A model generated the notes under the pieces. It did no database searches and had not been told where the DNA came from. It was given only the letters and a program-made list of their open reading frames with translations. Positions 1 through 64,000 of a DNA stretch of 64,000 nucleotides are shown here, in pieces (position 1 is the first letter of the stretch; the number at the start of each line of letters is the position of its first letter). The position numbers and the translations under genes are program-made. The DNA is taken from assembly GCA_032986305.1 (NCBI GenBank), contig GCA_032986305.1_3672.1; one strand, written 5' to 3'. This DNA is from a phage.

Positions 1-372
1 ACGATCCACAACCCTGTCTGGAACATCATGAATGCTTTTATTACCATGGCGGTTTTCAACCACGATCACGGTATAACTATACCCATGACTGATCGCCATG
101 TCAATATATTCTTGCACATATTTTTCTTTTGTAAACGTATTACTTACCACGATACGGTCGTATCCCATACGCATCATATCTTCTACGTTATCTTTGCACC
201 ATTTTGCTGCAAGTGTTACTTTACTTGCATCCCAGTTATAATTTCCATCATCGTCGTACCAGAACATGTCGTTCTCAAAATGTGGATACAGACCGTCTAA
301 AGATAGCGCATTTGCCAGTGTTGATTTGCCAGACCCTGGCAGACCACGCACGATATATAGCATTTTAGACAT
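1..372 (-). CDS. P-loop kinase, polynucleotide-kinase-like (3' end outside window)
   Basis: Minus-strand ORF starting ATG at 372 with RBS GGAGG; N-terminus MSKMLYIVRGLPGSGKSTLANAL has Walker A; divergent from RNA ligase. Confidence 0.55.
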   Translation of the reverse strand, partial: MSKMLYIVRGLPGSGKSTLANALSLDGLYPHFENDMFWYDDDGNYNWDASKVTLAAKWCKDNVEDMMRMGYDRIVVSNTFTKEKYVQEYIDMAISHGYSYTVIVVENRHGNKSIHDVPDRVVDR

Positions 373-472
373 AGTAATCCTCCGTTTTAATTTCAACGAT
401 AGTATACCTGACTGTTTTGTTAATTTCAAGTGTTGACACTAGGTTATTTGTGTGGCAGGATAGGCTGACAAA

Positions 473-1408
473 ATGACAAATGAGGAACGTATGATGAAGT
501 ATTTTAATGCAGATGACCTAGTAGACAAAGGTCTTGTAACCAGTCGGTATTATCCAGATCTTGGATTAAAGATCTATAAATATGCCAGAAAAGTATTCTA
601 CAACAATCTGTGGCATTTGTCTCCGCGTTTACTGGAGTGCCGAGGTATTGTTGTTGGCAATGAGGGGAATGTTGTGGCATGGCCTTTCACAAAAGTATTC
701 AACTTAGGAGAAAACTCCACCAACCTACCGGACAGTAAACTTGTTACTGCGGTAGAGAAAAAGAACGGATTCCTTGGTGTGGTATCATCTCATAAAGGTG
801 AACTATTGTTCTCAACAACCGGATCTCTTGATTCTCCATATTGTAACCTCACAAAGGAAACCATCCAAGAGCAATGTGGTAATTTAGATCTTATCAAGAA
901 GGTTATGGGCAATGAAAACATGACATTCATGTTTGAAATTTGTCACCCTTCAGATCCGCATATTGTTCAGGAAGATCATGGCGCATATTTGATAGGTTGC
1001 AGATATAATGATTCTGGAATAATGCTGCCAGAAGCAGCTTTAGATGGGATTGCCAAATACCTTGGCGCAAAACGTCCTCACACTGTGCGTGAAATTCCGT
1101 TCAGCTATGCAAAAGAATTGGCTGCAGAAACAAGAGGTGAAGGGTATATGATTCGTAAGCCTTACTACCCTTATGATCTGCAGCTGAAGATCAAGTCTCC
1201 ATACTATCTGGCACGGAAGGCCGTAATGAGGGGTAAAGCTTGGAAGATTTGGGATGATGATATCTTTAAACGTGTTGACGAAGAGTTTTACGGCATGGTA
1301 AACTTCATTCGTAGCAATTACACAGAAGATGTGTGGAACTGCCTACTGGAGCAGGAACGCAGGGAGATACTCGACCACTATTTCCACAACGAGGACTATA
1401 TGCAATGA
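473..1408 (+). CDS. RNA ligase (T4 Rnl1-like)
   Basis: 311 aa; LECRGIVV segment matches recalled T4 RnlA ALECRGIMF region. Confidence 0.7.
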   Translation: MTNEERMMKYFNADDLVDKGLVTSRYYPDLGLKIYKYARKVFYNNLWHLSPRLLECRGIVVGNEGNVVAWPFTKVFNLGENSTNLPDSKLVTAVEKKNGFLGVVSSHKGELLFSTTGSLDSPYCNLTKETIQEQCGNLDLIKKVMGNENMTFMFEICHPSDPHIVQEDHGAYLIGCRYNDSGIMLPEAALDGIAKYLGAKRPHTVREIPFSYAKELAAETRGEGYMIRKPYYPYDLQLKIKSPYYLARKAVMRGKAWKIWDDDIFKRVDEEFYGMVNFIRSNYTEDVWNCLLEQERREILDHYFHNEDYMQ

Positions 1409-1755
1409 AGAAGTTGATTGTGTGGCTGGATGATTTGAGAGATCCGTCAAATTATGGACTCCCAGACGCTGTTTGGCTGAAGAATTCCTCCGAGTTTATG
1501 GATTTTATTAACGATAATGGAAAGCTCTACAGACGCGTTTCTGAGTGGCATATGGACAACGACTTAGGAGAAGTATTCGAAGGATATGATTGCCTATCCA
1601 TGTTGGAGGAAAAATTTGTATTCGGTAAGCCTCCCGTGGTTGACAACGTGAAGATTTTCGTACATACTTCTAATCCATCAGCGGCTCGTAAATTCATGCT
1701 TGCAGCTGACTCGTTTAAAAAGTTTGGAATAGAGATTAAACAAAACATCTACTGA
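1405..1755 (+). CDS. hypothetical protein
   Basis: ATGA overlap with RNA ligase stop; 116 aa MKKLIVWLDDLRDP...; no family recognised. Confidence 0.5.
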   Translation: MKKLIVWLDDLRDPSNYGLPDAVWLKNSSEFMDFINDNGKLYRRVSEWHMDNDLGEVFEGYDCLSMLEEKFVFGKPPVVDNVKIFVHTSNPSAARKFMLAADSFKKFGIEIKQNIY

Positions 1756-1763
1756 GGACACTT

Positions 1764-2525
1764 ATGCGACGACTGATTATTATCTCCGGTGCTGGTTTGA
1801 GCGCTGAATCTGGTATTCCCACTTTCCGATCTGGTAGCACTGCAATGTGGGAGAATTTCAGCATCGATGAGGTGTGCAACATCCACACCTTTGCCAAGAA
1901 CTACTATAAGGTGCATGACTTTTACAATGCACGTCGTGTAGCTCTGGGCAGTGTTGATCCTAACCTTGCACATCTTCGGATCGCTGAGTGGTATTCCCGC
2001 TGGTCTGGTCGTGTGATCAACCTTACCACCAATGTAGATGATTTGCTGGAGCGTGCTGGTGTAAAACATGAAGATATTTTACATGTCCACGGGTATTTGC
2101 CTGAAATCACCTACGAAGATGCTGAAGGTAATGATGTAATTAAAAATATCGGATACACGGAGGTAGATACAGGTAAGTATACCTGGGTTAAGCCCAATGT
2201 AGTGTTCTTCGGTGAGGTTGCTCCTAAGTATACAGACATGTATGACCTGTTGACATCTCTCACAAGCAATGATATGGTGATCCTGGTAGGTTGTTCTAAC
2301 ACAGTTATTAATTTTAACTGGGAATTGTTTCCTGCTACTTGTAAAGGCACAAAACTGCTGATTGTAAACAAGTATGATTCGCAGAGTGCAGATGGAAGTG
2401 GCATTTCACGTAGCGACCTTTATCAATATGAGGATCGCGGGATCCCTGTATGGTTTAACGGTGCTGTTGACGCTTTCTCTGATAAAGTATTTATTGAAAC
2501 TGTAGAAAACTTTATGGAACTTTAA
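1764..2525 (+). CDS. Sir2-family NAD-dependent protein (sirtuin-like, zinc ribbon absent)
   Basis: GAGLSAESGIPTFR NAD-binding motif, TTNVDDLLERAG, catalytic HG (HVHGYL); no CxxC pairs where sirtuin Zn ribbon normally sits. Confidence 0.8.
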   Translation: MRRLIIISGAGLSAESGIPTFRSGSTAMWENFSIDEVCNIHTFAKNYYKVHDFYNARRVALGSVDPNLAHLRIAEWYSRWSGRVINLTTNVDDLLERAGVKHEDILHVHGYLPEITYEDAEGNDVIKNIGYTEVDTGKYTWVKPNVVFFGEVAPKYTDMYDLLTSLTSNDMVILVGCSNTVINFNWELFPATCKGTKLLIVNKYDSQSADGSGISRSDLYQYEDRGIPVWFNGAVDAFSDKVFIETVENFMEL

Positions 2526-2538
2526 AAGGAGACCTTTA

Positions 2539-3252
2539 ATGCTGAATACTAAACTGATCGACAACCTGGAAAAACTGTCTCAGCCTGAAAACTACCTTTG
2601 GTCTGCCAACTGGGTGGAAAACTGGAACCGTGTGGCAGCTAAGGTGAAAAAATCATACACACCATTCGAATTACAGCTTAGCTTCATTGAGGAAGAGTTC
2701 AATGAAGTTTTGGAAGAGCTGGAGAAAGGTGATGGTGGAGATCACTTGCTAAAAGAGGCCTGCGATCTTCATGTTGTCACAAGTTATGCCGCTTATCTTG
2801 TTAATGACAATCACGAAAAGTGGTCAAACCTGTTTGATAATCCACGAGGTATTAAGTTCAAGATTGGTGAGTTCTATGATACACTGATCGCTGCGAAAAA
2901 CACCTCTAAGCAAAGAGCGTCTGCTTACCGCTTAGCAGAGTTGTCAACAGCTTTGCTGTTCCAGCTTCGCGGAGATGTGTGCGGGATGATGCGTAAGGTT
3001 CTCAAATCGAATGACAGCAAGTTTGCACGGGTCAACCATCTACGGTATTCACACGGTGCCAGTGCAGATATGCCTGCTGAACAACTCATCGAGTTGGAGA
3101 TTAAAGATCTTGAGCGACGCTTTGATGGTCGATATGAAGGTTTTGTTGCTAAGGAAGAATTCTACAACGGTAATAAAGTTATCATATTCCTTGACAGTAA
3201 AGGTAAGATCATGAAGCCTTCAAGCTTCAAGGATGTAACAGGGTATATTTAA
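2539..3252 (+). CDS. MazG-like nucleotide pyrophosphohydrolase (putative)
   Basis: EEEFNEVLEELEKGDGGDHLLKEACDL resembles MazG E-x2-E ... E-x2-D motif. Confidence 0.5.
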   Translation: MLNTKLIDNLEKLSQPENYLWSANWVENWNRVAAKVKKSYTPFELQLSFIEEEFNEVLEELEKGDGGDHLLKEACDLHVVTSYAAYLVNDNHEKWSNLFDNPRGIKFKIGEFYDTLIAAKNTSKQRASAYRLAELSTALLFQLRGDVCGMMRKVLKSNDSKFARVNHLRYSHGASADMPAEQLIELEIKDLERRFDGRYEGFVAKEEFYNGNKVIIFLDSKGKIMKPSSFKDVTGYI

Positions 3253-3258
3253 CAACAT

Positions 3259-3285
3259 AGCCGGGATCACCCGGCTTTACTTGTT
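3259..3285 (+). terminator. intrinsic terminator
   Basis: AGCCGGG-atca-CCCGGCT hairpin followed by T-rich tail. Confidence 0.5.
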
Positions 3286-3624
3286 GTGGAAAGTATGCAA
3301 GTGAGGCAGATAGTTATGTACAAGCACTCTAGAGATCTTGAAAACGATGCTGTGTTTGGGGATCAGATGAAAGAGTTGGTTAAACTCATAGGCAGGATAG
3401 AGGATAAGTTTGACACTAAGATCTACATCGACAGCAAAGTATTCAACCACAAAATATGGACAAATCTGTGTGTTGGACTACATGGAGATAAAGATGTTGT
3501 AAATTTAGTTGTAATTAAGTTCATAGTGTGGCAGAATAAGACTATACGTTATTCCGATCCACACTTACTTGTTTATCCTATAAAAGACCTACTACAGAAA
3601 GAGGACTGCAATGCCGTTATTTAA
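3286..3624 (+). CDS. hypothetical protein
   Basis: 112 aa ORF, co-oriented. Confidence 0.4.
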   Translation: MESMQVRQIVMYKHSRDLENDAVFGDQMKELVKLIGRIEDKFDTKIYIDSKVFNHKIWTNLCVGLHGDKDVVNLVVIKFIVWQNKTIRYSDPHLLVYPIKDLLQKEDCNAVI

Positions 3625-3880
3625 TCTTGCTAAACCTGTAGAAGCCCACCAGTTTGACGGAAGCTCTTCATCAGTATCTGATCTGCAACGGTGGATTGAT
3701 ACAGGTGTGTTTACATCGTCACCTGTTCGGACCAGAGATCTTCGTCGCATGTGTGAGCTTGTCGAGCCTTTTGGTAACCTTGTCTTGTACCAAGGAGATT
3801 GGCTAGTTGACTTTATGGGAGACTGGTTGGTAATGAGTAAAGAAGAGATGTTTAAAATTTTTAAGGAAGAGGCCGAGTAA
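3611..3880 (+). CDS. hypothetical protein
   Basis: 89 aa ORF; stop overlaps ligase start (TAATG). Confidence 0.4.
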   Translation: MPLFNLAKPVEAHQFDGSSSSVSDLQRWIDTGVFTSSPVRTRDLRRMCELVEPFGNLVLYQGDWLVDFMGDWLVMSKEEMFKIFKEEAE

Positions 3881-5163
3881 TGCATCAAATCAAAACAACA
3901 CTGTACGCACTGAACAAAGATGGCAGCTACCAACAGTGGAAAGTATTCACTGATGGCGAAAAGGTTATCGTAGAGTTTGGCAAGCTTGACGGTAAATTGC
4001 AGTACAAAGAGACGGTATGCACACCTAAGAACGTAGGTCGTGCCAATGAGACTACAGCTGAGCAACAGGCCGAGCTTGAGGCTATCAGCAAGTGGGAAAA
4101 ACAAGTCCGTCTGGGGTATGTTGAAAACATGGAAGATTGCGAGCAGGGTGTTGATCTTTTACCCATGCTGGTGCATGACTACCTGAAGCGTGGCAAGGCA
4201 CTTAAACTACCTTGCTGGATCTTGCGTAAGTTAGATGGCCTTCGTCTGCTTGTTGTTTTCCAAAATGGTGAGCCTAAATTTATTTCCCGTGGTAATAAGT
4301 CCTACCCTATTCAAGGAAAGCTTTTAGAGCAACTTCGTTCTTTCCATTCTACCACTGGGATTAAACAACTTGATGGGGAACTATACATTCATGGTCTTCC
4401 TTTGCAGAAAATAGTGTCTCTTGCTAAACGGTGGCGAACACAGGAAGAGATTCAGGCCGAGATCGATAAAGACTATGAGGCAGATAAAAAACGCCGTCAT
4501 ACCGCAATTAAGGCAGGCTTATCAACATACAAAAACTTCAACAAGGTAGATATTCCTGTCGATGTTGAGCCTGTTCGTGATGATTTGCGTTACGGTGGGT
4601 ACTGTAGCTACGATCTTGAGTATCACATTTTTGATATTCCTAGCGACAAGGTGTGGTGGGATCCAGAAACAGAGTCTGGACGCTGCAAGGATCTTATGGA
4701 TGCAGAGGATACCGTTACCACTCTGATGCTTGACCATATCAAGGTTGTTGACGCAGAGCTTGCGTACACAGTTGATCATTGCGAAGAATCTGTTGGTATA
4801 TTCATGTCCGAAGGATATGAAGGTACTATCATGCGTAATTTCTGCGGTAAATATGAGTATGGTCAGAGAACATCTGAAGCATTGAAATGGAAAAAGTTCA
4901 ACGACGCAGAGGTGAAAGTTATTGACGTTGAGAAAGATAAGAATGATGAAGGTGTTCTTATCTGTGTTGACAAGGAAGGTGTTGTTGTTAAAATGAAGAT
5001 GAAAGGCACGCACGAGGAGCGTAGCTATGACAGGATGCAGGAAATGATCGGCAAGTTTGTCACCTTCAAATATCAAGCAAGGACAGAAGACAACAACTAC
5101 CAATTCCCTGTCGGTATCTGCGTCCGAAATGTTAACCCAGACACTTGGGAGGTGCTGGAATAA
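3880..5163 (+). CDS. ATP-dependent DNA ligase
   Basis: 427 aa; nucleotidyltransferase motif I KLDGLR; EGTIMRN motif; resembles recalled T7 gp1.3 layout. Confidence 0.7.
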   Translation: MHQIKTTLYALNKDGSYQQWKVFTDGEKVIVEFGKLDGKLQYKETVCTPKNVGRANETTAEQQAELEAISKWEKQVRLGYVENMEDCEQGVDLLPMLVHDYLKRGKALKLPCWILRKLDGLRLLVVFQNGEPKFISRGNKSYPIQGKLLEQLRSFHSTTGIKQLDGELYIHGLPLQKIVSLAKRWRTQEEIQAEIDKDYEADKKRRHTAIKAGLSTYKNFNKVDIPVDVEPVRDDLRYGGYCSYDLEYHIFDIPSDKVWWDPETESGRCKDLMDAEDTVTTLMLDHIKVVDAELAYTVDHCEESVGIFMSEGYEGTIMRNFCGKYEYGQRTSEALKWKKFNDAEVKVIDVEKDKNDEGVLICVDKEGVVVKMKMKGTHEERSYDRMQEMIGKFVTFKYQARTEDNNYQFPVGICVRNVNPDTWEVLE

Positions 5164-5316
5164 TTTAGGTATGCTTAGTAGATAACGGTAGCCAATTGAA
5201 TAAGTGTTTTCAATTTGCACCTACATATACCCTGATGTATGCACTGTGCAACCTAGCCACACCACACAGTGGTGCTGATCGGGGCCTCGTTATGAGTGAA
5301 CTGGAGAGTATGAAAA

Positions 5317-5787
5317 ATGAAACTTGATAAAAATGTTCAACGAAAAGCTTTCTTGGATATGATCGCATATTCGGAAGGCACAGATAATGGTAGACAACCA
5401 ACTAAGGATCGGGGATACGATGTCATAGTTGGTGGCAAGCTGTTTAGCGATTACAGCAAGCATCCAGGTGTGTACGTTAAGCTAAATGCTAAACTTACCT
5501 CCTCCGCTGCTGGGCGTTACCAGGTTTTGGAGAAGTTTGCTAAACACTACATGGAACAGTTAGGATTGCCAGATTTTGGCCCTGCCAGTCAGGACAAGAT
5601 TGCGTTGCAACTGATCCGTGAGTGCAAGGCTCTCTCCGACATTGACGAAGGGCGTATCCACGAGGCTATCCATAAATGCCGTTCCCGCTGGGCTTCGTTA
5701 CCTGGTGCTGGATATGGTCAGCATGAACAGAAGATCGAGAAGTTGATCGAGGTGTTTAAAAAGGCAGGCGGTGTTGTCCTTGATTGA
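5317..5787 (+). CDS. endolysin, lambda R-type lytic transglycosylase
   Basis: QRKAFLDMIAYSEGTDNGRQ...GYDVIVGG...RWASLPGAGYGQ closely matches recalled lambda R. Confidence 0.85.
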   Translation: MKLDKNVQRKAFLDMIAYSEGTDNGRQPTKDRGYDVIVGGKLFSDYSKHPGVYVKLNAKLTSSAAGRYQVLEKFAKHYMEQLGLPDFGPASQDKIALQLIRECKALSDIDEGRIHEAIHKCRSRWASLPGAGYGQHEQKIEKLIEVFKKAGGVVLD

Positions 5788-5850
5788 TCATTGACATAAC
5801 CACACGGACGTGGTATTGTTACCTCATAAAATGTTTAGCAGGGTTTAACC

Positions 5851-6057
5851 ATGAAAGATTTTCTGTTGGCAATTTTGTTCATGGCAGCATGTCTGGCCTG
5901 TGGTGTCGTGTTTGCAGGTGAAACAGCGTATCTTGTCGATGTATATCGGGACAATGGTAAACGTATTTGCCTTTATGAGACAAGTCAAGGTGAGCTCTAC
6001 GAGCTTGTGAAACAAGGCGAGGCTGGATCTTGTCCTCGCACCCATTTCTTTGAATGA
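5851..6057 (+). CDS. small secreted or lipoprotein (possible spanin-like)
   Basis: 68 aa; hydrophobic N-terminus with lipobox-like LAC; immediately downstream of endolysin. Confidence 0.4.
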   Translation: MKDFLLAILFMAACLACGVVFAGETAYLVDVYRDNGKRICLYETSQGELYELVKQGEAGSCPRTHFFE

Positions 6058-6066
6058 GGAGAATAC

Positions 6067-6531
6067 GTGGAAGACGGACGTTTAATGAAGTCTGAACGCA
6101 GGCTTATTGTGCAACTGATCCCAGAAACAGCTTGGTATAATAACCTCCGAAACGCTGTGAAGAAGAGTGAGTGGGATAAGATCCGTAAGAAGTGCTACAG
6201 AGAAGCCAACTACACTTGTGAGGTGTGCGGAGGCAAAGGCAGCAAACACCCTGTGGAGTGTCATGAACTTTACACTTTCGAAGAGGGAGTGATCCGGCTT
6301 GTCGGACTGATAGCGTTGTGCCCGGATTGTCACACATCGGTGCATCCTGGGTTAGCAAATATCCGTGGGAAGTATGCTCAGGCAGTTAGTCAGTTAGCTA
6401 AGGTGAATAAGATCACCAAGGGTATGGCGGAGGCCTATTACCGAGACTGCTTTGCAGAGTGGCGTGAGCTTAGTAAAGTTCCAGAATGGAAGACTGACTT
6501 TTCGTGGATAGAGGGTTACCTTGATGGCTAA
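6067..6531 (+). CDS. HNH-like nuclease domain protein (putative)
   Basis: CEVCGG...H...CPDCH metal-finger pattern; GTG start at 6067 or ATG at 6085. Confidence 0.4.
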   Translation: MEDGRLMKSERRLIVQLIPETAWYNNLRNAVKKSEWDKIRKKCYREANYTCEVCGGKGSKHPVECHELYTFEEGVIRLVGLIALCPDCHTSVHPGLANIRGKYAQAVSQLAKVNKITKGMAEAYYRDCFAEWRELSKVPEWKTDFSWIEGYLDG

Positions 6532-6814
6532 GAAACCTGTAAAAGAGAAATTTGATAAGACAGCTTTTGTATTCGATACACCTTTGGACGATATCATCAG
6601 AGGTATGCAAGACTTGTATCGGAAGGCTGAATCTGAGCAGCTGTCAGAATCAGAGCTTTACTGGTTGGGTTGGTGGGAGCTTAATCTACCTAAAGCTGAA
6701 AGATCTGATCTAAAAACCGTTAAAACGTGTGCCCAAGAAAATGCTGCACTTGGAATTTACCACAAAAGAAAAAGATCAACAAAAAGCTCTCCAAGAAAGA
6801 CTAAAAAGTCTTGA
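6521..6814 (+). CDS. hypothetical protein
   Basis: 97 aa ORF, basic C-terminus. Confidence 0.4.
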   Translation: MMAKKPVKEKFDKTAFVFDTPLDDIIRGMQDLYRKAESEQLSESELYWLGWWELNLPKAERSDLKTVKTCAQENAALGIYHKRKRSTKSSPRKTKKS

Positions 6815-6840
6815 CAAATGAGTCTCTGATCTGATATTAT
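6811..6840 (+). promoter_or_regulatory. sigma70-like promoter
   Basis: TTGACA - 18 nt - TATTAT. Confidence 0.4.
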
Positions 6841-6873
6841 CAGTTAACTATTTATTAACTAGGAGAACTAGGT

Positions 6874-7182
6874 ATGCTTAAAATTTTTATTGTTGAAGAT
6901 AAAGATATCGTCCAGTTGTATGCAAATGAGAATCACAAAGGTATGATTCTGAAGAAGGCAAAAAACCTTCATGAAAACACAATTCAACCGGGTGATGTAA
7001 TTAAGATCTGTGGTTATATGATACCAGACTCCTTGATGAAAATAACCCACCACTGGGGGTCTAATCCGTTCCTTTTTGAAAAGTATTGGGATGTTGAGTC
7101 ACTTATTGCAGAGAGTGATGATGCATTTCATTACAGCATCCAACCATCTTGCAGAATAACTAACAGGAGGGGCTTTGAGTAG
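6874..7182 (+). CDS. hypothetical protein
   Basis: 102 aa ORF with RBS AGGAGAA. Confidence 0.45.
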   Translation: MLKIFIVEDKDIVQLYANENHKGMILKKAKNLHENTIQPGDVIKICGYMIPDSLMKITHHWGSNPFLFEKYWDVESLIAESDDAFHYSIQPSCRITNRRGFE

Positions 7183-8314
7183 AGAATATCCACTTATTGA
7201 ATCTGTAGATTGTCTTGCTGATCTTCTCGAACCTGACGCTATAGTTTATTATGACTTCGACCAGGTTGCATATCAAGCTGCGGCAAGTTGTGAAAAAAGG
7301 ACAATTGAGGTAACACACAAAGCCTCCGGACGCAAGAAGATGTTTAAAACACGAACAGAGTTCTGGGGGCGGCAGAAAAACACCGTTGGTGGTTGGTTAA
7401 AAGCTGAGAATACCAACCGTGAAGCCGCATGTAAAAAGGCTGGAAAGGAGTTTATTCCGTGGACACGCGAAGATTTCGATGTCTTGGATATCCAAACCCC
7501 TGATCCTGTAGAGAACTGCTTACACACAATTAAGTGTAAAGCTAATGCAGTTCTTAACTATCTTGGTATTCCGGAAGAGCGATGTGTCGGGGTGTTGGGA
7601 GGCACAGGTAACTTCAGACTAGATCTTCCAATGCCGGAAAGATACAAAGCCAACCGTAACAATACTCTTCGACCACTGCTGCTTGGAGATGCAAGACAGT
7701 ATCTCCAAAAGCAGTATAATGCTCAAGTGATCAACGGTATCGAGGCTGACGACTGGTTAGCTATCCAGCAATTTGAAGGTTGGAACCACTACCAAAAAAC
7801 AGGAAAGTTCAACAAGTTTATTATCTCTATTGATAAGGACCAAAGAACACTACCGGGGCTTGTGTTCGATCCTATGCGAAACGATAAGGGAGATTTTGTA
7901 AGGGAAACCCCTATGCTGATCGATAACGGTATGGGGAACATCTTCATGAAGCCTAATGGAGAGGTTGGTGGTTACGGAATGCTGTTCTTCGGATACCAAA
8001 TGCTGTGTGGTGACTCTGCTGACAATATCAAGCCGTATCAAGGACTTATCGGTAAGGGTAAGTTCGGGGATGCCTCAGCATTCTACCTACTGTCTCAGTG
8101 CAGCACTCCAAAGGAGATGTGGGTGGCTATTATTGATCAGTACAAGAAGTGGTTCCCGAAAGGTGTTGTTAAGTACACTGATTTCAATGGTATTGATCGT
8201 AGAATTTCCGTAGGTCAATGGATGAGTATAATTTTTGACTGTTTGTATATGAAGCGAACATTCAATGATCAGACAAAACTTGTTAACGTTCTTAGAAATG
8301 TTGGAGCAATTTGA
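7175..8314 (+). CDS. 5'-3' exonuclease / flap endonuclease
   Basis: IEADD and GDSADNIKP motifs typical of FEN/Pol I 5' nuclease family. Confidence 0.7.
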   Translation: MSREYPLIESVDCLADLLEPDAIVYYDFDQVAYQAAASCEKRTIEVTHKASGRKKMFKTRTEFWGRQKNTVGGWLKAENTNREAACKKAGKEFIPWTREDFDVLDIQTPDPVENCLHTIKCKANAVLNYLGIPEERCVGVLGGTGNFRLDLPMPERYKANRNNTLRPLLLGDARQYLQKQYNAQVINGIEADDWLAIQQFEGWNHYQKTGKFNKFIISIDKDQRTLPGLVFDPMRNDKGDFVRETPMLIDNGMGNIFMKPNGEVGGYGMLFFGYQMLCGDSADNIKPYQGLIGKGKFGDASAFYLLSQCSTPKEMWVAIIDQYKKWFPKGVVKYTDFNGIDRRISVGQWMSIIFDCLYMKRTFNDQTKLVNVLRNVGAI

Positions 8315-8646
8315 TGACTAAAAATTCTGTAGATAGTGCAATTATGGAAGCTGTTTTTGAGGATGATCATACAACAGGGACCATTAAAACAAAAAATACA
8401 TTTATTGTTGCCACAGGTATGTGGCGGTTGTATGAAGATGACACTATTGCATACATCTTGTATACTGATGATTACGCAGATGATCGTGTATGGTCTGCTG
8501 TTTTAAAAGAGGATTGTGAGCTGATTGAGGGCGAGCGGTTATGCATGTTCACCAGTGTGGAAACAGATGTTAAGCTTTGCTCTCTCGTCTTGTTCAAAGA
8601 TAAGGCTTATGCTCCTGATGAAGGAGAGGAGGATGAGGAAGCATGA
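8311..8646 (+). CDS. hypothetical acidic protein
   Basis: 111 aa, ATGA overlap with upstream gene. Confidence 0.45.
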   Translation: MMTKNSVDSAIMEAVFEDDHTTGTIKTKNTFIVATGMWRLYEDDTIAYILYTDDYADDRVWSAVLKEDCELIEGERLCMFTSVETDVKLCSLVLFKDKAYAPDEGEEDEEA

Positions 8647-9272
8647 GAGAGCGCCTATTATCCATAGACCAGTCGTTGACACACACAGCTTGCGTTGTAT
8701 GGGACGATGGAAAGCCTGTTCATAAGGTTGTGTTACGAACTCAAAGCTCATCTGCAAAAGAGAAGAAACCAGGGACGGTTTCTTTTGCAACAGCTGCTGA
8801 GCGTATTGACTGGATCTGCAAACAGGTCAGATATTATATCCACACGCACGGAGTTGACACCGTGGTTATGGAAGGGCTTTCCTTTGGATCACGCGGAGAT
8901 GCCACACGTGAACTGGCCGGGTTGTTTTACGGTCTTGAAATTATGCTTTGGGATGCCTTAGCTGATTGTGAAAATGACGGCCTGTTTAAGGTCCACACAG
9001 TGACACCAACAACTGCCAAAAAGTTTGCTCGCAGTCATCTTCCTGAAGAACTTGCTTTTGAGGAGAAGAAAAAGCTTGACAAAAAGACAGGTAAAGAGCA
9101 TACTGTGAAGAAACCTGTTACAATGGATAAAAAGTTGATGGTTAAGGCCTGCGAAGTATCTGAACCGGGGTTCCTAGACGGGATCAATTTGGTACAAGGT
9201 AAGGCCGATCTCGCAGATGCTTATTGGATAGGCAGGGCTCATCTGGAGGGATTATCGCAAAGCGTAAAATAA
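8643..9272 (+). CDS. RuvC-like Holliday junction resolvase (putative)
   Basis: N-terminal LSIDQSLTHTACVV and VVMEGLSFGSRGDA resemble RNase H-fold resolvase acidic motifs. Confidence 0.5.
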   Translation: MRERLLSIDQSLTHTACVVWDDGKPVHKVVLRTQSSSAKEKKPGTVSFATAAERIDWICKQVRYYIHTHGVDTVVMEGLSFGSRGDATRELAGLFYGLEIMLWDALADCENDGLFKVHTVTPTTAKKFARSHLPEELAFEEKKKLDKKTGKEHTVKKPVTMDKKLMVKACEVSEPGFLDGINLVQGKADLADAYWIGRAHLEGLSQSVK

Positions 9273-9829
9273 GAAAGAAAGCTGTCAAAGCCCCAGTTCA
9301 TAACGGGTGGTTAAAAGATTCTAAGGACATAGCCAACTTTCGAAAAGAATTGTCAGAGGAGCAGGATGGTCTTGATCCGATCTTGTGCGAGCCACTTCGT
9401 AAGCCTTGTTTAGATCATGATCATCTGACTGGTCGTTGCAGGGGTGTTTTGTCTCAGTGCACTAATACCTTTGAGGGGTATGTGCTTAAATACTGGATGA
9501 AATACTGTAACGAGTATACAGATTGCAGTTTATCAGAGGCGTTGCGCCGGATGGCTGACTATTTGGAGAAAGACTACAGCGACTTCCCGCTCCACAAAAA
9601 CTACAGAGATGATATGACAAAGTTCTTGAGGAGATGCTCTAAAGCTACGATTATTGCACGAGCAGAATCAGATCTCAATCTTGTCATTAATCCGGAGTGC
9701 ACCAAGCATGAGGCTATTGAGTTCTACATGCAGGAGTTTATAAAGAAAACTGAGGAGAGAGATTTCTATGGGGATGAAAAAGGTATTCAATCCTTGCGAC
9801 TCAGTCCTGATCAGGATGAAATACCGTAA
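9224..9829 (+). CDS. endonuclease VII-like HNH protein
   Basis: CLDHDHLTGRCRGVLSQCTN matches recalled T4 endo VII CVDHCHKTGKVRGLLCNRCN; exact start uncertain. Confidence 0.6.
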   Translation: MDRQGSSGGIIAKRKIRKKAVKAPVHNGWLKDSKDIANFRKELSEEQDGLDPILCEPLRKPCLDHDHLTGRCRGVLSQCTNTFEGYVLKYWMKYCNEYTDCSLSEALRRMADYLEKDYSDFPLHKNYRDDMTKFLRRCSKATIIARAESDLNLVINPECTKHEAIEFYMQEFIKKTEERDFYGDEKGIQSLRLSPDQDEIP

Positions 9830-9989
9830 CTGGAAAGGTGTTGTTGCAGATCGCTGCGTTACTGAGCCTAATTTATGGTTTGGCTCTACAGAGTATCATA
9901 AAGAAGAGCAGTGGTTGATGCGTGCCTTCGATGTAGACAAGGGCGAATATCGTGACTTCGCTTTAAAAGACATTCTTCAGTTTTACTAA
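9768..9989 (+). CDS. hypothetical protein
   Basis: 73 aa ORF overlapping end of previous gene. Confidence 0.3.
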   Translation: MGMKKVFNPCDSVLIRMKYRNWKGVVADRCVTEPNLWFGSTEYHKEEQWLMRAFDVDKGEYRDFALKDILQFY

Positions 9990-10001
9990 GGAATCTTAAC
10001 G

Positions 10002-10985
10002 ATGATGACAAAGTTAACTCTTGAGCAAATTTTAACACTAAAGCAACAGGGATACACTAATAGACAAATTGCTCGTGAATTTTTAGGCCGTGAGTCACGT
10101 GAGAGCTGGATCCGACTACAGCTTAAACGTGCACAAGAGAATATGTCAGAGATTGTAGGAGAAGCAACGGAGCGCTTCCTTGAAGAGCACAAAGGTGCTA
10201 AAGTTTGGGTGTATGATACAGAGACATCCCCAACAAACGGCTGGTTCTTTGGGCACTATAAGACCAACATTCAAACCTGTGGTATTGAAGTTATGCCTTA
10301 TATGCTAACTTTCGCAGGTAAGTGGTTAGACAGCCCTAGTGTGGTTGACTGCGCTCTTCCAGATTACAAAATGTGGGATGAGGATATTCACAATGATCTC
10401 GAATTGATTCAGGATTTGTGGTATTATCTGGATAAATGCGATGTCGCAGTAGCCCACAATTCAGGTTTTGACTGCGGGTGGGCCAACCAACGATTTGCAT
10501 TTCACGGGTTGCCTCCAACAAGCCCCTACAAAGATGTTGACACCCTTAAAATGATCAAAAAGGCATTCCGTTTGAATGCAAACACTTTGGAGTATGCATG
10601 CAAATACTTCCAACTGGCCCGACAGAAACTGATTGATCACACATTTGAAATGTGGATCAAGTGTGTCCATGGCGATCTTGAGGCATTTAAACAGATGCGG
10701 GAGTATAATGTTGGTGATATCCTGTCTCTGGAAGGACTGTATTTGCTGGCTCGCCCGTTTGCTAAGCAGCACCCAAACATGTCATTGTACTACCAGGACG
10801 AGGAGCCAAAGGTTCGTTGCCCACGCTGTGGTGGAGAACACTTTCACGAGGAAGAAGCTTTGGCATATACTCAGCTGAGTGCATTTAAAACATACCGCTG
10901 CGAAGGTTGTGGATCTGTTGTTCGTGACCGTAACAACATCCGTACCAGAGAAGAAATGAAAAACACCCTGATTCAGATAATCTAA
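10002..10985 (+). CDS. DEDDy-type 3'-5' exonuclease with N-terminal HTH
   Basis: Exo motifs YDTETS, HNSGFD, YNVGD; C-terminal CxxC...CxxC. Confidence 0.55.
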   Translation: MMTKLTLEQILTLKQQGYTNRQIAREFLGRESRESWIRLQLKRAQENMSEIVGEATERFLEEHKGAKVWVYDTETSPTNGWFFGHYKTNIQTCGIEVMPYMLTFAGKWLDSPSVVDCALPDYKMWDEDIHNDLELIQDLWYYLDKCDVAVAHNSGFDCGWANQRFAFHGLPPTSPYKDVDTLKMIKKAFRLNANTLEYACKYFQLARQKLIDHTFEMWIKCVHGDLEAFKQMREYNVGDILSLEGLYLLARPFAKQHPNMSLYYQDEEPKVRCPRCGGEHFHEEEALAYTQLSAFKTYRCEGCGSVVRDRNNIRTREEMKNTLIQII

Positions 10986-10992
10986 CAATTAT

Positions 10993-11022
10993 AGGGAGGC
11001 TTGCGCCTCCCTTTTCCTTTTG
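10993..11022 (+). terminator. intrinsic terminator
   Basis: GGGAGGC-ttgc-GCCTCCC then TTTTCCTTTT. Confidence 0.55.
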
Positions 11023-11030
11023 GAGGCACT

Positions 11031-11849
11031 TTGAGCAAGAAAGAGTCCAACGACAAATATTACACAAACCCTGAGTATGCAGAATATCTTGTTGGTAAAG
11101 TAAAAGACAAGTATGGGAATTGTGCATACGTTGAGCCTTCTGCTGGAAGGGGTTCTTTTTCAAAACTATTTTCAAAGATACTGTCGTACGATCTAGTACC
11201 AGATCCTGAATTTGAAGGACCAACACAGTGCATTCAGGCAAACTTCTTGGAGGTGCATCCCAAGGCAGATGTCTTCATAGGTAACCCACCATTTGGCAAG
11301 AATTCATCTTTAGCTTGCAAATTCTTTAACCATTGTGCATCATTGCTAGAGCTTGGCGGGGCTATAGCCTTCATATTGCCACGGACATTTGAAAAAATAT
11401 TTTTTGCAAACAAACTGGACATGTCTATGCACCTTGTCTACAGCGAAAGGTGCCCTAAGAACTCGTTTTTACTTAATGGCAAACCTTACGACGTGCCATG
11501 TGTTTTCCAAATTTGGGAGAAAAAGGCGTGCAATAGGGATCCTGTAGAGATTGGAGAGAATAAGTTATTTTCTTTTAGCACTCCAGATGACTACGACTTC
11601 TGTGTAAGACGTGTTGGGTATAATGCTGGAAAAGTATTGGGGGATGATGACCCAAAATCTGAAGAATCGACATATTTCATAAAATCTTTAGTTGACGGTG
11701 TTGACAGAGTGTTTGCCGAATGCTATTCTTCTTTTCAAGAAGAAGCAGGTAAGACTGCTGGAATGAAGAGTATAGGCAAGAAAGAACTACAATACATTTT
11801 GGAGACCCGGTATGATCAAAAGCATAGACTTGACCAAAGAACTTACTGA
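11031..11849 (+). CDS. DNA N6-adenine methyltransferase (putative)
   Basis: Motif I VEPSAGRGSF and motif IV GNPPFG; probable TTG start after RBS GGAGG. Confidence 0.6.
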   Translation: MSKKESNDKYYTNPEYAEYLVGKVKDKYGNCAYVEPSAGRGSFSKLFSKILSYDLVPDPEFEGPTQCIQANFLEVHPKADVFIGNPPFGKNSSLACKFFNHCASLLELGGAIAFILPRTFEKIFFANKLDMSMHLVYSERCPKNSFLLNGKPYDVPCVFQIWEKKACNRDPVEIGENKLFSFSTPDDYDFCVRRVGYNAGKVLGDDDPKSEESTYFIKSLVDGVDRVFAECYSSFQEEAGKTAGMKSIGKKELQYILETRYDQKHRLDQRTY

Positions 11850-12270
11850 TGCAAAAGCTTTTGGTGAGACAGCGGTACAAAGAGGCCAGGCGATGGGACT
11901 GGCACTACCTTTCGTCTTAAAAGAGCACTTTACAGATTTTCAACTTATCAAAGGTGATAAGGGAATGCTTATCCTGGAGCATAAGTTGAGTAAGAAACGC
12001 TACAAAGTTGTTTTTAATTCTAAAGCCCCAACAAAACTTGGATTCAGAACTTACAATCTCAACCCATCCTATACTAAGGGTGTTGGAAGGGTAGAACAAC
12101 AGCATTTCAGTGCTAGAGCTTCTTTAGCCCCTTTGATGCTAAATTTCTCAGGGGTGGCTTTAGGATACCTTGATAAGAAAAGAGTTCTTCATGTCCGTTT
12201 CACAGACTTTGTAACGCTTTTAGCTAACAACGAAGTTGATGAAAAGGGACGTGTAAAAACAAACTTCTAA
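11812..12270 (+). CDS. hypothetical protein
   Basis: 152 aa ORF. Confidence 0.4.
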   Translation: MIKSIDLTKELTDAKAFGETAVQRGQAMGLALPFVLKEHFTDFQLIKGDKGMLILEHKLSKKRYKVVFNSKAPTKLGFRTYNLNPSYTKGVGRVEQQHFSARASLAPLMLNFSGVALGYLDKKRVLHVRFTDFVTLLANNEVDEKGRVKTNF

Positions 12271-12285
12271 TAACGCATAGTATGA

Positions 12286-12489
12286 TTGGAGACCGCAATG
12301 ACACTAAAGTTAACAATTACAGACAGCTTTTCAGAAAACTTTATCCCAGAAATGATGGGTAAGATGCGATCATTGCTTGATCAGATTGAGGAAGCTGTTT
12401 GGGAAGACGATGCTGTAGTGGCTAACGAGCTAGTAGATAAGTGTAAAAGTATTATTGATGCAGTTGAAGAATATCACGGAGGTTTTTGA
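12286..12489 (+). CDS. hypothetical protein
   Basis: 67 aa acidic ORF. Confidence 0.35.
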   Translation: METAMTLKLTITDSFSENFIPEMMGKMRSLLDQIEEAVWEDDAVVANELVDKCKSIIDAVEEYHGGF

Positions 12490-13103
12490 TGGATATTATT
12501 GTTCTTAACGCCCCACCTAGCAGCGGCAAGGATCACATTGCAGATCTCTTGTTGGAAGCTATTCCTAACTCACACCACCGTGAGGTTAAGGAGATGCTCT
12601 TCAGTGTGGCAATTAAGGCAGCTGGTGTAACTCCTCAACTCTGGAATGCACTTTATGACCGCCACTACAAAGAAGAGCCTTGCCCTTTCTTAATGATAGA
12701 CGGCAAGCATGTTTCTCCGCGAGAGTGGATGATCCATTGTAGTGAAAATCTGATTAAACCTATCTTTGGTGAAGATGCTTTCGGTAAGGCCGCAGTCACA
12801 TCCTTGAAGAAAGATTTCCCTAAAGGTAAAGGGGTTGTTGTTTACTCCGATGGTGGATTCAAAGAGGAGCTGGCATGCCTTAGTGAGTACGCATACAGCA
12901 CAGGTGGAGATCTGTTGTTGTTCCGTATTCACCGTGTCGGATATGACTGGGGAAATGATTCCAGAACCTATCTAAGCCTGGAAAAGAACGGAATAAAAGG
13001 GATTGAGTTCGATGTTGTAAATCCTGAAGGTGCACCTTGGGAATGTGCATCGGAGATTGTGTGCAAGTATATTGATGCTAAAGAGGCCCAAGAAGAATGT
13101 TAA
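12486..13103 (+). CDS. P-loop kinase, dNMP-kinase-like (putative)
   Basis: NAPPSSGKD Walker A-like; ATGA overlap with upstream gene. Confidence 0.45.
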   Translation: MMDIIVLNAPPSSGKDHIADLLLEAIPNSHHREVKEMLFSVAIKAAGVTPQLWNALYDRHYKEEPCPFLMIDGKHVSPREWMIHCSENLIKPIFGEDAFGKAAVTSLKKDFPKGKGVVVYSDGGFKEELACLSEYAYSTGGDLLLFRIHRVGYDWGNDSRTYLSLEKNGIKGIEFDVVNPEGAPWECASEIVCKYIDAKEAQEEC

Positions 13104-13690
13104 TCGGAATTGATGTAGATTTGACACTGGTAGATTCAGGAACAGCATGGTGGGAGTGGTTGGAGCGTTTGTATGGTCCAGCCAGTAAGACAGTCGTTAA
13201 ACCTTCTAATGGGCTGATGTATTACGATCTGTCAAAGTATTGGCCTGATCGCCCCAAAGAAAACATCATAGGACCTTTTGATTTCTGGAGTGATCCGTTC
13301 CTCTACGACTTTCTTAAGCCTGAAGAGGGGGCTATTGAGGTTATGAAAGATTTGGTGGCTCGCGGTCACAAGCTCGCATTTATCTCGGTATGCAAGAAAG
13401 GTCACCTTGCATCTAAATCAAGGTTCTTAAAGCGCTGGACCAGTGATTTTATGGATCTGGATGATCACACCCAGGGTCACGGCTTCTACGCCACACATTT
13501 CAAAGGTAATGTGGCTGTAGATGTTATAATTGATGACAGGCATGAATACCTGAACCAATTCGCTTCACGACCTGAAGTTATTAAAATCCTAAAAGACACG
13601 CCTTATGAGCAATTCGAAGAGTTAAAGGTCAGTGTTGACTATACCGCTAATAGCTGGTATAAAATAGGAAAGTTTTTAGAAGGTATTTGA
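13097..13690 (+). CDS. HAD-family 5'-nucleotidase-like hydrolase (putative)
   Basis: N-terminal GIDVDLTL (DxDxT) and downstream IIDD. Confidence 0.45.
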   Translation: MLIGIDVDLTLVDSGTAWWEWLERLYGPASKTVVKPSNGLMYYDLSKYWPDRPKENIIGPFDFWSDPFLYDFLKPEEGAIEVMKDLVARGHKLAFISVCKKGHLASKSRFLKRWTSDFMDLDDHTQGHGFYATHFKGNVAVDVIIDDRHEYLNQFASRPEVIKILKDTPYEQFEELKVSVDYTANSWYKIGKFLEGI

Positions 13691-13691
13691 A

Positions 13692-13892
13692 ATGGGCAGA
13701 TGTTCTAAAGGTGGCGATCCTGTAGTCAGATACGGTGACTGGCTAGAGGTGTATGATCTGGGAGGTAAGCTGGTGTATGCCTCCAGGATCACCCAAGACA
13801 TGTGCTCCGATATGTTCAACAGATACCTTGCATTTAAGGCTAACATAAACCCAGACGAAATTTCCAAAATTAAAACAAGGAGAGCTAAATAA
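13692..13892 (+). CDS. hypothetical protein
   Basis: 66 aa ORF. Confidence 0.35.
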   Translation: MGRCSKGGDPVVRYGDWLEVYDLGGKLVYASRITQDMCSDMFNRYLAFKANINPDEISKIKTRRAK

Positions 13893-14875
13893 TGCTAAAA
13901 CTGTGCACTGCAAAGATCATTGCTGACAGCATTTCCGAGAAAGGTAAGCGTATCACCACTTTTGAGCTAGAGTATCCTCGAATTATTCACTCAGAGCTTA
14001 TGACACATCGAGTGTTCAGCCGAAACGCCATGTCTTCCCGTGCAGTGCCTGTAGGCAAGATGCTACAACAGATTGTGGAGAATCCGGCAATGCCAGTTCG
14101 CTTCGGTGTAAATAAGCGAGGGATGGAAGATGGTGGGAAGCACGATCAAAAGATCCGTGTAGAGTACACCGACATGGAGCTAACTCCTGAAGAGTTTTGG
14201 AAAGAAGCTGCAAAAAACGCCGCTTGGCATGCAGAGAAGTTCGCCCTTGCTGGTTACCATAAGCAAGTATGTAACCGCTTAGTGGAGCCGTTTCAGCGCA
14301 TGAAAACAGTTGTAACAAGCACAGAGTGGAATAATTTCTTCCATCTCCGTTGTTGGCACGATGCTGACCCTACTATTCAGATGTTGGCTAATTGCATGTG
14401 GGAGGCTCTTATGAATAGCACTCCTGAAATCCTTAAACCGGGTCAATGGCACACTCCATATGTAGAGCACGTTTATTTGGACGGAGAGTTTAACTACGCT
14501 GTACGTGACACAGAAGGAAAGCTCTGTATTCTCGATACTAAAGAAGCTCTGTCTATTAGTGCTAGTTGCTGTGCACAAGTATCTTATCGAAATATTGACA
14601 GCACGTTTGAAAAGGCAGATAGTGTGGCTAAAAAATTGATTGGTGGGGATCGTATTCATGCAAGCCCTTACGAGCACCAGGCAACACCTATGGATCACGA
14701 TAACGCAATGGAACGTTTAAACTACTATCTATCTTCATGTGAAATCACACAAGACAGCTGTGTTTGGCAGGAAGGTGTAACCCATCAAGACCGTGATGGT
14801 AAATTCTGGTCTGCCAACTTTTGTGGGTGGGTTCAGCACAGACAACTGCTTAATAACCACTTTGTGAAAGGTTAA
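13892..14875 (+). CDS. thyX: flavin-dependent thymidylate synthase ThyX (putative)
   Basis: SELMTHRVFSRNAMSSR resembles ThyX RHR-x7-S signature; RBS AAGGAG. Confidence 0.65.
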   Translation: MLKLCTAKIIADSISEKGKRITTFELEYPRIIHSELMTHRVFSRNAMSSRAVPVGKMLQQIVENPAMPVRFGVNKRGMEDGGKHDQKIRVEYTDMELTPEEFWKEAAKNAAWHAEKFALAGYHKQVCNRLVEPFQRMKTVVTSTEWNNFFHLRCWHDADPTIQMLANCMWEALMNSTPEILKPGQWHTPYVEHVYLDGEFNYAVRDTEGKLCILDTKEALSISASCCAQVSYRNIDSTFEKADSVAKKLIGGDRIHASPYEHQATPMDHDNAMERLNYYLSSCEITQDSCVWQEGVTHQDRDGKFWSANFCGWVQHRQLLNNHFVKG

Positions 14876-14904
14876 TCCTATCACAGCGATAGGTAACTTT
14901 TGTG

Positions 14905-14933
14905 TTGACTAATAGTATCAGATAGTCTATAAT
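14905..14933 (+). promoter_or_regulatory. sigma70 promoter (near consensus)
   Basis: TTGACT - 17 nt - TATAAT. Confidence 0.55.
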
Positions 14934-14973
14934 AATGGCTCACTTTGTTGGTGAGCCAGAAATGGAGACAGAT

Positions 14974-15435
14974 ATGAGTAATGTTATGATTCCTAAAAAG
15001 ACATTTATTTCAGTTACTTTAGATTTCCTAGCTACCGTCCCTGGGTTTAACGTTCGCACACGAAACGGTCTCCGAGCTGCACTCTTCACCGTAGGGTTTG
15101 ATTTAAAAAATATTGATGTTCTTCGTGGAAAAAACGTTAGATGCAAAAATAAGCCAACCCATTATCGAAAGGCAGATGTATTTGCTGGTGTCATGCGTGC
15201 AGACTTTAGATACCCACAAATGTATAACGGTGTAGATATTTTAGATGTAGATAAAGCACCTGGTGAGGCAATGCTTGTTCAAGATCTTCCGTATGATATC
15301 TCTGTAGAGGATCGTGTTAATGTAAGAAAGTATACAAAACAATCTGAAAAGGCTGAAGATATTCATATTGTTGATGAACCTTTCAATTTTGAAGATCTGC
15401 ATCGCCTGGAAAAATTATTCGGTATTGAAAGCTAA
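14974..15435 (+). CDS. hypothetical protein
   Basis: Start moved to ATG with RBS GGAGA because the promoter -10 lies upstream of the tracked start. Confidence 0.4.
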   Translation: MSNVMIPKKTFISVTLDFLATVPGFNVRTRNGLRAALFTVGFDLKNIDVLRGKNVRCKNKPTHYRKADVFAGVMRADFRYPQMYNGVDILDVDKAPGEAMLVQDLPYDISVEDRVNVRKYTKQSEKAEDIHIVDEPFNFEDLHRLEKLFGIES

Positions 15436-15445
15436 GGTGGTGAAG

Positions 15446-15676
15446 ATGAGTCATAACTCCAAGTGGAAGGATCTTGGTTTTGCAAGTCGGGCAGAATATG
15501 TTGGTTGGCTTTGGTTCAACGGCCTGACAAACGATATTAAAATGTATGATGATGTTTATTATGATGAGTATACAGGTAAAATTATAAATATCTCTGTAGA
15601 AGAGGATACCTTTATTCAGCAAGATACTGATACCTGCCTTGATAAATACGTTAATGAAGTGGAGGAAGCAAATTGA
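15446..15676 (+). CDS. hypothetical protein
   Basis: ATG after RBS AAGGTGG; 76 aa. Confidence 0.4.
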   Translation: MSHNSKWKDLGFASRAEYVGWLWFNGLTNDIKMYDDVYYDEYTGKIINISVEEDTFIQQDTDTCLDKYVNEVEEAN

Positions 15677-17988
15677 TCACCAAGGTAATTAAAAGCAACG
15701 GATGTGAAGTGGCATTCGACCCAGAACGTTTAAATAAGGCAGCTATTTTCGGTGACGACGGTAACGGCAATTGGTCACACATTGCACTGGATGCATACAA
15801 ACGACTGTATGATGGATGTACAACCAAAGAAGTTAACCAAGCTATCATAGACTCCTGTGTTAGCCGTAAAGACGAAGCACATTCCCGTATGGCTGGTCGT
15901 GTTCTTATTGGTCAGATTTATAAAGAGGCTTTTGGAGGGTTTACAAAGATCCCTTCCTTACCATCATTTTACAACGACATGGTTGAGAAAGGGTATTGGG
16001 AGGATATGGGTTATAGCTTTACCGAGCTAAATACTTTAGACGCTGTTATTGACCACAGCAAAGATCTCGGTTACGGCTATGCAGTCCTTAAACAGTTTCG
16101 CGACAAATACGGGATCAAGGATACTCTTAAAGACACCCTGTTTGAATCTCCCCAGATGATGTTTATGGGGATAGCAATGGCTGTCATGAAGAATATGCCG
16201 AAAGAACGTCGTATCAACGATGTTGTAAAATTATACACTTATCTGTCCGACTTAAAGATCAATGCTCCGACACCGTACTTAAACGGGCTGCGCACAGGTA
16301 AGACAGGGTATGCATCTTGTTGTGTAATAAAAGCGGATGATACAGCAAAATCTATTGGTGTGGCACGTGAAGTTGCGTACACAATGACGGTTAACCAAGC
16401 AGGTATCGGCTACTATTTATCATCAAGATCTGCAGGCGATGGTGTTCGTGGTAACACTATTAAACACATGGGTAAGATTCCATATTATCGAGGTATTGAT
16501 GCTGGGGTTAAGGAGAACAGACAACAATCGCGTGGCGGTTCTGCAACAGTATCATTCCTTGCACTAGACCCGCAGATTGATGAGCTAATCCGTTTGAGAA
16601 ACCCTATGACTGTTGCTTCAAAAAGAATCAACACCATGGACTACTCTATAGGTATTAATAGGTCGTTTATCAACCGTGTGGCTAAGAATTTAGATTGGAT
16701 GCTTGTTTCTTATAAGCACGCTCCTCAACTGCATGAAGGTATCTTCACCATGTCTATGGAGGAGTTTGATGCAGAGGTTGATCGTATCGCTAAAGATGAC
16801 AGTATTCCTAAAACATGGATCCGAGCTAGAGATCTTGCTGTTGAGCTGATCACGCAGCGTACCGAAGTGGGGAGGCTGTACGTATACTGGACAGATGAGA
16901 TGAATAGACATACACCTTTTAAAGATGTGATCTACTCAAGTAACCTGTGTGCAGAAATAGCCCTCCCGACAAAAGGCTATTCAGATATGCGTAATATCTT
17001 CAAGTACGATGCTGATGATGGCGAGGTTGCATTGTGCTTCCTGTCATCTCTTGTAGCTGGAAGGGTTACCCCAGAGGAGTATGAGGATGTTGCATACTAC
17101 ACGGTGCTTATGATTGACAATGTTATGGAAATCATGACATATCCGTATGAAAATATGGAGAGCACTGTTAAAAAACGCAGATCCATCGGGGTTGGCCTTA
17201 CCAATGTTGCACATTTTATTGCCAGCCACAAGGTTACTTACGGATCTCCTGAAAGTAAACAGCTTGTTCACGATCTTGCAGAACTTCACAGCTACAGCTT
17301 GCATAAGGCAAGTTTACGGTTGGCAAAAGAGCGTGGTGTCTGCGAGTGGATGCATAAAACAAAATATCCAGAAGGTTGGTTACCAATCGACACCTATAAC
17401 AAAGAGGTAGATAGCGTGGTGAAAGATCCTTCTCTTAAACAGGATTGGGAAGGGTTACGTAAAGAAATCATTGAAAATGGTGGGCTACGTAATAGCGTTC
17501 TTGAAGCATATATGCCTAATGAAAGCTCTTCGCTGGCAACAAACACCACTAATGGGGTTTATCCTGTCCGTGAGCACATTATCTTTAAAAAATCGCCACA
17601 AGGGCAGGTGCTGTTTATCGTTCCTGACTATGATGAGTTGAAAGAGTATTACACCTCGGCTTGGGACGTTGATACTAACGACATGATCGATATGTATGCT
17701 GTGATTCAAAAATTCACAGGTCAGGCAATCAGCGCGGATTTATACATAGACTACACCAAGTTGAAAGATGGTAAAATTTCAATGAAGGAGCAGCTAGGGT
17801 ACCTTATCCGTGCCACTAAATTCGGGATGAAGACATGGTATTATTTAAACTCTAGGGTTGGTGCTGGTGACTCCTTGGCAGAGGAACTTCATGCCAAGAA
17901 ACAGGCTGAAGATGAAACCAGAAAGAACTACCCTTTGATTGCAGATAGTTCAGTTGAAGATCCGTATTGCGAAAGCTGTGCACTATAA
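15673..17988 (+). CDS. nrdA: ribonucleotide reductase class Ia large subunit
   Basis: 771 aa; N-terminal ATP-cone-like; SSNLCAEIALPT active-site motif; apparent TTG start. Confidence 0.9.
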   Translation: MITKVIKSNGCEVAFDPERLNKAAIFGDDGNGNWSHIALDAYKRLYDGCTTKEVNQAIIDSCVSRKDEAHSRMAGRVLIGQIYKEAFGGFTKIPSLPSFYNDMVEKGYWEDMGYSFTELNTLDAVIDHSKDLGYGYAVLKQFRDKYGIKDTLKDTLFESPQMMFMGIAMAVMKNMPKERRINDVVKLYTYLSDLKINAPTPYLNGLRTGKTGYASCCVIKADDTAKSIGVAREVAYTMTVNQAGIGYYLSSRSAGDGVRGNTIKHMGKIPYYRGIDAGVKENRQQSRGGSATVSFLALDPQIDELIRLRNPMTVASKRINTMDYSIGINRSFINRVAKNLDWMLVSYKHAPQLHEGIFTMSMEEFDAEVDRIAKDDSIPKTWIRARDLAVELITQRTEVGRLYVYWTDEMNRHTPFKDVIYSSNLCAEIALPTKGYSDMRNIFKYDADDGEVALCFLSSLVAGRVTPEEYEDVAYYTVLMIDNVMEIMTYPYENMESTVKKRRSIGVGLTNVAHFIASHKVTYGSPESKQLVHDLAELHSYSLHKASLRLAKERGVCEWMHKTKYPEGWLPIDTYNKEVDSVVKDPSLKQDWEGLRKEIIENGGLRNSVLEAYMPNESSSLATNTTNGVYPVREHIIFKKSPQGQVLFIVPDYDELKEYYTSAWDVDTNDMIDMYAVIQKFTGQAISADLYIDYTKLKDGKISMKEQLGYLIRATKFGMKTWYYLNSRVGAGDSLAEELHAKKQAEDETRKNYPLIADSSVEDPYCESCAL

Positions 17989-17992
17989 TTTT

Positions 17993-18016
17993 AAAGGGGC
18001 TTCGGCCCCATTTTAG
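17993..18016 (+). promoter_or_regulatory. hairpin between nrdA and nrdB (attenuator or partial terminator)
   Basis: GGGGC-ttcg-GCCCC then ATTTTA, 10 nt before nrdB RBS. Confidence 0.35.
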
Positions 18017-18026
18017 AGGTAGAATA

Positions 18027-19115
18027 ATGGCTGTATTTAATGCTGAGAACACCGCTCATAAAACTGGTGACTATCCGCTGTTTCTGGGACAGCAAATGGG
18101 TATGTACGACTCTATCAACAAAAAATATCCACAACTGTTCGAACTGTACAAAAAACAAAAAGAACAAGACTGGGCAGAGGATGAAGTGGATTTGTCGCAA
18201 TCTATTTCAGATTTTGTAACATGCTCCAAGTCAACTTATGATGTGATGGTGCAGACCTTGATGTGGCAATGGGAGGCTGATAGCGTTGCGGCAAGATCGA
18301 TCATCTGCCTCTTTTCACCATTCATCACTAATAGTGAGCTTTTCACTCTATTGATGAAACAGTCAGAGATTGAAGTTCTTCACGCGCTAACTTACTCAGA
18401 GATTGTTAGACAATGCCTCCCCAATGCCCGTGAGATTATAGAAGAGATTCAGGAAAACCAAAACGTTCTGAGCAGATCTGGCGTTATTGTCAAATACATG
18501 CAAGAGCTTGAGGTTATTGGTGCAAAATACCGACTGGATCCTTCTAGTGTTGAAGAAGATATTGTGCGGAAATGCATTCTTAGAGCGCTTTTTGCACTTT
18601 TAGCCCTGGAAAGTATTGAGTTTATTGCAAGTTTTGCATGCACTTTCGCAGTAGCTGAACAGGGTATTTTTGTTCAGGTGGCGCAGCTTGTTCAAAAAAT
18701 CATGCTTGACGAAATGCTACATTCGAAAGGTGATTTTGCCATCATTGATATCCTGCTTAATGATCCGGCATGGGAGAAAAGCTTCCTTGAGATAAAAGGG
18801 GAGTTAAAAGAGATTCTTGATGAAGTACGAACCAAAGAGTACGGTTGGAGTGACTATATTTTCAGCGAAGGAAGAGCGATTATAGGTCTTAACTCACCAT
18901 TGCTTAAAGAATGGGTTGACTATAACTGCTCACCGATTTATGATTACTACGGCATCGACAAAGACTTTGTGCCGCCAACAAAGGACCCTCTACCGTTTAT
19001 GCAGGTGTGGATGAAACCTTCATTGCAACAGACGGCGAACCAAGAAATGTCGAACACTGACTACCGCGTCAACACAACTGTTAATGACGCTGAAGAAGAA
19101 ATTTGGGAGTTTTAA
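18027..19115 (+). CDS. nrdB: ribonucleotide reductase small subunit
   Basis: ATG at 18027 after RBS AGAGGT; sits directly after nrdA. Confidence 0.85.
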   Translation: MAVFNAENTAHKTGDYPLFLGQQMGMYDSINKKYPQLFELYKKQKEQDWAEDEVDLSQSISDFVTCSKSTYDVMVQTLMWQWEADSVAARSIICLFSPFITNSELFTLLMKQSEIEVLHALTYSEIVRQCLPNAREIIEEIQENQNVLSRSGVIVKYMQELEVIGAKYRLDPSSVEEDIVRKCILRALFALLALESIEFIASFACTFAVAEQGIFVQVAQLVQKIMLDEMLHSKGDFAIIDILLNDPAWEKSFLEIKGELKEILDEVRTKEYGWSDYIFSEGRAIIGLNSPLLKEWVDYNCSPIYDYYGIDKDFVPPTKDPLPFMQVWMKPSLQQTANQEMSNTDYRVNTTVNDAEEEIWEF

Positions 19116-19118
19116 TAC

Positions 19119-19397
19119 ATGAGCTGTGAAAAATCTTTTTTCTTTATTATTTACGGTAAAGATAACTGCCCACATTGTGTAAGAGCAAAAGAATTTGCAG
19201 TCAGTAAAGGTCTGCCTTTTGTATATAAGACACTTGGCGAGGGTTACACAAAAGAAGAGCTTATTGAGAAGTGCAGTCCAATCGTACCCAGAACGTTGCC
19301 GCAGATCTTCTTAGAAAGCAATCTTGAAAGTGCCCATATAGGCGGTGCCGACGATTTCATCTCTTTTGTTAAGAATGGTTTTGGAGAGAAAAAGTGA
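19119..19397 (+). CDS. glutaredoxin/NrdH-like redoxin
   Basis: 92 aa; CPHC redox motif; between nrdB and nrdD. Confidence 0.7.
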   Translation: MSCEKSFFFIIYGKDNCPHCVRAKEFAVSKGLPFVYKTLGEGYTKEELIEKCSPIVPRTLPQIFLESNLESAHIGGADDFISFVKNGFGEKK

Positions 19398-20254
19398 AAG
19401 TTGTAAAACGGGACGGTAGAGAAGAGGTCTATAACGGAATTAAGGTGATCAAGGCGGCAGAGTCCGCCTTACTTGAGTCTGGACATACTGAAGAAGAAGC
19501 TTACCGGATCGCCTGCGCGGTTAATGAAGTTGTTGCTAACAATCTACCAACCGACCAGTGCACGATCTCTGTAAAAAATATCCATATCCTTGTTGAAGAC
19601 GCTCTTATGGATATGGGTTTAAAATGTGCAGCCAGAGAATACATCCAGTATAGGCAGACAAGAGATAATAACAGAGAGGCAGGTGGAAAACTGCTTGCAG
19701 ATATTAGTGGCTTCTTGGATCGCACTTGTGATGAATTTACAAAAGAAAACGCAAATAAGCCTACCAATCATGTACACACTCATCGTGACCTGCTTGCAGG
19801 CATCCTTAGCAAACACCTTGCATCAACACAGATCCTGCCAGACCGTGTCTCAGAAGAGCACAATAAAGGCTTCATCCATGTGCATGATCTTGACTACTTG
19901 ATCAGTCCGTTAACAAACTGTTGTTTGGTAAATTATCCAGATATGTTGGAAAACGGATTCAACATTGGTAACGCCCATGTCAGTAAGCCGAAGTCAATAG
20001 GGGTTGCAACAACAATCCTTAGCCAAATTTCTAGTGCAGTAGCTAGTGCTCAGTATGGGGGTCAGACTATGAGCCATATTGATCATTATCTGGCACAGTA
20101 TGCTGAGGCGACCTATGAGAAGAATCTTAAATTTTGCCAGGAACACTGGTTGCCAGATGCTGAGACTGTTGCAATGCAAATGACAGATAAAGACGTATTT
20201 GACAGCATGCAGACTTTGCTCTATCAAATCAATACGTTAACCTCTGTCAACGGT
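19394..20254 (+). CDS. nrdD: anaerobic ribonucleotide reductase NrdD, exon 1
   Basis: GFIHVHDLDY...TNCCLV...GNAHVSKPKSIGVATT matches recalled T4 NrdD; ends ...NTLTSVNG then in-frame stop. Confidence 0.8.
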
Positions 20255-20511
20255 TAACAAACTGGCCGTTTTAAAACTCTGCTAACCTCAGTATGAGGGG
20301 TCAGCTGATCGCTGGCTAACGGGGAACGCTAAGGCGAAAGCTATGCCAATCCCGTGACTAGCTTCACAAGGAGTGAGGCGGTTGTAACGACTAACCTTTT
20401 GGTGTAGGGATTATGGAAGATTCCGAAACGCAGAGGTCTGATTAAGAATCACACGGTGTGATTTCAGGCAAGAGATAGTCTGGCCTTGTGGAAACATAAG
20501 GGTGGGGACCG
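20255..20511 (+). mobile_element. group I-type intron 1 in nrdD (ORF-less, 257 nt)
   Basis: Interrupts NrdD between SVNG and QTPF; upstream exon ends in U, intron ends in G. Confidence 0.6.
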
Positions 20512-20811
20512 CAAACCCCTTTTATCACATTAAGTTTAGGTCTGGACACCTCAGTATTTGGTAGAATGATTACCAAAAACTACTTGAAAGTCCACAAAAT
20601 GGGTCTTGGTGAAGAATGTATCACACCTGTGTTCCCTAAAGTGCTGTTCTTCCTAGAAGAGGGTGTCAACATGAACCCTGGAGATCCTAACTATGATTTG
20701 AAACGTTTAGCTCTGGAATGCTCTGCAGAGCGGATTTATCCTGACTTTGTTTCTGTTCCACTAAATCGTAAAGTGACAGGCTCGACAGATGGCAAAGTAA
20801 CGAGCATGGGT
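20512..20811 (+). CDS. nrdD: NrdD exon 2
   Basis: QTPFITLSLG...ITPVFPKVLFFLEEGVN...DPNYDLKRLALEC continues the T4 NrdD alignment. Confidence 0.7.
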
Positions 20812-21573
20812 AAACTATAACTGCTCATGTAAAATCTATCTAAACGGGGAAACTCCAGAACGGACAATCCCGTGCTAAACGTAACAGAACTCCTGACCAA
20901 GAGGAGTCCTGAAATGAGAAAACAAATTCGTGATTTTGAAGGTTATGAAATTGACGAGATGGGCAATGTTTATTGCACCCGCTACGAAAATGAAAGAATT
21001 ATTCATTCGTGGGAAGAGATAAACACAGGTTACCGTCTTGTTAGGATACGCAAGAACAAAAAGACTGTTTGCCTAAGGGTTCACAGACTTGTTGCTGAAG
21101 CGTTCTTACCAAATCCAGACAATTTACCCTATGTTAAGCACAAAGGGGACAACAGGAAAGATAACAGTGTATACAACCTTGAGTGGGGAGCTTGCCCAGA
21201 CAATACGCAAGAAGGATACAACAACAACTGTTATGCTTTTTACACAAGATGCCACGGTGTGAAAGCCACCAACAAATTAACTGGTGAGGTTTTCCACTTT
21301 AAAAGTCTGAGATGTTGTGCTGATGTTTTAGGAGTGGATAGAAAAAGAATATCTGCTATCCTGAAACGTGGTGCGCCTAATAACTATGATTACGAGTTCT
21401 GTTACGAAATGCCTAACGACTAACCGTGATGAATGTAGCGGTGTAGGGTGTAAGCCGATGACACTCGAAATGGTAGACACACTAAGTGTGAAGATATAGT
21501 CTGATCTGCATGGGAACATGCAGCAGCACGTAAAGGTGCGGGGGTGGACTTGCGAACCACCCTGAACATAATG
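20812..21573 (+). mobile_element. group I-type intron 2 in nrdD carrying HNH endonuclease ORF (762 nt)
   Basis: Exon 2 ends ...TSMG (last nt U); exon 3 resumes CRSFLS; intron ends in G. Confidence 0.6.
20914..21423 (+). CDS. HNH homing endonuclease (intron-encoded)
   Basis: RBS AGGAG 7 nt before ATG; VHRLVAEAFLPNP...HKGDNRKDNSVYNLEW typical of phage HNH endonucleases. Confidence 0.7.
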   Translation: MRKQIRDFEGYEIDEMGNVYCTRYENERIIHSWEEINTGYRLVRIRKNKKTVCLRVHRLVAEAFLPNPDNLPYVKHKGDNRKDNSVYNLEWGACPDNTQEGYNNNCYAFYTRCHGVKATNKLTGEVFHFKSLRCCADVLGVDRKRISAILKRGAPNNYDYEFCYEMPND

Positions 21574-22536
21574 TGTAGAAGTTTCTTATCGAAATATAGC
21601 GACCCTGTAACAGGCGAGGAGAAATACCTTGGCAGATTTAACTTAGGCGTTGTTAGCCTTAACCTGCCAATGATTGCGGCAAAAGCCAAGACGGAAGGTG
21701 TTGATTTCTTTGCAGTTCTTGACGAATACTTGGATCTTGCATACGAGGCTCACCTTGTAAGGGTTAATCGTCTAAAAGGAACAAAGGCAGGGCAGAACCC
21801 CATCATGTGGTGTGAAGGCGCTCTTGCTCGCCTGGATCCTGAAGAGAGTGTTGATAAACTCTTCTATGACGGGTACGCTTCCATCAGTATTGGGTATATT
21901 GGTGTGTATGAAACCTGTCAGATTTTGGGTAGAGAGGGTGACAAGGCTTTAGCTCTTGGAATCCTTCAGCACATGAGAGATGCTTGTGAGCGATACAAGA
22001 AGGAAAGTAGACTAGCGTTTAGCTTGTACGGCACTCCTTCTGAGAGTCTATGCTATAAAGCTGCAACCTGTCTGGATCGTGAATATCCGGAAGTGTTGAA
22101 GCACGAGCATGAATATCTCACCAACAGTTTCCATCAGCCAGTATGGATAAATAGCTCTCCTTTTGATAAGTGGGAGTATGAGGAAGGTTTTGCTATGATC
22201 TCCTCTGGTGGCAACATCGGATACGTAGAAACACCTAACCTGAAAAACAACCTGGATGCTTTAGAGGCTCTTGTTGACTTCGGGTATAAACATATTATGT
22301 ACTTCGGTATAAACCAGCCTGTTGACCAATGCTTCAAGTGCGGTTTCCAGGGAGAATTTAAAGCCTCTCCAAGAGGTTTTATATGCCCTTGTTGTGGAAA
22401 CCATGAGGAGGGAACGATCAGTGTAATTAGACGTGTGTCTGGATACCTTTCCAGTCCTAACTCCCGTCCTTACAATAAAGGTAAGCAAGCGGAAGTTATA
22501 GAACGGGTTAAGCACTATGGAAGTTGTAGTTGCTGA
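21574..22536 (+). CDS. nrdD: NrdD exon 3 (glycyl-radical domain)
   Basis: C-terminal Zn site CPCCG and glycyl radical motif RRVSGYL. Confidence 0.8.
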   Translation, partial: CRSFLSKYSDPVTGEEKYLGRFNLGVVSLNLPMIAAKAKTEGVDFFAVLDEYLDLAYEAHLVRVNRLKGTKAGQNPIMWCEGALARLDPEESVDKLFYDGYASISIGYIGVYETCQILGREGDKALALGILQHMRDACERYKKESRLAFSLYGTPSESLCYKAATCLDREYPEVLKHEHEYLTNSFHQPVWINSSPFDKWEYEEGFAMISSGGNIGYVETPNLKNNLDALEALVDFGYKHIMYFGINQPVDQCFKCGFQGEFKASPRGFICPCCGNHEEGTISVIRRVSGYLSSPNSRPYNKGKQAEVIERVKHYGSCSC

Positions 22537-22602
22537 TACTTGACAGAAGCCACAAGGATGTGGCATACTTGGCTAATCTATGAGAACCAAGAGGGATCAA
22601 AG

Positions 22603-23559
22603 ATGCCTAGAGGAAAACAACTTACAACTGAAGAATTTACAAAAAGAGCTAGAGAAGTACATGGCGATAAATATGACTATTCAAAAACCGTATATAAAAC
22701 TGCTAAAAGTAAGGTTGTAATTGTATGCCCTGTTCATGGTGAGTTTACGCAGATCGCTGGACATCATATCCTTGACGGTAGTGGGTGTCCTAAGTGTGGT
22801 AGAGTGCCAGTAGGCAATAAGCTTAGAAACGATTCTAGTGATATTATCAAAAAATTTGTAAAAATCCACGGTGACACCTATGATTATTCTAAGGTTGAAT
22901 ATGTTAACTATAAAACTCCTGTAAAAATTGTATGCCCTGAGCACGGAGTGTTCTTGCAATCCCCATCTAACCATTTGAAAGGCCAAGGGTGCCCTGAGTG
23001 TAGTAAACTCATTAGCGCAGCAAAAAGGAATAAAGGCCCTGAATTCATAGAAAGAGCCAAAGAAATCCATGGCGATAAATATGACTACTCTTTTGTAGAT
23101 TATATGACTTGCGAAGATAAGGTAGAGATAATCTGCAACACTTGTGGAAATCACTTCACCCAGACACCTTCTTGCCACCTGTCTGGTCGTGGATGCCCTA
23201 AATGTGCCAAAAACGGTTTCTTATCTCACAACTATGGGAAGCTTTACCTCATGGTTGATAACTTAGAAGCGCCAACACTTATGAAGATTGGTGTGAGCGT
23301 CAATGTAGAAGCGAGGAAGGGAAGGATATTAAGAGCATCCAAGAAGGCTGGTGCAGGTATTTATGATCTCCACATAGTAAAAACATGGGGCGGATCGACT
23401 GAAAACATGCTGAGTGTAGAAAAATCTGTGCATGAAGCCTTCAATAAGTATAAAATAAACTTCTCTAAAGTATTTAGTGGAAGCACTGAATTCTTTCACT
23501 ACAGACCTGAAGTGTTTAGCATAGTGGAAGCAGTATACAAAGAGATCTGTGGTAAATGA
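22603..23559 (+). CDS. T5orf172/GIY-YIG-like protein with three tandem Zn-binding modules (free-standing homing endonuclease candidate)
   Basis: Three repeats of HGDxYDYS...C..HG.F.Q....HL.G.GCP.C, then KLYLMVDN...KIGVS...R core. Confidence 0.55.
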   Translation: MPRGKQLTTEEFTKRAREVHGDKYDYSKTVYKTAKSKVVIVCPVHGEFTQIAGHHILDGSGCPKCGRVPVGNKLRNDSSDIIKKFVKIHGDTYDYSKVEYVNYKTPVKIVCPEHGVFLQSPSNHLKGQGCPECSKLISAAKRNKGPEFIERAKEIHGDKYDYSFVDYMTCEDKVEIICNTCGNHFTQTPSCHLSGRGCPKCAKNGFLSHNYGKLYLMVDNLEAPTLMKIGVSVNVEARKGRILRASKKAGAGIYDLHIVKTWGGSTENMLSVEKSVHEAFNKYKINFSKVFSGSTEFFHYRPEVFSIVEAVYKEICGK

Positions 23560-23611
23560 TCGTAGAAAGATACACATGTCTTAAATATGCTATTAACTAA
23601 GGAGGTGCAGT

Positions 23612-23728
23612 ATGTCATCGGGTATCTATAAAATCTGCAAGTGCGGTTGTCATTGTAATCTTCGTTGGTGCAAGGCACTGGACGATTTTATTTGGCATTG
23701 CCCTAAATGTGATGCGGAGTATCTATGA
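23612..23728 (+). CDS. small Cys-rich protein (zinc-ribbon-like)
   Basis: 38 aa with RBS AAGGAGGT; CKCGCHC...CPKC; ATGA overlap with nrdG. Confidence 0.3.
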   Translation: MSSGIYKICKCGCHCNLRWCKALDDFIWHCPKCDAEYL

Positions 23729-24198
23729 ATATTGCCGGATACACAGAAATATCTTACACCGAAGGGCCAGGTATTAGAACTGCCTTATGGGTATCTGGGT
23801 GCCCACACGCTTGCCCTGGTTGCTTTAATCAGGCATTTTGGTCAAAAGATAAGGGGAGAGAGTTTACTGAAGAAGACTTGCAAAAAATCTTGTCAGATTT
23901 AGATAACCCGTCTGTGTGCGGTATCTCTCTGCTGGGTGGAGAACCCTTAGCATACTATAATGAGCCAGATATTATTAGCCTGATGGAGAAAATTAAGGAA
24001 AAATTTGGTGACAAGAAAACTATTCTTGTATATACTGGGTTCACATTTGACCATATCTCTAGTGATGTTCTTAAACTGGCTGATATCATCATTGACGGTA
24101 AGTATGTAAAAGATTTACCAACCAAGAAACCGTTCCGAGGTAGTGATAACCAAAGAATGTTTAAAAAAGTATCAGGCGGTTGGGTTCAGGTAGACTAG
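23725..24198 (+). CDS. nrdG: anaerobic RNR activating protein (radical SAM)
   Basis: CPHACPGC cluster; directly downstream of nrdD. Confidence 0.75.
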   Translation: MNIAGYTEISYTEGPGIRTALWVSGCPHACPGCFNQAFWSKDKGREFTEEDLQKILSDLDNPSVCGISLLGGEPLAYYNEPDIISLMEKIKEKFGDKKTILVYTGFTFDHISSDVLKLADIIIDGKYVKDLPTKKPFRGSDNQRMFKKVSGGWVQVD

Positions 24199-24201
24199 TT
24201 G

Positions 24202-24231
24202 TTGACAAAGCTTTGTTAAGTTGGTTATAAT
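24202..24231 (+). promoter_or_regulatory. sigma70-like promoter
   Basis: TTGACA - 17/18 nt - TATAAT. Confidence 0.45.
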
Positions 24232-24260
24232 TGTCGTAATGAAAGCAGAGGAGGTGCCAA

Positions 24261-24374
24261 ATGGCTAAAAAAGCCTTGAAGAAGGCGTACAAGAAAGAGA
24301 TTGCGCTTGAGCTTAAGAAAAAACACAAGCGTGAAAAGAAACATCATGAGGATGAAGAGGGGGTGCAACAGTGA
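24261..24374 (+). CDS. small Lys-rich protein
   Basis: 37 aa with RBS GAGGAGG. Confidence 0.3.
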   Translation: MAKKALKKAYKKEIALELKKKHKREKKHHEDEEGVQQ

Positions 24375-24721
24375 CACAAGAACGTATCGATTTGGCTAAT
24401 AAGTTTGTAGATCTCATTTTGCCACGGTTAGTTACTCAACATGCAGACGCTATTTCTACTAATCTTGATGGCTTACGCCTAATGCTGAATCGCACAGATG
24501 ACCCTCGTATTCGGGCTGATTTAGAAGCCTCTGCCAACAAACTGGAAAAGTTCTTGCAAGTAGATACGCAAGAGGCCTTACACAAGATTATGGTGGAAGG
24601 TTTCTCTAAAGAATTTACCATTAAAGAGCTTAAGGAGCTGATCCACCAAGAAGAGATGAATATCCGAGTTCAGGCTGTTGCAAGCAGCATGGAAGCGGCT
24701 ATTGAAAAACTGTTGCAGTAA
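24371..24721 (+). CDS. hypothetical protein
   Basis: 116 aa, GTG start overlapping upstream stop. Confidence 0.4.
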   Translation: MTQERIDLANKFVDLILPRLVTQHADAISTNLDGLRLMLNRTDDPRIRADLEASANKLEKFLQVDTQEALHKIMVEGFSKEFTIKELKELIHQEEMNIRVQAVASSMEAAIEKLLQ

Positions 24722-24759
24722 AAGTGCTTGGTACATCTCAATCTGAAAGGAGTCCCAAC

Positions 24760-25548
24760 ATGGGTCGAGCTAAAGAAACAAAACGCATGCGTGATGAAGC
24801 TAGAGAGGCTCGCAAATCTGATCGCCTGCGTAAGGCTGCTGAGAAATTTGCTGACGAACGAGAGCACACCGCTCCAGCTCTCCGACCAATGAATAAGAAG
24901 CAGCAAAAGTATCTTGATTATCTAGGGTCACGTAAGATTATTATTGTAAACGGTGTGTTTGGATCCGGTAAGACATTCATGGCATCTGCATATGCAGGTG
25001 ATCTTCTGCGTAAGAACGAGATTGATAAGATCATTGTTGCACGTCCTTATGTACAGACCGGAAAATCAAGCGGATACAAACCGGGAACGTCAATGCAGAA
25101 GCTTTGGCCTTACCTTCGTAGTATGATGGACACTATTTGTCGTCGTGTTGGCAAAGGTGCTTTTGCCGCAATGCTAGGAGACGGTCAGAACAGCCGTATC
25201 GAGATTTGTGAAGTTGAAAGCATTCGTGGTCGTAGTTTCGATGAGCGATGCTTTGTCCTGATTGACGAGGCACAGCAAACTAACCCTGAAGAAATGTTGT
25301 CAATTATCACAAGGATCTCTGATCAGGCAACCCTTGTAATTATGGGCGATAATAGCCAACGTGACATCCCTGGTAAATCTGGCCTTGCATGGGTGACGGA
25401 TTTCTTTACTCGTCATCCAGATCCTGAGGTTGGAATGATCAGCTTTGATAGTCCAGACGATGTCGTTCGTTCCGGGTTGGGTCGTCAGATTGCACTCAAT
25501 CTTATTGAGGATCGTGCAAATCATATTTGGACCCCTGTTTCCGAGTAA
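24760..25548 (+). CDS. phoH: PhoH-like ATPase
   Basis: GVFGSGKT Walker A, LIDEAQ Walker B; start set at ATG after RBS AAAGGAG. Confidence 0.85.
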   Translation: MGRAKETKRMRDEAREARKSDRLRKAAEKFADEREHTAPALRPMNKKQQKYLDYLGSRKIIIVNGVFGSGKTFMASAYAGDLLRKNEIDKIIVARPYVQTGKSSGYKPGTSMQKLWPYLRSMMDTICRRVGKGAFAAMLGDGQNSRIEICEVESIRGRSFDERCFVLIDEAQQTNPEEMLSIITRISDQATLVIMGDNSQRDIPGKSGLAWVTDFFTRHPDPEVGMISFDSPDDVVRSGLGRQIALNLIEDRANHIWTPVSE

Positions 25549-25592
25549 TACAGAAGGGTGGTTATTCCACCCTTAAATATCTAAAACAGTTG

Positions 25593-25621
25593 TTGACAAA
25601 TAGGCAAGCTTTAGATATTAT
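25593..25621 (+). promoter_or_regulatory. sigma70-like promoter
   Basis: TTGACA - 17 nt - TATTAT. Confidence 0.4.
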
Positions 25622-25649
25622 TATCGGACAAAACAAGGAGGAGGACAGT

Positions 25650-25961
25650 ATGGCTACAATACAAGAGAAACTGAATAAAATATACTGCCTGTTTGTCTAT
25701 AACGGCGAGACAATTTTGGCAAATAAAGGATCCAAGAATGTGTGGATCAAGGACAGTGGTGGTAATATAATCAACTTAGCGTTGCTACGTGAGCGCCGAC
25801 ACAGATTCTTTATCGAGTCTCGGATTATTGAAAGCAGCACCTGCTACAGAACAGGCGATAAAGTAATTGTTGACAATGATACGTGGTATGTGGTAGACTG
25901 GCAATCATTGAGTTGTGATGCTTCTGACAATCGTAAGTATTCCATAGTGATTGCTAAATAA
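25650..25961 (+). CDS. hypothetical protein
   Basis: ATG after RBS AAGGAGGAGG. Confidence 0.45.
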   Translation: MATIQEKLNKIYCLFVYNGETILANKGSKNVWIKDSGGNIINLALLRERRHRFFIESRIIESSTCYRTGDKVIVDNDTWYVVDWQSLSCDASDNRKYSIVIAK

Positions 25962-26021
25962 AGGTAAATGTGAATCAGGTTTAAATAAATAGCTTTCAAC
26001 TTCCAATATTAAGGATTTCTC

Positions 26022-27071
26022 ATGAATTTAACACCTCGCAGCACCATGGTACACGGCATGAAAGAAAAACAGAACGGTTTCGAACCTATGAGTAATAAAA
26101 TGTTTGGTATGCCGGGCGGTATCATGGAAACATACAGCTACCCAACACCTGTTGTTGACCACGTTCTTTATATCGACGATTTGGAAGACCTACAGGATCA
26201 TATGTCTCGTCTGCAGACGATCCGTATGGCTCAGCCGGAAGAAAGCATTCGGGTAATCATCAATAGCCCTGGGGGTTGCGTGCACATTGCAATGGCTTAT
26301 CTGCAGGCATTCCGCGAGTCTCAGGCAAGCGTTGTTGCACATGCTGAAGGGATGTGCTGCTCTGCTGGAACAATCCTATGGCTGGGTTGCAAAGAACGCA
26401 CCGTGGCTCCGGACACAGAGTTTATGTTCCACTACTATCAAGGCGGCACTTATGGTAACGGTGTGAACATGAATACTCAGGTCAGCTACTGGAAAAAACG
26501 TTTCGAACGCCTGATCGAAAAATACTACGGTGGGGTGCTTACAGAAGATGAGATCGCATCCATCACAGCTGGTGGCGAAGTGTGGTTGGACGGAGAAGAG
26601 CTGGCAGCACGCACTGGAGCTATTATTCTGGATGAAGGCAACATACAACGCATCCAGAACGGACAAAAACCGAAAAAGCTTCTGGCAAAAGGTGATGAAG
26701 AAGGCGTGTTAGGTGAAGCAGGTCTTCCGGAGATTCACCAGTGCACATCTTTAGATGAGTTAGTTCATGCTGTTGAATCTGCAAAAGCGGGTGGTTCGAA
26801 AGGTGATGTTCACACTGTGTTCCTGAATCTGCAGATGGAGAGTGGCGAGACCGTCAGAATTGCCCTGGGTGAGATTACTTCAGAAGATCTGCAGAGATTC
26901 TCTGTCGTTGAACTTCAGGATATTCTGTCTCAATTGAAGACTACTCTGAACGGCGGTGAAGAGGTTAAGGTGAAAGATAAGACTCGCAAGCGTCTGGTGG
27001 ACAATATTATTAAAACAGCAAAAGAGCTCAATGAAAAAATCCTGGGTGCAGGAATTGTCGAAGAAGCTTAA
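26022..27071 (+). CDS. ClpP-like serine peptidase with C-terminal extension
   Basis: INSPGG, GMCCSAGT (Ser), MFHYYQ (His) in ClpP order; about 150 aa extra acidic tail. Confidence 0.6.
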   Translation: MNLTPRSTMVHGMKEKQNGFEPMSNKMFGMPGGIMETYSYPTPVVDHVLYIDDLEDLQDHMSRLQTIRMAQPEESIRVIINSPGGCVHIAMAYLQAFRESQASVVAHAEGMCCSAGTILWLGCKERTVAPDTEFMFHYYQGGTYGNGVNMNTQVSYWKKRFERLIEKYYGGVLTEDEIASITAGGEVWLDGEELAARTGAIILDEGNIQRIQNGQKPKKLLAKGDEEGVLGEAGLPEIHQCTSLDELVHAVESAKAGGSKGDVHTVFLNLQMESGETVRIALGEITSEDLQRFSVVELQDILSQLKTTLNGGEEVKVKDKTRKRLVDNIIKTAKELNEKILGAGIVEEA

Positions 27072-27083
27072 ACATTAATTCTA

Positions 27084-27108
27084 AAGCCCTCTTCGGAGGG
27101 CTTTTATG
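27084..27108 (+). terminator. intrinsic terminator
   Basis: AAGCCCTC-ttcg-GAGGGCTT then TTAT. Confidence 0.5.
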
Positions 27109-27122
27109 ATCTGGAGATTTGC

Positions 27123-27656
27123 ATGACTTGTGCTAGAAAACCTGATGAACAACGTAACGCCTACGATGAGTATGTGACACCGGAGTGGTGTGCAGAAGGG
27201 CTGTATGACCTTATTCCGTTCCCAGAAGACTGGACCTACTTAGAGCCTTGCAGGAATAGTGCCTCAGGTGTGTTCTACTCCCGTATGCCGTTAGGATCTG
27301 CATGGGGAGAAATCCAAGAAGGTGTTGACTATCTGAATACAGAATACAACCATGTTGACTGTATTATCACCAACCCACCATACAGCCTGGCTCGTGAGTT
27401 TGTAGACAAGGCGTTGAAAGATGCTGACGTAGTTATTATGCTTTTGCGTCTTAATTTTCTGGAAAGCAAAACCAGATTCGAATGGTGGCTTGATAATGCA
27501 CCTACCACTGTGATCACAATATCTAAGCGCCCGTCATTCCAATCCAATGGTAGAACGGATGGGCAGGCATATGCATATTTTGTATGGGACAAGAAAAACC
27601 GTCTAGACTTGCCGCCATTTATGTGGTTGGCACCACCAGAGGCAGACTTGAAATGA
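27123..27656 (+). CDS. DNA N6-adenine methyltransferase, small phage Dam-like (putative)
   Basis: YVTPEW and IITNPPYS motifs. Confidence 0.55.
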   Translation: MTCARKPDEQRNAYDEYVTPEWCAEGLYDLIPFPEDWTYLEPCRNSASGVFYSRMPLGSAWGEIQEGVDYLNTEYNHVDCIITNPPYSLAREFVDKALKDADVVIMLLRLNFLESKTRFEWWLDNAPTTVITISKRPSFQSNGRTDGQAYAYFVWDKKNRLDLPPFMWLAPPEADLK

Positions 27657-27937
27657 AAATGAGTGCTAAGGACAAGTTGCACCAGTTAGCGCTAAAACGT
27701 CCTGTAACGCTCCCTGACGAGCTTAACTCCATTTATGATGCGATTGTAGGGGAGATACAAAATAAAGCGTTAGCAGGCTTTCTGGGATGCGGATTTTCGA
27801 TAAATCTACCCTCACATCTCTCAGATTACTTCCCACACATTGTTGGGGATTTGAGGGCAGGAGGTCTGCAGGTGGATGTTGTTGGCATCTCTCCGGAGAA
27901 AAATAACACAGTTGCCTACTTGACAGTGACCTGGTAG
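27653..27937 (+). CDS. hypothetical protein
   Basis: ATGA overlap with MTase stop. Confidence 0.4.
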   Translation: MKMSAKDKLHQLALKRPVTLPDELNSIYDAIVGEIQNKALAGFLGCGFSINLPSHLSDYFPHIVGDLRAGGLQVDVVGISPEKNNTVAYLTVTW

Positions 27938-27974
27938 TAGTGTATTTTGTTTTCAACAAGAGGGGGGGTCATCC

Positions 27975-28214
27975 ATGTATAAGTCATTTTCAATTTACTC
28001 AAGACAGGCAAAACACTACACAGAGATTCTGATCACTCAGAAAAAATCTGTAGAAGGTGAGTGGGAATATCATCATAAAATGTTGCGTCCAGACTGGGTT
28101 TTTGATAGACTTATTGCTATGATCCCTCTTGGAGAAGTATACCCTATGACAGGCCATAGGGATGCTTGGGATTTAATTGACTATATAGATTCATTTAAGG
28201 AGCCCAGTGTATGA
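27975..28214 (+). CDS. hypothetical protein
   Basis: 79 aa ORF. Confidence 0.4.
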   Translation: MYKSFSIYSRQAKHYTEILITQKKSVEGEWEYHHKMLRPDWVFDRLIAMIPLGEVYPMTGHRDAWDLIDYIDSFKEPSV

Positions 28215-28609
28215 AGATTGAGATCACTAAAGAAGGTAAGAAAGTGTCTGGAGACTATGCAACAGTAATTCGAGATTTAATGTTTGAAACCACCAAGTTC
28301 GGCACATCTAAAGTTGGTCAAACTGTTAGTGTGCAAGGTAATATCGTCTCAGGAGAGAAGATAATCATCGTAATAAAAGGCCAGGACCCTGTAGAAGGGA
28401 CAGTGGGCCGAGGAGGCTACCTGTGTATCTCTGAAGAGCCTCGTATGCTAGTTGCTGATAACTCTACAGGTAAAAAGCGGGTATGTAACACGGACGAGGT
28501 GATGATTATCTATCCAGTCAACCCAGATGATCCGGCAACATGGATTGTGGGAAATGAAATCTTCTCTTTAGAAGAGTTATCCTTCCCAGCTCCGCGCTCT
28601 GTTCAGTAA
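28211..28609 (+). CDS. hypothetical protein (MKIEIT-type small paralog family)
   Basis: 132 aa, begins MKIEITKEG. Confidence 0.45.
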   Translation: MKIEITKEGKKVSGDYATVIRDLMFETTKFGTSKVGQTVSVQGNIVSGEKIIIVIKGQDPVEGTVGRGGYLCISEEPRMLVADNSTGKKRVCNTDEVMIIYPVNPDDPATWIVGNEIFSLEELSFPAPRSVQ

Positions 28610-28648
28610 TAATTTATCTTACCAGGGACGGTAGAAGTAGGAGGTAGC

Positions 28649-28882
28649 ATGAAAGTTAAATTTCTTACAGATTTAGGGTACCCTTCCTTGGTTGACTGCA
28701 TTGGTAAAATTGTGGAAGCAAAACGGCTATCTGCAAACGATAATGTTGTCATGGTTAAGGGAAAAGATTTATTAGCTGCAGGTGCAGAGTCTGGCAGGAT
28801 CTCTCCTGACTATACATATTACCTATCTTTAAGTAATCTACCAGAACGAGGTGGCAAAGGCCTTGAAGTTGTGGAGGAGTGA
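28649..28882 (+). CDS. hypothetical protein (small paralog family)
   Basis: MKVKFLTDLGYPS...LLAAGAESG shares motifs with ORFs at 32323 and 32537. Confidence 0.45.
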   Translation: MKVKFLTDLGYPSLVDCIGKIVEAKRLSANDNVVMVKGKDLLAAGAESGRISPDYTYYLSLSNLPERGGKGLEVVEE

Positions 28883-28887
28883 CAGGT

Positions 28888-29412
28888 ATGCTTCTTATTA
28901 ACTGGGAAGACCTCTATGGGGACAAAGACCCTGTTGCGTTTGTTGATCGTAGATGGAGATATACTGAAGAACAACTGGCTGCAAAAAATTTAACTGCGAA
29001 ACGCAGAAAGATCATCCAGTGCAAGTATAAATACGCACAGTTTGCTGCAAAAGTGTCTCCACAAATCGAGAGCTTTGTGCTTAAATTGTATGACGAGTAC
29101 CTCAAATTCAGATTGGATTTTGTACAGGTATACCGTACACAGTTGCGCCCAGATACTAGCATTTGTAGATGGAAGGTTGTTTGTGACGGTAAAGATTTGC
29201 CGCTCAGCTTGACAATTGAGCAGCGTTGTGGGTATCATGAGTGCGGTCTGTATGAGACTTGGGATGTCATTGTAGATCCTGCTAAGTACCTGAACACGGA
29301 GGAGCTGGAATATATCAATAAGGTTATTCTAGATATGTTTTTCAGCTACACCTGTGAAAACTCCAAGAAAGAACGGGATACTTTTCTTGACACCATAAGC
29401 AACCATCTGTAG
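28888..29412 (+). CDS. hypothetical protein
   Basis: ATG after RBS GGAGGAG. Confidence 0.4.
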   Translation: MLLINWEDLYGDKDPVAFVDRRWRYTEEQLAAKNLTAKRRKIIQCKYKYAQFAAKVSPQIESFVLKLYDEYLKFRLDFVQVYRTQLRPDTSICRWKVVCDGKDLPLSLTIEQRCGYHECGLYETWDVIVDPAKYLNTEELEYINKVILDMFFSYTCENSKKERDTFLDTISNHL

Positions 29413-29442
29413 TATACAATTTAACCTACAAAGGGAGGGCTA

Positions 29443-29679
29443 ATGAGTATAAATGTTGTGTTAATAGGTTACCTGGTAATATCCGTTATAACAGCGGTAT
29501 TCTTGACAGGTATATGCATCGTGTCCAGACGAAGGGTGAAGTTTGATGATTTTATCACCATCATCACTGCTGCACCTTTTTGGCCTGTTGTTATCTTCAT
29601 AGTGATAATGTGTCTGGTTGATTACTACAAGAATATCCGTAAGGAGAAAAAGGAGAGTAGAGATGGATACCGCACCTAA
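29443..29679 (+). CDS. small membrane protein
   Basis: Two hydrophobic helices, basic C-terminus. Confidence 0.4.
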   Translation: MSINVVLIGYLVISVITAVFLTGICIVSRRRVKFDDFITIITAAPFWPVVIFIVIMCLVDYYKNIRKEKKESRDGYRT

Positions 29680-29815
29680 AACTATCTATGCTGTTCTTAA
29701 AGAGATTGCGTTCTACGCAGATCTTAGCAAGGCACCTTTATGGGAAAAGAGCATGTATTTAAAATGGTGCGTTAATTTAGGGAGACCTTCTAGTGTTTCA
29801 AGCCATGTTTATTGA
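29663..29815 (+). CDS. hypothetical protein
   Basis: ATG after RBS AGGAGAG. Confidence 0.3.
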   Translation: MDTAPKTIYAVLKEIAFYADLSKAPLWEKSMYLKWCVNLGRPSSVSSHVY

Positions 29816-29898
29816 GATGCTATCCGGGGTATTGTTACTGGTAGCCATCTTAGGTGGTGCAGTTCTGATGTATAACTATCTTGAAAAAGGAGACAGCA

Positions 29899-30084
29899 AT
29901 GGTAAAAAATAAATCTTTAGAGCAGGCTGAAAACCTTCTCCACGAGCTGGTAAAGGAGTGGAAAGTTGAATACTCAGATTTTAATGCACGAGAGGGTGAA
30001 GATTATTGGCCTACGGAGCGCTCAGAGGGAGAGTGGTATCAAGATTTTATAGAATGGCTATATCAGACGTGTGATGAGGGGTGA
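29899..30084 (+). CDS. hypothetical protein
   Basis: ATG after RBS AAAGGAGA. Confidence 0.4.
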   Translation: MVKNKSLEQAENLLHELVKEWKVEYSDFNAREGEDYWPTERSEGEWYQDFIEWLYQTCDEG

Positions 30085-30086
30085 CG

Positions 30087-30542
30087 ATGTTTGTTAAATA
30101 TGTAAAAACGTGCCTCAACAATCTTGGTAGAGAGCATTGGTACACCTTGCTTGAAAAAGGAGAAATTTTAACAAAATCTGGAAAGATAACTTTGATACCC
30201 TTGGACGATAAAGATCCGTCACTACTTATCATAGATGATTACGTTACAGGTGTGTCGTACGAGGTCTCTGTGGAGAGGTTAATACGTAGATCTGGAGGTC
30301 CTTATGACCGAAGAGAGTATGTTTTCGATTCTGTTACAGAGAAGGAAGATCCGTCTCTAATGTTTAGGATGGTAATCAGGGATATGAAATCATCTATAAA
30401 TAGGATCGTAAAGGACATTAAGGAGCCTTTTAGGGTAAAAGTTAAGAAGTTTTTTGATTCTAAGATTAACATACTTGCCGTTGTGCTAGGCGTAATTCAA
30501 CTTCTGTTAATTTTGCACTATCTTGAACTGTTGTTTAAGTAG
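30087..30542 (+). CDS. hypothetical protein with C-terminal TM helix
   Basis: 151 aa; C-terminal ILAVVLGVIQLLLIL. Confidence 0.4.
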   Translation: MFVKYVKTCLNNLGREHWYTLLEKGEILTKSGKITLIPLDDKDPSLLIIDDYVTGVSYEVSVERLIRRSGGPYDRREYVFDSVTEKEDPSLMFRMVIRDMKSSINRIVKDIKEPFRVKVKKFFDSKINILAVVLGVIQLLLILHYLELLFK

Positions 30543-30602
30543 CGTGCAATAAGGCACAAAGGATGTGCCATAATTAAATAGGTTAAGAAAGAGGTAGAGA
30601 GA

Positions 30603-30968
30603 ATGACAAATATTAAATCGATATTAAAATGGGTAGCTGCTATGGGGCTGGTAACCGTCGTGGCTTTTATAGGGTACTGGGTTTGGGAAACTGAATTAAA
30701 AGATATCGGATATACCAGTCTTGAGAGCAAGGCGTGTATTGGCATAACCGATGCATTCAGGCAAAATGCCATGGATCACGAATGTGTCGATGCAGATATA
30801 GATGAGAAACTGTCTAAGGACAAAGATTTTTACCATGGTCATGCCTTGCTTGATAGTGGTGACACTGTAGAATTCTGGTCGTGGTTCCGTGAAGATGGAA
30901 CAATAAAGACAGCAGTAAAGATTTCCAACAAAGAGTTAATGCTGTTGCAGCAGAAGGAGGTGCAATGA
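30603..30968 (+). CDS. hypothetical protein with N-terminal signal anchor
   Basis: RBS GAGGTAGAGAG; hydrophobic N-terminus. Confidence 0.45.
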   Translation: MTNIKSILKWVAAMGLVTVVAFIGYWVWETELKDIGYTSLESKACIGITDAFRQNAMDHECVDADIDEKLSKDKDFYHGHALLDSGDTVEFWSWFREDGTIKTAVKISNKELMLLQQKEVQ

Positions 30969-31252
30969 TTTGGATATCCTACACTGATGGCACCATGCTG
31001 TATACTGCAGGTACTAGGTATGAAGTCCAGGAGGACGATAAAAAATTTATCGTAAAAACATTTGACAAGGACGACAACCTTTTGTTAGAATTGACTTACA
31101 AGGTTGGGGAGGTATCTAGCATCCAATTGGATTGCGGTCATAAAGATAACCCGCTCAAGAAACCTGGGGTAGGTAAAGCTTCAGAAGAACGCCTGTCTCG
31201 TATTGCAGAAAGCGTTTCTGCACAAAAATCTAAGAAGGGGACTAGAAAATGA
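30965..31252 (+). CDS. hypothetical protein
   Basis: ATGA overlap, 95 aa. Confidence 0.4.
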   Translation: MIWISYTDGTMLYTAGTRYEVQEDDKKFIVKTFDKDDNLLLELTYKVGEVSSIQLDCGHKDNPLKKPGVGKASEERLSRIAESVSAQKSKKGTRK

Positions 31253-31443
31253 AAAACTTACGTTTTAACACTTATTACTACAACACTTTGAATGATTTGT
31301 ATTATATTATTCGAAGTAAAAGTCCTGAAACAGTCCTATTCTGCCGCGAACCTTTCAAAGGAGAGGAAGTAGAGTCTGAGATGAATGTTAGCCATATTAC
31401 CTCTTTGTTGCTCTCAGGTGCAATGGAAGAAGCAATATTCTAA
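31249..31443 (+). CDS. hypothetical protein
   Basis: ATGA overlap, 64 aa. Confidence 0.35.
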   Translation: MKNLRFNTYYYNTLNDLYYIIRSKSPETVLFCREPFKGEEVESEMNVSHITSLLLSGAMEEAIF

Positions 31444-31460
31444 ACCGGGCGGGAGGGTTT

Positions 31461-31646
31461 ATGAAGCACTATTGCCTGTTTGGTAGGATGGGTGTAGAGT
31501 GTGATTGGGTTTTCTTAAAACTTGTCAGCATCCGAGAGTCAATCCCAGAGGAAGAGCAAGAAAGTGAGCTGATGTCATGGATCAACTATTACGGCAACAC
31601 TTTCCGGTATGTCAAAATGGAAGGGCTGCCAAGCGAGGATGATTGA
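31461..31646 (+). CDS. hypothetical protein
   Basis: 61 aa after RBS GGGAGGG. Confidence 0.35.
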   Translation: MKHYCLFGRMGVECDWVFLKLVSIRESIPEEEQESELMSWINYYGNTFRYVKMEGLPSEDD

Positions 31647-31741
31647 TTATGATTGCATCAATATTAACGTTTATGGGTGGCGTGGCAGTCGGATTCATTA
31701 TTTGCCTGTTTATAGTGATTATGTCTATGCGAGGCTGACTT

Positions 31742-32026
31742 ATGAAACTGTTCGAGTGGTTTAAAAAGTTTAAATATCGGGCCGTTGCTGTATCGAAATG
31801 GACCGTCCGCTGGGTGGACAATGATGGAACACAAATTCCCGGTGATCAGGATACCGGATACTGGGTTATGATGGAGAACGGATTTGGGAAAAGGAAGTTT
31901 AAATGTGTTGGTGCTCCTACTCTTTTAAATGTTAGAAGTGTGCCAGGGTACAGCACTATGGTTGTTTGGGAGCTATCCGGTGTTCCTCCTGCCAATGTGC
32001 AATATCTGCCAAACCCAGAAAAATAA
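31742..32026 (+). CDS. hypothetical protein
   Basis: 94 aa ORF. Confidence 0.4.
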   Translation: MKLFEWFKKFKYRAVAVSKWTVRWVDNDGTQIPGDQDTGYWVMMENGFGKRKFKCVGAPTLLNVRSVPGYSTMVVWELSGVPPANVQYLPNPEK

Positions 32027-32038
32027 AAGGAGAAGATA

Positions 32039-32323
32039 ATGAGCAATGGTGTTAGCAATAGTGCTGCAGAGTTTAAAGTGATCTGTGAAGGAACTTATTG
32101 GATAGTGAAACAGAAAGTGTACCTATTCGGTTTCATACCGTTTTGGCAGAGATTTTGCTGGGGAGCTAACGAGCTTAAAAGATACGCCACCAAGTCTATG
32201 GCACTTATTGGTATAGCTGAATACATTGCTGCCAGAGACAGAGAGGGGAAAACTTGTTACTACACTGCTGACGAGATTCGTAACAGTGTTTACGTTCCAC
32301 AGCCGCCCGATGGAGACCGCTGA
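32039..32323 (+). CDS. hypothetical protein
   Basis: RBS AAGGAGAAG; 94 aa. Confidence 0.4.
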   Translation: MSNGVSNSAAEFKVICEGTYWIVKQKVYLFGFIPFWQRFCWGANELKRYATKSMALIGIAEYIAARDREGKTCYYTADEIRNSVYVPQPPDGDR

Positions 32324-32547
32324 TGAAAGTGAAAGTTTTAGATTCAAACTTCTATATTGGTCAAGAGCCTTTAGTTGGAAAAGTGTTTACCGCTATCCCT
32401 AACGAAGATTATCCTGACCTTTTAAAAATAAAAGGGGCAGATCTTATTGCCGCTGGCGCGTCTCAGGAATGCTTTGACAGTCAGTGGGCCTACAACTTTG
32501 CCCTAGGGGAGGATGTGGAGATAGTGGAGGACGATTATGAAGGTTAA
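32323..32547 (+). CDS. hypothetical protein (MKVK paralog)
   Basis: MKVKVLDSNFYIGQ...DLIAAGASQ; paralog of 32537 gene. Confidence 0.5.
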   Translation: MKVKVLDSNFYIGQEPLVGKVFTAIPNEDYPDLLKIKGADLIAAGASQECFDSQWAYNFALGEDVEIVEDDYEG

Positions 32548-32791
32548 AATTCTTGACTCTAACGTCTACTTGGGACAATCATTCCTGAAGGGAAAGGTAG
32601 TACCTGCTGTATACTTCGAAGGGTTGCCGTGGGATGATCCTGTGCGGCAAAATCACAGCTATGTAGGCCACAATGTGGTGTTCATTTTGGGATCAGACCT
32701 GATCGCGGCTGGTGCTCCGGAATATTATTTCGGAGAGGACTCGTATTATGCCTTTGGGGTAGGGTCAGATGCAGATATTTTAGAGCCGTGA
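32537..32791 (+). CDS. hypothetical protein (MKVK paralog)
   Basis: MKVKILDSNVYLGQ...DLIAAGAPE; tandem paralog. Confidence 0.5.
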   Translation: MKVKILDSNVYLGQSFLKGKVVPAVYFEGLPWDDPVRQNHSYVGHNVVFILGSDLIAAGAPEYYFGEDSYYAFGVGSDADILEP

Positions 32792-33202
32792 TTGGGGACT
32801 GTTGTGAAAAATAAACTGTTCAAAGTTACAATGAAAATTCGCGGAGCTTGGAGCGTAAAGCAAGGGCGTATCCCAGAGTTTGAGAAAGACTTCTACGTAG
32901 TCTCCACCTCTAAAGAGGCTGCATGCTGGCAGGCTGGATATGCCTATGCAAGAACCTGGTACGAAGGATACCAGACTGGAGGCTATGACGGAGAAATTGT
33001 CAGCAAGGGTGTGGAAGAAATTAATGTGTTGACAAGTGAAAAAGTTTTTGTTATAGTGCATCCTGATTCCAGAGTGAAGCATTACTGGAATGCCAGAACA
33101 AAAACTTGGACACCGTTTGCAGATTCTGCTACACCACTTTTAAACCAAAAAGCTCTTGACTCTGCCCCGAGCTATGGGGTTGTTGAAGAAAAGCTAGACT
33201 GA
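32792..33202 (+). CDS. hypothetical protein (paralog of 35012 gene)
   Basis: Shares VxHPxSxxxYW...WTP C-terminal motif with 35012..35407; start uncertain (TTG/GTG/ATG). Confidence 0.4.
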   Translation: MGTVVKNKLFKVTMKIRGAWSVKQGRIPEFEKDFYVVSTSKEAACWQAGYAYARTWYEGYQTGGYDGEIVSKGVEEINVLTSEKVFVIVHPDSRVKHYWNARTKTWTPFADSATPLLNQKALDSAPSYGVVEEKLD

Positions 33203-33219
33203 AACAGTGAGGTGCCACT

Positions 33220-33510
33220 ATGATGGATTTAGTTCTGAATATTGATAACGCAGGAGAGGTTAAAGACGATGGTGTAACAAGCATGGACCAACCATGCCCT
33301 GCCAAGATTGACTCAAAATGGACATATAAGTTTGACGGAGAGATCTTTGCAAATGATGAAAAGGTTGTAGATGCTGCAGCCATTTTGAACGCTCTAGGGT
33401 ACGACCCTGTGAATTCTTTGATCAAGGATCCTGTTGAGTTTGCAGAGTATGTTCGAAAAATGGCAGATCTTGCTGTAGATATTTTAGATACTATCGACAA
33501 CAATCTGTAA
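33220..33510 (+). CDS. hypothetical acidic protein
   Basis: 96 aa after RBS GAGGTG. Confidence 0.4.
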   Translation: MMDLVLNIDNAGEVKDDGVTSMDQPCPAKIDSKWTYKFDGEIFANDEKVVDAAAILNALGYDPVNSLIKDPVEFAEYVRKMADLAVDILDTIDNNL

Positions 33511-33516
33511 AAACTG

Positions 33517-33545
33517 TTGACACAACGCTTCAGCTATAGTATTAT
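33517..33545 (+). promoter_or_regulatory. sigma70-like promoter upstream of HPF homolog
   Basis: TTGACA - 17 nt - TATTAT. Confidence 0.5.
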
Positions 33546-33592
33546 TGTTTTCAAAGAGGGTTTGGTTCCCTCTTCTTTAAAAGGAGCACGTT

Positions 33593-33910
33593 ATGCAAAT
33601 TGAAATCACTGGCAACGTAGAAATCACTGAAGGCATGGTGTCTTTCATTTCCCACAAAATGTCAAAACTGGAGCGTCTACATCCTTCTGTAAATCATGCA
33701 CGTGTAAGTGTAAAAGTTGAAAATGACCACCAGGAAGTTATGGCGTTCATTTTTGACAATTCTGGAAAAGAAGTTATTGCCAAAGCTAAAGGTAGTGATG
33801 CTTACGAGGCAACTGACCGTATGGTAGATGTTGCAGCACGTCAGCTGGCTAAGTGCGGTGGAAAGAAAGGTAAGGGGAAAGGCAAAGTAAAGATTGACTT
33901 TGGAGAATGA
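33593..33910 (+). CDS. ribosome hibernation promoting factor homolog (HPF/RaiA, S30AE family)
   Basis: MQIEITGNVEITEGM...KLERL...VSVKVE...GSDAYEATDRMVDVAARQLAK aligns along length with recalled E. coli HPF. Confidence 0.7.
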   Translation: MQIEITGNVEITEGMVSFISHKMSKLERLHPSVNHARVSVKVENDHQEVMAFIFDNSGKEVIAKAKGSDAYEATDRMVDVAARQLAKCGGKKGKGKGKVKIDFGE

Positions 33911-34047
33911 GGTGCTATAATGGGAGTGATTAAGAAATTAGTCCCAAATGTAGAGATTGCATGCTTTGAAATTATGTTTGCAATCGCAGTTGTAGTTAAT
34001 GTGTTAGGTTACGGCTATTAATATCAAATAATTGAGGAGACCTCTAA

Positions 34048-34317
34048 ATGAAAATTAAATTATTCAAAACTGAGCTGGCAGACAAAAACTGTGGACTGGT
34101 TGAAGGCATGATTGTTGAAGCACAACCAGTGGACTATATGAAGGTGGTTCGTGATGCACTGGGTGAAGGCTTTGATCTGATGGAGCCAGCTCTGCGAGAA
34201 GATGTTATCGAGATGGCTAAAAAGCACACACCTGAAGGCTTGGTGGTGTTTGTTGCACCAGGTAACGGAGAAGAGTTGATTGTAACTCCTGATGTGTATG
34301 AGATTGTAGAAGGGTAA
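34048..34317 (+). CDS. hypothetical protein (small paralog family)
   Basis: MKIKLFKTEL..., RBS GAGGAGA. Confidence 0.45.
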   Translation: MKIKLFKTELADKNCGLVEGMIVEAQPVDYMKVVRDALGEGFDLMEPALREDVIEMAKKHTPEGLVVFVAPGNGEELIVTPDVYEIVEG

Positions 34318-34411
34318 TCCTGCTTGGATTAGCATACTCCCTCAATAAAAAGAAAAGTTTGTAATTATTTGTGGGAAAGGAATCCCCATCTCTTGCCAGA
34401 GGTGATACTAT

Positions 34412-34675
34412 ATGATTGTTTATTTTAAAACTTCAGGTGGATACCCTGATTCTCAAAGCTTGATCGGAAAAACGTGCACAGCATACTCACCTCTTGATGA
34501 GGAGGTAAGCGATATCCTACGAGATATGTATCGGATTGATCCCCAAGAAGCTTTTGATCAAAACCTTGTATTTGTCAAGGGCTCAGACATGAAGTCTTTG
34601 GGAGCATTTCCTGAAGCAGATGATGATGCCGTTTATTCGTTCATGACCCCTTTTGAAGCTATGGTTGTTGGGTGA
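34412..34675 (+). CDS. hypothetical protein (small paralog family)
   Basis: 87 aa, acidic. Confidence 0.4.
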   Translation: MIVYFKTSGGYPDSQSLIGKTCTAYSPLDEEVSDILRDMYRIDPQEAFDQNLVFVKGSDMKSLGAFPEADDDAVYSFMTPFEAMVVG

Positions 34676-34679
34676 GAAT

Positions 34680-35012
34680 ATGAAAGTACGATTTATTGGT
34701 GAAACAATTCCTGTGCATCTCCGGTCTCCTGAAGATTCTGCAGATCTTGCATCTCAGAAGGCGAGAGGTTATGATAAGAAAGTAATCTCAACCGATGTAG
34801 AACTTGAGGCTACTAGTTTACCTGACCCTGCTGCATTCTTTAATCATTATGGATACTATTTCAGCAATCTTATGAATATCGGTGAGCTTGTGTTTATTAG
34901 TGGTGGAGAAATTGTTAGCAAGCTTGGCGGCGATCCGGATATCTTTCATGAAACCTGTCCTTTTGCATTTGTGGTGGGTTCAGATGTGGAAGTTATTGAG
35001 GAGGTGCGGTAA
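34680..35012 (+). CDS. hypothetical protein (small paralog family)
   Basis: MKVRFIGET...; ends ATGA-type overlap at 35012. Confidence 0.4.
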   Translation: MKVRFIGETIPVHLRSPEDSADLASQKARGYDKKVISTDVELEATSLPDPAAFFNHYGYYFSNLMNIGELVFISGGEIVSKLGGDPDIFHETCPFAFVVGSDVEVIEEVR

Positions 35013-35407
35013 TGGTAAGCCTATACCGTGTTGAGTATAGCTCAGATACTGTATACAACGTAAGAAGCAAAGATCGCAGCGACAGAGTGCAAGAAATGTA
35101 TGTTCTTGCCGACAGTCCGTTATCTGCAGCGTTCAAGGCAGGGGCTCTTGCATCTCGTTGGAAATTTGAAGGCGGATCTTTCTATGAAGAAACCCTTGAA
35201 GATTCTGTTGTTATTTCTTCTGTAGAGGTTTCAGATGACTACGAAGGGAAAAAGTTCGTAATGCGGCACCCACACAGCAACATTGCGTACTACTGGGATG
35301 TTCTGAACAACGAGTGGACCCCAGATCTTCAGAAGGCTACTGTGCTAACACCGTTTTTGGCAGATAAGTTTCCACCAGAAGGTAATTTATCCGCACTGTT
35401 TCAGTAA
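35012..35407 (+). CDS. hypothetical protein (paralog of 32792 gene)
   Basis: MRHPHSNIAYYWDVLNNEWTP matches VIVHPDSRVKHYWNARTKTWTP. Confidence 0.45.
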   Translation: MVSLYRVEYSSDTVYNVRSKDRSDRVQEMYVLADSPLSAAFKAGALASRWKFEGGSFYEETLEDSVVISSVEVSDDYEGKKFVMRHPHSNIAYYWDVLNNEWTPDLQKATVLTPFLADKFPPEGNLSALFQ

Positions 35408-35425
35408 TTTTCTTGCACACAGGTG

Positions 35426-35454
35426 TTGACAACGCCAACCCTGTGTGAAATAAT
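35426..35454 (+). promoter_or_regulatory. sigma70-like promoter
   Basis: TTGACA - 17 nt - AATAAT. Confidence 0.4.
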
Positions 35455-35486
35455 ACCTTCATCTTAACAAGACAGGAGACCGATTG

Positions 35487-35744
35487 ATGAAGATTAAATT
35501 GAAAAACCTTGAAACGGCAGAGATTCAGGACGGTGTGGATTTCCGTTCTAAAGATGGTGACATCTTAGAGGTAAATATTCCAACCTACGAGCTGATCAAA
35601 GGTTTTGGCAACGTCCCCGAGGAAGGTATCGCAGACGTTCTTCTAATGTTAATCGTTAGTGGGACAGTGTTCTTGGGGGAAGGTGAGAACGCTATTGCAA
35701 TCCCAAGCCATTTTTATGAAGTAGTTGACGAAGAGGTGCTGTAA
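35487..35744 (+). CDS. hypothetical protein (small paralog family)
   Basis: MKIKLKNLE..., RBS AGGAGA. Confidence 0.45.
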   Translation: MKIKLKNLETAEIQDGVDFRSKDGDILEVNIPTYELIKGFGNVPEEGIADVLLMLIVSGTVFLGEGENAIAIPSHFYEVVDEEVL

Positions 35745-36095
35745 ATGAAAGTAGAAATTACTGGTTTTGATGTGAATGTGGTTCCGGAAGATATTTTAGC
35801 TAAACTCCCGGAAGGTTTTGGTAACGGTGTTGTGGTGGATGCTGTTCCTCCTACCAAAGACATTCTGCTGCAGTATGGTGTAGCAGAGGAAGATGTTGAT
35901 AAAGTTCTTACAATGATGGCAATCGATCGTGTTGTCGTTGTTAAGGGTCTCGATAATTTTGAGAGTGATCCCCTGATTATTCGTGGAGATGACTACAAAG
36001 TCATCGATAATGAAGGCCAAGAGTTCTATGAGCCTTGTGCAGAAGATATTCTTAACTTATTACTGGAAGCAGGCACCGAAGAGGAGGACGAATAA
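35745..36095 (+). CDS. hypothetical protein (small paralog family)
   Basis: MKVEITGFD..., acidic tail. Confidence 0.45.
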   Translation: MKVEITGFDVNVVPEDILAKLPEGFGNGVVVDAVPPTKDILLQYGVAEEDVDKVLTMMAIDRVVVVKGLDNFESDPLIIRGDDYKVIDNEGQEFYEPCAEDILNLLLEAGTEEEDE

Positions 36096-36424
36096 TGAAG
36101 ATTGACCAGTTACTGAAGGCTCGTGCAGAAAAAGCTTACACCATTAAGCTTACCAACCTGGTCCCTACTTGTCATCCGGATGTAGGTTGGCCCGAAGGTT
36201 TGGTGGAGGGAACTGTAACAGCTGCATACCTTCCTAACATCAAATACCTCATGGAGATCTTAGAGATGGATGAGGAAACTGCAGAACAGTTCCAGTTGGA
36301 TATGAAACAGAGTGGGACTCTGGTTATTCACGGGTGGTATAATACTAAAGATGCAGAAGACCCTCTGGTAACTTCTAATCTGGCATATGAAATCTTAGGG
36401 CCTTTGAACCTGGAGGAAGACTAA
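36095..36424 (+). CDS. hypothetical protein
   Basis: ATGA-coupled, 109 aa. Confidence 0.4.
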   Translation: MKIDQLLKARAEKAYTIKLTNLVPTCHPDVGWPEGLVEGTVTAAYLPNIKYLMEILEMDEETAEQFQLDMKQSGTLVIHGWYNTKDAEDPLVTSNLAYEILGPLNLEED

Positions 36425-36711
36425 TGAAAGATCTGGTTAAGATTAAGATTAAAGATACCAATGGGGAGCTCAGCCATTTTGGAATTAATGATGGTGACGA
36501 GCTGATCGCACACCTGCCTACCAAGGAGGTTGTAAGCAAAGCAGTTGCCGGAGAAGAAGCTGCAATGCAGGCTGCAGGTGTGGATGAAAACTATGTAGCT
36601 ATGTGCATGTGCCGAGATCAGGTTGTTCTGTATAAAGCGTATCGACCAAGCGGAGCCACGGAGTGGCTTGTATTCCGACCCGAAGGGTATGAAATCTTAG
36701 AGGCACTATGA
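36424..36711 (+). CDS. hypothetical protein
   Basis: 95 aa, coupled to upstream gene. Confidence 0.4.
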   Translation: MKDLVKIKIKDTNGELSHFGINDGDELIAHLPTKEVVSKAVAGEEAAMQAAGVDENYVAMCMCRDQVVLYKAYRPSGATEWLVFRPEGYEILEAL

Positions 36712-36800
36712 TAAATCTTGCCAAGGTTGCAACGGCACTGCTAATTATTTGCTGGTCAGTAACCTTAACACTGTGTCTTGTATTTCAGTGAGGTGCTTGT

Positions 36801-37064
36801 ATGAACATCCTGATGTGGGTTATAGCAGTGGCGTTTGTTGCATGTTTTTGCTGCTGGGTTGCGGTGAGGATTTCTGTAGCTACCCTTCGGAAGTTAGGGT
36901 TCTCAGAATGGGATATTAATATCCTTTCTTTTCGCAATGAGACAATATCAGCCGCCCTGCTTTGTAAGAAATTCAAGTGGGAACCTTGTGAGGTCATGAA
37001 CTATCTAAGAACTGGAGATATCCCTGAAAGATTTAAAAAAGTTCTTGACGGTAAGGATAAATGA
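36801..37064 (+). CDS. small membrane protein
   Basis: N-terminal hydrophobic helix ILMWVIAVAFVACFCCWVAV. Confidence 0.4.
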   Translation: MNILMWVIAVAFVACFCCWVAVRISVATLRKLGFSEWDINILSFRNETISAALLCKKFKWEPCEVMNYLRTGDIPERFKKVLDGKDK

Positions 37065-37219
37065 TAGTATAGTGACTAACAAGAGGTGAGGAATGACAGA
37101 TTTTACTGAAGCTTTAATGATGGCCTTGTCTGTTTTAGCGCTATCGGTGTGTTTTGGGGCGTTATTCACATCTCTGGTTAAAGTTTTACATACAGTATTA
37201 TTACCCAAGGAGCGCAGTA

Positions 37220-37471
37220 ATGACGAAGATTGACTTGAATGCTGGCGACCATGTTGTTGTCAAATGCATCGGAGATTATCTTGGATTCACAATCGGCAAT
37301 ACTTACGAGGCGGTAGTGGCGAAGGTTTATCATGATAAAGTCCTCAGTCTTGTATTTGACTGCGATGATGATGGGGATGACCGATACGTTTGTGAGGTGC
37401 TGGCACGAGACGATAGTGAAGACCAGAAATTCCTGGTTATTGAACTGAACGGTATTTTTGTAGAACGTTAA
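37220..37471 (+). CDS. hypothetical protein
   Basis: MTKIDLNAGD..., 83 aa. Confidence 0.4.
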   Translation: MTKIDLNAGDHVVVKCIGDYLGFTIGNTYEAVVAKVYHDKVLSLVFDCDDDGDDRYVCEVLARDDSEDQKFLVIELNGIFVER

Positions 37472-37499
37472 TTTAAAACAACATAAGGAGACTCTTACT

Positions 37500-37805
37500 A
37501 TGGCTAAATCTAAAGTTGAACTGTTCACCTCTCTTCCTTCTGACACTGCAGAGCGTGATCGCCTTCGCAAGACAATCGAAGAACTGGTTGAACTCCAACT
37601 TCAGATTAAAGATCTGAAAGATGCCATTAAGGATATCATTCTCGTTGAGAAGCAGGATCATCTGTATTCTCCTAAATTCATCAAATCTCTGGTGGCTACC
37701 GAGTTCGATATTCGCTATGAGGCTGAAAAACGTCGAGCTAAAATCGAAGAAGAGGTTGAGCACATGTCTGAGGCAGACATTCTGTTCAAACGCTCTGTAG
37801 AATAA
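37500..37805 (+). CDS. hypothetical coiled-coil protein
   Basis: RBS AAGGAGA; charged heptad-like sequence. Confidence 0.45.
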   Translation: MAKSKVELFTSLPSDTAERDRLRKTIEELVELQLQIKDLKDAIKDIILVEKQDHLYSPKFIKSLVATEFDIRYEAEKRRAKIEEEVEHMSEADILFKRSVE

Positions 37806-37811
37806 TGACAA

Positions 37812-37838
37812 AGAGGGGCTTTGACCCCTCTTTTTACT
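37812..37838 (+). terminator. intrinsic terminator
   Basis: AGAGGGG-ctttga-CCCCTCT then TTTTAC. Confidence 0.55.
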
Positions 37839-37858
37839 ATCTATGAAGGAGATTTGAG

Positions 37859-38185
37859 ATGGGTATACCGGTCACTGTAAAAGAATTGAATGAACGTGAT
37901 GCAGGTGGTCTATGGCCTGCACGAAAAATACGCTGCGTCTACATGAAAGAGAACCTTGAACATCTTGATCAACAGATCAAGGTCGGTGATATTTTCGAGG
38001 TCTTCTATTCCAATCGTCGCAACTGGGAAACCATTCAGCCTTCTGGTTTTGTTCTTGCCAAACTTGACACTGGAGAAGTGATTATTCCAGGGTTGGATAT
38101 TGTCTTCGAAATTATCCAGGAGTGGGATCCGGATAAGATTAGATACGAAGAGTTATTCGGTAAAGGTATTATCAAACCTGTGTGA
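37859..38185 (+). CDS. hypothetical protein
   Basis: RBS GGAGA; 108 aa. Confidence 0.4.
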   Translation: MGIPVTVKELNERDAGGLWPARKIRCVYMKENLEHLDQQIKVGDIFEVFYSNRRNWETIQPSGFVLAKLDTGEVIIPGLDIVFEIIQEWDPDKIRYEELFGKGIIKPV

Positions 38186-38193
38186 GGTGGATT

Positions 38194-38493
38194 ATGTCTA
38201 CAAAGGCGGCTAAATACTCTTACATGCCATCAACCTCTGCAGAGGTAGACTTTAGTTTTGATGTGTTTCCACTGTTCGAGGTGGTTCTGGCATACCCAAC
38301 AATACTATCTACCCCTGAATCACTTGTGCCTGTTAAGTTGCAGAACGCTATGCATTCTATGCATTACAACAATAAATGTAGGCACAGATGGTGTCAGGAC
38401 GAGGAAAAGGATCTGGACAGTTTGAGAGATTTTGACAATCACCTTTTGACACCTTTCAGCTACTCCAACCTTGATAAGCCCTCATGGATATAG
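38194..38493 (+). CDS. hypothetical protein
   Basis: ATG after RBS GAGGTGG. Confidence 0.4.
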   Translation: MSTKAAKYSYMPSTSAEVDFSFDVFPLFEVVLAYPTILSTPESLVPVKLQNAMHSMHYNNKCRHRWCQDEEKDLDSLRDFDNHLLTPFSYSNLDKPSWI

Positions 38494-38517
38494 CAAAATA
38501 TCAAATTTAAGACACCT

Positions 38518-38550
38518 AGGACGCTCTGTGGCGTCCTTTTCTTTATTTAG
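38518..38550 (+). terminator. intrinsic terminator
   Basis: AGGACGC-tctgtg-GCGTCCT then TTTTCTTTATTT. Confidence 0.6.
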
Positions 38551-38706
38551 TGCACGATTGCATACCTTGGACAGATAATCTCATTACAGAGCGTTTAAGA
38601 GCTTCCTGCAAACAACTCCATATTTCGAGCGTAGCGAGAACGCACGTCCGTTTTGACCAAAATCACCATACGCTCGGATTTTAACCAAACCCTCGCGGCG
38701 TTTATG

Positions 38707-38735
38707 TTGACACATTACCGCTCTCGTGATAGTAT
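38707..38735 (+). promoter_or_regulatory. sigma70-like promoter
   Basis: TTGACA - 17 nt - TAGTAT. Confidence 0.5.
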
Positions 38736-38853
38736 CCACACATAGTTTGTAGAATATGGAATACACAATGAAAACATTGTCCGAAGTTTTGGTAGTGATC
38801 CTGATGATCATTACGTCCATAGCAGCTGTTGCCGGAATACTCACGGGTGGAAC

Positions 38854-39066
38854 ATGATCAACACACATGTATCTGAAGAGACATCCAAAGGGGTGACCAT
38901 CTGTCACTTGGCTGAGCCAGTGCAAGAGGAAAACTTCGATTCTGAAGATTCTCCATCTTCGCTACAGGTAGATCCTGAGGCTGATGACCTGACGTGGGAG
39001 GACATCGTAGATATCTGGTTCTCTATTATGCCTGAGCACGAAGAGTTCAGGGGTGGTAGACTATGA
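38854..39066 (+). CDS. hypothetical acidic protein
   Basis: 70 aa; preferred over antisense ORF 38584..38925. Confidence 0.35.
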   Translation: MINTHVSEETSKGVTICHLAEPVQEENFDSEDSPSSLQVDPEADDLTWEDIVDIWFSIMPEHEEFRGGRL

Positions 39067-39187
39067 AGCACCGAGCCCACACAGGTTCCTCATGCTAAAG
39101 CATGGCCTGAAGAGGCAAACGTGCATAATTCCTGTGCATTGGAACGTATGAAACCCTGTTCACACTCTCATTTCCAGAGGAGATTTC

Positions 39188-39403
39188 ATGAAGATAGAAA
39201 TATTTGGTGGAGCTGACAACACTCGTGGCCTGATTTACCTTGAATTCGATGAATCATACCTGCCAGAGGTGTTAAATATAAACTCTGTTGCTGAGGCTTT
39301 GGGAGTAAACCCTAAAGAACTCCACTCTTGTGCTGAGATCGATGGTTGGGAAGAGACCATGAACATTGATTTCAGTGAAGTAGAGGATGAACCGCTGGAC
39401 TGA
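39188..39403 (+). CDS. hypothetical protein (MKIEI small paralog family)
   Basis: MKIEIFGGADNT..., RBS AGAGGAGA. Confidence 0.45.
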   Translation: MKIEIFGGADNTRGLIYLEFDESYLPEVLNINSVAEALGVNPKELHSCAEIDGWEETMNIDFSEVEDEPLD

Positions 39404-40985
39404 CACACAATTAGCTGCCCGGCTAAAGTGCTGGAAGCACCTATAACACATCTTTCAACTAAATTTCCCACCACCACAATCACTTACCTCCCACACATGA
39501 CTGTTTGCTTGTTTAGTGAGCAGTCATGCCTTGACATTCTTGCCTATCCTGATAAAATTAAGTTCTTCTCTTTTCTTTTACCGAGTAATTCGGGTTTTCT
39601 GTTCTCTTCGGTTTGAAGAGGTATGGAGATACACCTGAGTGAACAGGGTGAACAACCGAACCATTGGCTATGGCATTAGCATGGCGAAGCGGACGGGTGA
39701 CGAAAGAGGGGCCGGAGGACACCAGTCACTGCCATATGATATACGGGTGATAACCTGAAGAGTCTGAATAAGTGTTTAAGTACCAGTCAGAGGAAAAGGT
39801 GAATGGTAGCCGAAGGGGGAGGGGGGTTTCTTGTATCTTTAATTTGTATATTATGTATACACTTGTAAACCAATCTCATCTGAATCTGTTTACTACACAA
39901 AGCTGATAGGGACAAATATTACCTATTAAACTTGAATTATTTATAGAAAATACCACAACACAACTTAAGTCTTTGATTTTACACACAAATCCTGCAGATA
40001 TTCACCCTCCATATTTAACATACTTGTAACATATTCCATACTCTACCTACCTGATCAATTTACCCACCAACATCCTCCATATTTTCCCTGTCTGTACCAC
40101 CCCTGCCCCGCCGGGAGTCCCGTCATATCTGGCTTTCCAGCAAATATCACACCCACAAATATCATTGCCTGAAGAGGATTTCATCTCATAATACATGCCT
40201 TGCCTGAAGAGCGCTTCATACACCACGTAAATTTTTTAATTGACCCCCTCCCCGCCGCCGGAGAGGTTGGCTTTTCCCACACAGACCTGAAGAGTCAGCC
40301 AGAAATATCTGAATGGACCCAATTCTGCCCTGTTATGAGCCGTAGCTACTGGAGTGCTGCCAGGCGGACGAAATGGGAATACTTCTCATTCTTATAACAA
40401 TTCTCAAATATCAAGGCAGTGAGTCAAATTAATAGGCGAGGCCGTTCACACAGTGGCACAACATTTGCAACCTATCTTGTGGGGGTGAATGAGAATACCT
40501 ATCATTGTGAGAATAGTTATCATTACGGGCAATTTAACATAATACCCATTATGCGCACCACTGGCGATACATACAGGGATTGATAACATGAGTTACTGTT
40601 TACGCATATAACAATTATATTTCTTACTATTTGTGTGGGATATAGTTAGCAGCCAATAGATTAGATATTGACCTGTAGACTTCCAACCGTCTAGACGTCT
40701 AAACGCCCACACAGCAAGGGTTATACATACACTTCTGAATGTAAACAGGGCCGCAAAAATGCTACCATACCAGTTTGTAAATTTTTCATGCAGCACTTGA
40801 CAAAGAGGAGAAAAACTTGTCTGACACTTTAGACACAATAGTGACATACTATGACACCTTTGACACTTTTGCATACCTGATTGTTTGCATGTCTAATAGT
40901 TTACATGGATAACTGTTCACATACTTATCATTTACATGATTGACTGTTTACACAAATATGATAAGCCATGACATTCGTTTGCATG

Positions 40986-41045
40986 AAAACAATTAACAAG
41001 ATAACAATTGACAAGCTAACAGCCAACAAGCTGACAATTAACAGG
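40986..41045. repeat. four tandem 15-bp iteron-like direct repeats
   Basis: AACAATTAACAAG / ATAACAATTGACAAG / CTAACAGCCAACAAG / CTGACAATTAACAGG. Confidence 0.6.
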
Positions 41046-41056
41046 TTAATAATATA

Positions 41057-41229
41057 TGACATAATATAAAAGCAGGGCAACTATTAGCAGATCTATAGTT
41101 GCCTTGCTTGTTATGTCATGATTAACTAAATACAAGGCAACTATGATCTGATTAATAGTTTGCAGACAAACTATCACGGGGGTGATTGTTACTGCTTTTA
41201 TATTATGTCGCGACTCCGTCGCGACATGT
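41057..41229. repeat. nested inverted repeats (cruciform-capable locus)
   Basis: 19-bp arms TGACATAATATAAAAGCAG and CTGCTTTTATATTATGTCA; inner hairpin GGCAACTAT...ATAGTTGCC; 10-bp palindrome ATGTCGCGAC..GTCGCGACAT. Confidence 0.6.
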
Positions 41230-41854
41230 CATTCGTTTGCATAGTTGCCTTATTGTTACGGATAAAATAATTGTATTGTTAATTATTTCTTATCTTTCTC
41301 TTAGTCATCTAATGATTCCAGTCAGTATAGTAATGTACAGTAAACATTAGACGACTAAATATTTCTCTGATTATAGTAACCTATCGTGACAATTTCGGAC
41401 TGTTTACGAAAAATGTTGACACCTGGGCAGGTTTATGTTATGCAGTTTGTACGAATAATTATTTTATACAGGTATTGACTATTCCGTTATTCTGTGGTTG
41501 GAATAAATACTTTGCAGGCTATAGAATGATGTTCGTACGTGAATTCTGAGATCTGTCGGCTATAGTTACACCCGATTTTTCACGTAGGACACGCTTTTTG
41601 GTTTGTGTAAGTGTATGACTTATAAGGGTTTTTAATTGTTGACAGTATGCTGAAAATGTGCATCAGGTTAAATTTTGTGCAATAGCTGCATTACGTGCGT
41701 TTTTGGAAGGAAAAACGTGTAAAAATGACCCTGCTACCACAAGATGAAAGATTATGCAATAGTTATTTTATATGTATATTTGTACAGTGTGCGGGATTAA
41801 TGGCTCGTCAATTATTCCACTTGCCAGGTAGGGCCGTTTATGGTAGGAAAAGAG

Positions 41855-41883
41855 CAAACAAAAAGAAAGGGGCCTAAGCCCCT
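41855..41883 (-). terminator. intrinsic terminator for leftward gene block
   Basis: AGGGGC-cuaa-GCCCCU hairpin; on minus strand followed by UUCUUUUUGUUUG. Confidence 0.6.
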
Positions 41884-41895
41884 TGATAATGTTTA

Positions 41896-42243
41896 TTATT
41901 TGTTTCTCATCCAGCTTTCCCAAGCTGCCTGATAATCTGCCTCACTGCGGCGGATCTCTTCTTGCTCTTCAAGCCGGATCTCTTCTTCCAGGTACCCCAG
42001 GATATCAGCCTTTTTGGTCTGGCGTAACATCCAATCATCTTTTTTACGAGTAAAGATCTTGTACGCTTTCTCGCAAACCTCCTTTTTACTACCTTTTTGG
42101 ACTTCAATAACTTTGTAGGCCATGTACTGAACTAGTTTGAGCTGATCAAGGCGTTTCATGATGTTTTCCTCTTTATGGGGTTCTGGTTTGGTGGGCCTTT
42201 TGGCCCGTGTCATTATCTTATTACTTACGGCGGCAAAATTCAA
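41896..42243 (-). CDS. hypothetical protein
   Basis: 115 aa, basic/charged. Confidence 0.45.
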   Translation of the reverse strand: MNFAAVSNKIMTRAKRPTKPEPHKEENIMKRLDQLKLVQYMAYKVIEVQKGSKKEVCEKAYKIFTRKKDDWMLRQTKKADILGYLEEEIRLEEQEEIRRSEADYQAAWESWMRNK

Positions 42244-42493
42244 GTGTTTTTAATTGATAATCTTCTTCAGCCTGAAGTACAACCGCTTCAATCATTTCGT
42301 TGGCATTGTTGAAGCCATACCCTTGAGCGAACTCATCCGCGCCACCTTTGTGATCATGTTCTGCGTTCATCGCTTCCACAAAATGGAATTCAAGATTATT
42401 GAGGTAAGGGCTTGATGTTCCGTCCTCTTTTTCGATGAGATCCCAGATAGCATTAAAACGTGATTCAACTTTTTGATTAATCCAGCTTGACAT
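42221..42493 (-). CDS. hypothetical protein
   Basis: 90 aa; own promoter and RBS AGAGGAAA. Confidence 0.45.
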   Translation of the reverse strand: MSSWINQKVESRFNAIWDLIEKEDGTSSPYLNNLEFHFVEAMNAEHDHKGGADEFAQGYGFNNANEMIEAVVLQAEEDYQLKTLEFCRRK

Positions 42494-42547
42494 AATGTTT
42501 TCCTCTCTTCTGGTTGTTGTGTGGGCACTTTTGCCCCTTCAAGATAA

Positions 42548-42576
42548 ATGTTACCTAACCACCTGGCAGATGTCAA
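42548..42576 (-). promoter_or_regulatory. sigma70-like promoter (minus strand)
   Basis: Minus-strand TTGACA - 17 nt - TAACAT, followed by GC hairpin then RBS. Confidence 0.45.
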
Positions 42577-42696
42577 CTGTTTTTATAGTTTTTATATAAC
42601 GGGCACCCCCGGTGATTGTCTCCCCCCCGTCGCCAGGTGCCACCCGTGAGATAAGTATAACAAAAAACAGGACCATTGCAAGCCCTGTTTATTATC

Positions 42697-42831
42697 TTAA
42701 AACCAGTTGCCAACCGTTTCCAATAGATCACTGACTATCAGGACAATACTGATCAGCACATACCTAACCATAAAGGGAAAGATCGCCAACATTGCCGCCA
42801 CGATCCCTATGGTGATAATTATCTTTCTCAT
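42697..42831 (-). CDS. small membrane peptide (44 aa)
   Basis: MRKIIITIGIVAAMLAIFPFMV...; co-oriented, below ORF-track cut-off. Confidence 0.3.
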   Translation of the reverse strand: MRKIIITIGIVAAMLAIFPFMVRYVLISIVLIVSDLLETVGNWF

Positions 42832-42921
42832 GTTTTTGTATTCTCTTTCTGTTGCGTTCAAGGCGGTCACCGCCGCCTGCTTATGCTTTGTTAGTTAATG
42901 GGGCGTACGGTATAGATTAAA

Positions 42922-43146
42922 CTATGCTGTACGCTCAACTATAACAACGGCTTGAGGGATCTCACCTTCCACCACTATCAAGGCTTTTTTCTGCGTGATA
43001 GATATCTTTACCCGCTTCAGCGTGGCGGTAAAATCTTTCATTTCGTCACGTGGTGTTTTAGTGCAATACCAGATCTCAGGCTTACCTATTTGCAAGCCGC
43101 GTAAAAATTCCGTTTTGCCTGTTTTGTTCGTGATCATTTGTTTCAC
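42922..43146 (-). CDS. hypothetical protein
   Basis: 74 aa ORF. Confidence 0.4.
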   Translation of the reverse strand: MKQMITNKTGKTEFLRGLQIGKPEIWYCTKTPRDEMKDFTATLKRVKISITQKKALIVVEGEIPQAVVIVERTA

Positions 43147-43324
43147 CTTACCCGATACCGTGGGGAGATAGGATCATGTTAGCCATAGTTGCAACCACTC
43201 CAACCGATAATGCCATGCCAACTACTACAACCGTGAAAATTTTTTCTAACATGATTCCACCCTCATTAATGGGCGTTGCCTTATTGCCCCGCCCTATGTC
43301 GTACACTTTTCTTCTGATCCTCTG

Positions 43325-43588
43325 TTAGCATACGATAGCGATCACGCCGCCACAAATAAAAGGTAAATCAAAACGGTCTACCTTGCAAGCTATTTTTAAA
43401 CGAAAGGCAACATAAAAGAAAAGTTGCAAACAATCGATCATTGTGTTAGCTGTTGAAACACTGCCAGCATTAAACACCACCCCGCCCACGGCGTTAAACG
43501 TTGCGTTACTCACGAAAGCGAAAAGGCAAGCGATCACGGTGGCGATCATGATGTTGCGTTTTGTCAATCTGTAAATGATGTTTTTCAT
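43325..43588 (-). CDS. small membrane protein
   Basis: 87 aa with hydrophobic segments. Confidence 0.4.
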   Translation of the reverse strand: MKNIIYRLTKRNIMIATVIACLFAFVSNATFNAVGGVVFNAGSVSTANTMIDCLQLFFYVAFRLKIACKVDRFDLPFICGGVIAIVC

Positions 43589-43658
43589 TCTGTCATGTTG
43601 GCGGCATCGCTGCCGCCTTATGTATTATGCTTTGTAAGATGGCTGTTGTCAAACTATT

Positions 43659-43838
43659 TTAACGATAATCATCGTACGCTTTATTAACCTGGCGGATATA
43701 ACATTCAAAAGCCAGATCAATGGATTTATATTCACGGGTATATTCACCATAGGAAACTACATACATTTCTATAGCTTCCTCATATGCGAGGAGAATAGAA
43801 TCCAAGCCTACGATCTCAGTCTTTGCAATAATAGCCAT
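43659..43838 (-). CDS. hypothetical protein (59 aa)
   Basis: MAIIAKTEIVGLD...; N-terminus resembles that of 44203..44487 product. Confidence 0.35.
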   Translation of the reverse strand: MAIIAKTEIVGLDSILLAYEEAIEMYVVSYGEYTREYKSIDLAFECYIRQVNKAYDDYR

Positions 43839-43913
43839 GATTTTTTATCCTCTTTGTGGTTGGTGGGGCTTGTTGCCCCCTTGATTTATATATTACAGTC
43901 TTATATGGTCATG

Positions 43914-44147
43914 TCAACTATTTTCAAAAAATTTTTCTGCTGTGATATTCTTCCCGGTAGGGTTCGCTACTTTCAAAATTTTATCATGCACTGGACGCCC
44001 AAAAGAATAAGCGCCGTACACAGTAAACCAATAATCGCCGTCAGGTTGTACTATTACTGCCGCATATGGTACGCCTTTTTCGTTTTTGCTGACAGAATAG
44101 ATCACGTTGCCATTAATAGCCTCGGCGCGTTTAATTTGTTCCATCAT
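43914..44147 (-). CDS. hypothetical protein
   Basis: 77 aa ORF. Confidence 0.4.
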   Translation of the reverse strand: MMEQIKRAEAINGNVIYSVSKNEKGVPYAAVIVQPDGDYWFTVYGAYSFGRPVHDKILKVANPTGKNITAEKFFENS

Positions 44148-44202
44148 GATGATTTGCCTCTCTTTATTTTCATAATTGGGGGCCTTTTCGGCCCCGCCAG
44201 GT

Positions 44203-44487
44203 TTATTTATTGATAGCGTGCAGCGGGAAAGGTACGCCAGGTTGATAGATAACTTTTACAACCTCATCAGGGCAAAAGAAGTTGCAGAACTCACCGCAAT
44301 AGGCCTCATCCTCTTTCAACTCTTCATCAACATACTCAAAAAAGTAGTCGATGCTTGGATAATCTTGCCCTGGGTTATAGTCAACCATTGTCAGGACTAG
44401 TTCAAGATCGTTGCGTAGGATATGCATACCCGCTTTTAAGTATTTTGCTTCCATTTCTACTACATCGCCAACGGTAACAATAGCCAT
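44203..44487 (-). CDS. hypothetical protein
   Basis: 94 aa acidic, MAIVTVGDVVEM... Confidence 0.4.
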   Translation of the reverse strand: MAIVTVGDVVEMEAKYLKAGMHILRNDLELVLTMVDYNPGQDYPSIDYFFEYVDEELKEDEAYCGEFCNFFCPDEVVKVIYQPGVPFPLHAINK

Positions 44488-44712
44488 GATTTTAACTCCT
44501 ATCTATCCGGTTAATGATTGGGGGCCGCCCCCCTGACACGTCCTATTATCCATATTGTAGGGCTTGATGCAAGTACTTCTTTAAAAATTTTTTAAGCGCC
44601 TTGGGGGCCGCTGTAGCGCCAAAATAATAAAGGCCATGCAACCGCATAGCCTTTATGTGATTATATCGCTGCAGGCCCTGCCATGGGCCTTATTTTGCAT
44701 CATTTGCTGGAA

Positions 44713-45012
44713 TTATTCAGAGAAAACATCGTTCACAATAGCGATCACAATGCCGCCCACCTTGTCACGGTCAACAATGCACAAATCACCATAGATCATG
44801 TGGTAGTCTGGATGATCTTTCACGGAATAGTCAATGAGTGTTTTCTTATCGTCCAGCTTCGTAACTTCCATTCTCATAACGATATGAGAATCATCAAAGG
44901 CATTATTGCGAAAAGTCATAGCCTGACCGCCAGGGCACCCGGTGATCTCCACTTCCACACCGTCTACGATCTGACCATCAAAGAAATAAAGATTATTGGC
45001 GGGTATAAACAT
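44713..45012 (-). CDS. hypothetical protein
   Basis: Start set to downstream ATG because upstream codons AAAGGAG read as the RBS. Confidence 0.4.
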   Translation of the reverse strand: MFIPANNLYFFDGQIVDGVEVEITGCPGGQAMTFRNNAFDDSHIVMRMEVTKLDDKKTLIDYSVKDHPDYHMIYGDLCIVDRDKVGGIVIAIVNDVFSE

Positions 45013-45060
45013 GATCATTACTCCTTTTTGCACTGATTATTTTAACAGGGTTTAAATTTA

Positions 45061-45101
45061 CTTTATTGATGGCCTTGGAGTCAAGGCCATCTAAAAATAA
45101 A
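45061..45101 (-). promoter_or_regulatory. 45-bp repeated promoter/operator element, copy 1
   Basis: Minus strand: AT-rich, GATGGCCTTGACTCCAAGGCCATC palindrome containing TTGACT, then TAAACT; near-identical copies at 48780 and 49371. Confidence 0.5.
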
Positions 45102-45103
45102 TT

Positions 45104-45304
45104 TTACAGGCCTACAATCTCTTTGATTCGTTTTACTGCTGCCTCAGCGCCTTGAGGGTAGAAATTATGATAACCAATCACGCGGGTAATACTGATCGCC
45201 GCTTGGTGGTCCTCGTAGTCGCCTTTGAATATTTCTTGACCATCAACCAGCACAGCAATTTTTTCTTCTTTTTTGAAGTTAATAACGCGGATATTGTTGC
45301 TCAT
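45104..45304 (-). CDS. hypothetical protein
   Basis: 66 aa ORF. Confidence 0.4.
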   Translation of the reverse strand: MSNNIRVINFKKEEKIAVLVDGQEIFKGDYEDHQAAISITRVIGYHNFYPQGAEAAVKRIKEIVGL

Positions 45305-45361
45305 TTTGTTTCTCCTTTGGAACTTTGTCTGTGTGGTGGGGAGTGTCTCCCCGTTGATTGT

Positions 45362-45390
45362 TATTATCCATATTCAGGACCGGATTGCAA
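45362..45390 (-). promoter_or_regulatory. sigma70-like promoter (minus strand)
   Basis: TTGCAA - 17 nt - ATAATA, then hairpin GGGGAGACACTCCCC and RBS. Confidence 0.4.
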
Positions 45391-45589
45391 CACCCCGGAA
45401 GAAAAATTTTTTTGAAAAAAGTTAGGCCCCCAGGGATCGGGGGCCGTTATCAGGTGCGTACAGCGATAAAATACATCCCTACGCCTAACAATATTTCAAG
45501 GGCGATAATCTCCAGCCATACCATAACACGGCGCGCCTTATCGGTGCGGGGCTTATCCTTGGGTGTCATCGTCTCCCCCTTTCCTCCTG

Positions 45590-45811
45590 TTAGTAGTGAC
45601 GTGGTTTACAATGGTCCCCAGGAGTACTATCGCCACGCACATTACGAGAAAAATTATTTCTTCCGTTGTTCGGTCCATTGTTATAAAACCTCTCAAGATC
45701 AGGTCTAAAAGTAAATCTTTCGTTATTGAATCCGTCACGCCAGGCGGCTGGCTTCAAATCTTCACTAAATGGATTAATTAACGTGGCATTATTTAAACGG
45801 TTGGCCCACAT
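45590..45811 (-). CDS. hypothetical Asn-rich protein
   Basis: ATG after RBS GAGGA; 73 aa. Confidence 0.3.
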   Translation of the reverse strand: MWANRLNNATLINPFSEDLKPAAWRDGFNNERFTFRPDLERFYNNGPNNGRNNFSRNVRGDSTPGDHCKPRHY

Positions 45812-46160
45812 ATTTTCTATTCCTCTCAAATAGGCGATCCGCCTCAGTTAAACATATCTCATGGGCGTGATCTCTGGTTTTAGCTTCATCGAAAACCTGT
45901 TGTGCAAGGCTGCAACGTAGGGAGACTGGAAGATCACTATAATAGGCGTTGACAAACGTTTGAGCGTCGTACAGGTCTGAAAATACTTTACCCTTTCTAT
46001 TATTTCCCTTGTCAACAATTGCAAGGATAACCAATACAATAGTTGCAACCACCCCCAGGAAAATAGATATAATAAACCATAAAAAGGCGGATCTCCCCAT
46101 CTTGCCAGCGATCCAGGCGTTAAACAAGGCAACCAATATAGCCAAAATAATAAATTCCAT
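45789..46160 (-). CDS. membrane protein (two TM helices)
   Basis: MEFIILAILVALFNAWIAG...FLWFIISIFLGVVATIVLVILAIV. Confidence 0.45.
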   Translation of the reverse strand: MEFIILAILVALFNAWIAGKMGRSAFLWFIISIFLGVVATIVLVILAIVDKGNNRKGKVFSDLYDAQTFVNAYYSDLPVSLRCSLAQQVFDEAKTRDHAHEICLTEADRLFERNRKYVGQPFK

Positions 46161-46224
46161 TCTATGTACCTCTTTTACAGTTCTGATTAACAATAAGGCG
46201 GCAAATATGCCGCCTGTTACCTGA

Positions 46225-46605
46225 TTAAAAATTATCGCCGTAAATCTTTCCGCTTTCTACCCATACCACCACGCGAGGCATACTATCCCACACGTCTTGT
46301 TTTAGATTGAGCGCGTGCAATTCTTCGGTGGTGCTCATACCGGGCACGGGCTGATTGTATACTGCAAAACGACCGCCTGCATAATCATAGGCCAGGGTTA
46401 AATCACACTGGATCATCTTTTTGATCATGGCATTAAGCATGGCGTTAGCCGCATATTGATCACGTTTTAAAGGCAACTCTTTGATTAGTTTGCGATAGTT
46501 TTCGATATGGTCGCACACTGTTTCACGAGGAAGATCTTTCATATCCTCGCGAAAGGTAACCAGGTTAAACATAACGGTGTCAATGGCCTTGGTAGTGTTT
46601 TTCAT
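46225..46605 (-). CDS. hypothetical protein
   Basis: Start at ATG after RBS AGAGGA. Confidence 0.4.
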   Translation of the reverse strand: MKNTTKAIDTVMFNLVTFREDMKDLPRETVCDHIENYRKLIKELPLKRDQYAANAMLNAMIKKMIQCDLTLAYDYAGGRFAVYNQPVPGMSTTEELHALNLKQDVWDSMPRVVVWVESGKIYGDNF

Positions 46606-46694
46606 AATGTTATCCTCTCTGTTTTGTGTTGGGCAAGTCATCTCGCCCCTTGAGTTTTAATATAGCAGGTTTTTAGATTATTGCAACACTTTAT

Positions 46695-47318
46695 TTATGA
46701 AAAACTCATCTCCCCATATTCATCCACATCAAACCGCCAATCATTGGCTTCAATAAGGCCGATCAGGTTTTCGGTAGTAAACTGTTCAAGATAGGCCCCC
46801 TCCAGGTCTACGTAAACCTTGCGGGATAGCTCCCGTACCGTCTCGGTGATCAGCTCTTCCAGCTCTTCAACTTTATCCTCTTGCTTGGTGGTCAGGTCTA
46901 GCCAATTAGTATCGATGCACCCTCCTATTGTGTTTTCGTGGTGATAATGGCTAAACGGGATACGTTCAACACTAGCTGATAACTCGCCATCGTGCATTGT
47001 GCCGAACAAGTGACGAATTGATCGGAACTTGGTCAGGGCCTTGACTTTACGCAAGAATTTTTCTAAATCCACGTTTTCAGCACTGATTGACGCGCCATCG
47101 CCTTGACACCAAAAGCCGGACCAACGTACTTCGGTATCTTCAAGGCCGTACTCTGGAAAGACATATTCTTTATAGTGTTCAATTACGCTTTCTGCAAAAA
47201 AATTATCCCCGCTGTGTTCTTCTCTTTCGCGTACCATTTCAATGGCTTTTTCTTTTTGTTCGTCGGTCAGCACATCGAAAGATAAATTGTAACCTGTGGT
47301 AATGTTAACGGTGGTCAT
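46695..47318 (-). CDS. hypothetical acidic protein
   Basis: 207 aa, strongly acidic; consensus promoter upstream. Confidence 0.5.
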   Translation of the reverse strand: MTTVNITTGYNLSFDVLTDEQKEKAIEMVREREEHSGDNFFAESVIEHYKEYVFPEYGLEDTEVRWSGFWCQGDGASISAENVDLEKFLRKVKALTKFRSIRHLFGTMHDGELSASVERIPFSHYHHENTIGGCIDTNWLDLTTKQEDKVEELEELITETVRELSRKVYVDLEGAYLEQFTTENLIGLIEANDWRFDVDEYGEMSFS

Positions 47319-47346
47319 GATATTTTCTCCTGTTTTCTTTGTTAGT

Positions 47347-47365
47347 GGCGGGAAGTTTTCCCGCC
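47347..47365 (-). promoter_or_regulatory. 5' UTR stem-loop
   Basis: GGCGGGAA-gtt-TTCCCGCC between promoter and RBS of 46695..47318. Confidence 0.45.
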
Positions 47366-47375
47366 TGTGTGTTTA

Positions 47376-47403
47376 ATTATACTTATTGAGATTTACTTGT
47401 CAA
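47376..47403 (-). promoter_or_regulatory. sigma70 consensus promoter (minus strand)
   Basis: TTGACA - 16 nt - TATAAT; -35 abuts stop of upstream gene. Confidence 0.6.
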
Positions 47404-47653
47404 CACTATTTTTTAAATTATTGTGGCGCAAAATGTTTAAAATCTCTTCAACGTCATCAACACGGCGGCAATTTTTAAACGCTACCAATTGCCCCATGAT
47501 TTTAATCACTGGGCGGCCTTGCCAGTGCCCTTGGAGAAAGCGCGCCTTGACTTTATCGGTGGAACTATCACGCCACCAAATAGCCTTGTTGTTGCAGTAG
47601 TAAAAATTATTCAGGATAACATCAACTTTATCAAAATTTTTTAATTTACGCAT
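47393..47653 (-). CDS. hypothetical protein
   Basis: 86 aa ORF. Confidence 0.4.
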   Translation of the reverse strand: MRKLKNFDKVDVILNNFYYCNNKAIWWRDSSTDKVKARFLQGHWQGRPVIKIMGQLVAFKNCRRVDDVEEILNILRHNNLKNSVDK

Positions 47654-47871
47654 GGCGTTTACTCCTTCCTCTCTTTGATGTGGTTAGTATAGCTAACCTG
47701 TTGACGATGTCAATGATATTTTTAACGCCATAAAACGGCCCTGGGCGATGTTTTCAGGTTAAAGGGGGCGATTGCATAGGTGGGGGCCTTTTTGGCGCTT
47801 ACAGGGCCAACCAGGGGCGCTATTCGTATGATAGAAATAAAAAGCCCCGCACAATGGCGGGGCGTTGGTTG

Positions 47872-48069
47872 TTATTTGTCTTTATGGCGGTATCGTTCTG
47901 CCTGTCGTTCACGTTCCAAAAGTAGGCCGGGCAATTTACGATCATAATGATTACGCCAGATCTTCCCAAACCTTTTTGGCTTATTCAGTTTATTGTTACG
48001 CTGGCGGCGTTCTGGCAGCTCTTCGGAATCATGAGGGCGCTTTACAATTTTCTCGAAATTAATTTTCAT
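47872..48069 (-). CDS. hypothetical basic protein
   Basis: 65 aa, Arg/Lys-rich. Confidence 0.35.
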   Translation of the reverse strand: MKINFEKIVKRPHDSEELPERRQRNNKLNKPKRFGKIWRNHYDRKLPGLLLERERQAERYRHKDK

Positions 48070-48413
48070 ATATTCCCCCCCTTGCTAACTTCAATATTGG
48101 CCTGAATAGCTCGGATACGGCGCTTTATAACTTCCTGATCTGTGTGGTCGTATCCCCAAAAGTCTACAATTTTTGCGCCCCCCGCCTCCAGGCGGTATAG
48201 TGTTTCCTGCATTTTGTAAGCCGGGATCGGGCGCGGTGTTACTTGGTCACCTTCTTTATTTTTATACTTTATAATATAATCTTCGTTATCGTTGAATGCC
48301 CAAAATGGATATTCTGCAAGGGCGGTACTTCCTCTTTCCTTTTTATCCTGGATCTTATTTACAATTAAAGCCGTAGCAATAGCGCCAATAATAAAACTAG
48401 CCCCGCTAATCAT
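48066..48413 (-). CDS. hypothetical protein with N-terminal TM helix
   Basis: MISGASFIIGAIATALIV... Confidence 0.4.
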   Translation of the reverse strand: MISGASFIIGAIATALIVNKIQDKKERGSTALAEYPFWAFNDNEDYIIKYKNKEGDQVTPRPIPAYKMQETLYRLEAGGAKIVDFWGYDHTDQEVIKRRIRAIQANIEVSKGGNI

Positions 48414-48489
48414 GTGTACTTTCTCCTTTCATGGTGTTAATAAATTATCTTTATAGATGGCCCTGCAACCAGGACCACCGAAAAAATAA

Positions 48490-48735
48490 CTATTTCACAA
48501 TGCCTACAAAACAGATCCCGCCTTCACCTATGTAAGCAATATCGGTAACTTTATAATTTGTCAAGATCTGTTTATTTAGTTCATTAATAAAATCGGTCAT
48601 TGCGTTGGTGTAGTTGTCTTCCATATCTAAGGCATAATCCCAGGCGTAAACCTTTTTACGTCCGAAGCCTTTTACCATGATACGGGCGCTTTTGGTGTTG
48701 GTGGGCGCATAATATTTTGTGATTAGTGCTGCCAT
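48490..48735 (-). CDS. hypothetical protein
   Basis: 81 aa; RBS GAGGAG; preceded by 45-bp element copy 2. Confidence 0.4.
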   Translation of the reverse strand: MAALITKYYAPTNTKSARIMVKGFGRKKVYAWDYALDMEDNYTNAMTDFINELNKQILTNYKVTDIAYIGEGGICFVGIVK

Positions 48736-48779
48736 GGTTTTAACTCCTCATTAGTTCAGTGTTAACAGTGTAAAGTTTA

Positions 48780-48820
48780 CTTTATTGATGGCCCTGGAGT
48801 CAAGGCCATCTAAAAATAAA
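48780..48820 (-). promoter_or_regulatory. 45-bp repeated promoter/operator element, copy 2
   Basis: Near-identical to 45061..45101. Confidence 0.5.
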
Positions 48821-48822
48821 TT

Positions 48823-49134
48823 TTACTCGTTTTCTTCCAGCTCTGTCTGCAATTCCTGGTATTCTTCATCGTCCTCAATATCCAGGCTGTCGATGTAGTC
48901 GCTAAATCCGCAGCGGTAAGCGATAGGATCTAACTCCTTGAGGATACGCGACGGAAGAAAAGAAATGTTTCCGATCATAATTTCGCCGTAGATCTCGTCT
49001 AGCCATTCGTCATAGTTTTCGTCGTACTTGTCCTCGTCGATTTCAAAGTTATCGATCTTGTTCTCAAGGTCTGCGATCTGTTTTTTCAGCGCGGCGATCT
49101 GCATAGCTTTTTCTGCGGCGGTCATAGTAGTCAT
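48823..49134 (-). CDS. hypothetical acidic protein
   Basis: 103 aa, coiled-coil-like N-terminus. Confidence 0.4.
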   Translation of the reverse strand: MTTMTAAEKAMQIAALKKQIADLENKIDNFEIDEDKYDENYDEWLDEIYGEIMIGNISFLPSRILKELDPIAYRCGFSDYIDSLDIEDDEEYQELQTELEENE

Positions 49135-49370
49135 GGTGTTTTCTCCTTTTGTGTGTTCTGGGAAGTTTTCCCGTTTACGTGTTTAAGTATACCGATTTGG
49201 GTTAGCTTGTCAATTAAAAATTTAAGAAAAATTTTGCAAAACTGTTGGCGCTACTCATTAACATTTGCGCCAGGATGTAACCGACAACGCAAACGATAAT
49301 AGTTACCTTTGTGTATTGGCGTGTAGTGCTCATCTTAAAGCCCCCTTTTCGCTTAGTTGAGACTAGTTTA

Positions 49371-49411
49371 CTTTATTGATGGCCCTGGAGTCAAGGCCAT
49401 CTAAAAATAAA
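49371..49411 (-). promoter_or_regulatory. 45-bp repeated promoter/operator element, copy 3
   Basis: Near-identical to 45061..45101; upstream of a 39-aa membrane ORF. Confidence 0.5.
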
Positions 49412-49412
49412 C

Positions 49413-49817
49413 TTAATAAGTTTTCAGTACTTTACCGTCCAACCTGTCAAGCTGGATCTCAATAGCTGCAGAAAACCTATTGTACACCACGTCGCCCATA
49501 GAATCCAACCAATCTATGACGTTATATACCTGCTCTTTATTCTTACAGGTCCGGATCCGTTTCATGATGTAAGCCGGATCAATATTGGTACTCTCGTTGG
49601 TGTTCCCCTGTACCTGGTTTGCCGTATTAGTTACATCTTTAATGGCCTTTACCACCACCTGGAATGGCTTTAAGGTGCCTTTTGCGTTCATCTCACGCGC
49701 TTTTGCGGCGCGGTTGTTATATGTTACACAACGGCGGCAAATATTGATCAAATGCATGTCAATAATTTTTTCATCGTTTGCCAACTCGTTCATGATGCGG
49801 CGTACGTTCTTATTCAT
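49413..49817 (-). CDS. hypothetical protein
   Basis: 134 aa ORF. Confidence 0.4.
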   Translation of the reverse strand: MNKNVRRIMNELANDEKIIDMHLINICRRCVTYNNRAAKAREMNAKGTLKPFQVVVKAIKDVTNTANQVQGNTNESTNIDPAYIMKRIRTCKNKEQVYNVIDWLDSMGDVVYNRFSAAIEIQLDRLDGKVLKTY

Positions 49818-49899
49818 GGTCTTTTTCCTTTATGTTGGCGGGAAACATTCCCGCCTTTTGTGCCCAGTTTACTTGAATTTTGCAGCGTGTCAACAATTT

Positions 49900-50298
49900 T
49901 TATTCATGGGCGCATGTTACAATGTGCTTTTTATAGCCCAGGCGGTCAGCAAGTGCCGACAAAAACTCTTCTTCGTAGATCCAGCCGTCGGCAGTGATCC
50001 CCATAGTATTTAATGCGCTCTCAAGTGCTGCGTTGGCCTTATCATAACCGTGACCGCTCGCCTTGCCGCCAGTATAGCCGTACTTATTGTTCTTGTTGTC
50101 GTGTATCCAAAAAACGCAGTAGTAAGTGTTCCCGCTGGCGGCGGCATAGTACCGGATCTCCGCTACTTCGTGCAAATTATTATCATCGTCCAGGCCAACC
50201 AGATTATAAGCCTTGTAAAATCCACGATCACGGCGGCAATTTTTAACATCAGAAAAAGAGAAGTCGGCATTGTCAAAATTAAAGGTTGTGGTTTTCAT
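49900..50298 (-). CDS. hypothetical protein
   Basis: 132 aa ORF. Confidence 0.4.
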   Translation of the reverse strand: MKTTTFNFDNADFSFSDVKNCRRDRGFYKAYNLVGLDDDNNLHEVAEIRYYAAASGNTYYCVFWIHDNKNNKYGYTGGKASGHGYDKANAALESALNTMGITADGWIYEEEFLSALADRLGYKKHIVTCAHE

Positions 50299-50362
50299 GA
50301 TTTTATCCTCTCAGTGTCTTTTTTGATTTCAGTATATTTTGTGTCAGGCCATATGTCAATAC

Positions 50363-50560
50363 TTATTTTTTATTAAACCAGTGGTTGATCTGGCCTTTTG
50401 TCAGGGCGCAACGATTAAGTTGGTGCCGTGTATAGCTCTGACCGCGACGGAATTTATAAAGGCCTTGCCCGTTGTTGATGGTTACATCCACCCGGCAAAC
50501 CATTTGATCGGTGACCACCTGGCGAGTGTTGCGACGTACTTTGATTCCGTAGGCGTTCAT
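50363..50560 (-). CDS. hypothetical protein
   Basis: 65 aa ORF. Confidence 0.35.
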   Translation of the reverse strand: MNAYGIKVRRNTRQVVTDQMVCRVDVTINNGQGLYKFRRGQSYTRHQLNRCALTKGQINHWFNKK

Positions 50561-50645
50561 GATTTTTTATCCTCTCTGTTAATTGGTGTGGTGTTGTTCA
50601 CCTTGCGAGGATAAGAATAACAATAACTGTACGAGCTGTCAACCA

Positions 50646-50822
50646 TCAGTTAAAATTATTTTTTGGGTAGAATTCTCCAGCCGCCGCCCCTGCCAGGTTA
50701 ACCATCATTTTTTCGTACTCTTCTTTATGTTCCAACGCTCCCGCCATAGCCTTTTCAACCAGGGCGATAGCCTCAGCGTCATTAATAGCTACATTTTCCA
50801 GGGGGATCATGTTACCTTTCAT
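50646..50822 (-). CDS. hypothetical protein (58 aa)
   Basis: RBS GGAGGT then ATG; MKGNMIPLENVAIND... Confidence 0.35.
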   Translation of the reverse strand: MKGNMIPLENVAINDAEAIALVEKAMAGALEHKEEYEKMMVNLAGAAAGEFYPKNNFN

Positions 50823-50869
50823 TTTTGTACCTCCTCTTCAATTGTTACCTATCCTATAGCATAGGCCCA

Positions 50870-51838
50870 CCAGGTTTGCAAGCCTTCATTCTCTCCTACC
50901 TGGTCAGTTAGGTCCTACCAGGCTGGCCCCGCCAGGTTGCAGCGGTTAGCGCATCAGGTTAGAAAATTTTTTTGAAAAGTGTTGACAGCGGCCCAGCCAG
51001 GTGGCACAATATACCTATCGAAAGGACGGCAGGCACCGGTGACGGGGGAGACAACCACCGGGGATGGGCGCTGCATAAAATGAGAACGGTTATCATTATC
51101 CTTTAAAAATTTATGCAAAAATCCTTGCTTTCTTTGTCCTGTGTGATACTATAATAACAAGCCGGGGCAACAGGGGCCGGGAGACAATCACCGGGCCTGC
51201 CCGTTATTCTGCAAACGAGAATGATTATCATTCAAAATTCTAAATGAGAACTCCTCGCATTTAATAAATTTAATTAGCATGCTAATTACCCTCCGTAACA
51301 ATTTCCTATAAAACAGTATCCCATAAAATATTCCCATACAGAAATTTTAAAAATCCATTTCTGAAAACGAAAAATCGATTTCGTCCCCAAAAATTTCAGG
51401 TCGAGATCCGGAACGATTTCTAGAAAATCCGATTTAGAAAACGAAAAACAGATCGAGTACTGAGAAATTTATCGAGAAAAATTTTCAGAAAATTCAATCT
51501 TTGAAACGAAAAACAGATCGAGTACCTGGAAAGCTGCACTGCAACTTCAAGATAGTGGTTAGATTATTACCATAGAAGGTCAAGGGTAAGTGGAGGAAGT
51601 TCTAGTAGAAGGATGTGAGCATGTGTGGGAAATCTGTAATGGTGGCCTGAAATATGGTGCAAACGATAGGATGAGTGATTCAGCTTGTCGCGCCTACTCT
51701 GAAAAAATCCATTTTAGTTTTCGATCCATTTTCTGATTTTCTAAGGATTTTAAAATATCCGGCCCGGTGAAATATCAAAAGGAGGAAATCCATTTTAGAA
51801 ATCCCCCTTATACTTGATATGCCAGGAATTTTCAAGTA
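50870..51838. other. non-coding repeat-rich region
   Basis: No ORF of 60 aa or more; two paralogous promoter-hairpin units at about 50980-51240; direct repeats AAATCCATTT (x5) and GAAAACGAAAAACAGATCGAGTAC (x2). Confidence 0.5.
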
Positions 51839-52168
51839 TCAGCTGTCTTTGTTTTTAGGTTTGTACATGCGCAGAGGTATGGTCTTTGTAACATTCCATT
51901 TCCTCAACCCTTCCCAGCTCCAGTTGTGGGCGTGATACCCGGTTATGCATGCACTGCTGGCGTGATCATAAGCATAAGAGAACGCTATGTGCACCAGGTG
52001 GGGCCAGTCCTTCCACGGCTGTGGACCGTAAGCCTTTCTCCAACACCGACACAAACTAATTGTCTCAAGAATAGGGAGAATAACAATTCCATATACCACC
52101 ACCAGAATGGTCAGTGCAATGATTGTCAGGAACACATACCCTGCAGTTGAAATGATGATCTCTGTCAT
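51839..52168 (-). CDS. membrane protein
   Basis: N-terminal long hydrophobic helix. Confidence 0.4.
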   Translation of the reverse strand: MTEIIISTAGYVFLTIIALTILVVVYGIVILPILETISLCRCWRKAYGPQPWKDWPHLVHIAFSYAYDHASSACITGYHAHNWSWEGLRKWNVTKTIPLRMYKPKNKDS

Positions 52169-52368
52169 TTGTCGTCCCCTTTCTTACGAATATAGATGTG
52201 AGAGCCTGCCTGTATATAAATTTCTCGACCATCCTCTGCAAAGATATGAAATACACGATCACCTTCGTACTCGATACGAGATATCTTCATAATGGTCTTT
52301 CCACCTGGGGTACGGATCTCGTCCCCCACAGCGATGTTCCATGCAGATTTAAGCTTAAACATCTGCAC
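52165..52368 (-). CDS. hypothetical protein
   Basis: 67 aa, ATGA overlap. Confidence 0.4.
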   Translation of the reverse strand: MQMFKLKSAWNIAVGDEIRTPGGKTIMKISRIEYEGDRVFHIFAEDGREIYIQAGSHIYIRKKGDDK

Positions 52369-52600
52369 CCTCCTTTGGGAACTTGAACTCTGGCATAGCC
52401 ATATACGCTACAACAGGGTTGTGATCAAAGTAGAACTGACCGTTAATTATCCCGGTTTTGTCCACATAGTTACCAGATCCTGCAAGAACAACCTCACAAG
52501 CTCCGAAATCTACATTGCCATCCTCATCAGCCATGGCTACGATATACTTTCCAAGAGGCATGTTTTTAACGCCGTCTACAAATGTCCACCCTTTGCTCAT
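52355..52600 (-). CDS. hypothetical protein
   Basis: 81 aa ORF. Confidence 0.4.
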   Translation of the reverse strand: MSKGWTFVDGVKNMPLGKYIVAMADEDGNVDFGACEVVLAGSGNYVDKTGIINGQFYFDHNPVVAYMAMPEFKFPKEGADV

Positions 52601-52620
52601 ACTTTATCTCCTGCGCTTTC

Positions 52621-52953
52621 TTAAGGTAACCAGTAAACAATCTCGCCTTTCAGCTTCATGTCGTTTCCAACATAAATTTCCCAGCCATCCATCTTAGCAA
52701 CTGTAGGCCCAAAGTCATCCGCACCCCTTACCTCTTTCCAGGCTCCGTAGTCAGGTTGCCAGATATAGAATCCACCTTCTTTGTCCCATGCTCCGTACAC
52801 TACGTTTAACAGGTTTCCCATTGCAACAATGGTGGGCCGTGGGAATAATACATCTACAGATGCGCCACAATTTCGAGTATCTTTTAAGTTGCAATCCCAA
52901 AAGATGTCTGCCAGTGTGGCGGCAATAGCTTTACGTCTTTCCAATGTTACCAT
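52621..52953 (-). CDS. hypothetical protein
   Basis: 110 aa ORF. Confidence 0.4.
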   Translation of the reverse strand: MVTLERRKAIAATLADIFWDCNLKDTRNCGASVDVLFPRPTIVAMGNLLNVVYGAWDKEGGFYIWQPDYGAWKEVRGADDFGPTVAKMDGWEIYVGNDMKLKGEIVYWLP

Positions 52954-52963
52954 GGCACGATAC

Positions 52964-53155
52964 TCACTTGTTGTTAATAAGTTCTAAAACTTTCTGTCTT
53001 ACTTTGTCAAGGTCTGTTGATTCAAAAACTGTGCGATATCCCCAACTTTGCCCATAAGAGTGACTGCAATCCCCGTAGCACCATTGCTCAATTTGATAGT
53101 ATTCAAGGAATGGGTGCTGCCTGACTATGATACCGTCTCGATTAAAAATTACCAT
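52964..53155 (-). CDS. hypothetical protein
   Basis: 63 aa ORF. Confidence 0.35.
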   Translation of the reverse strand: MVIFNRDGIIVRQHPFLEYYQIEQWCYGDCSHSYGQSWGYRTVFESTDLDKVRQKVLELINNK

Positions 53156-53218
53156 AATATATCCCTCTCTGCTAGTTTATGTTTGTACTATACCCCGCAG
53201 TTTTCAGATGTCAACCTC

Positions 53219-53413
53219 TTACAGATTGCTCCAGTACAATCGGCATTTACATTTTGGGCAATGAGGTTCTTTTATGTAATAACCGTCAGTCTTTGGAACA
53301 CTTTTTGGTGCAGTTTTAAGATTGTACCTGGTAAAACATCGGAAGCAGGTTACCTCTCCCACCTGTTGATCGTTGATCCACTCACCAGAGTAAAGCTCTT
53401 TCTTGTTTCTCAT
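53219..53413 (-). CDS. small Cys-rich (zinc-ribbon-like) protein
   Basis: CFRC...CPKCKC; start set at internal ATG with RBS GGGAGAG. Confidence 0.35.
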   Translation of the reverse strand: MRNKKELYSGEWINDQQVGEVTCFRCFTRYNLKTAPKSVPKTDGYYIKEPHCPKCKCRLYWSNL

Positions 53414-53664
53414 AATTCTCTCCCAAATCCTCTGCAATCTTATACCAAAATCTCCAGCCAGAAAGCACACGGGAACACCTTGAGGATTGAATCTTTACTT
53501 GGCTCGGAAGTTCTTTTTCCGTATGGTAGGTAGAAATACCCCCCTGCAGATTCGAATATAGCTCCTTCGGTTGTATCTACCACAGCAAGAATTAAGATTT
53601 TAGTCTCCACAGTGCTCTCCTCTCTTAGTTGTTGTGGAAACTATATCACCTCAGAAGATGGTCG

Positions 53665-54129
53665 TCAACACTTTTTGTACTCTACTACAACCACATCAAT
53701 ATCTGTGGTTGCAAGATTAATTACATCTTCTACATGTTCCCACTTTAGACCGCCAATACCGCATCCAATTTTAGGAATGTAGAACGGCAATGACACACCT
53801 TTGAATACCTCGTTGACTCGCTCAAAACCTTTCATTATTGAGAAGTATTCAGCATTGGGCCCTGGGTAGAACTGGGTATACAGGTTGATTCCATATACGA
53901 CCCTGTTCTTGGCAAAATGCTCCCAACAAGAAAACATACCCAGCTTGTCCAGATTACCATAGGCAGTCTCTTTGTCGGCTGCCAGTGCTTGAGGGAACTC
54001 ACGGGCAATATCTTTCGCTATGCCTGCACCCATTGTATGAAAGCAGTTACAACCGTGGATCAGGTGACCAGCACCGCTCTTAAAAAGGGAGATTAAATCT
54101 CCCGCTACAGTATCAATAATCGCGGTATG
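53665..54129 (-). CDS. macrodomain protein, TARG1/OARD1-like ADP-ribosyl hydrolase (start codon unclear)
   Basis: GDLISLFKSGAGHLIHGCNCFHTMGAGIA...PKIGCGIGGLKWE resembles recalled TARG1/DarG macrodomain; reading frame opens at 54129 without ATG, first ATG is internal (54033). Confidence 0.6.
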   Translation of the reverse strand, partial: HTAIIDTVAGDLISLFKSGAGHLIHGCNCFHTMGAGIAKDIAREFPQALAADKETAYGNLDKLGMFSCWEHFAKNRVVYGINLYTQFYPGPNAEYFSIMKGFERVNEVFKGVSLPFYIPKIGCGIGGLKWEHVEDVINLATTDIDVVVVEYKKC

Positions 54130-54538
54130 TCAGCTCCTCTTCCGCAATTTCAAAAAACTCATCCCAACCTTGTGGCATATTTGAGTTGCCGAAGTGGCTT
54201 TCATAGTAAAGGTTCTCACCACTTGGGAGATAGAAATCTGTTACCTCGTAGAATCCACAATCGTCGCACTCGCCTTCTTCAAACTTGGCCTCAACCTTAA
54301 TACCTAGGAAGGTGAAAAGTTTATGGATATCTTCAGTTTCGAACTCCCAGCAGATATTGTTTTCCGCATCGGTGTAGAACTGGATCAGCAGACCATTATC
54401 CAGTTTACCAAAATATTCTGTGAAGTAACTACCTTCCCAGAAATCTTTATGACAAATAATATCCATGCGCTTGCCCATGATAAAGGTGTGGGCGTTTTGG
54501 GCATCGTCACGAATCAGTTTTGGCATTTCATAGATCAT
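54113..54538 (-). CDS. hypothetical protein
   Basis: 141 aa; 3' end overlaps open frame of macrodomain gene. Confidence 0.4.
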   Translation of the reverse strand: MIYEMPKLIRDDAQNAHTFIMGKRMDIICHKDFWEGSYFTEYFGKLDNGLLIQFYTDAENNICWEFETEDIHKLFTFLGIKVEAKFEEGECDDCGFYEVTDFYLPSGENLYYESHFGNSNMPQGWDEFFEIAEEELTYRDY

Positions 54539-54606
54539 CTTAGTTCTCCGGGTTCAACAGGTGGTGGTGCTACAGGAAGATCATAAAACATAGCTATCAC
54601 AGTCTC

Positions 54607-54804
54607 TTACACAGGAATTGCTTCAAACAGGCCGTTATCTATACCGTCCTTCAGATAGAGATTATATTCTATGTCGGTATCTGTATAAAGGGCAGCATCC
54701 AGCATTCTATCTGTGAGTCCATCCATTGGGTGGAGAAACCACCACCCACGCCAGTCAAAGTAACAGCCTGGTGCATCTTCTCTTACACGGATTCGATAAA
54801 TCAT
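54607..54804 (-). CDS. hypothetical protein
   Basis: 65 aa ORF. Confidence 0.35.
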   Translation of the reverse strand: MIYRIRVREDAPGCYFDWRGWWFLHPMDGLTDRMLDAALYTDTDIEYNLYLKDGIDNGLFEAIPV

Positions 54805-54900
54805 GGGCAGTGGCCTCCTGTTAGTTATACATCCCAGTTTTCTTCGTTCATCACGTCCTCCCGTTCTATGAAGTTATAATTGCACACCTTTCCACCTGTG

Positions 54901-55317
54901 TCAACAGAAAACTTCAACAAACTCTTCCACAGTTTTAATGTCGTGGGAAAAAGGTTTACGGCTATAACGGGCAATAGCACTATCAACCACCGCCCGGTAC
55001 TCCAAATCTTCAGAATATTTCATGAAGCATTGCAGCGTCTCTGGGCAGATAGCTAAATAGCTCCACCACCCTTCTTCAGATTGGTAGTCGAATCCCATAC
55101 TTTCCAACCATGAAGCATATACTCCTGCACCCTCAAGCCAGTGAGTATTTTCATCCAGAAACTTGTTAATAGACATGTGAGCTTCTAAGCATTTATCCAG
55201 CTCTTTTCCGTTAACCAGCCACGCACTGACCGTGGCGCATCCAAGGTCTACAGATTGAGTTGACAGGTTGTATTGGTCATAGTTCTCAGGTTTAACAATG
55301 ATATCTTCTAATGTCAT
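54901..55317 (-). CDS. hypothetical protein
   Basis: 138 aa ORF. Confidence 0.4.
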   Translation of the reverse strand: MTLEDIIVKPENYDQYNLSTQSVDLGCATVSAWLVNGKELDKCLEAHMSINKFLDENTHWLEGAGVYASWLESMGFDYQSEEGWWSYLAICPETLQCFMKYSEDLEYRAVVDSAIARYSRKPFSHDIKTVEEFVEVFC

Positions 55318-55328
55318 TTTTCAGATCT

Positions 55329-55364
55329 CCTTATACAAAAATGCCCCACCCTTTCGGGCAGGGC
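55329..55364 (-). terminator. intrinsic terminator downstream of SSB-like gene
   Basis: Minus strand GCCCUGCCC-gaaa-GGGUGGGGC then AUUUUUGUAUAA. Confidence 0.55.
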
Positions 55365-55379
55365 TATGTTAACTAATTG

Positions 55380-56606
55380 TTAAAAAGGGATGTCATCATC
55401 AAAGGAGTACTGTGCTGGATTCTGATCCATCGGGTCATCTTCCCCATCATTTACAGGAGGAGCGTCTACAGTGTTTTGCTGTGGAGCTGCTTCCTGTTTG
55501 GCAGCCTTAGGTTCTTGATGGTCAGTTGACCCAGCACCGTTCTTGATCCAATCGTACAACGGCTCAGCCAGATTAGTCAAGACATCTTTTGCTTCTGCAG
55601 TAATTGCCGCTGCAAAATCATCAACTTTCGTTTTCTTGTCAATACGGCGACAAGCGTTCAACACCGCATTACCGACACTGGCACCTACTTCATCTTCAGT
55701 TCGGTTGGTGGCTTGAGCATACTCTTTCTTAAGCTCAATGGTGACTACGTGCAGTGTTTTAGCCACGCCCAGTGGGTCGTCTACCTTAAACCCGCGATCC
55801 AGGATGATCTGCAACGCATTGATGCTATGCCCCGTTTCCACACCGATAGGGTCGTAAGAGGATTTACGCTTGCCACCAGAGCCTTGAGTGCCGTTCTCTG
55901 CCTTAGGAGGATAGGCCTTGAAACCACTGATAATGTTTCCGGTGTCTTTGTCAACAATGGCTGCAACACGACCACCTACCACCAGGTCTTTAAGCTGCTC
56001 ATCAGTTACAACCATAGCACCTTCGCCAATCTTGTGGTCATTAACAGTAACCACGTTGCCAACAATCTGAGTCACATCACCATAGATGCGTAAAACGTCC
56101 TGATTGGCATTCTGCTGAGGTTTCTGCTTCTGGCCTTGTGATTGTGCACCTTGTTGCTGTTTTTGCTGCTGAGTCGCTGCTGGAGCCTCTCCTGCACCCA
56201 GCTTGACCATCTTAGCCAGTGAGCCTTTGTAATAGGTCTTACCGTTATGCTCGTTTGCCTTCAAAGGAATATTTACGATCCATCCCGGCGTTACGGTTTC
56301 CCACTTGTCATCAATTTTAACAGAGACAGAGTCTTGATGACCAGGTTTAAGCAGCTTATCACCCATGCTGATCCAAACTTCTTCACCACCTTGAAGCAGG
56401 TTATCAGAGGAATCCAGTTCAGAAATCAGTAAAGAGATGGTGTGGCTGGATTCAATTTTCTTACCTTGCCACACAGTGGTTTTAATACCTGTTGTAGGAT
56501 CAGCACCTTTGATAGGCTTGATGCTGACACGTTTAATCATGCCGTGAGCCAGTAAAACAGTTTCACGCGGATTCATCGGGTTAGCGAATTGTTGAATAAC
56601 GCTCAT
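55380..56606 (-). CDS. SSB-like protein with host-SSB-type C-terminal tip
   Basis: 408 aa; Gln-rich linker; C-terminus ...YSFDDDIPF identical to E. coli SSB tip DDDIPF. Confidence 0.55.
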   Translation of the reverse strand: MSVIQQFANPMNPRETVLLAHGMIKRVSIKPIKGADPTTGIKTTVWQGKKIESSHTISLLISELDSSDNLLQGGEEVWISMGDKLLKPGHQDSVSVKIDDKWETVTPGWIVNIPLKANEHNGKTYYKGSLAKMVKLGAGEAPAATQQQKQQQGAQSQGQKQKPQQNANQDVLRIYGDVTQIVGNVVTVNDHKIGEGAMVVTDEQLKDLVVGGRVAAIVDKDTGNIISGFKAYPPKAENGTQGSGGKRKSSYDPIGVETGHSINALQIILDRGFKVDDPLGVAKTLHVVTIELKKEYAQATNRTEDEVGASVGNAVLNACRRIDKKTKVDDFAAAITAEAKDVLTNLAEPLYDWIKNGAGSTDHQEPKAAKQEAAPQQNTVDAPPVNDGEDDPMDQNPAQYSFDDDIPF

Positions 56607-56971
56607 TATTTGTCTCCTTGTTCTTCGTTAGTGTTTGCCGTGTGTGCAAACCCTGCTTGAATTAATTTGTCCTGAACTTGAGCCAACAGCCCCATTGCAA
56701 AACTTGTGGTCCCAGAGAGGGCCATCAGCATATCTCGTTGTTGAGCTACCCAACCTAAGGCATAGTCCAAACGACGATATTTTTCTTCTTCACGCAGAGC
56801 TTGAAATAATTGTTCAGCCTCTGGTTGTTGTGTGAGCTCCTGAAGTCTTCCCATGAAAGAAGAAAGCACTAGTAGAAGAGACACTTGATCTTTACTTAAC
56901 CCTAAGAAAAATTCTTGAGGTTGTTCTTGCTCGTTCATCGCAACCGACGCTTGATCGTTCATTTGTTCCAT
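56606..56971 (-). CDS. hypothetical protein
   Basis: 121 aa; stop overlaps SSB-like start. Confidence 0.4.
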   Translation of the reverse strand: MEQMNDQASVAMNEQEQPQEFFLGLSKDQVSLLLVLSSFMGRLQELTQQPEAEQLFQALREEEKYRRLDYALGWVAQQRDMLMALSGTTSFAMGLLAQVQDKLIQAGFAHTANTNEEQGDK

Positions 56972-57054
56972 TATGGAATCTCCGATTTTATTTGAACAAC
57001 ATAGAAGGAGACACTATTTTAGCATCCCCTTCTGCAAATTACAATAGGTATTTG

Positions 57055-57300
57055 TTAGCCAATCACTTCGAAAGTTCCCCAATTCCCGTCCAGCAGGCAG
57101 GTGATCGGATCCCCATCGTCGTCAAAGATTTCAAAGTTTTCAGCATCCAGGATGTGGCCCTCGAACACAATACTTTCGTCGCCACCACCAGAAATAACAG
57201 CGTATTCCTTACCTTCAGTCAAGTTTTGACACCCTTTGCCACCAAAACCTACTTCAACACAACGTACTTTCTGTCCTGCGCGAGCAACTACTTCAGTCAT
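57055..57300 (-). CDS. hypothetical protein
   Basis: 81 aa ORF. Confidence 0.4.
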   Translation of the reverse strand: MTEVVARAGQKVRCVEVGFGGKGCQNLTEGKEYAVISGGGDESIVFEGHILDAENFEIFDDDGDPITCLLDGNWGTFEVIG

Positions 57301-57317
57301 CTTAAGGTCTCCTGATA

Positions 57318-57638
57318 TTAATCGTCAAGTTCAAAATAGATTTTAACAGCTTCATCAAAGATTGGAATCCCAATGTTGTTGATAAGCTGCCAAACTACCA
57401 TATCTTTACCTGGATCTGGGAGAATGTCAACCTTTCTCCATGCGCTGTATATCCAGTTCGGACCACCTTCTGCACTAACTGGCAGATTTTCACCAGCCTC
57501 CTGCAGATACTTATACAGCAAAAGATATTCTGGATACTCTAGAACACTGTCCTCTGTAGTATATAGCAGTTCACGGTATACTTTTAAGAACCCTGCTGGG
57601 GTAATGTTTTCAGTCTTCATTTGCCGCTTCTCCTGCAT
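57318..57638 (-). CDS. hypothetical protein
   Basis: 106 aa ORF. Confidence 0.4.
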   Translation of the reverse strand: MQEKRQMKTENITPAGFLKVYRELLYTTEDSVLEYPEYLLLYKYLQEAGENLPVSAEGGPNWIYSAWRKVDILPDPGKDMVVWQLINNIGIPIFDEAVKIYFELDD

Positions 57639-58002
57639 TCATCAGGTCTGCCATAGCGTCACCTACGAAGAGAACAACCACATCGTTGACAGCGTCAGCA
57701 TCATCTTTATTGACGTTGCTGAATTTAGGACACACCGCAATGATCATATAGACACCGTTACCAACCTGAACTGTCCGTGTGGTGCACATCATGGCGGTAT
57801 TTGTGCCTTCTTTGAAGGCGAAGCCTTGAAGACGCTCCTCTAAAGTGTTACCGGTAGATTTCAGAAGCGCCAGCTCGTCCAAGGCATAGATGATATCTCC
57901 GGAAGTTAGTGTTGCCTTGCCATCAGACACCATAATAACTCCATCAGCACCGTCAAGCTTAGAGGCTTCAAAGATATCAATATCCCAAATATTTTTCATC
58001 AC
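57610..58002 (-). CDS. hypothetical protein
   Basis: 130 aa ORF. Confidence 0.4.
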   Translation of the reverse strand: MMKNIWDIDIFEASKLDGADGVIMVSDGKATLTSGDIIYALDELALLKSTGNTLEERLQGFAFKEGTNTAMMCTTRTVQVGNGVYMIIAVCPKFSNVNKDDADAVNDVVVLFVGDAMADLMNAGEAANED

Positions 58003-58319
58003 GCTTCCTCGTCGTCTAAAGAGTTGAAGATTTCACCGAAGTATTCTAAGACTTCTAGCTCCCGTGTGGTGCAGAAAACACAGTCACCGTTGTCATCCTC
58101 GATAACGGCCTCTTTACCCAGCACATCTACTTCAAGTTTATCGTTCAACAGGACAGCCCCTGTGTAAACTTTGTCGGCTGTGCAGTCCCGAAAAGCAGAG
58201 TCTTTCTCCAGATAGTCTGGCTTAACCTTGGCTTTAATTCGTTGGTATTGTTTGGTCATTGCTGTGGTCCCCTTTCGTTTTGATAGGGCCATTATATTAG
58301 GCCCCATCACTGTTGTCAA
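57999..58319 (-). CDS. hypothetical protein (paralog of 58323 gene)
   Basis: KPDYLEKDSAFRDCTADKVY...DDNGDCVFCTT parallels 58323 product. Confidence 0.4.
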   Translation of the reverse strand: MTTVMGPNIMALSKRKGTTAMTKQYQRIKAKVKPDYLEKDSAFRDCTADKVYTGAVLLNDKLEVDVLGKEAVIEDDNGDCVFCTTRELEVLEYFGEIFNSLDDEEA

Positions 58320-58322
58320 GTA

Positions 58323-58577
58323 TTAATGTTCAGGTTTTACAAAAACTACTTCATTAACAGTGCACCAGACAGAGTCTCCTTCATCATCTTTAAAGGTAAG
58401 GCACTGTGCTGAGTTTTCCAGCTCATCAATCTCTTCTTGTGATAAAGGGGCCCCTTCTTCCAAAAGGGCTTTTACCAAAGGGTTCTCACAAAACTCTGCT
58501 TCATAAATAGTGCCAAGTGTGCAATCTTTAAAAGCTCGGTCGTTTGCAACGCATTCTGGTTTCAACATGATTTTCAT
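58323..58577 (-). CDS. hypothetical protein (paralog of 57999 gene)
   Basis: KPECVANDRAFKDCTLGTIY...DDEGDSVWCTV. Confidence 0.4.
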   Translation of the reverse strand: MKIMLKPECVANDRAFKDCTLGTIYEAEFCENPLVKALLEEGAPLSQEEIDELENSAQCLTFKDDEGDSVWCTVNEVVFVKPEH

Positions 58578-58653
58578 CTTGGAGGTCTCCTTAATTATTT
58601 AACAATCAATACTCTGTTTGTGGGGAGTATCTTACATCTAACCTTACTTCTTG

Positions 58654-59052
58654 TCAACGACTATTTTCAATCATCCACCAAGGATCAAGGTAGGTTTGTT
58701 GACTTTTTGCCCACTGGCAAACATCTTCGTACATCTGAACTTCGTTTTCAGTCAGTTCACGAATAGGCTCATCTATACCCTCATTTTTGTGGTAATCCCA
58801 GTCGGCATCGATCTCCCACAACCACGACTTGTTGTCACCACGCTTACGCACACAGAAGTCACCGGGACGGCCTGCCAATGCATTTAAGAACTCGTTCTCC
58901 GCTCGCTCCTGAAGAATACTAAGGAGCAAAACGTTGGAGCATGACCGTAAAATATGCTTCAGCTCACAATCATCAATCTCAACTTCAATACGTTGTTTGA
59001 CTGTGTGGGTACCTTTTACTAACATCCTACCTCCTCTAAACGAACTCTGCAA
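58654..59052 (-). CDS. hypothetical protein
   Basis: 132 aa ORF. Confidence 0.4.
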   Translation of the reverse strand: MQSSFRGGRMLVKGTHTVKQRIEVEIDDCELKHILRSCSNVLLLSILQERAENEFLNALAGRPGDFCVRKRGDNKSWLWEIDADWDYHKNEGIDEPIRELTENEVQMYEDVCQWAKSQQTYLDPWWMIENSR

Positions 59053-59230
59053 GAGTTGTGTTGTTCACTGCACCGCAGTAAATGGAGTATCCCAGCCCAT
59101 TAGAGTGCAGAAACCACGGCGTGCCGAAATTATCTTTCACGTAGACATCGCCGTTGTTTGTAAAGGGCCAATATTCTTCACCAAGGGTAAAATACCTATT
59201 CATATCTTCAGCAAGATACTTTACTTTCAT
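59036..59230 (-). CDS. hypothetical protein
   Basis: 64 aa ORF. Confidence 0.35.
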   Translation of the reverse strand: MKVKYLAEDMNRYFTLGEEYWPFTNNGDVYVKDNFGTPWFLHSNGLGYSIYCGAVNNTTLAEFV

Positions 59231-59454
59231 AGGTCCTCTTCAACAACTACAAACTTGGCAAGCAAAGTGGTTCCGTAGATATGATACTCACCGTTTGCCA
59301 GGTGAGAGATATACCAGGCAACCCCTTCCTCGTCTTTAATCATTTTGTTTGCACGAGCTTTATCGTAATAAACCTCGTAGGTCTTTCCTTCTTTAAAGAA
59401 GGACAGGTCTGTCATCTTTTCTTCTACAAAAGTAGCTTTAACCAAAGTTGTCAT
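59227..59454 (-). CDS. hypothetical protein
   Basis: 75 aa ORF. Confidence 0.35.
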   Translation of the reverse strand: MTTLVKATFVEEKMTDLSFFKEGKTYEVYYDKARANKMIKDEEGVAWYISHLANGEYHIYGTTLLAKFVVVEEDL

Positions 59455-59768
59455 TGATCGGTCTCCTTCTTGTTAAGTCTGAATACTGCAATAATAGCAT
59501 TCCCAAGGTGCAGTGTCAAATCATTTCCAAGATACCACAACATTCCACGGTCATCTTTAATGAAAGGGTAACAATCTGGTGCCTTCCAGACATTGTACAC
59601 TTTCCCAACCTGAAAGAAATCAGGCCCTGTTGGGATTTTGGTGCCAGGCCACACTTGAGATACCTGAACACACTCCACCTGCATAATAACAGGAATGGTC
59701 ATGGATGTAAATGTTTTTGTTGGCTCTACTACCATAAAAGTCTCCTCTTTGCTCAACAACACTTCCAT
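59451..59768 (-). CDS. hypothetical protein
   Basis: Start set at MEVLL... to avoid overlapping polymerase exon. Confidence 0.35.
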   Translation of the reverse strand: MEVLLSKEETFMVVEPTKTFTSMTIPVIMQVECVQVSQVWPGTKIPTGPDFFQVGKVYNVWKAPDCYPFIKDDRGMLWYLGNDLTLHLGNAIIAVFRLNKKETDQ

Positions 59769-59784
59769 GTGTTGATAGTTTACA

Positions 59785-60138
59785 TTAGTGACAATCACCC
59801 CAGTTACGACCACACAAGTATTCACCTGTGATCTGGAACGGGACTCCCATCATTTTAGAAGCTTGCCAGAAGCAATGCACCACCATTTCACCCACAGGGC
59901 TCCAGATAAGTTCAAGCTTTCCGTCATCGTTCAGGATAGGATCGTACACCGTGTTTCCGTCTCTGTCAACCACCTCGTTTCCGTTTTCATCCTTGCGTGC
60001 CTTTTTGTACTTATGACCGTCGAACACATGAAGTTTGGCTTCCTGCTCTGCCTTAAATGCTTCCAGTTCTTCAATTGTGTCGAAGGTGTACACAGTCTTA
60101 TACTTAGGTGTGTCAGGGACCTGAAGTTGGTACTCATC
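59785..60138 (-). CDS. DNA polymerase (family A, T7 gp5-like), exon 2
   Basis: Begins at motif C (H)DEYQLQV; ends ...GRNWGDCH resembling recalled T7 gp5 C-terminus GPNWAICH. Confidence 0.6.
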   Translation of the reverse strand, partial: DEYQLQVPDTPKYKTVYTFDTIEELEAFKAEQEAKLHVFDGHKYKKARKDENGNEVVDRDGNTVYDPILNDDGKLELIWSPVGEMVVHCFWQASKMMGVPFQITGEYLCGRNWGDCH

Positions 60139-60414
60139 CAATAGTTCAGGTAGGTCGTTAAGCTACCCCGCACCATTACGTGCATAGCCATACGTTTTCA
60201 CGTAGGATCGGACCATCTCATATTCCTATGATAAGCAACCACAGGAATCCTCCCATTTCGACCGCACTTGCTGGTCTACTTCCTTTCGGAATGGCCTCTG
60301 AGCGTTCGCTCTTTTGAGCGCTTCGTTGCGGATTACCTTGCCATAAGGTTTAGGCTTCCCGCAGTTAAAGAGGTTATTCGACATAGATTACTCTATGAAG
60401 CCACAATGTTATTT
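60139..60414 (-). mobile_element. group I-type intron in DNA polymerase gene (ORF-less, about 276 nt)
   Basis: Separates ...IIYYH from DEYQLQV at motif C; exon 1 ends in U, intron ends in G. Confidence 0.5.
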
Positions 60415-62838
60415 ATGGTAATAAATAATACGACGAACACCTTCATCGTACCACCCACGCTTCACCATTTGGTGGTGCATGAGTATCCCAACTAAGTCAC
60501 ACAGCGATGCACCACCATTCTGTTGGTATGCATTAAGTAAAGAGTGTTTAGATCGGGTCCAGATGGCATGACCATCAAAAGAGTAGATAAACTTCTTACC
60601 CGTTGCTTCCCAGAATTTCTCCAGATCCTCTTTACGCCCCTTAAGACCAGGGTTGGCATCCCAAAGTGCATCGATTACCCTTTGTCCCAACTCTGGAGAG
60701 ATGTCCAGCATATCTGCAACTTTATCTTTTTGTGCCCCGTACATAACCCCATACGTGATAGGTTTACCGTCGTTACGGGACACCTCTCTGCCTGCTACTT
60801 TTGTATATGCCTCAGCATTGTTTTGGTGTGCGTCTCCGTTACTTACAACATCGTAATACAGGCCGTTGTCGAACTCAAAGGCACCCCAAGCCCCGATAAG
60901 CTGCTCTAAGTTGGACCCGTCGATACCGATCTCAAAGTATCCTGGAGGAACACCCCACAAGCTACGCATCTCTTTACCCATAACCACTTTAGGAGAGGGT
61001 TTAGGCATGTTTGCACAAATACTGTGTTTCTGTCTGGAAGTGTTTGTTAATCCAGAGCTTTTAGCAGGAAGCTTATGGTCAATCTTCAAGCGTGGGTGAT
61101 TAAGAAGACCAGTATCAACCTTATCCTCCTTGATCGGATCAAGGACCGATCTGCGGTTTCGCAATGATAACCACAAGACGATATCTTTAGCCATCTCTCC
61201 GTTCAATTTTTCAAGATTCGGACATAGGTGTCCAAACGTATCTTTCAGTTGCGGAGAAGTAATAAGTGCCCTAGCTTTTCTACGTATTTTCCTGAATACT
61301 TCCTTTTTAATCCTTTCGGAGTTAGGAAAGCTTCGGAACTTGTGCACAGTTGTCTGGAACTTAGCATCAGTTTTGTTCCAGAAGTTGATAATTAGGTCAC
61401 AATACTCTGACTCCAAAAGCTCGTCCATATATGCATATACTCGTGCATCAACATCTGCATCAGGTAAAGCTTTCTTCTTGCTGTCTTTAGTTACATCCTT
61501 AGTTCTCCACATTGTCGGAAGCCAGCCAGCACTGATCAGGTATCGCTTAATGTCGTCCTGGTTGCTGATTTTCATAGGTATCTTGCAGTCCGGCATTCGC
61601 TTCTGCTGTAGATCACTTATTGCCTGATCCATCAACTCTTTAGGTAAAGGGTGTGGTGTGGAAGTGCCCTTAATATAGCCTCTCAAGAAATCAGCCATCT
61701 TATCGGGGTCTTTGCATCCCATCTCTTCACACCATTTTATCCCCATCTTGCTGACATCTCCTGTAGAGGTAAATGCTCTCTTAGGCGGGGCTTTGAACTC
61801 TAAAGCGCTCATGTCTACAGGATATCCAAGCTTATCTTTTAACCATTTCCAACCATTATTAGAGATTGTCCCGTCTTGGTTAAACGGCTTTTCAGGGAAC
61901 TTGGGCCGCTGAGACATTGACAGCTCTTTTAAAGGCAGTTGTGGTTCAACACGATCAGCGATTTCTTTCATCCACGCATCGCAACGGTCACGTAAAGCAA
62001 TAGCTCCATCTATGTCGAAATATACGCCCTGACGGGCCTGCAGCTCCATCAGGAAGTGCTGCAGCATACCTCGGCGCAATGCGTTCTTCCAGGTGATCTT
62101 CTTGAACCCTTTTGGCTTCTCTTTGGCAGGATCGTACATAAAGTTCTGCATGTCAGATTTGCCGTAGAATACACCTTTTGATTCCGCTACCAGCTCTTTC
62201 CAGAGCAACTCCTGGATGATAACGTCCTCGAATACACGATCCACATACTTCCACAACGGAAGATCGCGCCAGTCATCAATTTGAACTTTCTGGTTACCAA
62301 GGGCGTAGCCCCATGCCATAAGGCCGTGAGGACCAACAGGCTGCATTTTCTTAGTAACCGGGTTGAATACAGCGTCCGGACAACCTTTTGGTAAAGGGCG
62401 ATCAGGCCACAAGATTCGGCTCATCGCCAACGTATCAAACAGGTTAACCTGGTGGTCGTTGATAGTCCCCATACATTTAGGATCACGGAACATATCAAAA
62501 TGAATACCGGATAATCTCTCCATCAGCATAAAGTCATAACTATAGCAGTTATGGCAGTTCAAAGCTGTTGGTGACCAGTCGGAATTGCCTGTAAGCCAAC
62601 CTTCCAACTCCGAAAAATCTGCTATGCGAACTTCAAAATCTTTATAAAGAGCTTTCTTTGCCAGAATAAAGTTCTTAGCCTTCTCTATATCCTCCTCGGA
62701 GTAGTGTGTGCGGTCATTTAGAGGGAGGAACAGCATAAAACGGTTCTTATTCAGCTCTTTAAACAGGCCGCAGTGATAATAAAGATCTGGGTCTTCCAAA
62801 AGCCCGGAGGCCTCAAAATCGAAGCTATACATGCTCAT
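60415..62838 (-). CDS. DNA polymerase (family A, T7 gp5-like), exon 1
   Basis: N-terminal exo FDFEASGLLEDPDLYYHCG like T7 VSDIEANALLESVTKFHCG; motif A GIDGSNLEQL; motif B RNDGKPITYGVMYG. Confidence 0.8.
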
Positions 62839-62896
62839 AAAGTGTTCTCCTTAAAGGGGAGGCGGTTGTACTACCCCTCCCACTCTTGGTTAAACA

Positions 62897-64000
62897 TTAA
62901 AAAGGCGTTTCATCATCCTCAAAACCAGGGACAGGGTCAGAGGACGGATCATCGTACTGGAGGTCTTCCTGCGTGTCAACAGGCTTAACAGTAGGAGTTA
63001 CAACCTTATCAGCCACAACCTTGCCCATAGGTGTTTCTACAACTGCATGCTCCTGATCCTCAAACATAGCCTGAGGTCTCCAAACAACCTCCCCACCTTC
63101 TCCATCTGTAAACATTTGCATTTCTTTGTCCCAGTACCAATTACTGGCATCATGGAACTTACCTGTATGTGGGTCCATAACCAAAGTGTCTGCAATACCC
63201 AATGTTTTTGCTGGGCGGTTTTTAAGACCTACTAAACGGACACGCCCACGAGAACGATCCACCATTTCTTCGGCCTCAACACCTATGACTACCCAACTCA
63301 ACTGTTCAAGCCCAGCCGATCCTCGCAAATTCTCTTTTCGCACAGGATACCAGAAAGGTAATGGGTTACCATCCTTGTCCTTAGGAGGCACAATCTCTGT
63401 ACGTTTGAGGTGAGCGATCACCAAGATAAACACGTTAAACTGCTTACAAAACGCAGCCAGCTGAGTCATAGCCATGTCCAGTTCTTTTCGCTCATCTTTA
63501 ACATTAAGCCCTGAAATTACCATAGACAGGTGATCCAGCACAATATAGCGACAATGATACAGGCAGACCATTTGCTTAAGCTTGGTAATCAACTCGTCCA
63601 CTGGAATAGACCCGAAATGTTTGAACACTTTGATTTTTCCAGCTTTTGCCCATGATTGGTGAATCTCTGCGTGTTCTTGATCAGTTAAAAACTGGCTAGG
63701 ATCTTCAACAAACTCTTTAACATCAAACCCTAGCTGGTTTGCATACAAGGAGTTAATTGCTTCCTCTGGGTCCTCCTCAAGATGGATCATGCATAGACGA
63801 TCATCCTCTTCATAGTCATCGGCCTTCGGGCATGTCGGGTCCATCAAGTATCTTGCAATACAATGTTCCAGTTTTTTAGCTACAGTTGTTTTACCGCCCC
63901 CTGATGGCCCTGTAAGCATTACGAGTGTCCCTTTGTGCAAGCCTTTTAGCATTTTTTGCAGTTTTGGAAACTCTGCGCTGATATCTACCCCGTTGGAAGT
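62897..64000 (-). CDS. primase-helicase, helicase domain (T7 gp4-like; 5' end outside window)
   Basis: Walker A GPSGGGKT; acidic C-terminal tail ending ...FEDDETPF; frame stays open to window edge. Confidence 0.7.
   Translation of the reverse strand, partial: TSNGVDISAEFPKLQKMLKGLHKGTLVMLTGPSGGGKTTVAKKLEHCIARYLMDPTCPKADDYEEDDRLCMIHLEEDPEEAINSLYANQLGFDVKEFVEDPSQFLTDQEHAEIHQSWAKAGKIKVFKHFGSIPVDELITKLKQMVCLYHCRYIVLDHLSMVISGLNVKDERKELDMAMTQLAAFCKQFNVFILVIAHLKRTEIVPPKDKDGNPLPFWYPVRKENLRGSAGLEQLSWVVIGVEAEEMVDRSRGRVRLVGLKNRPAKTLGIADTLVMDPHTGKFHDASNWYWDKEMQMFTDGEGGEVVWRPQAMFEDQEHAVVETPMGKVVADKVVTPTVKPVDTQEDLQYDDPSSDPVPGFEDDETPF

Follow-up and report, generated by a model that had tools for sequence, protein, structure and literature searches.

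What does a bacteriophage gain from carrying a gene of the ribosome hibernation factor family? We addressed this question for one such gene (hereafter the HPF gene), found in a 64,000-nucleotide stretch of phage DNA that is called the window below. The window comes from a phage of the genus Vequintavirus (rV5-like myoviruses): a 2.5-kb region surrounding the HPF gene matches 119 phage records at 90-99% identity, nearly all of them Escherichia Vequintavirus. The features of the locus are listed in Table 1, together with small paralogous ORFs of the surrounding regions.

Table 1. Features of the HPF locus and paralogous small ORFs, in window coordinates.
Feature	Position	Strand	Details
Predicted sigma70-type promoter, equivalent of rV5 P144	33517..33545	+	TTGACA (33517-33522), 17-nt spacer, TATTAT (33540-33545)
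Possible 5'-terminal transcript stem-loop, weak feature	33554..33574	+	7-bp stem AAGAGGG/CCCUCUU
Shine-Dalgarno AAGGAG	33581..33586	+	6 nt 5' of the HPF-gene ATG; read from sequence
HPF/RaiA-family CDS, ortholog of rV5 gp144	33593..33910	+	ATG start, 105 aa, coordinates include the stop codon
S30AE core domain, residues 1-88	33593..33856	+	Pfam match and AlphaFold2 model
Lys/Gly-rich C-terminal tail, residues 89-105, predicted disordered	33857..33907	+	GGKKGKGKGKVKIDFGE
Second predicted sigma70-type promoter	33894..33921	+	TTGACT-16-TG-c-TATAAT, 11/12 plus extended -10
33-aa hydrophobic ORF (rV5 ORF145, 'membrane protein, 1 TMD')	33920..34021	+	
Paralogous ORF family 1	28649-28882, 32323-32547, 32537-32791		
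Paralogous ORF family 2	32792-33202, 35012-35407		
Paralogous ORF family 3	57999-58319, 58323-58577		

The product of the gene almost certainly belongs to the HPF/RaiA (S30AE) family. The Pfam model PF02482 (Ribosomal_S30AE) matched residues 3-88 of the 105-aa protein with an E-value of 4.2e-13 and 50.3 bits, against a gathering cutoff of 23.7 bits, and the score with TIGR00741, the NCBIfam model for the HPF/YfiA family, was 49.2 bits, above the cutoff of 40.9. The best sequence matches in the PDB were the E. coli HPF entries 2rql, 4v8h and 6h4n (E ~1e-12, residues 1-89), and the PDB sequence matches were HPFs without exception. The significant Pfam hit thus bears out the initial annotation, which had proposed an HPF homolog from the sequence alone. 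Its further claim that the protein aligns with E. coli HPF along the whole length holds for residues 1-89, which represent 85% of the protein and are 40% identical to E. coli HPF, and fails for the last 16-17 residues: the segment GGKKGKGKGKVKIDFGE has no counterpart in HPF. This segment is indeed the Lys/Gly-rich tail described at the time, with 6 Lys and 6 Gly among the final 17 residues.

Assignment within the family is less direct. The gammaproteobacterial short HPF equivalog NF007780 gave 58.3 bits against a cutoff of 125, and the RaiA/YfiA equivalog NF007654 gave 19.2 bits against a cutoff of 158; identity to E. coli RaiA, the sequence of which was checked against the PDB, was 21%. Judged by these sequence comparisons, the phage protein is closer to HPF than to RaiA, yet it is an equivalog of neither. 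The Pfam scan of the 105 residues gave PF02482 only, and the dimerisation domain of the long HPFs of Firmicutes and Thermus (Ribosom_S30AE_C) was not found. The protein also departs from the short-HPF architecture of about 95 aa that ends soon after helix α2 with KHKxKLKxH, being 105 aa long and carrying KCGGKKGKGKGKVKIDFGE in place of the KHKDKLKQH of E. coli HPF. The database (PGAP) name 'ribosome-associated translation inhibitor RaiA' was rejected as not well founded, in view of the low RaiA/YfiA score and identity just given. Two other names found in GenBank records, 'ATP-dependent protease La' for the HPF ORF in several records and 'sigma 54 modulation factor' for the neighboring 89-aa ORF in some, were rejected as annotation slippage.

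An AlphaFold2 model, computed with 86 aligned sequences from an alignment of HPFs, has a β-α-β-β-β-α topology and a mean pLDDT of 82.7, with strands at residues 2-7, 33-43, 46-55 and 60-67 and helices at residues 13-29 and 70-92. When the model was compared with the PDB using Foldseek, the top 37 matches were all HPF, RaiA or pY structures, the best being V. cholerae and E. coli HPF with rmsd values of 0.9-1.1 Å. In a family alignment of 15 sequences, all invariant or near-invariant columns are kept in the phage protein, namely M1, G7, T12, K22, E43, A63, D69, Y71, D75, Q84 and K87.

The surface that faces the ribosome is conserved in part. In Gram-negative HPF/YfiA proteins, helix α2 makes contacts through K80, R83, K87, K89 and K91, T53 and H/V62 contact m2G966, H/R55 and E60 contact the C-terminus of uS9, and K26 and Q29 lie near m3U1498 (10.1101/2025.10.07.680626). 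These residues were mapped onto the phage protein through family alignment A1. R83, K87, K91, E60 and K26 (phage K25) are retained, whereas four contacts are replaced (K80V, K89G, T53F at phage F52 and H55F at phage F54), position 62 is Ile and Q29 is changed to Arg. About 20 positions that are near-invariant in gammaproteobacterial HPFs differ in the phage protein, including DMYAAID, which reads DAYEATD. Several phage-specific motifs (NVEITEGMV, RLHP, DHQEV and AKAKG-DAYEATD) are common to both phage lineages that carry the gene, and the altered surface therefore looks like adaptation and not decay.

The C-terminal tail evolves differently along its length. AlphaFold2 gave pLDDT values below 50 across residues 91-105. 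In phages Murica and APECc02, the distal tail is cut short or put out of frame by single-nucleotide indels in the GGGGAAAGG run, so that the proteins are 99 and 101 aa long; a protein from an independent assembly (P0003) carries the APECc02-type tail. A relative whose protein is 64% identical also has a basic tail, unrelated in sequence to GGKKGKGKGKVKIDFGE. The second predicted promoter overlaps the last HPF codons and the ATG of the next ORF, its -35 element being formed by the I-D-F codons ATTGACTTT, and this DNA is conserved even in relatives with a frameshifted tail. Since the DNA is kept where the frame is lost, it is probably this promoter, and not protein function, that constrains the extreme C-terminus. 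The distal tail appears to be dispensable, with selection at the protein level limited to the proximal, Lys-rich part. The 33-aa ORF that follows is probably co-transcribed with the HPF gene from P144; its ATG sits inside the -10 element of the second promoter, so that only the upstream promoter would serve it. The second promoter itself appears to serve the next gene, at 34048.

The C-terminal tail of RaiA offers a possible parallel. It is said to occupy the RMF site, to block RMF binding and thereby to prevent dimerisation, a result attributed to Polikanov et al. in 2012. The 17-residue phage tail is predicted to be disordered and is unrelated to it in sequence, and in relatives the distal half of the phage tail varies or is out of frame.

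Upstream of the gene, the predicted P144-like promoter agrees with the sigma70 consensus at 11 of 12 positions and 48 nt separate the end of its -10 hexamer from the ATG, in agreement with the near-consensus promoter of its own that had been ascribed to the gene. The -35 hexamer TTGACA is unchanged in 9 close relatives and in all 11 loci compared, and the -10 hexamer is either TATTAT or TATCAT; the diverged lineage with the 64%-identical protein keeps TTGACA with an extended -10, TGcAATTAT. With at most one mismatch allowed, we counted 13 copies of the extended AACTGTTGACA motif in the window where 2.0 were expected (6.5-fold enrichment), and none of 100 shuffles reached this count. A stem-loop at the possible 5' end of the transcript was considered as a regulatory element or terminator and rejected. 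Its folding energy of -9.9 kcal/mol is ordinary (z = -1.1 versus shuffles), it is degraded or different in loci L002 and L008 and missing from L004, and the terminator scan made no call there. Given this z-score and the lack of conservation, it is not counted as a supported feature.

We searched for the distribution of the HPF gene among phages. A tblastn search with the HPF protein against 50,697 phage records returned 118 records, all of them Vequintavirus with at least 95% identity, and nothing outside this genus at E ≤ 1e-3. Genus membership was taken as at least 80% identity to the DNA polymerase of the window, a threshold reached by 119 records; the sister genera (Seunavirus, Certrevirus and others) stand at 55-59%. 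With 118 records against 119 polymerase records, the HPF gene is a hallmark of the whole genus without copies in the sister genera. A 64%-identical copy of 103 aa (P0004) lies at the same position in a diverged relative and was seen in contigs of 126-137 kb. Loci L004-L007, from metagenome and Logan contigs of 14-126 kb, represent a diverged Vequintavirus relative that lies outside the phage collection searched and carries a 64%-identical HPF homolog behind its own TTGACA promoter; a 6.3-kb block is syntenic, about 30% of it aligning at 78-82% nucleotide identity. The IMG/VR search yielded 2 close HPF loci only, and a word-based protein search for wider phage relatives recovered only the clade itself. 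A search started from E. coli HPF matched 130 phage records, of which about 12 fell outside Vequintavirus, mostly as short fragments. Among the GenBank records that match the region 32500-35000 of the window, 18 are labelled 'Campylobacter phage' (MG0656xx; host C. jejuni in 16). Their host label is probably wrong, since they are about 96% identical to this E. coli Vequintavirus.

The HPF gene is under strong purifying selection. The nine close copies compared give dN/dS values of 0.03-0.05 at dS values of up to 0.55, and 32 codon columns are polymorphic at synonymous sites only versus 6 with amino-acid changes. In a HMMER scan of 1.8 billion representative proteins, identity to cellular proteins did not exceed 45%, enterobacterial HPFs coming closest; one match of 1160 aa in this search (P0006) was dismissed as a repeat-protein artefact. 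The gene has a GC content of 41.5%, compared with 42.8% for the window, and a GC3 of 0.34, like the neighboring phage genes. From the ceiling of 45% on cellular identity and the phage-like composition, the acquisition of the gene is old, the protein having adapted to the phage over a long period, and the recent transfer from the host that was suggested earlier (PMC6375957) was rejected on the same grounds.

The HPF gene sits in an early-type region of small ORFs. An all-against-all BLASTP search (E ≤ 1e-4) revealed three families of small paralogous ORFs in such regions around it (Table 1). The stretch at about 39600-42200 is poor in ORFs and corresponds to the 2.6-kb 'non-coding' region of the rV5 paper (PMC3606486). 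Gene orientation appears to change there from + to -. The stretch holds four 15-nt tandem iteron-like repeats (ACAATTAACAAGMTA) at 40989-41053, a perfect 18-nt inverted repeat (41058-41075 / 41192-41209), other inverted repeats and several TTGACA promoter motifs, and it may be a replication origin or regulatory hub.

The family A DNA polymerase gene (59785-62838, - strand) is split at catalytic motif C by a group I intron (Rfam RF00028, 64.7 bits). The intron spans about 276 nt (~60139-60414); a U precedes its 5' splice site and its last nucleotide is a G. Exon 1 ends with ...RRIIYYH at 60415 and exon 2 begins with DEYQLQV at 60138; the spliced junction aligns with 'awvHDEIQV' of T7 DNA polymerase, and the spliced product would be of about 925 aa. 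Both rV5 and Salmonella phage PVP-SE1 have this intron, in the latter with a LAGLIDADG endonuclease nearby. The rV5 paper gives the polymerase as 775 aa and mentions introns in the terminase only (PMC3606486), and exon 2 of the rV5 polymerase is annotated as hypothetical ORFs.

The presence of an HPF gene in rV5-type phages is already known. The rV5 GenBank entry DQ832317 (2006) lists ORF144 as 'sigma 54 modulation factor' with a 'Sigma70-type promoter; P144', and the supplement of the 2013 rV5 paper tabulates ORF144, P144 and the PF02482 match (PMC3606486). Mizuno et al. 2019 (Nat Commun 10:752, PMC6375957; preprint 10.1101/174177) treated the gene as a phage HPF, with homologs in rV5, FV3, JES-2013, typing phage 14 and FFH2 and a divergent one in Cronobacter phage GAP32, and Mathieu et al. 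2020 gave it as an auxiliary gene in five rV5-like isolates. New in the present analysis are the genus-wide distribution, the dN/dS values, the old transfer, the fold superposition, the changes in contact residues, the dispensability of the distal tail and the RaiA pattern described below. A literature search on expression timing and gene fitness in Vequintavirus returned no transcriptome paper, and a CRISPRi-ART paper that uses phage EdH4 holds no data on the HPF gene.

The protein that was studied experimentally is nearly the same as that of the window. rV5 gp144 (ABI79209; P0001) is 98% identical to it, with two substitutions (V33 and H35 in the window protein, A33 and Y35 in rV5), and its length, tail, promoter P144 and neighbors are alike; the -10 hexamer is TATTAT in the window and TATCAT in rV5. 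In the single experiment published on it, rV5 HPF was expressed from pBAD24 in E. coli NM522 and was detected by mass spectrometry in the crude extract, including its C-terminal peptide VKIDFGE. Neither 70S nor 100S ribosomes were found to contain the protein, and its expression did not alter 100S formation (PMC6375957). The stalling or protection of host ribosomes that the initial annotation had suggested is thus not established. Conversely, the negative result is not decisive, because the ribosomes were prepared through a sucrose cushion with 500 mM NH4Cl from cells harvested at an OD600 of 1 and the 30S fractions were left out (PMC6375957). The authors themselves considered salt stripping, growth phase and a true loss of binding as explanations (PMC6375957).

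The supplementary mass spectrometry tables of the same study contain a further observation, on which the paper makes no comment. Host RaiA was present in the salt-washed ribosomes of cells expressing phage bS21 (1 peptide) and phage bL12 (2 peptides, 6 spectra), and it is not among the 71 proteins found in the ribosomes of cells expressing rV5 HPF, while the crude extract of the latter cells contains RaiA, HPF and RMF (PMC6375957). These are single, non-quantitative shotgun samples with few spectra, the HPF sample being of somewhat lower depth. HPF and RaiA bind one site and are mutually exclusive (PMC10746276). The absence of RaiA gives a hint in keeping with its displacement by the phage protein in vivo, followed by salt stripping of the latter.

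We compared the phage protein with related systems. E. coli short HPF (YhbH, 95 aa; 2RQL, 6H4N, 4V8H) is a single domain to which the predicted phage fold is alike within about 1 Å rmsd. The phage protein has one extra residue in the β3-β4 loop, is 10 residues longer, carries the 17-residue Lys/Gly tail and has a pI of 8.7 versus 6.5. HPF converts RMF-induced 90S dimers into stable 100S particles, whereas the rV5 protein had no discernible effect on 100S at OD 1 (PMC6375957). E. coli RaiA (YfiA, protein Y; 113 aa) shares with the phage protein the family, the fold and a C-terminal extension past helix α2, but its tail is unrelated in sequence and has an acidic end; the outcome proposed below, 70S monomers rather than 100S dimers, would be similar. 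[quoted passage not shown] Phage bS21 and bL12 were incorporated into ribosomes and rV5 HPF was not, and the GAP32 protein represents a separate, more divergent acquisition (PMC6375957).

How, then, might the phage protein act? We consider it somewhat more likely than not that gp144 competes, through weak binding, with host HPF and RaiA for their site in the decoding channel of vacant host ribosomes, which it would leave as 70S monomers. The gene would be transcribed from the conserved sigma70 promoter and the protein made early in infection. It would then bind vacant host 30S or 70S in the tRNA/mRNA channel and, as the same site is used, exclude host HPF and RaiA. The replacements K80V, K89G, T53F and H55F, together with the flexible poly-Lys/Gly tail that takes the place of the short end of HPF or the tail of RaiA, lead us to expect weaker, salt-labile binding. 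Ribosomes would stay as 70S monomers rather than enter RMF-dependent 100S dimers, the net effect being that idle ribosomes are occupied or shielded in competition with the tighter hibernation factors of the host; the phage would benefit from ribosome protection or from faster reactivation. A more specific proposal, which we hold with low confidence, is that the protein is an anti-hibernation factor, that is, an early mimic so weakly bound that it is easily displaced, which would evict or exclude the tight-binding RaiA and HPF and thereby prevent RMF-dependent 100S formation.

The same evidence bears on three other readings. If the protein were a canonical hibernation factor, it would bind tightly, shut down translation on vacant ribosomes and promote or stabilise 100S particles with RMF, so as to stall host translation or store ribosomes. 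Short HPFs are its best matches in both sequence and structure, the core motif D69-x-Y71...R83-Q84-L85-x-K87 is retained, and most database names imply this function, as did the initial annotation. Such a role is nevertheless improbable: expression in E. coli left the 70S and 100S profiles unchanged and the phage protein was lost from ribosomes under conditions where host RaiA stayed in parallel samples (PMC6375957), the contacts K80, K89, T53 and H55 are gone, the scores lie far below both the HPF and the RaiA equivalog thresholds, and an early block of all ribosomes would presumably also stop phage translation. The S30AE fold might instead have been neofunctionalised, so that it no longer acts at the decoding centre and binds a different RNA or protein of the infected cell, for instance free 30S precursors, phage mRNA, or a component of host defence or a nuclease. 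This would agree with the absence of rV5 HPF from 70S and 100S ribosomes (PMC6375957), with signatures that are specific to both phage lineages, unlike all cellular HPFs, and are under strong purifying selection, and with a basic tail that is new in a protein at most 45% identical to any cellular one. We consider it rather unlikely, however, as the fold and the central 16S contacts are intact (R83 to m4C1402, K87, K91), the gene context suggests no alternative partner, the neighbors being unannotated small ORFs, and the missing RaiA is more easily explained by competition for the same site. As for a dispensable passenger, a host gene captured without any role in infection, it would account for the lack of a known phenotype, for heterologous expression without visible effect (PMC6375957) and for the frameshifted tail variants. 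The frameshifts are confined to the distal tail, though, and the dN/dS of 0.03-0.05, the 118 records against 119 for the polymerase, the copy in a diverged sister lineage, the conserved promoter and a fully ameliorated composition leave this reading with next to no probability; the selection and conservation data effectively refute it.

Hibernation factors determine whether idle ribosomes are stored, protected or destroyed. The finding that the HPF gene is a genus hallmark under strong constraint, with an altered ribosome-contact surface and a new basic tail, makes the question of its function sharper. Should the phage protein act as an anti-hibernation factor, the ribosomes of slow-growing or stationary gut E. 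coli would be kept available for phage mRNAs, the decoding centre would possibly be shielded from ribosome-targeting defence nucleases, and the absence of RaiA from the ribosomes of rV5 HPF-expressing cells would be the first trace of this activity. The virus-borne copy represents a natural experiment on how phages face dormant or slow-growing hosts, which is of relevance to phage therapy directed at stationary-phase E. coli.

Follow-up and report, generated by a model that had tools for sequence, protein, structure and literature searches.

What function can be assigned to a nine-nucleotide sequence, CCTGAAGAG, that recurs in one orientation in DNA described as non-coding? The window analysed here, a stretch of 64,000 nt, belongs to a Vequintavirus (an rV5-like myophage of E. 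coli), and the nonamer cluster falls within the published "non-coding" gap of rV5. This 2.5-kb gap has been unexplained since the rV5 genome paper. Phages of this type are often isolated, and they serve in typing sets and therapy cocktails. Packaging signals are needed if genome records are to begin at their true ends and if contained phages or transducing particles are to be engineered, for which Pac has served in T7, and they bear on how large myoviruses generate short, exact terminal repeats. A terminal repeat lies within the gap, which yields concrete candidates for cis-acting packaging signals: a conserved motif array by the repeat, edge sites that are conserved and seem to be inverted, and a strong unannotated promoter with an invariant transcript.

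The nonamer cluster and its surroundings

Five exact copies of the nonamer in non-coding DNA, all on the + strand, bear out the observation of an earlier note, which had placed them 0–8 nt away from their actual positions (Table 1). The same note counted a longer form three times, but TTGCCTGAAGAG occurs only twice (40165 and 40200); position 39103 reads TGGCCTGAAGAG. The whole window holds 8 copies of CCTGAAGAG against 0.54 expected from dinucleotide shuffles, and 8 copies were reached in 0 of 100 shuffles. The remaining three (13319, 14186 and 21838) are in-frame CCT-GAA-GAG codons (Pro-Glu-Glu) in + strand ORFs. The complete genome of the relative Gotham (137,025 bp) has 8 copies on the + strand and 1 on the − strand, where 0.6–2.6 per strand are expected under Markov models of orders 1–5, and five of these nine lie inside the final 1.2 kb preceding the right direct terminal repeat (DTR). 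Only four 9-mers in the Gotham genome reach at least 4 copies within 1.3 kb; the nonamer heads them with 5, tied with AGCTTTTTC. The genome-wide count that the earlier note had proposed as a check is well above chance in the window and in Gotham alike, and the clustering exceeds chance.

Spacing from copy to copy is irregular (648, 414, 35 and 83 nt). Copy 1 is found in a 121-nt spacer separating the small ORFs 38854..39066 and 39188..39403. The nonamer is the core of older direct repeats of about 45–80 nt and is a conserved, orientation-specific DNA motif. The paired GC-rich blocks described before were recovered, one in each of units A and B. In alignments, unit B of most relatives starts with CCCCCTGCCCCGCCGGAG, which is nearer to unit A than the version in the window.

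The gap contains further features of note. The near-consensus sigma-70 promoter-like site at 39531 is directed towards the terminal repeat and is kept in 13 of 14 relatives, and it is unlisted in the published promoter table of rV5 (Table S4), which has nothing between P162 and P164. Another promoter lies upstream, at 38707. Downstream of the 39531 site, a 266-nt segment is almost invariant, with conservation above that of the neighbouring genes. The purine-rich stretch pointed out earlier (39600–39830) falls in this segment and is indeed 63% purine, with 34% G and 16% C.

Table 1. Coordinates of the nonamer copies, repeat units, terminal repeat and associated features in the window
Feature	Position	Strand	Description
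Nonamer copy 1	39106..39114	+	Inside palindrome GCCTGAAGAGGC (39105–39116)
Sigma-70 promoter-like site	39531..39558	+	TTGACA, 16 nt, TG-n-TAAAAT; 11/12 matches; near-consensus
Purine-rich segment	39565..39830	+	Downstream of the 39531 promoter-like site; ends in GGGGGAGGGGGG (39815–39826)
Nonamer copy 2	39754..39762	+	Embedded in the almost invariant purine-rich segment
AT-rich spacer	39830..39990		73% A+T, less conserved; separates G-rich from C-rich segment
Repeat unit A	40097..40176	+	CCCCTGCCCCGCCGGGAG ... GGCTTTCC ... CACACCCACA ... CCTGAAGAG; holds GC-rich block 40106–40122
Nonamer copy 3	40168..40176	+	3' end of repeat unit A; 195 nt upstream of left DTR edge
Nonamer copy 4	40203..40211	+	35-nt local duplicate of copy 3 tail; 160 nt upstream of DTR
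Repeat unit B	40240..40294	+	CCCCCTCCCCGCCGCCGGAGAGG ... GGCTTTTCC CACACAGA CCTGAAGAG; holds GC-rich block 40250–40266
Nonamer copy 5	40286..40294	+	3' end of repeat unit B; 77 nt upstream of left DTR edge
Left DTR edge site	40355..40365	+	TGCTGCCA^GGC
Direct terminal repeat (DTR), 459 bp	40363..40821		Homology to Gotham and EdH4 termini, 95% identity
Right DTR edge	40816..40826		CTTGTC^TGACA; bottom strand TGTCA^GACAAG
(T)GACAY repeats, five	40822..40866	+	Phased 9–11 bp, abut right DTR edge; two without leading T

The terminal repeat and conservation of the motif

The earlier note had suggested a repeated regulatory or processing site. In a general sense this holds, as the motif is conserved, oriented and located beside a DTR, although the note lacked the DTR context. 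The position of the DTR in the window was assigned by 95% homology to the termini of relatives. Gotham has 459-bp terminal repeats with an identical start sequence in all virions (PMC7471380), annotated in its record as repeat_region at 1–459 and 136567–137025, and the terminal repeat of EdH4 is 458 bp (PMC6563267). PhageTerm put the relative KPP-1, with a 514-bp DTR, in the T7-type packaging class (PMC9862379). The KPP-1 repeat occupies 116,316–116,829 of MT438396, and phage Jab has a DTR of 475 bp. With the DTR at 40363–40821, copies 3–5 therefore sit 77–195 nt upstream of its left edge. Copies 1 and 2 are 0.6–1.3 kb from that edge. The motif CCT-N3-GAG is absent from the DTR and from the DNA to its right, where the (T)GACAY repeats differ among relatives in copy number and spacers. 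The right edge would be the left edge in inverted form, differing from it by transitions, with the putative consensus TGYYA^GRC.

The earlier note had named a chance frequency together with a lack of conservation in relatives as what would refute its idea, and the nonamer is conserved. Of the 45 alignment columns that the nonamers occupy, 42 show no variation among 14 Vequintavirus sequences, versus 71% of the background (binomial P = 2e-4; block permutation P = 0.023), in tests whose power is limited because the genomes are 90–95% identical. Copy 1 has 8 of 9 invariant columns and copy 2 has 9 of 9. Conservation is higher in the nonamer columns than in the flanks of the repeats to which they belong, and the copies survive adjacent indels of 33–70 nt; one relative has an additional 46 nt beside copy 1, inserted between AAGAG flanks, and its nonamer is untouched. 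The TTG prefix of copy 3 varies (TCACCT, TTTCCT) while its nonamer is invariant. Copy 4 is the least conserved of the five, and a point change destroys the exact nonamer there in FV3 (CCCGAAGAG) and UViG_2051223002 (CCTGAAGAT). Copy 5 lies 77–127 nt from the left DTR edge, depending on the relative. An IMG/VR search with the flanking proteins returned 2–3 Vequintavirus contigs only.

A divergent, Septuagintavirus-like clade (UPEC06, A7_1, A73 and LTH01) has no similarity to the gap by BLAST, and yet the motif recurs there. UPEC06 has a 462-bp exact terminal overlap, and all five GCCT-N3-GAG sequences in 6.7 kb of its DNA are located within 460 nt upstream of the repeat in one orientation, a statistic that is partly post hoc because the relaxed motif was defined after A7_1 had been seen. 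The copy nearest the UPEC06 repeat is GGCCTGAAGAG; its LTH01 version, GCCTAAAGAG, keeps GCCT...GAG. The left edge TGCTGCCA^GGC is identical in this clade despite unalignable surrounding DNA, and TTGTC^T at the right edge is likewise conserved across both clades. In a metagenome scan for the nonamer together with the edge site, 1 of 97 matches was related to these phages; the others resemble neither clade and presumably arose by chance. "Campylobacter phage A116" was dropped as a divergent comparator, being a scaffold with Ns fused to unrelated DNA. The conserved gene 37500..37805 also led to other genera (4MG, KB57, CR3 and TH18), in which gene order is different and no terminus is nearby.

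Packaging, replication and transcription as possible roles

Since the nonamer is conserved, non-coding and situated just before a 459-bp terminal repeat, a protein-binding site is its most likely nature. We tentatively propose, with somewhat less than even confidence, that the nonamers form a cis-acting array at the genome end that acts in packaging or end processing through a bound protein. The array, of the family (G/A)CCT-N3-GAG, would occupy the unique non-coding right end immediately upstream of the DTR, with all sites in the same orientation. In the replicative concatemer a protein of the phage would bind these sites; the most plausible candidates are the small terminase subunit and accessory factors for end processing. 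The bound protein may position a nuclease at the edge sites TGCTGCCA^GGC on the left and the inverted relative CTTGTC^TGACA on the right. Cutting at the edges would yield unit genomes with duplicated terminal repeats, which would then be packaged.

The proposed parallel is with pacB/pacC and the SRR/SRL heptamer arrays of the T7 concatemer junction. In T7, checked at the sequence level, CCTAAAG flanks the 160-bp repeat in the same orientation, with 8 exact copies at 175–338 on one side and, on the other, 2 exact and some degenerate copies at ~39630–39706. The latter are ~72–150 nt before the repeat, compared with 77–195 nt here. In both systems a motif of 7–9 nt recurs, irregularly spaced and always in the same orientation, in the unique non-coding DNA adjoining the terminal repeat, and a promoter upstream of the array is aimed at the junction (phiOR at 39229 in T7; the sigma-70 site at 39531 here). 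Protein binding for packaging or end processing has been proposed for these T7 repeats. To our knowledge, no function has been established for the SRL/SRR arrays, and the apparent parallel would supply a second system for testing the role of such arrays. CCTAAAG also resembles CCTGAAG-AG and the GCCTAAAGAG of the divergent clade, which may be a coincidence. In T7, the small terminase subunit gp18 recognizes PacB and the large subunit gp19 cuts at PacC (PMC9860248). The two systems also differ. The T7 heptamer is present on both sides of the repeat and three times inside it, whereas the nonamer is confined to the left side; T7 relies on an RNA polymerase of its own and on a CJ pause (PMC3276506), whereas this phage has host-type promoters only (PMC3606486); and T7 is a podovirus unrelated to this 137-kb myovirus.

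T7/T3 pacB and pacC, P1 pac (hexamers TGATCA/G, 4 + 3 copies) and lambda cosB (R sites) are likewise made up of short asymmetric motifs that recur no more than a few hundred bp from a cutting site. The nonamers are similarly near the cleavage position, itself placed by homology, with the nearest copy at 77–127 nt. However, the spacing to the cut site differs here among relatives, and copies 1 and 2 are much farther off than in known pac or cos sites, which counts against a packaging role. The irregular spacing and the variable distance of copy 5 argue against a rigid nucleoprotein geometry. The different repeat on the other side of the DTR, (T)GACAY, is a further point against this reading and is unlike T7.

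In a more speculative version, which we consider doubtful, the whole 1.3-kb right-end segment would be a single, hitherto undescribed Vequintavirinae signal for packaging and terminal-repeat duplication. Transcription by the host polymerase from the promoter at 39531 would run towards the junction and yield the invariant G-rich RNA, terminase would be loaded at the GCCT-N3-GAG array, and the two TGYYA^GRC sites, inverted relative to each other and separated by 459 bp, would be nicked on opposite strands, so that strand-displacement synthesis could duplicate the terminal repeat. If true, a large myovirus without its own polymerase would have a sigma-70-dependent equivalent of the junction processing that is coupled to transcription in T7.

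The same features could belong to a replication origin, which we regard as unlikely. The sigma-70 transcript from 39531, G-rich and ending in GGGGGAGGGGGG by an AT-rich stretch, would prime as an R-loop, as in ColE1 or T4 ori(uvsY)/ori(34), with an initiator or some accessory protein acting at the nonamers. The promoter with its 11/12 matches, the nearly invariant G-rich segment (G 34%, C 16%) followed by a G12 run and 73% A+T, and the location of copy 2 within that segment are consistent with this idea. A skew switch in the gap interval was reported by the rV5 authors, but it is accounted for by convergent transcription (PMC3606486). In the divergent clade, the motif array exists without an equivalent promoter or purine-rich unit upstream, and the flanking ORFs did not reveal an initiator gene. 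The iterons of lambda ori, P1 oriR and plasmid origins are also same-orientation direct repeats in non-coding DNA near an AT-rich stretch, here 39830–39990. Such iterons are usually 17–22 bp long in regular tandem spacing, whereas the repeats here are 9–12 bp at intervals of 35–648 nt. Iteron-like repeats close by, right of the DTR at 40877–41053, fit an origin and are better iteron candidates than the nonamers.

About equally improbable is a role in transcription control, with the nonamers as operators for a phage or host regulator or as promoter parts for transcription into the genome end. Every copy is co-oriented with + strand transcription, the ATG at 39188 comes 82 nt after copy 1, CATAAT follows copies 1 and 3 by 9–10 nt, and TTGCCT-16 nt-CATAAT at 40165–40192 scores 9/12. 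However, the −35-like TTG prefix varies while the nonamer is conserved, a good −10 element is absent at copies 2, 4 and 5, copies 2–5 have no downstream gene, and the motif is missing from the other intergenic regions of the genome.

The conservation data also bear on a neutral origin, in which a segment of ~50–80 nt was repeatedly duplicated in dispensable DNA and the nonamer is the part still undiverged. Longer repeats are recognizable around the copies (units A and B, the 35-nt duplicate, and the shared flanks CCCACACAG and TCTGAAT), the gap is an indel hot spot, and the relatives have diverged by only 5–10%. Nevertheless, the nonamer columns have outlasted the flanks of their own repeats, and motif, orientation and position recur in an otherwise unalignable clade, where N3 varies and GCCT and GAG are kept. 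A neutral residue seems slightly less probable still than an origin or operator role.

In the neighbourhood of the array, GGGNAGGG-like motifs occur at 39816 (+), 40101 (−) and 40246 (−), and an 87-aa neighbour gene carries the label "DNA translocase FtsK" in some records. A KOPS/FtsK connection was dropped: this gene has no Pfam FtsK match, only weak sub-threshold ones to unrelated families.

RNA and coding explanations

It is very unlikely that the copies act within a non-coding transcript, as processing sites or as small hairpins (e.g. GCCU-GAAG-AGGC). The transcribed + strand carries all of them, with the promoters at 38707 and 39531 upstream, and 4–5-bp GCCU/AGGC hairpins are possible at several copies, here and in UPEC06/A7_1. 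However, among the window copies the full palindrome is present at copy 1 only, the fold of 39564–39850 is no better than that of shuffled sequences (z = −0.84), no compensatory changes were seen, and three rV5 changes in unit A break candidate pairs. At the gathering score, the one Rfam match in the whole window is a group I intron in another part of it, and even at E ≤ 10 the gap gave no family match beyond two meaningless ones. A long-range pairing of GGGGGAGGGGGG (39815) with ACCCCCTCCCC (40243) was rejected for want of covariation, because the G-run never changes but the C-run reads either CCCTCCCC or CCCTGCCCC. CUGAAGA fits the hammerhead CUGANGA, but the stem II/GAAA/stem III context is absent and Rfam gave no match.

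A small gene duplicated in tandem and since decayed, the other suggestion of the earlier note, can practically be dismissed: CCT-GAA-GAG would encode Pro-Glu-Glu, as in the three real window genes, and copies 3 and 4 both read LPEE(D/R)FI, but the copies are out of frame with one another, stop codons follow copy 3 after 4–8 codons, the units do not combine a shared frame with similarity at the protein level, 1–2-nt and 33–70-nt indels separate close relatives, and no intact homologous gene is found in 121–122 related records. In relatives the gap is annotated with nothing or with inconsistent tiny ORFs, none an intact paralogue. The ORF said to start at one of the copies, 40200..40397, does exist (TTG start, 65 aa); it is not a gene, because it spans the DTR edge and a stretch with 33–50-nt indels in relatives. 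The minus-strand ORF 40047..40226, annotated in some records, was also rejected, as it is not conserved as a protein: its start is lost or its frame shifted in several relatives, and substitutions are mostly non-synonymous. Next to this ORF, also on the minus strand, lies gp065, which carries the label "structural protein" in APCEc02; a literature search on APCEc02 proteomics gave nothing relevant. A pattern scan of viral contigs for nonamer pairs gave matches that appeared unrelated, and many of the match lengths are multiples of 3, which fits coding Pro-Glu-Glu repeats.

Nonamer array and genome ends

The nonamer CCTGAAGAG, which the earlier note had described as recurring five times in non-coding DNA, is found at 39106, 39754, 40168, 40203 and 40286 (copies 1 to 5), always on the + strand. 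Three further + strand copies are present in the window at 13319, 14186 and 21838, and the - strand has none. These distant copies are ordinary coding occurrences because they are read in frame within ORFs. The frequency is well above chance: the window holds eight copies where 0.54 would be expected, and in 100 shuffles a count of eight was never reached. The complete genome of the close relative Gotham (137,025 bp, defined ends), assembled here, has eight + and one - copies (0.6-2.6 expected per strand), with five in the last 1.2 kb before its right terminal repeat. Just four 9-mers in the whole Gotham genome have at least four copies within 1.3 kb, and the nonamer leads them with five, level with AGCTTTTTC. 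The cluster is real and non-random. Among the finer points of the earlier note, the paired GC-rich blocks are present at 40106-40122 and 40250-40266, TTGCCTGAAGAG occurs twice rather than three times, and the ORF at 40200..40397, although present, does not make a credible gene.

At window positions 38700-41000, 122 phage records match most of the interval with 90-99% identity, nearly all of them from Escherichia Vequintavirus (rV5, JES2013, FV3, Murica and others). In all of these records the cluster lies inside a ~2.5-kb stretch without consistent gene annotation, on which transcription converges, because + strand genes stop at 39403 and - strand genes at 41896. The rV5 genome paper draws this gap as a grey box marked "non-coding", gives no function, and ascribes a GC/AT-skew change in the interval to a switch in transcription direction (PMC3606486). 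The numerous "Campylobacter phage" records with matches to this E. coli phage group carry the UNVERIFIED mark and appear to be contaminants or mislabelled assemblies; in one of them, A116 (MG065676, L019), an N run at 2994-2999 connects the Vequintavirus terminus region with unrelated DNA.

Several relatives' records stop ~400 bp past the query and match it twice. Gotham is annotated with identical repeat regions at 1-459 and 136567-137025, the EdH4 record overlaps itself exactly over 459 bp, and the repeats of the two phages map to 40363-40821 (95% identity), the direct terminal repeat (DTR). Copies 3, 4 and 5 lie 195, 160 and 77 nt upstream of its left edge. KPP-1, a more distant subfamily member, has a 514-bp DTR, which PhageTerm assigned to T7-type packaging (PMC9862379).

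The array is conserved in relatives. In an alignment of 14 Vequintavirus sequences (mean column identity 93%), invariance holds for 42 of the 45 nonamer columns, compared with 71% of the remaining columns (binomial P = 2e-4). When sets of five 9-nt blocks were drawn at random within the same non-coding DNA, 2.3% were equally conserved. The TTG prefix of copy 3 varies (TCACCT, TTTCCT) while its nonamer is constant, insertions of 33-70 nt, placed between copies 4 and 5 or downstream of copy 5 before the DTR, leave the copies intact, and in one metagenomic relative an AAGAG-flanked 46-nt insertion falls within copy 1 and restores the nonamer. Copy 4 is the weakest; a single point change removes the exact nonamer in FV3 and UViG_2051223002. 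These results show that a conserved, orientation-specific DNA motif array adjoins the terminal repeat.

Hairpin-rich insertions of 33-70 nt occupy fixed spots in relatives (window 39115, 40245-40250 and 40330-40355; loci L009, L003, L013, L015 and L017). Short direct repeats flank them (AAGAG at copy 1, GACCTACAGGAG before the DTR), and in form they are similar to small modules that are mobile or arise by recombination.

Anatomy of the terminus region

Features of the window, from left to right
Feature	Position	Details
Distant nonamer copies	ORFs 13097..13690, 13892..14875, 21544..22536	in frame as Pro-Glu-Glu
Sigma-70 promoter-like site	39531-39558	near-consensus; TTGACA, 16 nt, TG-n-TAAAAT
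Purine-rich segment	up to 39830	266 nt; ends in GGGGGAGGGGGG; includes copy 2
A+T-rich stretch	39830-39990	73%
C-rich, G-poor stretch	about 39990-40300	G 14%, C 33%; carries units A and B
Related repeat units	A 40097-40176; B 40240-40294	start with CCCC(T)GCCCCGCCGG-type block; end with nonamer
Variable stretch	between C-rich stretch and left DTR edge
Left DTR edge	40355-40365	TGCTGCCA^GGC; conserved
Right DTR edge	40816-40826	CTTGTC^TGACA
Five (T)GACAY repeats	40822-40866	spacing 9, 11, 10, 9 bp; two without leading T
GTTTRCA	within 40877-41300	six copies
GGCAACTAT/ATAGTTGCC	within 40877-41300	inverted pairs
15-bp unit	40989-41053	four tandem copies
Perfect inverted repeat	41058-41075 / 41192-41209	18 nt
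Strong hairpin	41204-41228
Group I intron (Rfam)	60189-60424	64.7 bits, E = 4e-14

Conservation across the region peaks in the promoter-like site and the purine-rich segment, which exceed the neighbouring genes, with ~97% of their columns invariant by our own count from the alignment of 14 genomes. The site is absent from the rV5 promoter table, and a weak terminator-like hairpin (39581-39593) lies downstream of it. Rfam gave no match for the purine-rich segment, its folding energy is not unusual, and it contains no convincing ORF. Copy 4 arises from a 35-nt duplicate, copies 1 and 5 share upstream CCCACACAG, and copies 2 and 5 share downstream GAGTC...TCTGAAT; the nonamers are the best-preserved cores of longer, older direct repeats.

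The (T)GACAY array begins exactly at the right DTR edge, with further repeats beyond. Relatives retain the motif, with variable copy number (about 3-7) and spacers. In the record of Shigella phage CM1 (MK962749), the DTR start occurs twice, at 2632 and 3155 (523 nt apart), in the layout DTR, 64 nt of TGACA array, DTR, which reflects either a real duplication or an artefact in the assembly of the terminal repeat. The dense set of other repeats at 40877-41300 resembles iterons or operators and could be a replication origin.

The left edge reads TGCCA^GGC on the top strand and the right edge TGTCA^GAC on the bottom strand (TGCTA^GAC in UPEC06, from a divergent clade). Judged by sequence only, the two edges resemble a single site in inverted orientation, with the consensus TGYYA^GRC, an arrangement that suggests nicking of opposite strands. 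The chance of such a resemblance is estimated at roughly 0.001-0.01, provided that the reported termini are exact to the base.

An independent clade and a possible role in packaging

UPEC06 and A7_1, members of a Septuagintavirus-like group, encode homologs of the 87-aa gene that borders the gap on its right (59-61% tblastn identity to a 115-aa query; 67% over an 87-aa alignment), and BLAST finds no similarity between their gap and the window. The UPEC06 record has an exact terminal overlap of 462 bp. Oriented as the window, this repeat starts ...CTGCTGCCA^GGCACGG and ends ...TTTTGTC^TAGC, so that its edges are those of Vequintavirus (TGCTGCCA^GGC; TTGTC^T) despite the unalignable gap DNA. At most 460 nt upstream of the left edge are five motifs in one orientation, GCCTAAAGAG, GCCTACTGAG, GCCTATCGAG (twice) and GGCCTGAAGAG (at -129), and both strands of 6.7 kb contain no others. 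Among four clade genomes, TTTGCCTAAAGAG...GGCCTACTGAG stays invariant amid DNA rich in indels; closest to the DTR, the copy is GCCTGAAGAG, or GCCTAAAGAG in LTH01. Because GCCT and GAG are kept as the middle changes, the functional unit is better described as (G/A)CCT-N3-GAG. P values for this relaxed motif are indicative only, since it was defined after A7_1 was seen; this caveat does not extend to the exact nonamer, which recurs beside the DTR in DNA that cannot be aligned. TAGCAAA repeats replace the (T)GACAY array in this clade.

In outline, the nonamer cluster is best read as part of the cis-acting genome-terminus architecture of rV5-like phages. It belongs with short repeat arrays beside direct terminal repeats, or pac-type sites, and as far as we found has not been described previously for this subfamily. 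By analogy with T7, the small subunit of the terminase, or an accessory factor, may bind the nonamers and steer cuts to the DTR edges. The inverted edges are what would be needed for nicks staggered on opposite strands and subsequent strand-displacement synthesis of the terminal repeat. Nothing in these findings conflicts with current understanding, and they provide candidates that can be tested as the packaging signal of a phage group in wide use.

T7 offers the nearest precedent: its sequence, examined directly, has same-orientation CCTAAAG heptamers flanking its 160-bp repeat. Eight exact copies lie at 175-338 and a mixture of exact and degenerate ones at about 39630-39706, and the repeat itself contains three. 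Its promoter phiOR aims at the junction from 550 nt upstream. Unlike in T7, the other DTR flank here bears a different repeat, (T)GACAY. What the T7 arrays do is, to our knowledge, itself unproven. T7 PacB is recognised by the small terminase and PacC cut by the large subunit (PMC9860248), and polymerase paused at the junction helps initiate maturation (PMC3276506).

Weak points of the packaging reading are the irregular, variable copy spacing, the two copies far from the edge and the unlike repeat on the other flank. The promoter, invariant G-rich transcript, G-run and AT-rich stretch could instead form a transcription-primed origin, and the nonamers might serve as operators. Another possibility is that they are duplicates in slow decay, a reading opposed by the array in the second clade. 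Coding remnants, such as the decayed gene duplicates that the earlier note had raised as one option, are contradicted by differing frames, stops that soon follow and frame-breaking indels among close relatives, and the sole recurrent - strand ORF is not conserved as protein. A structured RNA was rejected: Rfam gave no match even at E <= 10, compensatory changes were absent, and folding was not better than in shuffles.

Neighbouring genes

Several public records give the 87-aa gene adjoining the gap (41899-42159, -) the label "DNA translocase FtsK". Pfam gave no FtsK match, with weak sub-threshold matches to unrelated families only, and its PHROGs entry is function unknown; the label appears to be a propagated annotation error. 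A link to FtsK/KOPS, suggested by three GGGNAGGG-like motifs and this label, was rejected on the Pfam result.

Elsewhere in the window, a 276-nt insertion (60139-60414, -) relative to Gotham, where 19995 and 19996 are contiguous, coincides with the group I intron match. It sits within the homolog of Gotham F10B_0011 (925 aa, hypothetical), which is split here into ORFs 60409..62838 and 59785..60141. This phage therefore has an intron absent from its close relative.

Follow-up and report, generated by a model that had tools for sequence, protein, structure and literature searches.

A conserved multi-hairpin module beside the left terminal repeat of Vequintavirus genomes: candidate cis element for end replication or concatemer processing

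The non-coding gap and the physical genome ends

The window analyzed here (the whole 64-kb stretch of DNA) belongs to a Vequintavirus, an rV5-like Escherichia coli myovirus. Phages of the Vequintavirinae see wide use in therapy and biocontrol. Between two convergent gene blocks lies a gap without open reading frames (ORFs), where five features set the frame:

39404..41895, no strand assigned: ORF-free gap, with a + strand block on one side and a − strand block on the other (ORF list)
39531..39558, + strand: strong sigma-70-like promoter, TTGACA-16-TAAAAT with TG (top promoter-scan match, 11/12)
40363..40821, + strand: direct terminal repeat (DTR), 459 bp, GGCGGACGAAATGGG ... GAAAAACTTGTC (relatives' records, papers)
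40532..40558, + strand: DTR core motif, ATTTAACATAAWAC-N3-TTATRCGCAC (subfamily-wide conservation, exact-pattern scan)
41867..41884, no strand assigned: bidirectional terminator-like hairpin closing the − strand early block (scan)

A sequence-only reading had described a 2.5-kb AT-rich non-coding gap between convergent blocks, and this holds (GC content, 0.369 at 41001-42000 versus about 0.43 elsewhere in the window). The gap is matched by more than 100 Vequintavirus records at about 90% identity and was drawn in the rV5 genome paper as a "non-coding" box, with no function given. Its sole sizeable ORF (93 amino acids, 40593-40874, − strand) is interrupted by stops in 14 of the 16 relatives aligned, has no bias by third position or codon position, and was rejected as coding; neither the ORF list nor the relatives' alignment held a conserved ORF in the gap. 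Pfam searches with 15 flanking proteins returned nothing above the gathering cut-off, and the label "DNA translocase FtsK" on the first gene right of the gap was unsupported by Pfam. For replication, the window codes for a DnaB-like helicase domain and a DNA polymerase of family A; the rV5 paper describes gp230 as gp4-like. The promoter at 39531..39558 points toward the DTR from the right-end side, and a noncoding RNA (ncRNA) downstream of it was discarded (fold of 39565-39840, z = −0.9 only). The hairpin at 41867..41884 is an annotated terminator in the Alma, Murica, and HdK5 records.

Mapping of the physical ends, which the sequence-only reading had proposed as a check, was decisive. The DTR, which forms both genome ends in the virion, was placed at 40363-40821 from relatives' records and papers rather than from reads of this phage. 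A homologous 459-bp block stands at both ends of the HdK5, EdH4, Gotham, and YN3 records, eight records begin or stop exactly on it (four at both ends, four at one), and its identity is 93 to 97% across 120 records. A 458-bp redundancy has been reported (PMC6563267), as has a 459-bp repeat whose start is fixed (PMC7471380). Together, these records point to an exact short repeat with fixed termini at both ends, as expected of T7-type genomes. Some announcements type Vequintaviruses as circularly permuted/headful by PhageTerm (PMC8407724, PMC13211470), at odds with the fixed-end reports. The ends are now placed inside a gap that maps have left as a blank box from the rV5 paper onward. With the DTR at 40363-40821, the repeat region described below starts about 150 bp inside the physical left end, and it spans about 150 to 420 bp inside that end.

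The DTR is recognizable across the subfamily. An exact-pattern scan found its core motif in 21 IMG/VR loci, apparently including PVP-SE1, CR3, Hena1, and KNP2; the motif was used in place of synteny with PVP-SE1 via a conserved 101-amino-acid protein, since gene order there differs. The 514-bp DTR of KPP-1, called "T7 type" by PhageTerm (PMC9862379), likewise lies where convergent blocks leave a gap free of ORFs. In UPEC06 the terminal overlap is 462 bp, and the Hena1 contig end coincides with the predicted DTR boundary. At homologous positions in Vequintavirus, KPP-1, UPEC06, and Hena1, the right DTR boundary reads ...TTGT(G)T(C/T) on the DTR side and T(A/G)(G/A)CA beyond it, which suggests a conserved cut-site sequence.

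Repeat arrays and the structured core

Rightward of the DTR, the subterminal region has two layers, one of fast-evolving short direct-repeat arrays (TGACAY, TTTRCAT, and 15-bp units) and one formed by a conserved structured module at 41054-41242, in which a perfect 18-bp outer stem (P1) closes three hairpins:

40822..40875, + strand: TGACAY array, 5 copies, 9- to 12-bp spacing (sequence, alignment)
40868..40960, + strand: TTTRCAT/TGTTTACR array, 15- to 16-bp period, about 7 copies (repeat finders)
40965..40984, + strand: direct repeat DR1, GCCATGACATTCGTTTGCAT (repeat finder, exact match)
40988..41047, + strand: four tandem 15-bp repeats, AACAATTNACAAGNT (TRF score, 70)
41058..41075, + strand: left arm of P1, GACATAATATAAAAGCAG (repeat finder, exact match)
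41076..41103, + strand: hairpin H1, GGCAACTAT-N10-ATAGTTGCC (repeat finder, exact match)
41133..41165, + strand: hairpin H2, CAAGGCAACTAT-N10-ATAGTTTGCAG (repeat finder, folds)
41170..41191, + strand: hairpin H3, ACTATCAC GGGG GTGATTGT, plus unpaired GTTA (folds, cross-lineage comparison)
41192..41209, + strand: right arm of P1, CTGCTTTTATATTATGTC, ending ...GTC (repeat finder, exact match)
41205..41227, + strand: GC box, two copies of self-complementary GTCGCGAC, forming a TCC-loop hairpin (exact match)
41223..41242, + strand: direct repeat DR2, GACATGTCATTCGTTTGCAT (repeat finder, exact match)
41241..41258, + strand: fifth ATAGTTGCCTT half-site, ATAGTTGCCTTATTGTTA (repeat finder, exact match; still present in phage FV3)

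The TGACAY array opens at the first base after the DTR and varies among relatives in copy number and sequence (mean identity, 0.60). The TTTRCAT array (mean identity, 0.67) reaches about 12 copies in JES2013, and V18 has neither this array nor DR1. Short degenerate direct-repeat arrays abut the terminal repeat at 40822-40960, on one side only. The four tandem 15-bp repeats, which the sequence-only reading had called iterons, were recovered by exact-match checks and by TRF (40988-41043; period, 15; 3.7 copies; 75% matches); over the whole 64 kb, TRF reported only two tandem repeats, both in this gap. They are the least conserved segment (0.44 identity), with 0 to 4 copies or replacement sequence in relatives, none in EmilHeitz, and a GC hairpin instead in Murica-type phages. 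The same sequence does occur at both ends of the structured region, as had been claimed (CATTCGTTTGCAT at 40972 and 41230); DR1 and DR2 agree at 18 of 20 nucleotides in the window, and in most aligned relatives both copies read GCCATGCCATTCGTTTGCAT.

The P1 arms pair perfectly over 18 bp with 116 nucleotides between them, and the stem begins 237 bp inside the DTR. Arms of 19 bp had been claimed; their position and pairing stand, and their length is 18 bp because the 19th pair is T opposite G. The left arm is unchanged in 15 of 16 aligned relatives and holds an extended −10-like TGaCATAAT (promoter scan, TTAACA-16-CATAAT with TG). GTC closes the right arm, and the GC box comes next. That box is the perfect 10-bp palindrome noted earlier, ATGTCGCGAC (41205-41214) against GTCGCGACAT (41218-41227) across a 3-nucleotide loop; its homologues in other genera include GCTCGCTACGCTCGCGCCAC and GCGCCTCCGGCGCGCC, and it follows the right arm in all lineages. 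The hairpin previously seen within the arms, H1, was likewise found by exact matching and repeat finders. GGCAACTAT occurs at 41076 and 41136 and ATAGTTGCC at 41095 and 41241, giving two hairpin-forming pairs and a fifth half-site, more than had been listed. In the minimum-energy fold, H2 pairs with H1 instead, forming one long hairpin, and three relatives carry a 33-bp insertion just after H1, at the apex of this predicted hairpin. The H1 and H3 stems are each followed by TTTTATATTAT, and the unpaired GTTA precedes the right arm in every lineage.

None of the motifs of this structured region (15-bp units, P1 arms, GGCAACTAT/ATAGTTGCC, ATGTCGCGAC/GTCGCGACAT, and CATTCGTTTGCAT) is found elsewhere in the 64-kb window, and inverted-repeat density is highest in this region: in 280-bp sliding windows, 22 9-mers have a nearby reverse complement here versus a mean of 0.65 (standard deviation, 1.4), and the eight top-scoring windows all lie at 40941-41081. 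The 192-nucleotide core folds with z scores of −8.5 (RNA, +), −10.7 (RNA, −), and −11.5 (DNA); 0 of 200 shuffles fold as well.

Conservation and covariation across the subfamily

In Vequintavirus, no part of the gap is better conserved than the core (97.7% identical, versus 44 to 67% for the arrays). Homologous modules were found in Mydovirus, Seunavirus, Certrevirus-like, Erwinia-phage, and other lineages, and in every genus examined it is the structure that is conserved, not the sequence. All 15 module-carrying loci (12 from an IMG/VR pattern scan and three further) have a perfect 16- to 22-bp inverted repeat 410 to 704 bp after the DTR core motif, with a spacer of 71 to 204 nucleotides, arm sequences that vary by lineage, and a homologous GC box following. 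The 2.2 kb upstream held no perfect inverted repeat longer than 11 bp, and by our own estimate, perfect 16-bp repeats are expected by chance at about 2e-4 per search. KPP-1 has a perfect 21-bp inverted repeat 309 bp inside its DTR (DNA fold z, −11.1), and UPEC06 has a 16-bp inverted repeat 236 bp inside its terminal overlap. A hairpin module that covaries and keeps its distance inside the left terminal repeat is thus present in every genus examined; in assemblies, the DTR core motif with a perfect inverted repeat after it is a landmark for true ends.

Covariation was evaluated on seven sequences, with a structure predicted from the same alignment. Pairing is kept through changes on both sides at 16 of 62 consensus pairs, and 96.1% of cells are paired versus 21 to 49% with slid partners, values that 0 of 500 shuffles reach. 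Compensatory changes affect 10 of 19 pairs of the outer stem, and in some Mydovirus-type loci H3 is swapped for a hairpin of other sequence. This covariation supports the predicted pairing, equally for folded DNA and for RNA.

G-U/G-T pairs number 50 on the top strand versus 20 on the bottom (12 loci), one U-G pair is kept in six of the seven aligned sequences, and, as RNA, the + strand folds more stably than the − strand in 12 of 12 lineage representatives and 14 of 14 Vequintavirus variants. The G-U bias could partly reflect base composition, and in the window the bottom-strand z score is the more extreme. Overall, a stable secondary structure is kept by compensatory change, with a strand bias that is suggestive only.

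In FV3 (NC_019517), a single record among about 120 for Vequintavirus, the whole stretch between the 20-bp direct repeats is missing and one repeat copy is kept. If this deletion is real, the module is dispensable for laboratory growth; the missing stretch could instead reflect palindrome loss in cloning or assembly. Deletion between the direct repeats is a simpler reading than a mobile element lying between them, an idea dropped after 0 matches in 5,426 E. coli genomes, the DNA matching Vequintavirus only. EPFV3-03/2025, considered as a re-sequenced FV3, proved to be an unrelated isolate from China.

Candidate functions of the subterminal region

The sequence-only reading had offered a replication origin, a partition site, or a packaging site. 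Because the ends map next door, a genome-end role (packaging, concatemer processing, or end replication) is the best supported of these; the iteron origin was not supported, as set out below, and partition has nothing in its favor in a lytic myovirus with a linear genome. We read the region as subterminal control DNA in a phage whose genome ends are direct terminal repeats. Given where the module sits with respect to the ends, its conservation and covariation, and its one-sidedness, all of them observed, our first, still tentative, choice is a cis element, folded as a single strand, for end replication or concatemer processing. The folded form would be DNA rather than RNA, and its job probably priming or processing.

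Since a concatemer junction carries a single DTR copy, this repeat has to be duplicated. If the top strand of the DTR and its neighborhood were displaced or left unreplicated, the module could fold as single-stranded DNA of the top (+) strand and mark priming of the complementary strand, which would proceed leftwards across the arrays and then the DTR as far as the left terminus; alternatively, the folded module may position the processing or terminase machinery. To our knowledge, regeneration of short terminal repeats is still only modeled, even for T7, and the module provides a concrete cis element to mutate in studies of terminal-repeat duplication and genome-end maturation by fixed-end phages. 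The models for T7 invoke strand displacement or primase-initiated synthesis with a hairpin intermediate (PMC4281155).

The 3′ edge of the right arm reads ATGTC in the window; four lineages have GTGTC there, CR3-like phages have TGGTC, and GTC is absent at this edge in the Erwinia-phage lineage and in one further locus (L035). T7 primase recognizes GTC and works best at GGGTC, TGGTC, and GTGTC (PMC2910064), and the GTC, GTGTC, or TGGTC at this edge would suit the T7 gp4-type primase that these phages encode. Against this, GTC is no more than a trinucleotide, and it lies within a stem rather than in single-stranded DNA.

T7 resembles the Vequintavirus in several respects: it has an exact short DTR with fixed ends and non-coding subterminal DNA, degenerate short direct repeats starting within a few bases of the repeat boundary, and a gp4-like primase-helicase with a family A polymerase, and it shares T7-type packaging with KPP-1. 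Its CCTAAAG arrays (13-bp period) start 15 bp after the 160-bp terminal repeat (nucleotides 175 to 341), and a second array (nucleotides 39620 to 39727) precedes the right-hand repeat copy. T7 thus has arrays on both sides of the repeat, whereas Vequintavirus has them on one side only. Nor does T7 carry a long perfect inverted repeat in the terminal 1 kb (best, 12 nucleotides, 83%); the 100- to 250-nucleotide multi-hairpin module with a 16- to 22-bp closing stem is specific to Vequintavirinae. Unlike in T7, Vequintavirus transcription converges on the ends and uses host-type promoters, with no phage RNA polymerase.

Single-strand origins, such as the G4/phiX174 complementary-strand origins, f1 ori(−), F-plasmid Frpo, and rolling-circle plasmid sso, are strand-specific clusters of stable imperfect hairpins (100 to 250 nucleotides) active only as folded single-stranded DNA, with a priming site at the hairpin foot and a −10-like element within a stem. 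They serve circular single-stranded replicons or transferred strands and use host primase, RNA polymerase, or PriA. As a lead, the module is like them in its hairpin cluster, in a foot that may prime, and in a −10-like element within the stem; no sequence similarity between module and single-strand origins was found.

Possible, and a step less probable than the folded-strand element, is that the module represents a new subfamily-wide class of structured nucleic acid tied to DTRs, either a DNA signal for DTR duplication or an ncRNA; the latter could be encoded at the genome end and serve packaging or end protection. A search of the accessible literature found no description of the module and no Vequintavirinae transcriptomes. 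Either form, if true, would give a genetically tractable handle on terminal-repeat regeneration in myoviruses of E. coli, Klebsiella, and Salmonella. Packaging in phi29 depends on pRNA, a structured RNA whose gene lies close to the left genome end; it is likewise an end-proximal structured non-coding element of a linear-genome phage; unlike here, phi29 has protein-primed replication and another packaging motor, and the module has no Rfam match.

A structured ncRNA gene of about 100 to 250 nucleotides, with a long closing stem around a multi-branch core and rightward (+ sense) transcription from a promoter located at the left arm or immediately before it, is unlikely. Covariation with G-U pairs on the + strand and the stabler + strand fold in all lineage representatives and Vequintavirus variants folded would suit it, as would the promoter-like elements by the left arm (TGaCATAAT here, TTGACA-16-TATAAG in UPEC06, and TTGACT/TTGACA about 30 nucleotides upstream in CR3-like loci). 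In addition, a terminator-like GC hairpin lies just upstream in Murica-type phages, as if insulating a separate transcription unit, and H3 followed by CTGCTTTTATATTAT resembles an intrinsic terminator. No promoter, however, is conserved in position or quality across lineages, and the sole decent −10 in the window lies within the left arm; the outer stem, which covaries more strongly than any other helix, would be out of reach for a transcript starting at about 41072. Other genera also have no conserved U-tract terminator after the GC box. Rfam 15 covariance models gave no match in 39300-42000 even at E ≤ 5, for which reason a hammerhead, suggested by CCTGAAGAG repeats, was dropped; at the gathering threshold, the one match in the window was a group I intron, elsewhere than the gap.

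A primary replication origin, whose initiator would bind the repeats or palindromes and melt the AT-rich stretch at 41045-41072, was the leading idea of the sequence-only reading and is rather improbable. Direct repeats beside an AT-rich tract and palindromes fit that architecture, as in iteron origins (lambda ori, iteron plasmids), and the five 18-bp ATAGTTGCCYTG-type sites (two inverted pairs and a half-site) look like sites for a dimeric protein. T7 itself has secondary origins at end-proximal promoters. The AT-rich stretch coincides in part with the left arm of the conserved stem P1. Among near-identical phages, the repeats vary in number and sequence (0 to 4 copies and 44% conservation for the 15-bp units), unlike in iteron origins, and no initiator-like gene is adjacent, the flanking proteins having no Pfam match. 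The internal palindromes differ wholly between genera with the structure kept, so that pairing rather than a binding sequence is conserved, which is unlike a protein-recognition site; FV3, moreover, lacks the module. Cumulative GC skew peaks inside the gap, as an origin would predict, but the rV5 authors put every skew switch down to transcription orientation.

Face-to-face intrinsic terminators, insulating the convergent blocks and the genome end, are very unlikely. The 18-bp arms would then be shared U-rich tails (CTGCTTTTATATTATG) read on either strand. A + strand scan call at 41204-41228 (a single match), a − strand terminator placed on H1 by the Alma and Murica annotators, and the expectation of the rV5 paper of bidirectional terminators between genes 163 and 164 agree with this, and redundancy with the terminator at 41867-41884 would explain FV3's tolerance of module loss. 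Elsewhere, though, the arms are not U-rich (KPP-1, CTCCCGTGTTATTGTGTCGCT) yet remain perfectly complementary; termination does not need a perfect 16- to 22-bp stem over 71 to 204 nucleotides with compensatory changes, and the loops are large and the stems AT-rich.

We give just as little weight to a double-stranded binding site, without extrusion, for a small terminase subunit (pac-type) or a phage regulator. The nearby DTR cut sites would fit such a site, as would the ATAGTTGCC half-sites that recur in inverted pairs separated by 10-bp spacers and the conservation, across genera, of the outer arm sequence (GACAC...TATAA) and the GC box. The inner arm half and internal hairpins, however, change by compensatory substitution or by swaps for unrelated hairpins, and neither the asymmetric, conserved unpaired GTTA nor the one-strand G-T excess would be expected of a duplex site.

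Whatever its function, cutting or re-starting genomes in this gap during phage engineering or genome re-orientation may remove a conserved element. The H1 palindrome, GGCAACTAT-N10-ATAGTTGCC, was also considered as an operator; its IMG/VR matches beyond Vequintavirus were judged coincidences, comprising two T4-like terminator hairpins and an unrelated locus (L024) with GGCAAC-type repeats.

Genome ends and the non-coding gap

The window derives from an rV5-like E. coli myovirus of the genus Vequintavirus. A search with the 2.1 kb that surrounds the feature returned 122 phage records, mostly 90-95% identical to it, and in 102 the match spans 80% or more of the query. As the sequence-only reading had it, the site lies in non-coding DNA between gene blocks: positions 39404-41895 are ORF-free, with a + strand block on one side and a - strand block on the other, and the sole sizeable ORF of the gap is interrupted by stop codons in 14 of 16 aligned relatives. 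The rV5 genome map draws the gap as a grey "non-coding" box without assigned function, and in its authors' skew analysis for an origin every skew switch, including one here, tracks transcription orientation (PMC3606486).

Mapping of the physical ends, proposed by the same reading, was done through related records and papers and placed them beside the site. The HdK5 record (MK373780) starts inside the gap and has an identical 459 bp at both ends, corresponding to window 40363-40821 (GGCGGACGAAATGGG to GAAAAACTTGTC), the direct terminal repeat (DTR). The block coincides exactly with the start or end of eight records, four of which carry it at both ends; it is 93-97% identical across all 120 records, and its surroundings are less conserved. 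Two papers independently agree: HdK5 and EdH4 are described with a terminal redundancy of 458 bp (PMC6563267), and Gotham with 459-bp terminal repeats and a single specific packaging start (PMC7471380). Default PhageTerm runs in two announcements called Vequintaviruses permuted or headful (PMC8407724, PMC13211470), in conflict with fixed DTR ends, but are outweighed. Counted on virion DNA, the feature therefore spans approximately positions 608-883, immediately interior to the left terminal repeat. A motif within the DTR (40532-40558) is conserved subfamily-wide.

The best promoter of the gap is sigma-70-like (39531-39558, + strand; TTGACA-16-TAAAAT with TG) and is aimed at the DTR, 805 bp away, a position that recalls T7 phiOR; the 276 nt downstream of it showed no unusual folding (z = -0.9). 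CCTGAAGAG occurs eight times in the window, always on the + strand (0.5 expected); five copies (39106, 39754, 40168, 40203, and 40286) are non-coding and lie immediately to the left of the DTR, the other three are Pro-Glu-Glu codons, and a similar ACCTGAAGTGTCAGCC stands to the left of the DTR in Klebsiella phage KPP-1. GAGAAYNNTTATCATT, which by eye resembles an E. coli Fur box, occurs four times, all on the + strand (0.1 expected; 40491-40524 in the DTR, 51082-51097, and 51217-51232), and similar ATGATAA...TTATCAT palindromes lie in and beside the KPP-1 module. At 1084-2129 of the Shigella phage CM1 record (L015, MK962749), 523 bp are tandemly duplicated: the DTR together with the adjoining 64 bp of the TGACAY array. 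The duplication is either a terminal-repeat assembly artefact or a longer repeat with its right boundary at the array end. Eighteen or 19 "Campylobacter phage" GenBank entries (MG0656xx, e.g., records L014 and L018) are Vequintaviruses with DTRs 93-97% identical to that of the window; the two examined are flagged UNVERIFIED and lack annotation, and the entries are probably mislabelled or contaminants.

Many relatives carry an extra 420-bp - strand gene between the gap and a 264-bp gene (e.g., 5102-5521 in relative L001; compare window 41896), annotated in Murica as "Rel homology domain" and holding one further GGCAACTAT/ATAGTTGCC 9-mer; it is absent from the window, FV3, HdK5, Alma, and APCEc02. 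A 101-aa protein encoded 2.5 kb from the DTR (37500-37805, + strand) matched 225 records: identity is 99-100% in 115, those of Vequintavirus, and 42-60% in the remaining genera of the subfamily. This candidate DNA binder is labelled "transcriptional regulator" or "dsDNA-binding protein" in some records; a Pfam search with it gave no match.

Variable arrays and the core

Every motif listed by the sequence-only reading was found in its place, the sole correction being the length of the long inverted repeat, which had been given 19-bp arms.

40965-40984 and 41223-41242: flanking direct repeats, identical at 18 of 20 nt in the window
40988-41043: the tandem 15-bp repeats, counted by that reading as four (3.7 copies)
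41054-41242: the module, comprising an outer stem, hairpins H1-H3, and a GC box
41058-41075 and 41192-41209: perfect arms of the outer stem, 18 bp
41205-41227: GTCGCGAC palindrome, the 10-bp palindrome of that reading

Two copies each of GGCAACTAT and ATAGTTGCC make two hairpin-capable pairs, plus a fifth half-site. Inverted-repeat density here is the extreme outlier of the window (22 versus a mean of 0.65; standard deviation, 1.4), and the 192-nt core, as RNA and as DNA alike, out-folds its shuffles by 8 to 11 standard deviations.

The anatomy of the region was resolved by aligning 16 relatives. From the first base past the DTR, five TGACAY units are followed by ~7 TTTRCAT/TGTTTACR units (15-16 bp period) and four 15-bp units (mean identity to the window 0.60, 0.67, and 0.44, respectively), all varying in number and sequence among phages otherwise ~95% identical. 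TTTAC units number ~12 in JES2013 and have been lost from V18; 15-bp units are missing from EmilHeitz, and in Murica-type phages a GC hairpin replaces these. Conservation within the gap peaks, at 97.7% identity, in the core (41054-41209) taken together with the GC hairpin and second direct repeat. A 33-bp insertion in three relatives fits the predicted fold, falling precisely at the tip of its long hairpin. The FV3 record lacks all sequence between the 20-bp direct repeats and keeps one repeat copy, reflecting either a true deletion or a palindrome lost in cloning or assembly (2011-era sequencing); EPFV3, considered as a re-check, is a different isolate despite its similar name.

Pairing across the subfamily

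In the Mydovirus KPP-1, the DTR is 514 bp long and of T7-like type (PMC9862379). The KPP-1 record likewise places it within an ORF-free gap flanked by convergent blocks, and 309 bp inward of it begins a perfect 21-bp inverted repeat whose spacer is 164 nt (module DNA fold, z = -11.1); UPEC06 has a 462-bp terminal overlap and a perfect 16-bp repeat 236 bp inside. An exact-pattern scan of IMG/VR with the DTR motif returned 21 loci, apparently including PVP-SE1, CR3, KNP2, and Hena1. Among these and three others compared, the module was present in 15 loci from at least eight lineages. In the 15, the longest perfect inverted repeat within 2.2 kb downstream measures 16-22 bp (spacer, 71-204 nt), lies 410-704 bp past the motif, and precedes a homologous GC-rich box (...TCGCGCC(A/C)C); the 2.2 kb upstream of the motif held no perfect repeat >11 bp. 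In scan loci L031 and L032 the module begins and the examined stretch ends inside it. Loci L034 and L047, with 1.3 and 5.2 kb downstream, had short ACAC-type arrays in place of any perfect inverted repeat of ≥12 bp. An unrelated viral contig (L024, IMGVR_UViG_3300037721_000035) shares a 9-mer with the module, most likely a coincidence; its AT-rich intergenic stretch 4780-5190, dense in GGCAAC(TAT)/GTTGCC repeats in both orientations, has an origin-like look.

The common layout is an outer stem, a hairpin right after the left arm, at least one central hairpin, a last hairpin, an unpaired GTTA, the right arm, and the GC box. Arm sequences are lineage-specific yet perfectly complementary (e.g., GACATAATATAAAAGCAG, GACACTATAAAACGAG, AGCGACACAATAACACGGGAG, GACCAATAGAAAACAGGT, and AGCCACCTATAAACGCTGATAG), and in some loci the last hairpin is swapped outright for one of different sequence. 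Vequintavirus modules are almost invariant, so the genus was unusable for covariation; seven modules from Mydovirus, Seunavirus, and Erwinia-phage lineages were aligned and folded with RNAalifold. With only seven sequences, and a structure derived from the same alignment, 16 of 62 predicted pairs were kept via changes on both sides (10 of 19 in the outer stem). Paired cells amounted to 96.1%, versus 21-49% with partners slid 1-3 columns, and none of 500 shuffles reached the observed pairing, compensatory-pair count, or covariation score. On these alignments, selection evidently keeps pairing and not a particular binding sequence, a pattern indicative of a single strand (DNA or RNA) that folds, not of a protein site in duplex form.

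The top strand is favoured as the folded one: its fold is always the more stable, it holds 50 G-U/G-T pairs over 12 loci versus 20 in the bottom-strand fold, and one U-G pair is conserved in six of the seven aligned sequences. Composition may contribute, because the z-score of the window is more extreme for the bottom strand. A folded RNA encoded by the module would accord with promoter-like elements near the left arm in several lineages and a terminator-like hairpin just upstream in Murica-type phages. Across lineages, however, no promoter is conserved in position and no terminator is conserved, Rfam has no matching family, and the only good -10 of the window (TGaCATAAT, 41057-41065) lies inside the left arm, so that a transcript from it would lack the outer stem; folded top-strand DNA is therefore ranked first and RNA second. 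Face-to-face terminators would explain the U-rich arms in this genus and the calls of annotators, but not the perfectly paired, non-U-rich arms of other lineages. A duplex binding site, e.g., for the small terminase subunit, would suit the GC box and the conserved outer part of the arms but leaves the compensatory changes unexplained. The primary iteron origin of the sequence-only reading is weakened by "iterons" that relatives do not conserve (15-bp units, 0.44 identity), the absence of an initiator gene, and the FV3 record without the module.

Putative end-replication role and a second island

The DTR and the non-coding box were already known; the literature searched held no description of the module or its conservation. 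The module would class among subterminal cis elements of DTR phages, its function being putative. The concatemer junction of a fixed-end, short-DTR phage holds one repeat copy that needs duplicating, for which T7 models invoke strand displacement or primase-initiated synthesis with a hairpin intermediate (summarised in PMC4281155). Were the DTR top strand and its right-hand neighbourhood displaced, the new left end would have to be rebuilt, and the sole route would be priming right of the DTR on the displaced top strand, with synthesis leftwards; the module sits exactly where such priming would be needed. Its right arm ends in ATGTC in the window; four lineages have GTGTC there, and CR3-like phages TGGTC. 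Initiation by T7 primase occurs at GTC, with usable primers at GGGTC, TGGTC, and GTGTC (PMC2910064), and the replisome genes of these phages include a gp4-like primase-helicase and a family A polymerase. By analogy the GTC match may be a primase site, a lead only, since GTC is short, absent from two lineages, and within a stem. We propose a function in end replication or processing tentatively, as possible rather than probable. In the T7 sequence, checked directly, CCTAAAG units (13-bp period) begin 15 bp past the terminal repeat and recur ahead of its right-hand copy, parallel to the TGACAY and TTTRCAT arrays, but the long perfect inverted repeat has no counterpart there.

The polymerase gene itself appears split by a group I intron (Rfam RF00028; 60189-60424, - strand; 64.7 bits; E = 4e-14), inside or abutting, at its 3' side, an ORF that matches family A DNA polymerase (60409-62838, - strand).

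A second ORF-free, AT-rich island (50870-51835) lies inside the - strand block, with GC and AT skew locally reversed and the highest direct-repeat density of the window (GAAAACGAAAAACAGATCGAGTAC twice, AAATCCATTT several times). It has two + strand sigma-70-like promoters and may harbour small RNA genes or a further cis site. By eye, a GC-rich hairpin element (CCGGTGA...GGGAGACAAYCACCGGG) recurs near promoters at 51033-51063 and 51165-51195 (+ strand) and 42600-42645 (- strand), and hairpin H3 of the module (CACGGGGGTGATTGT) is apparently related to it.
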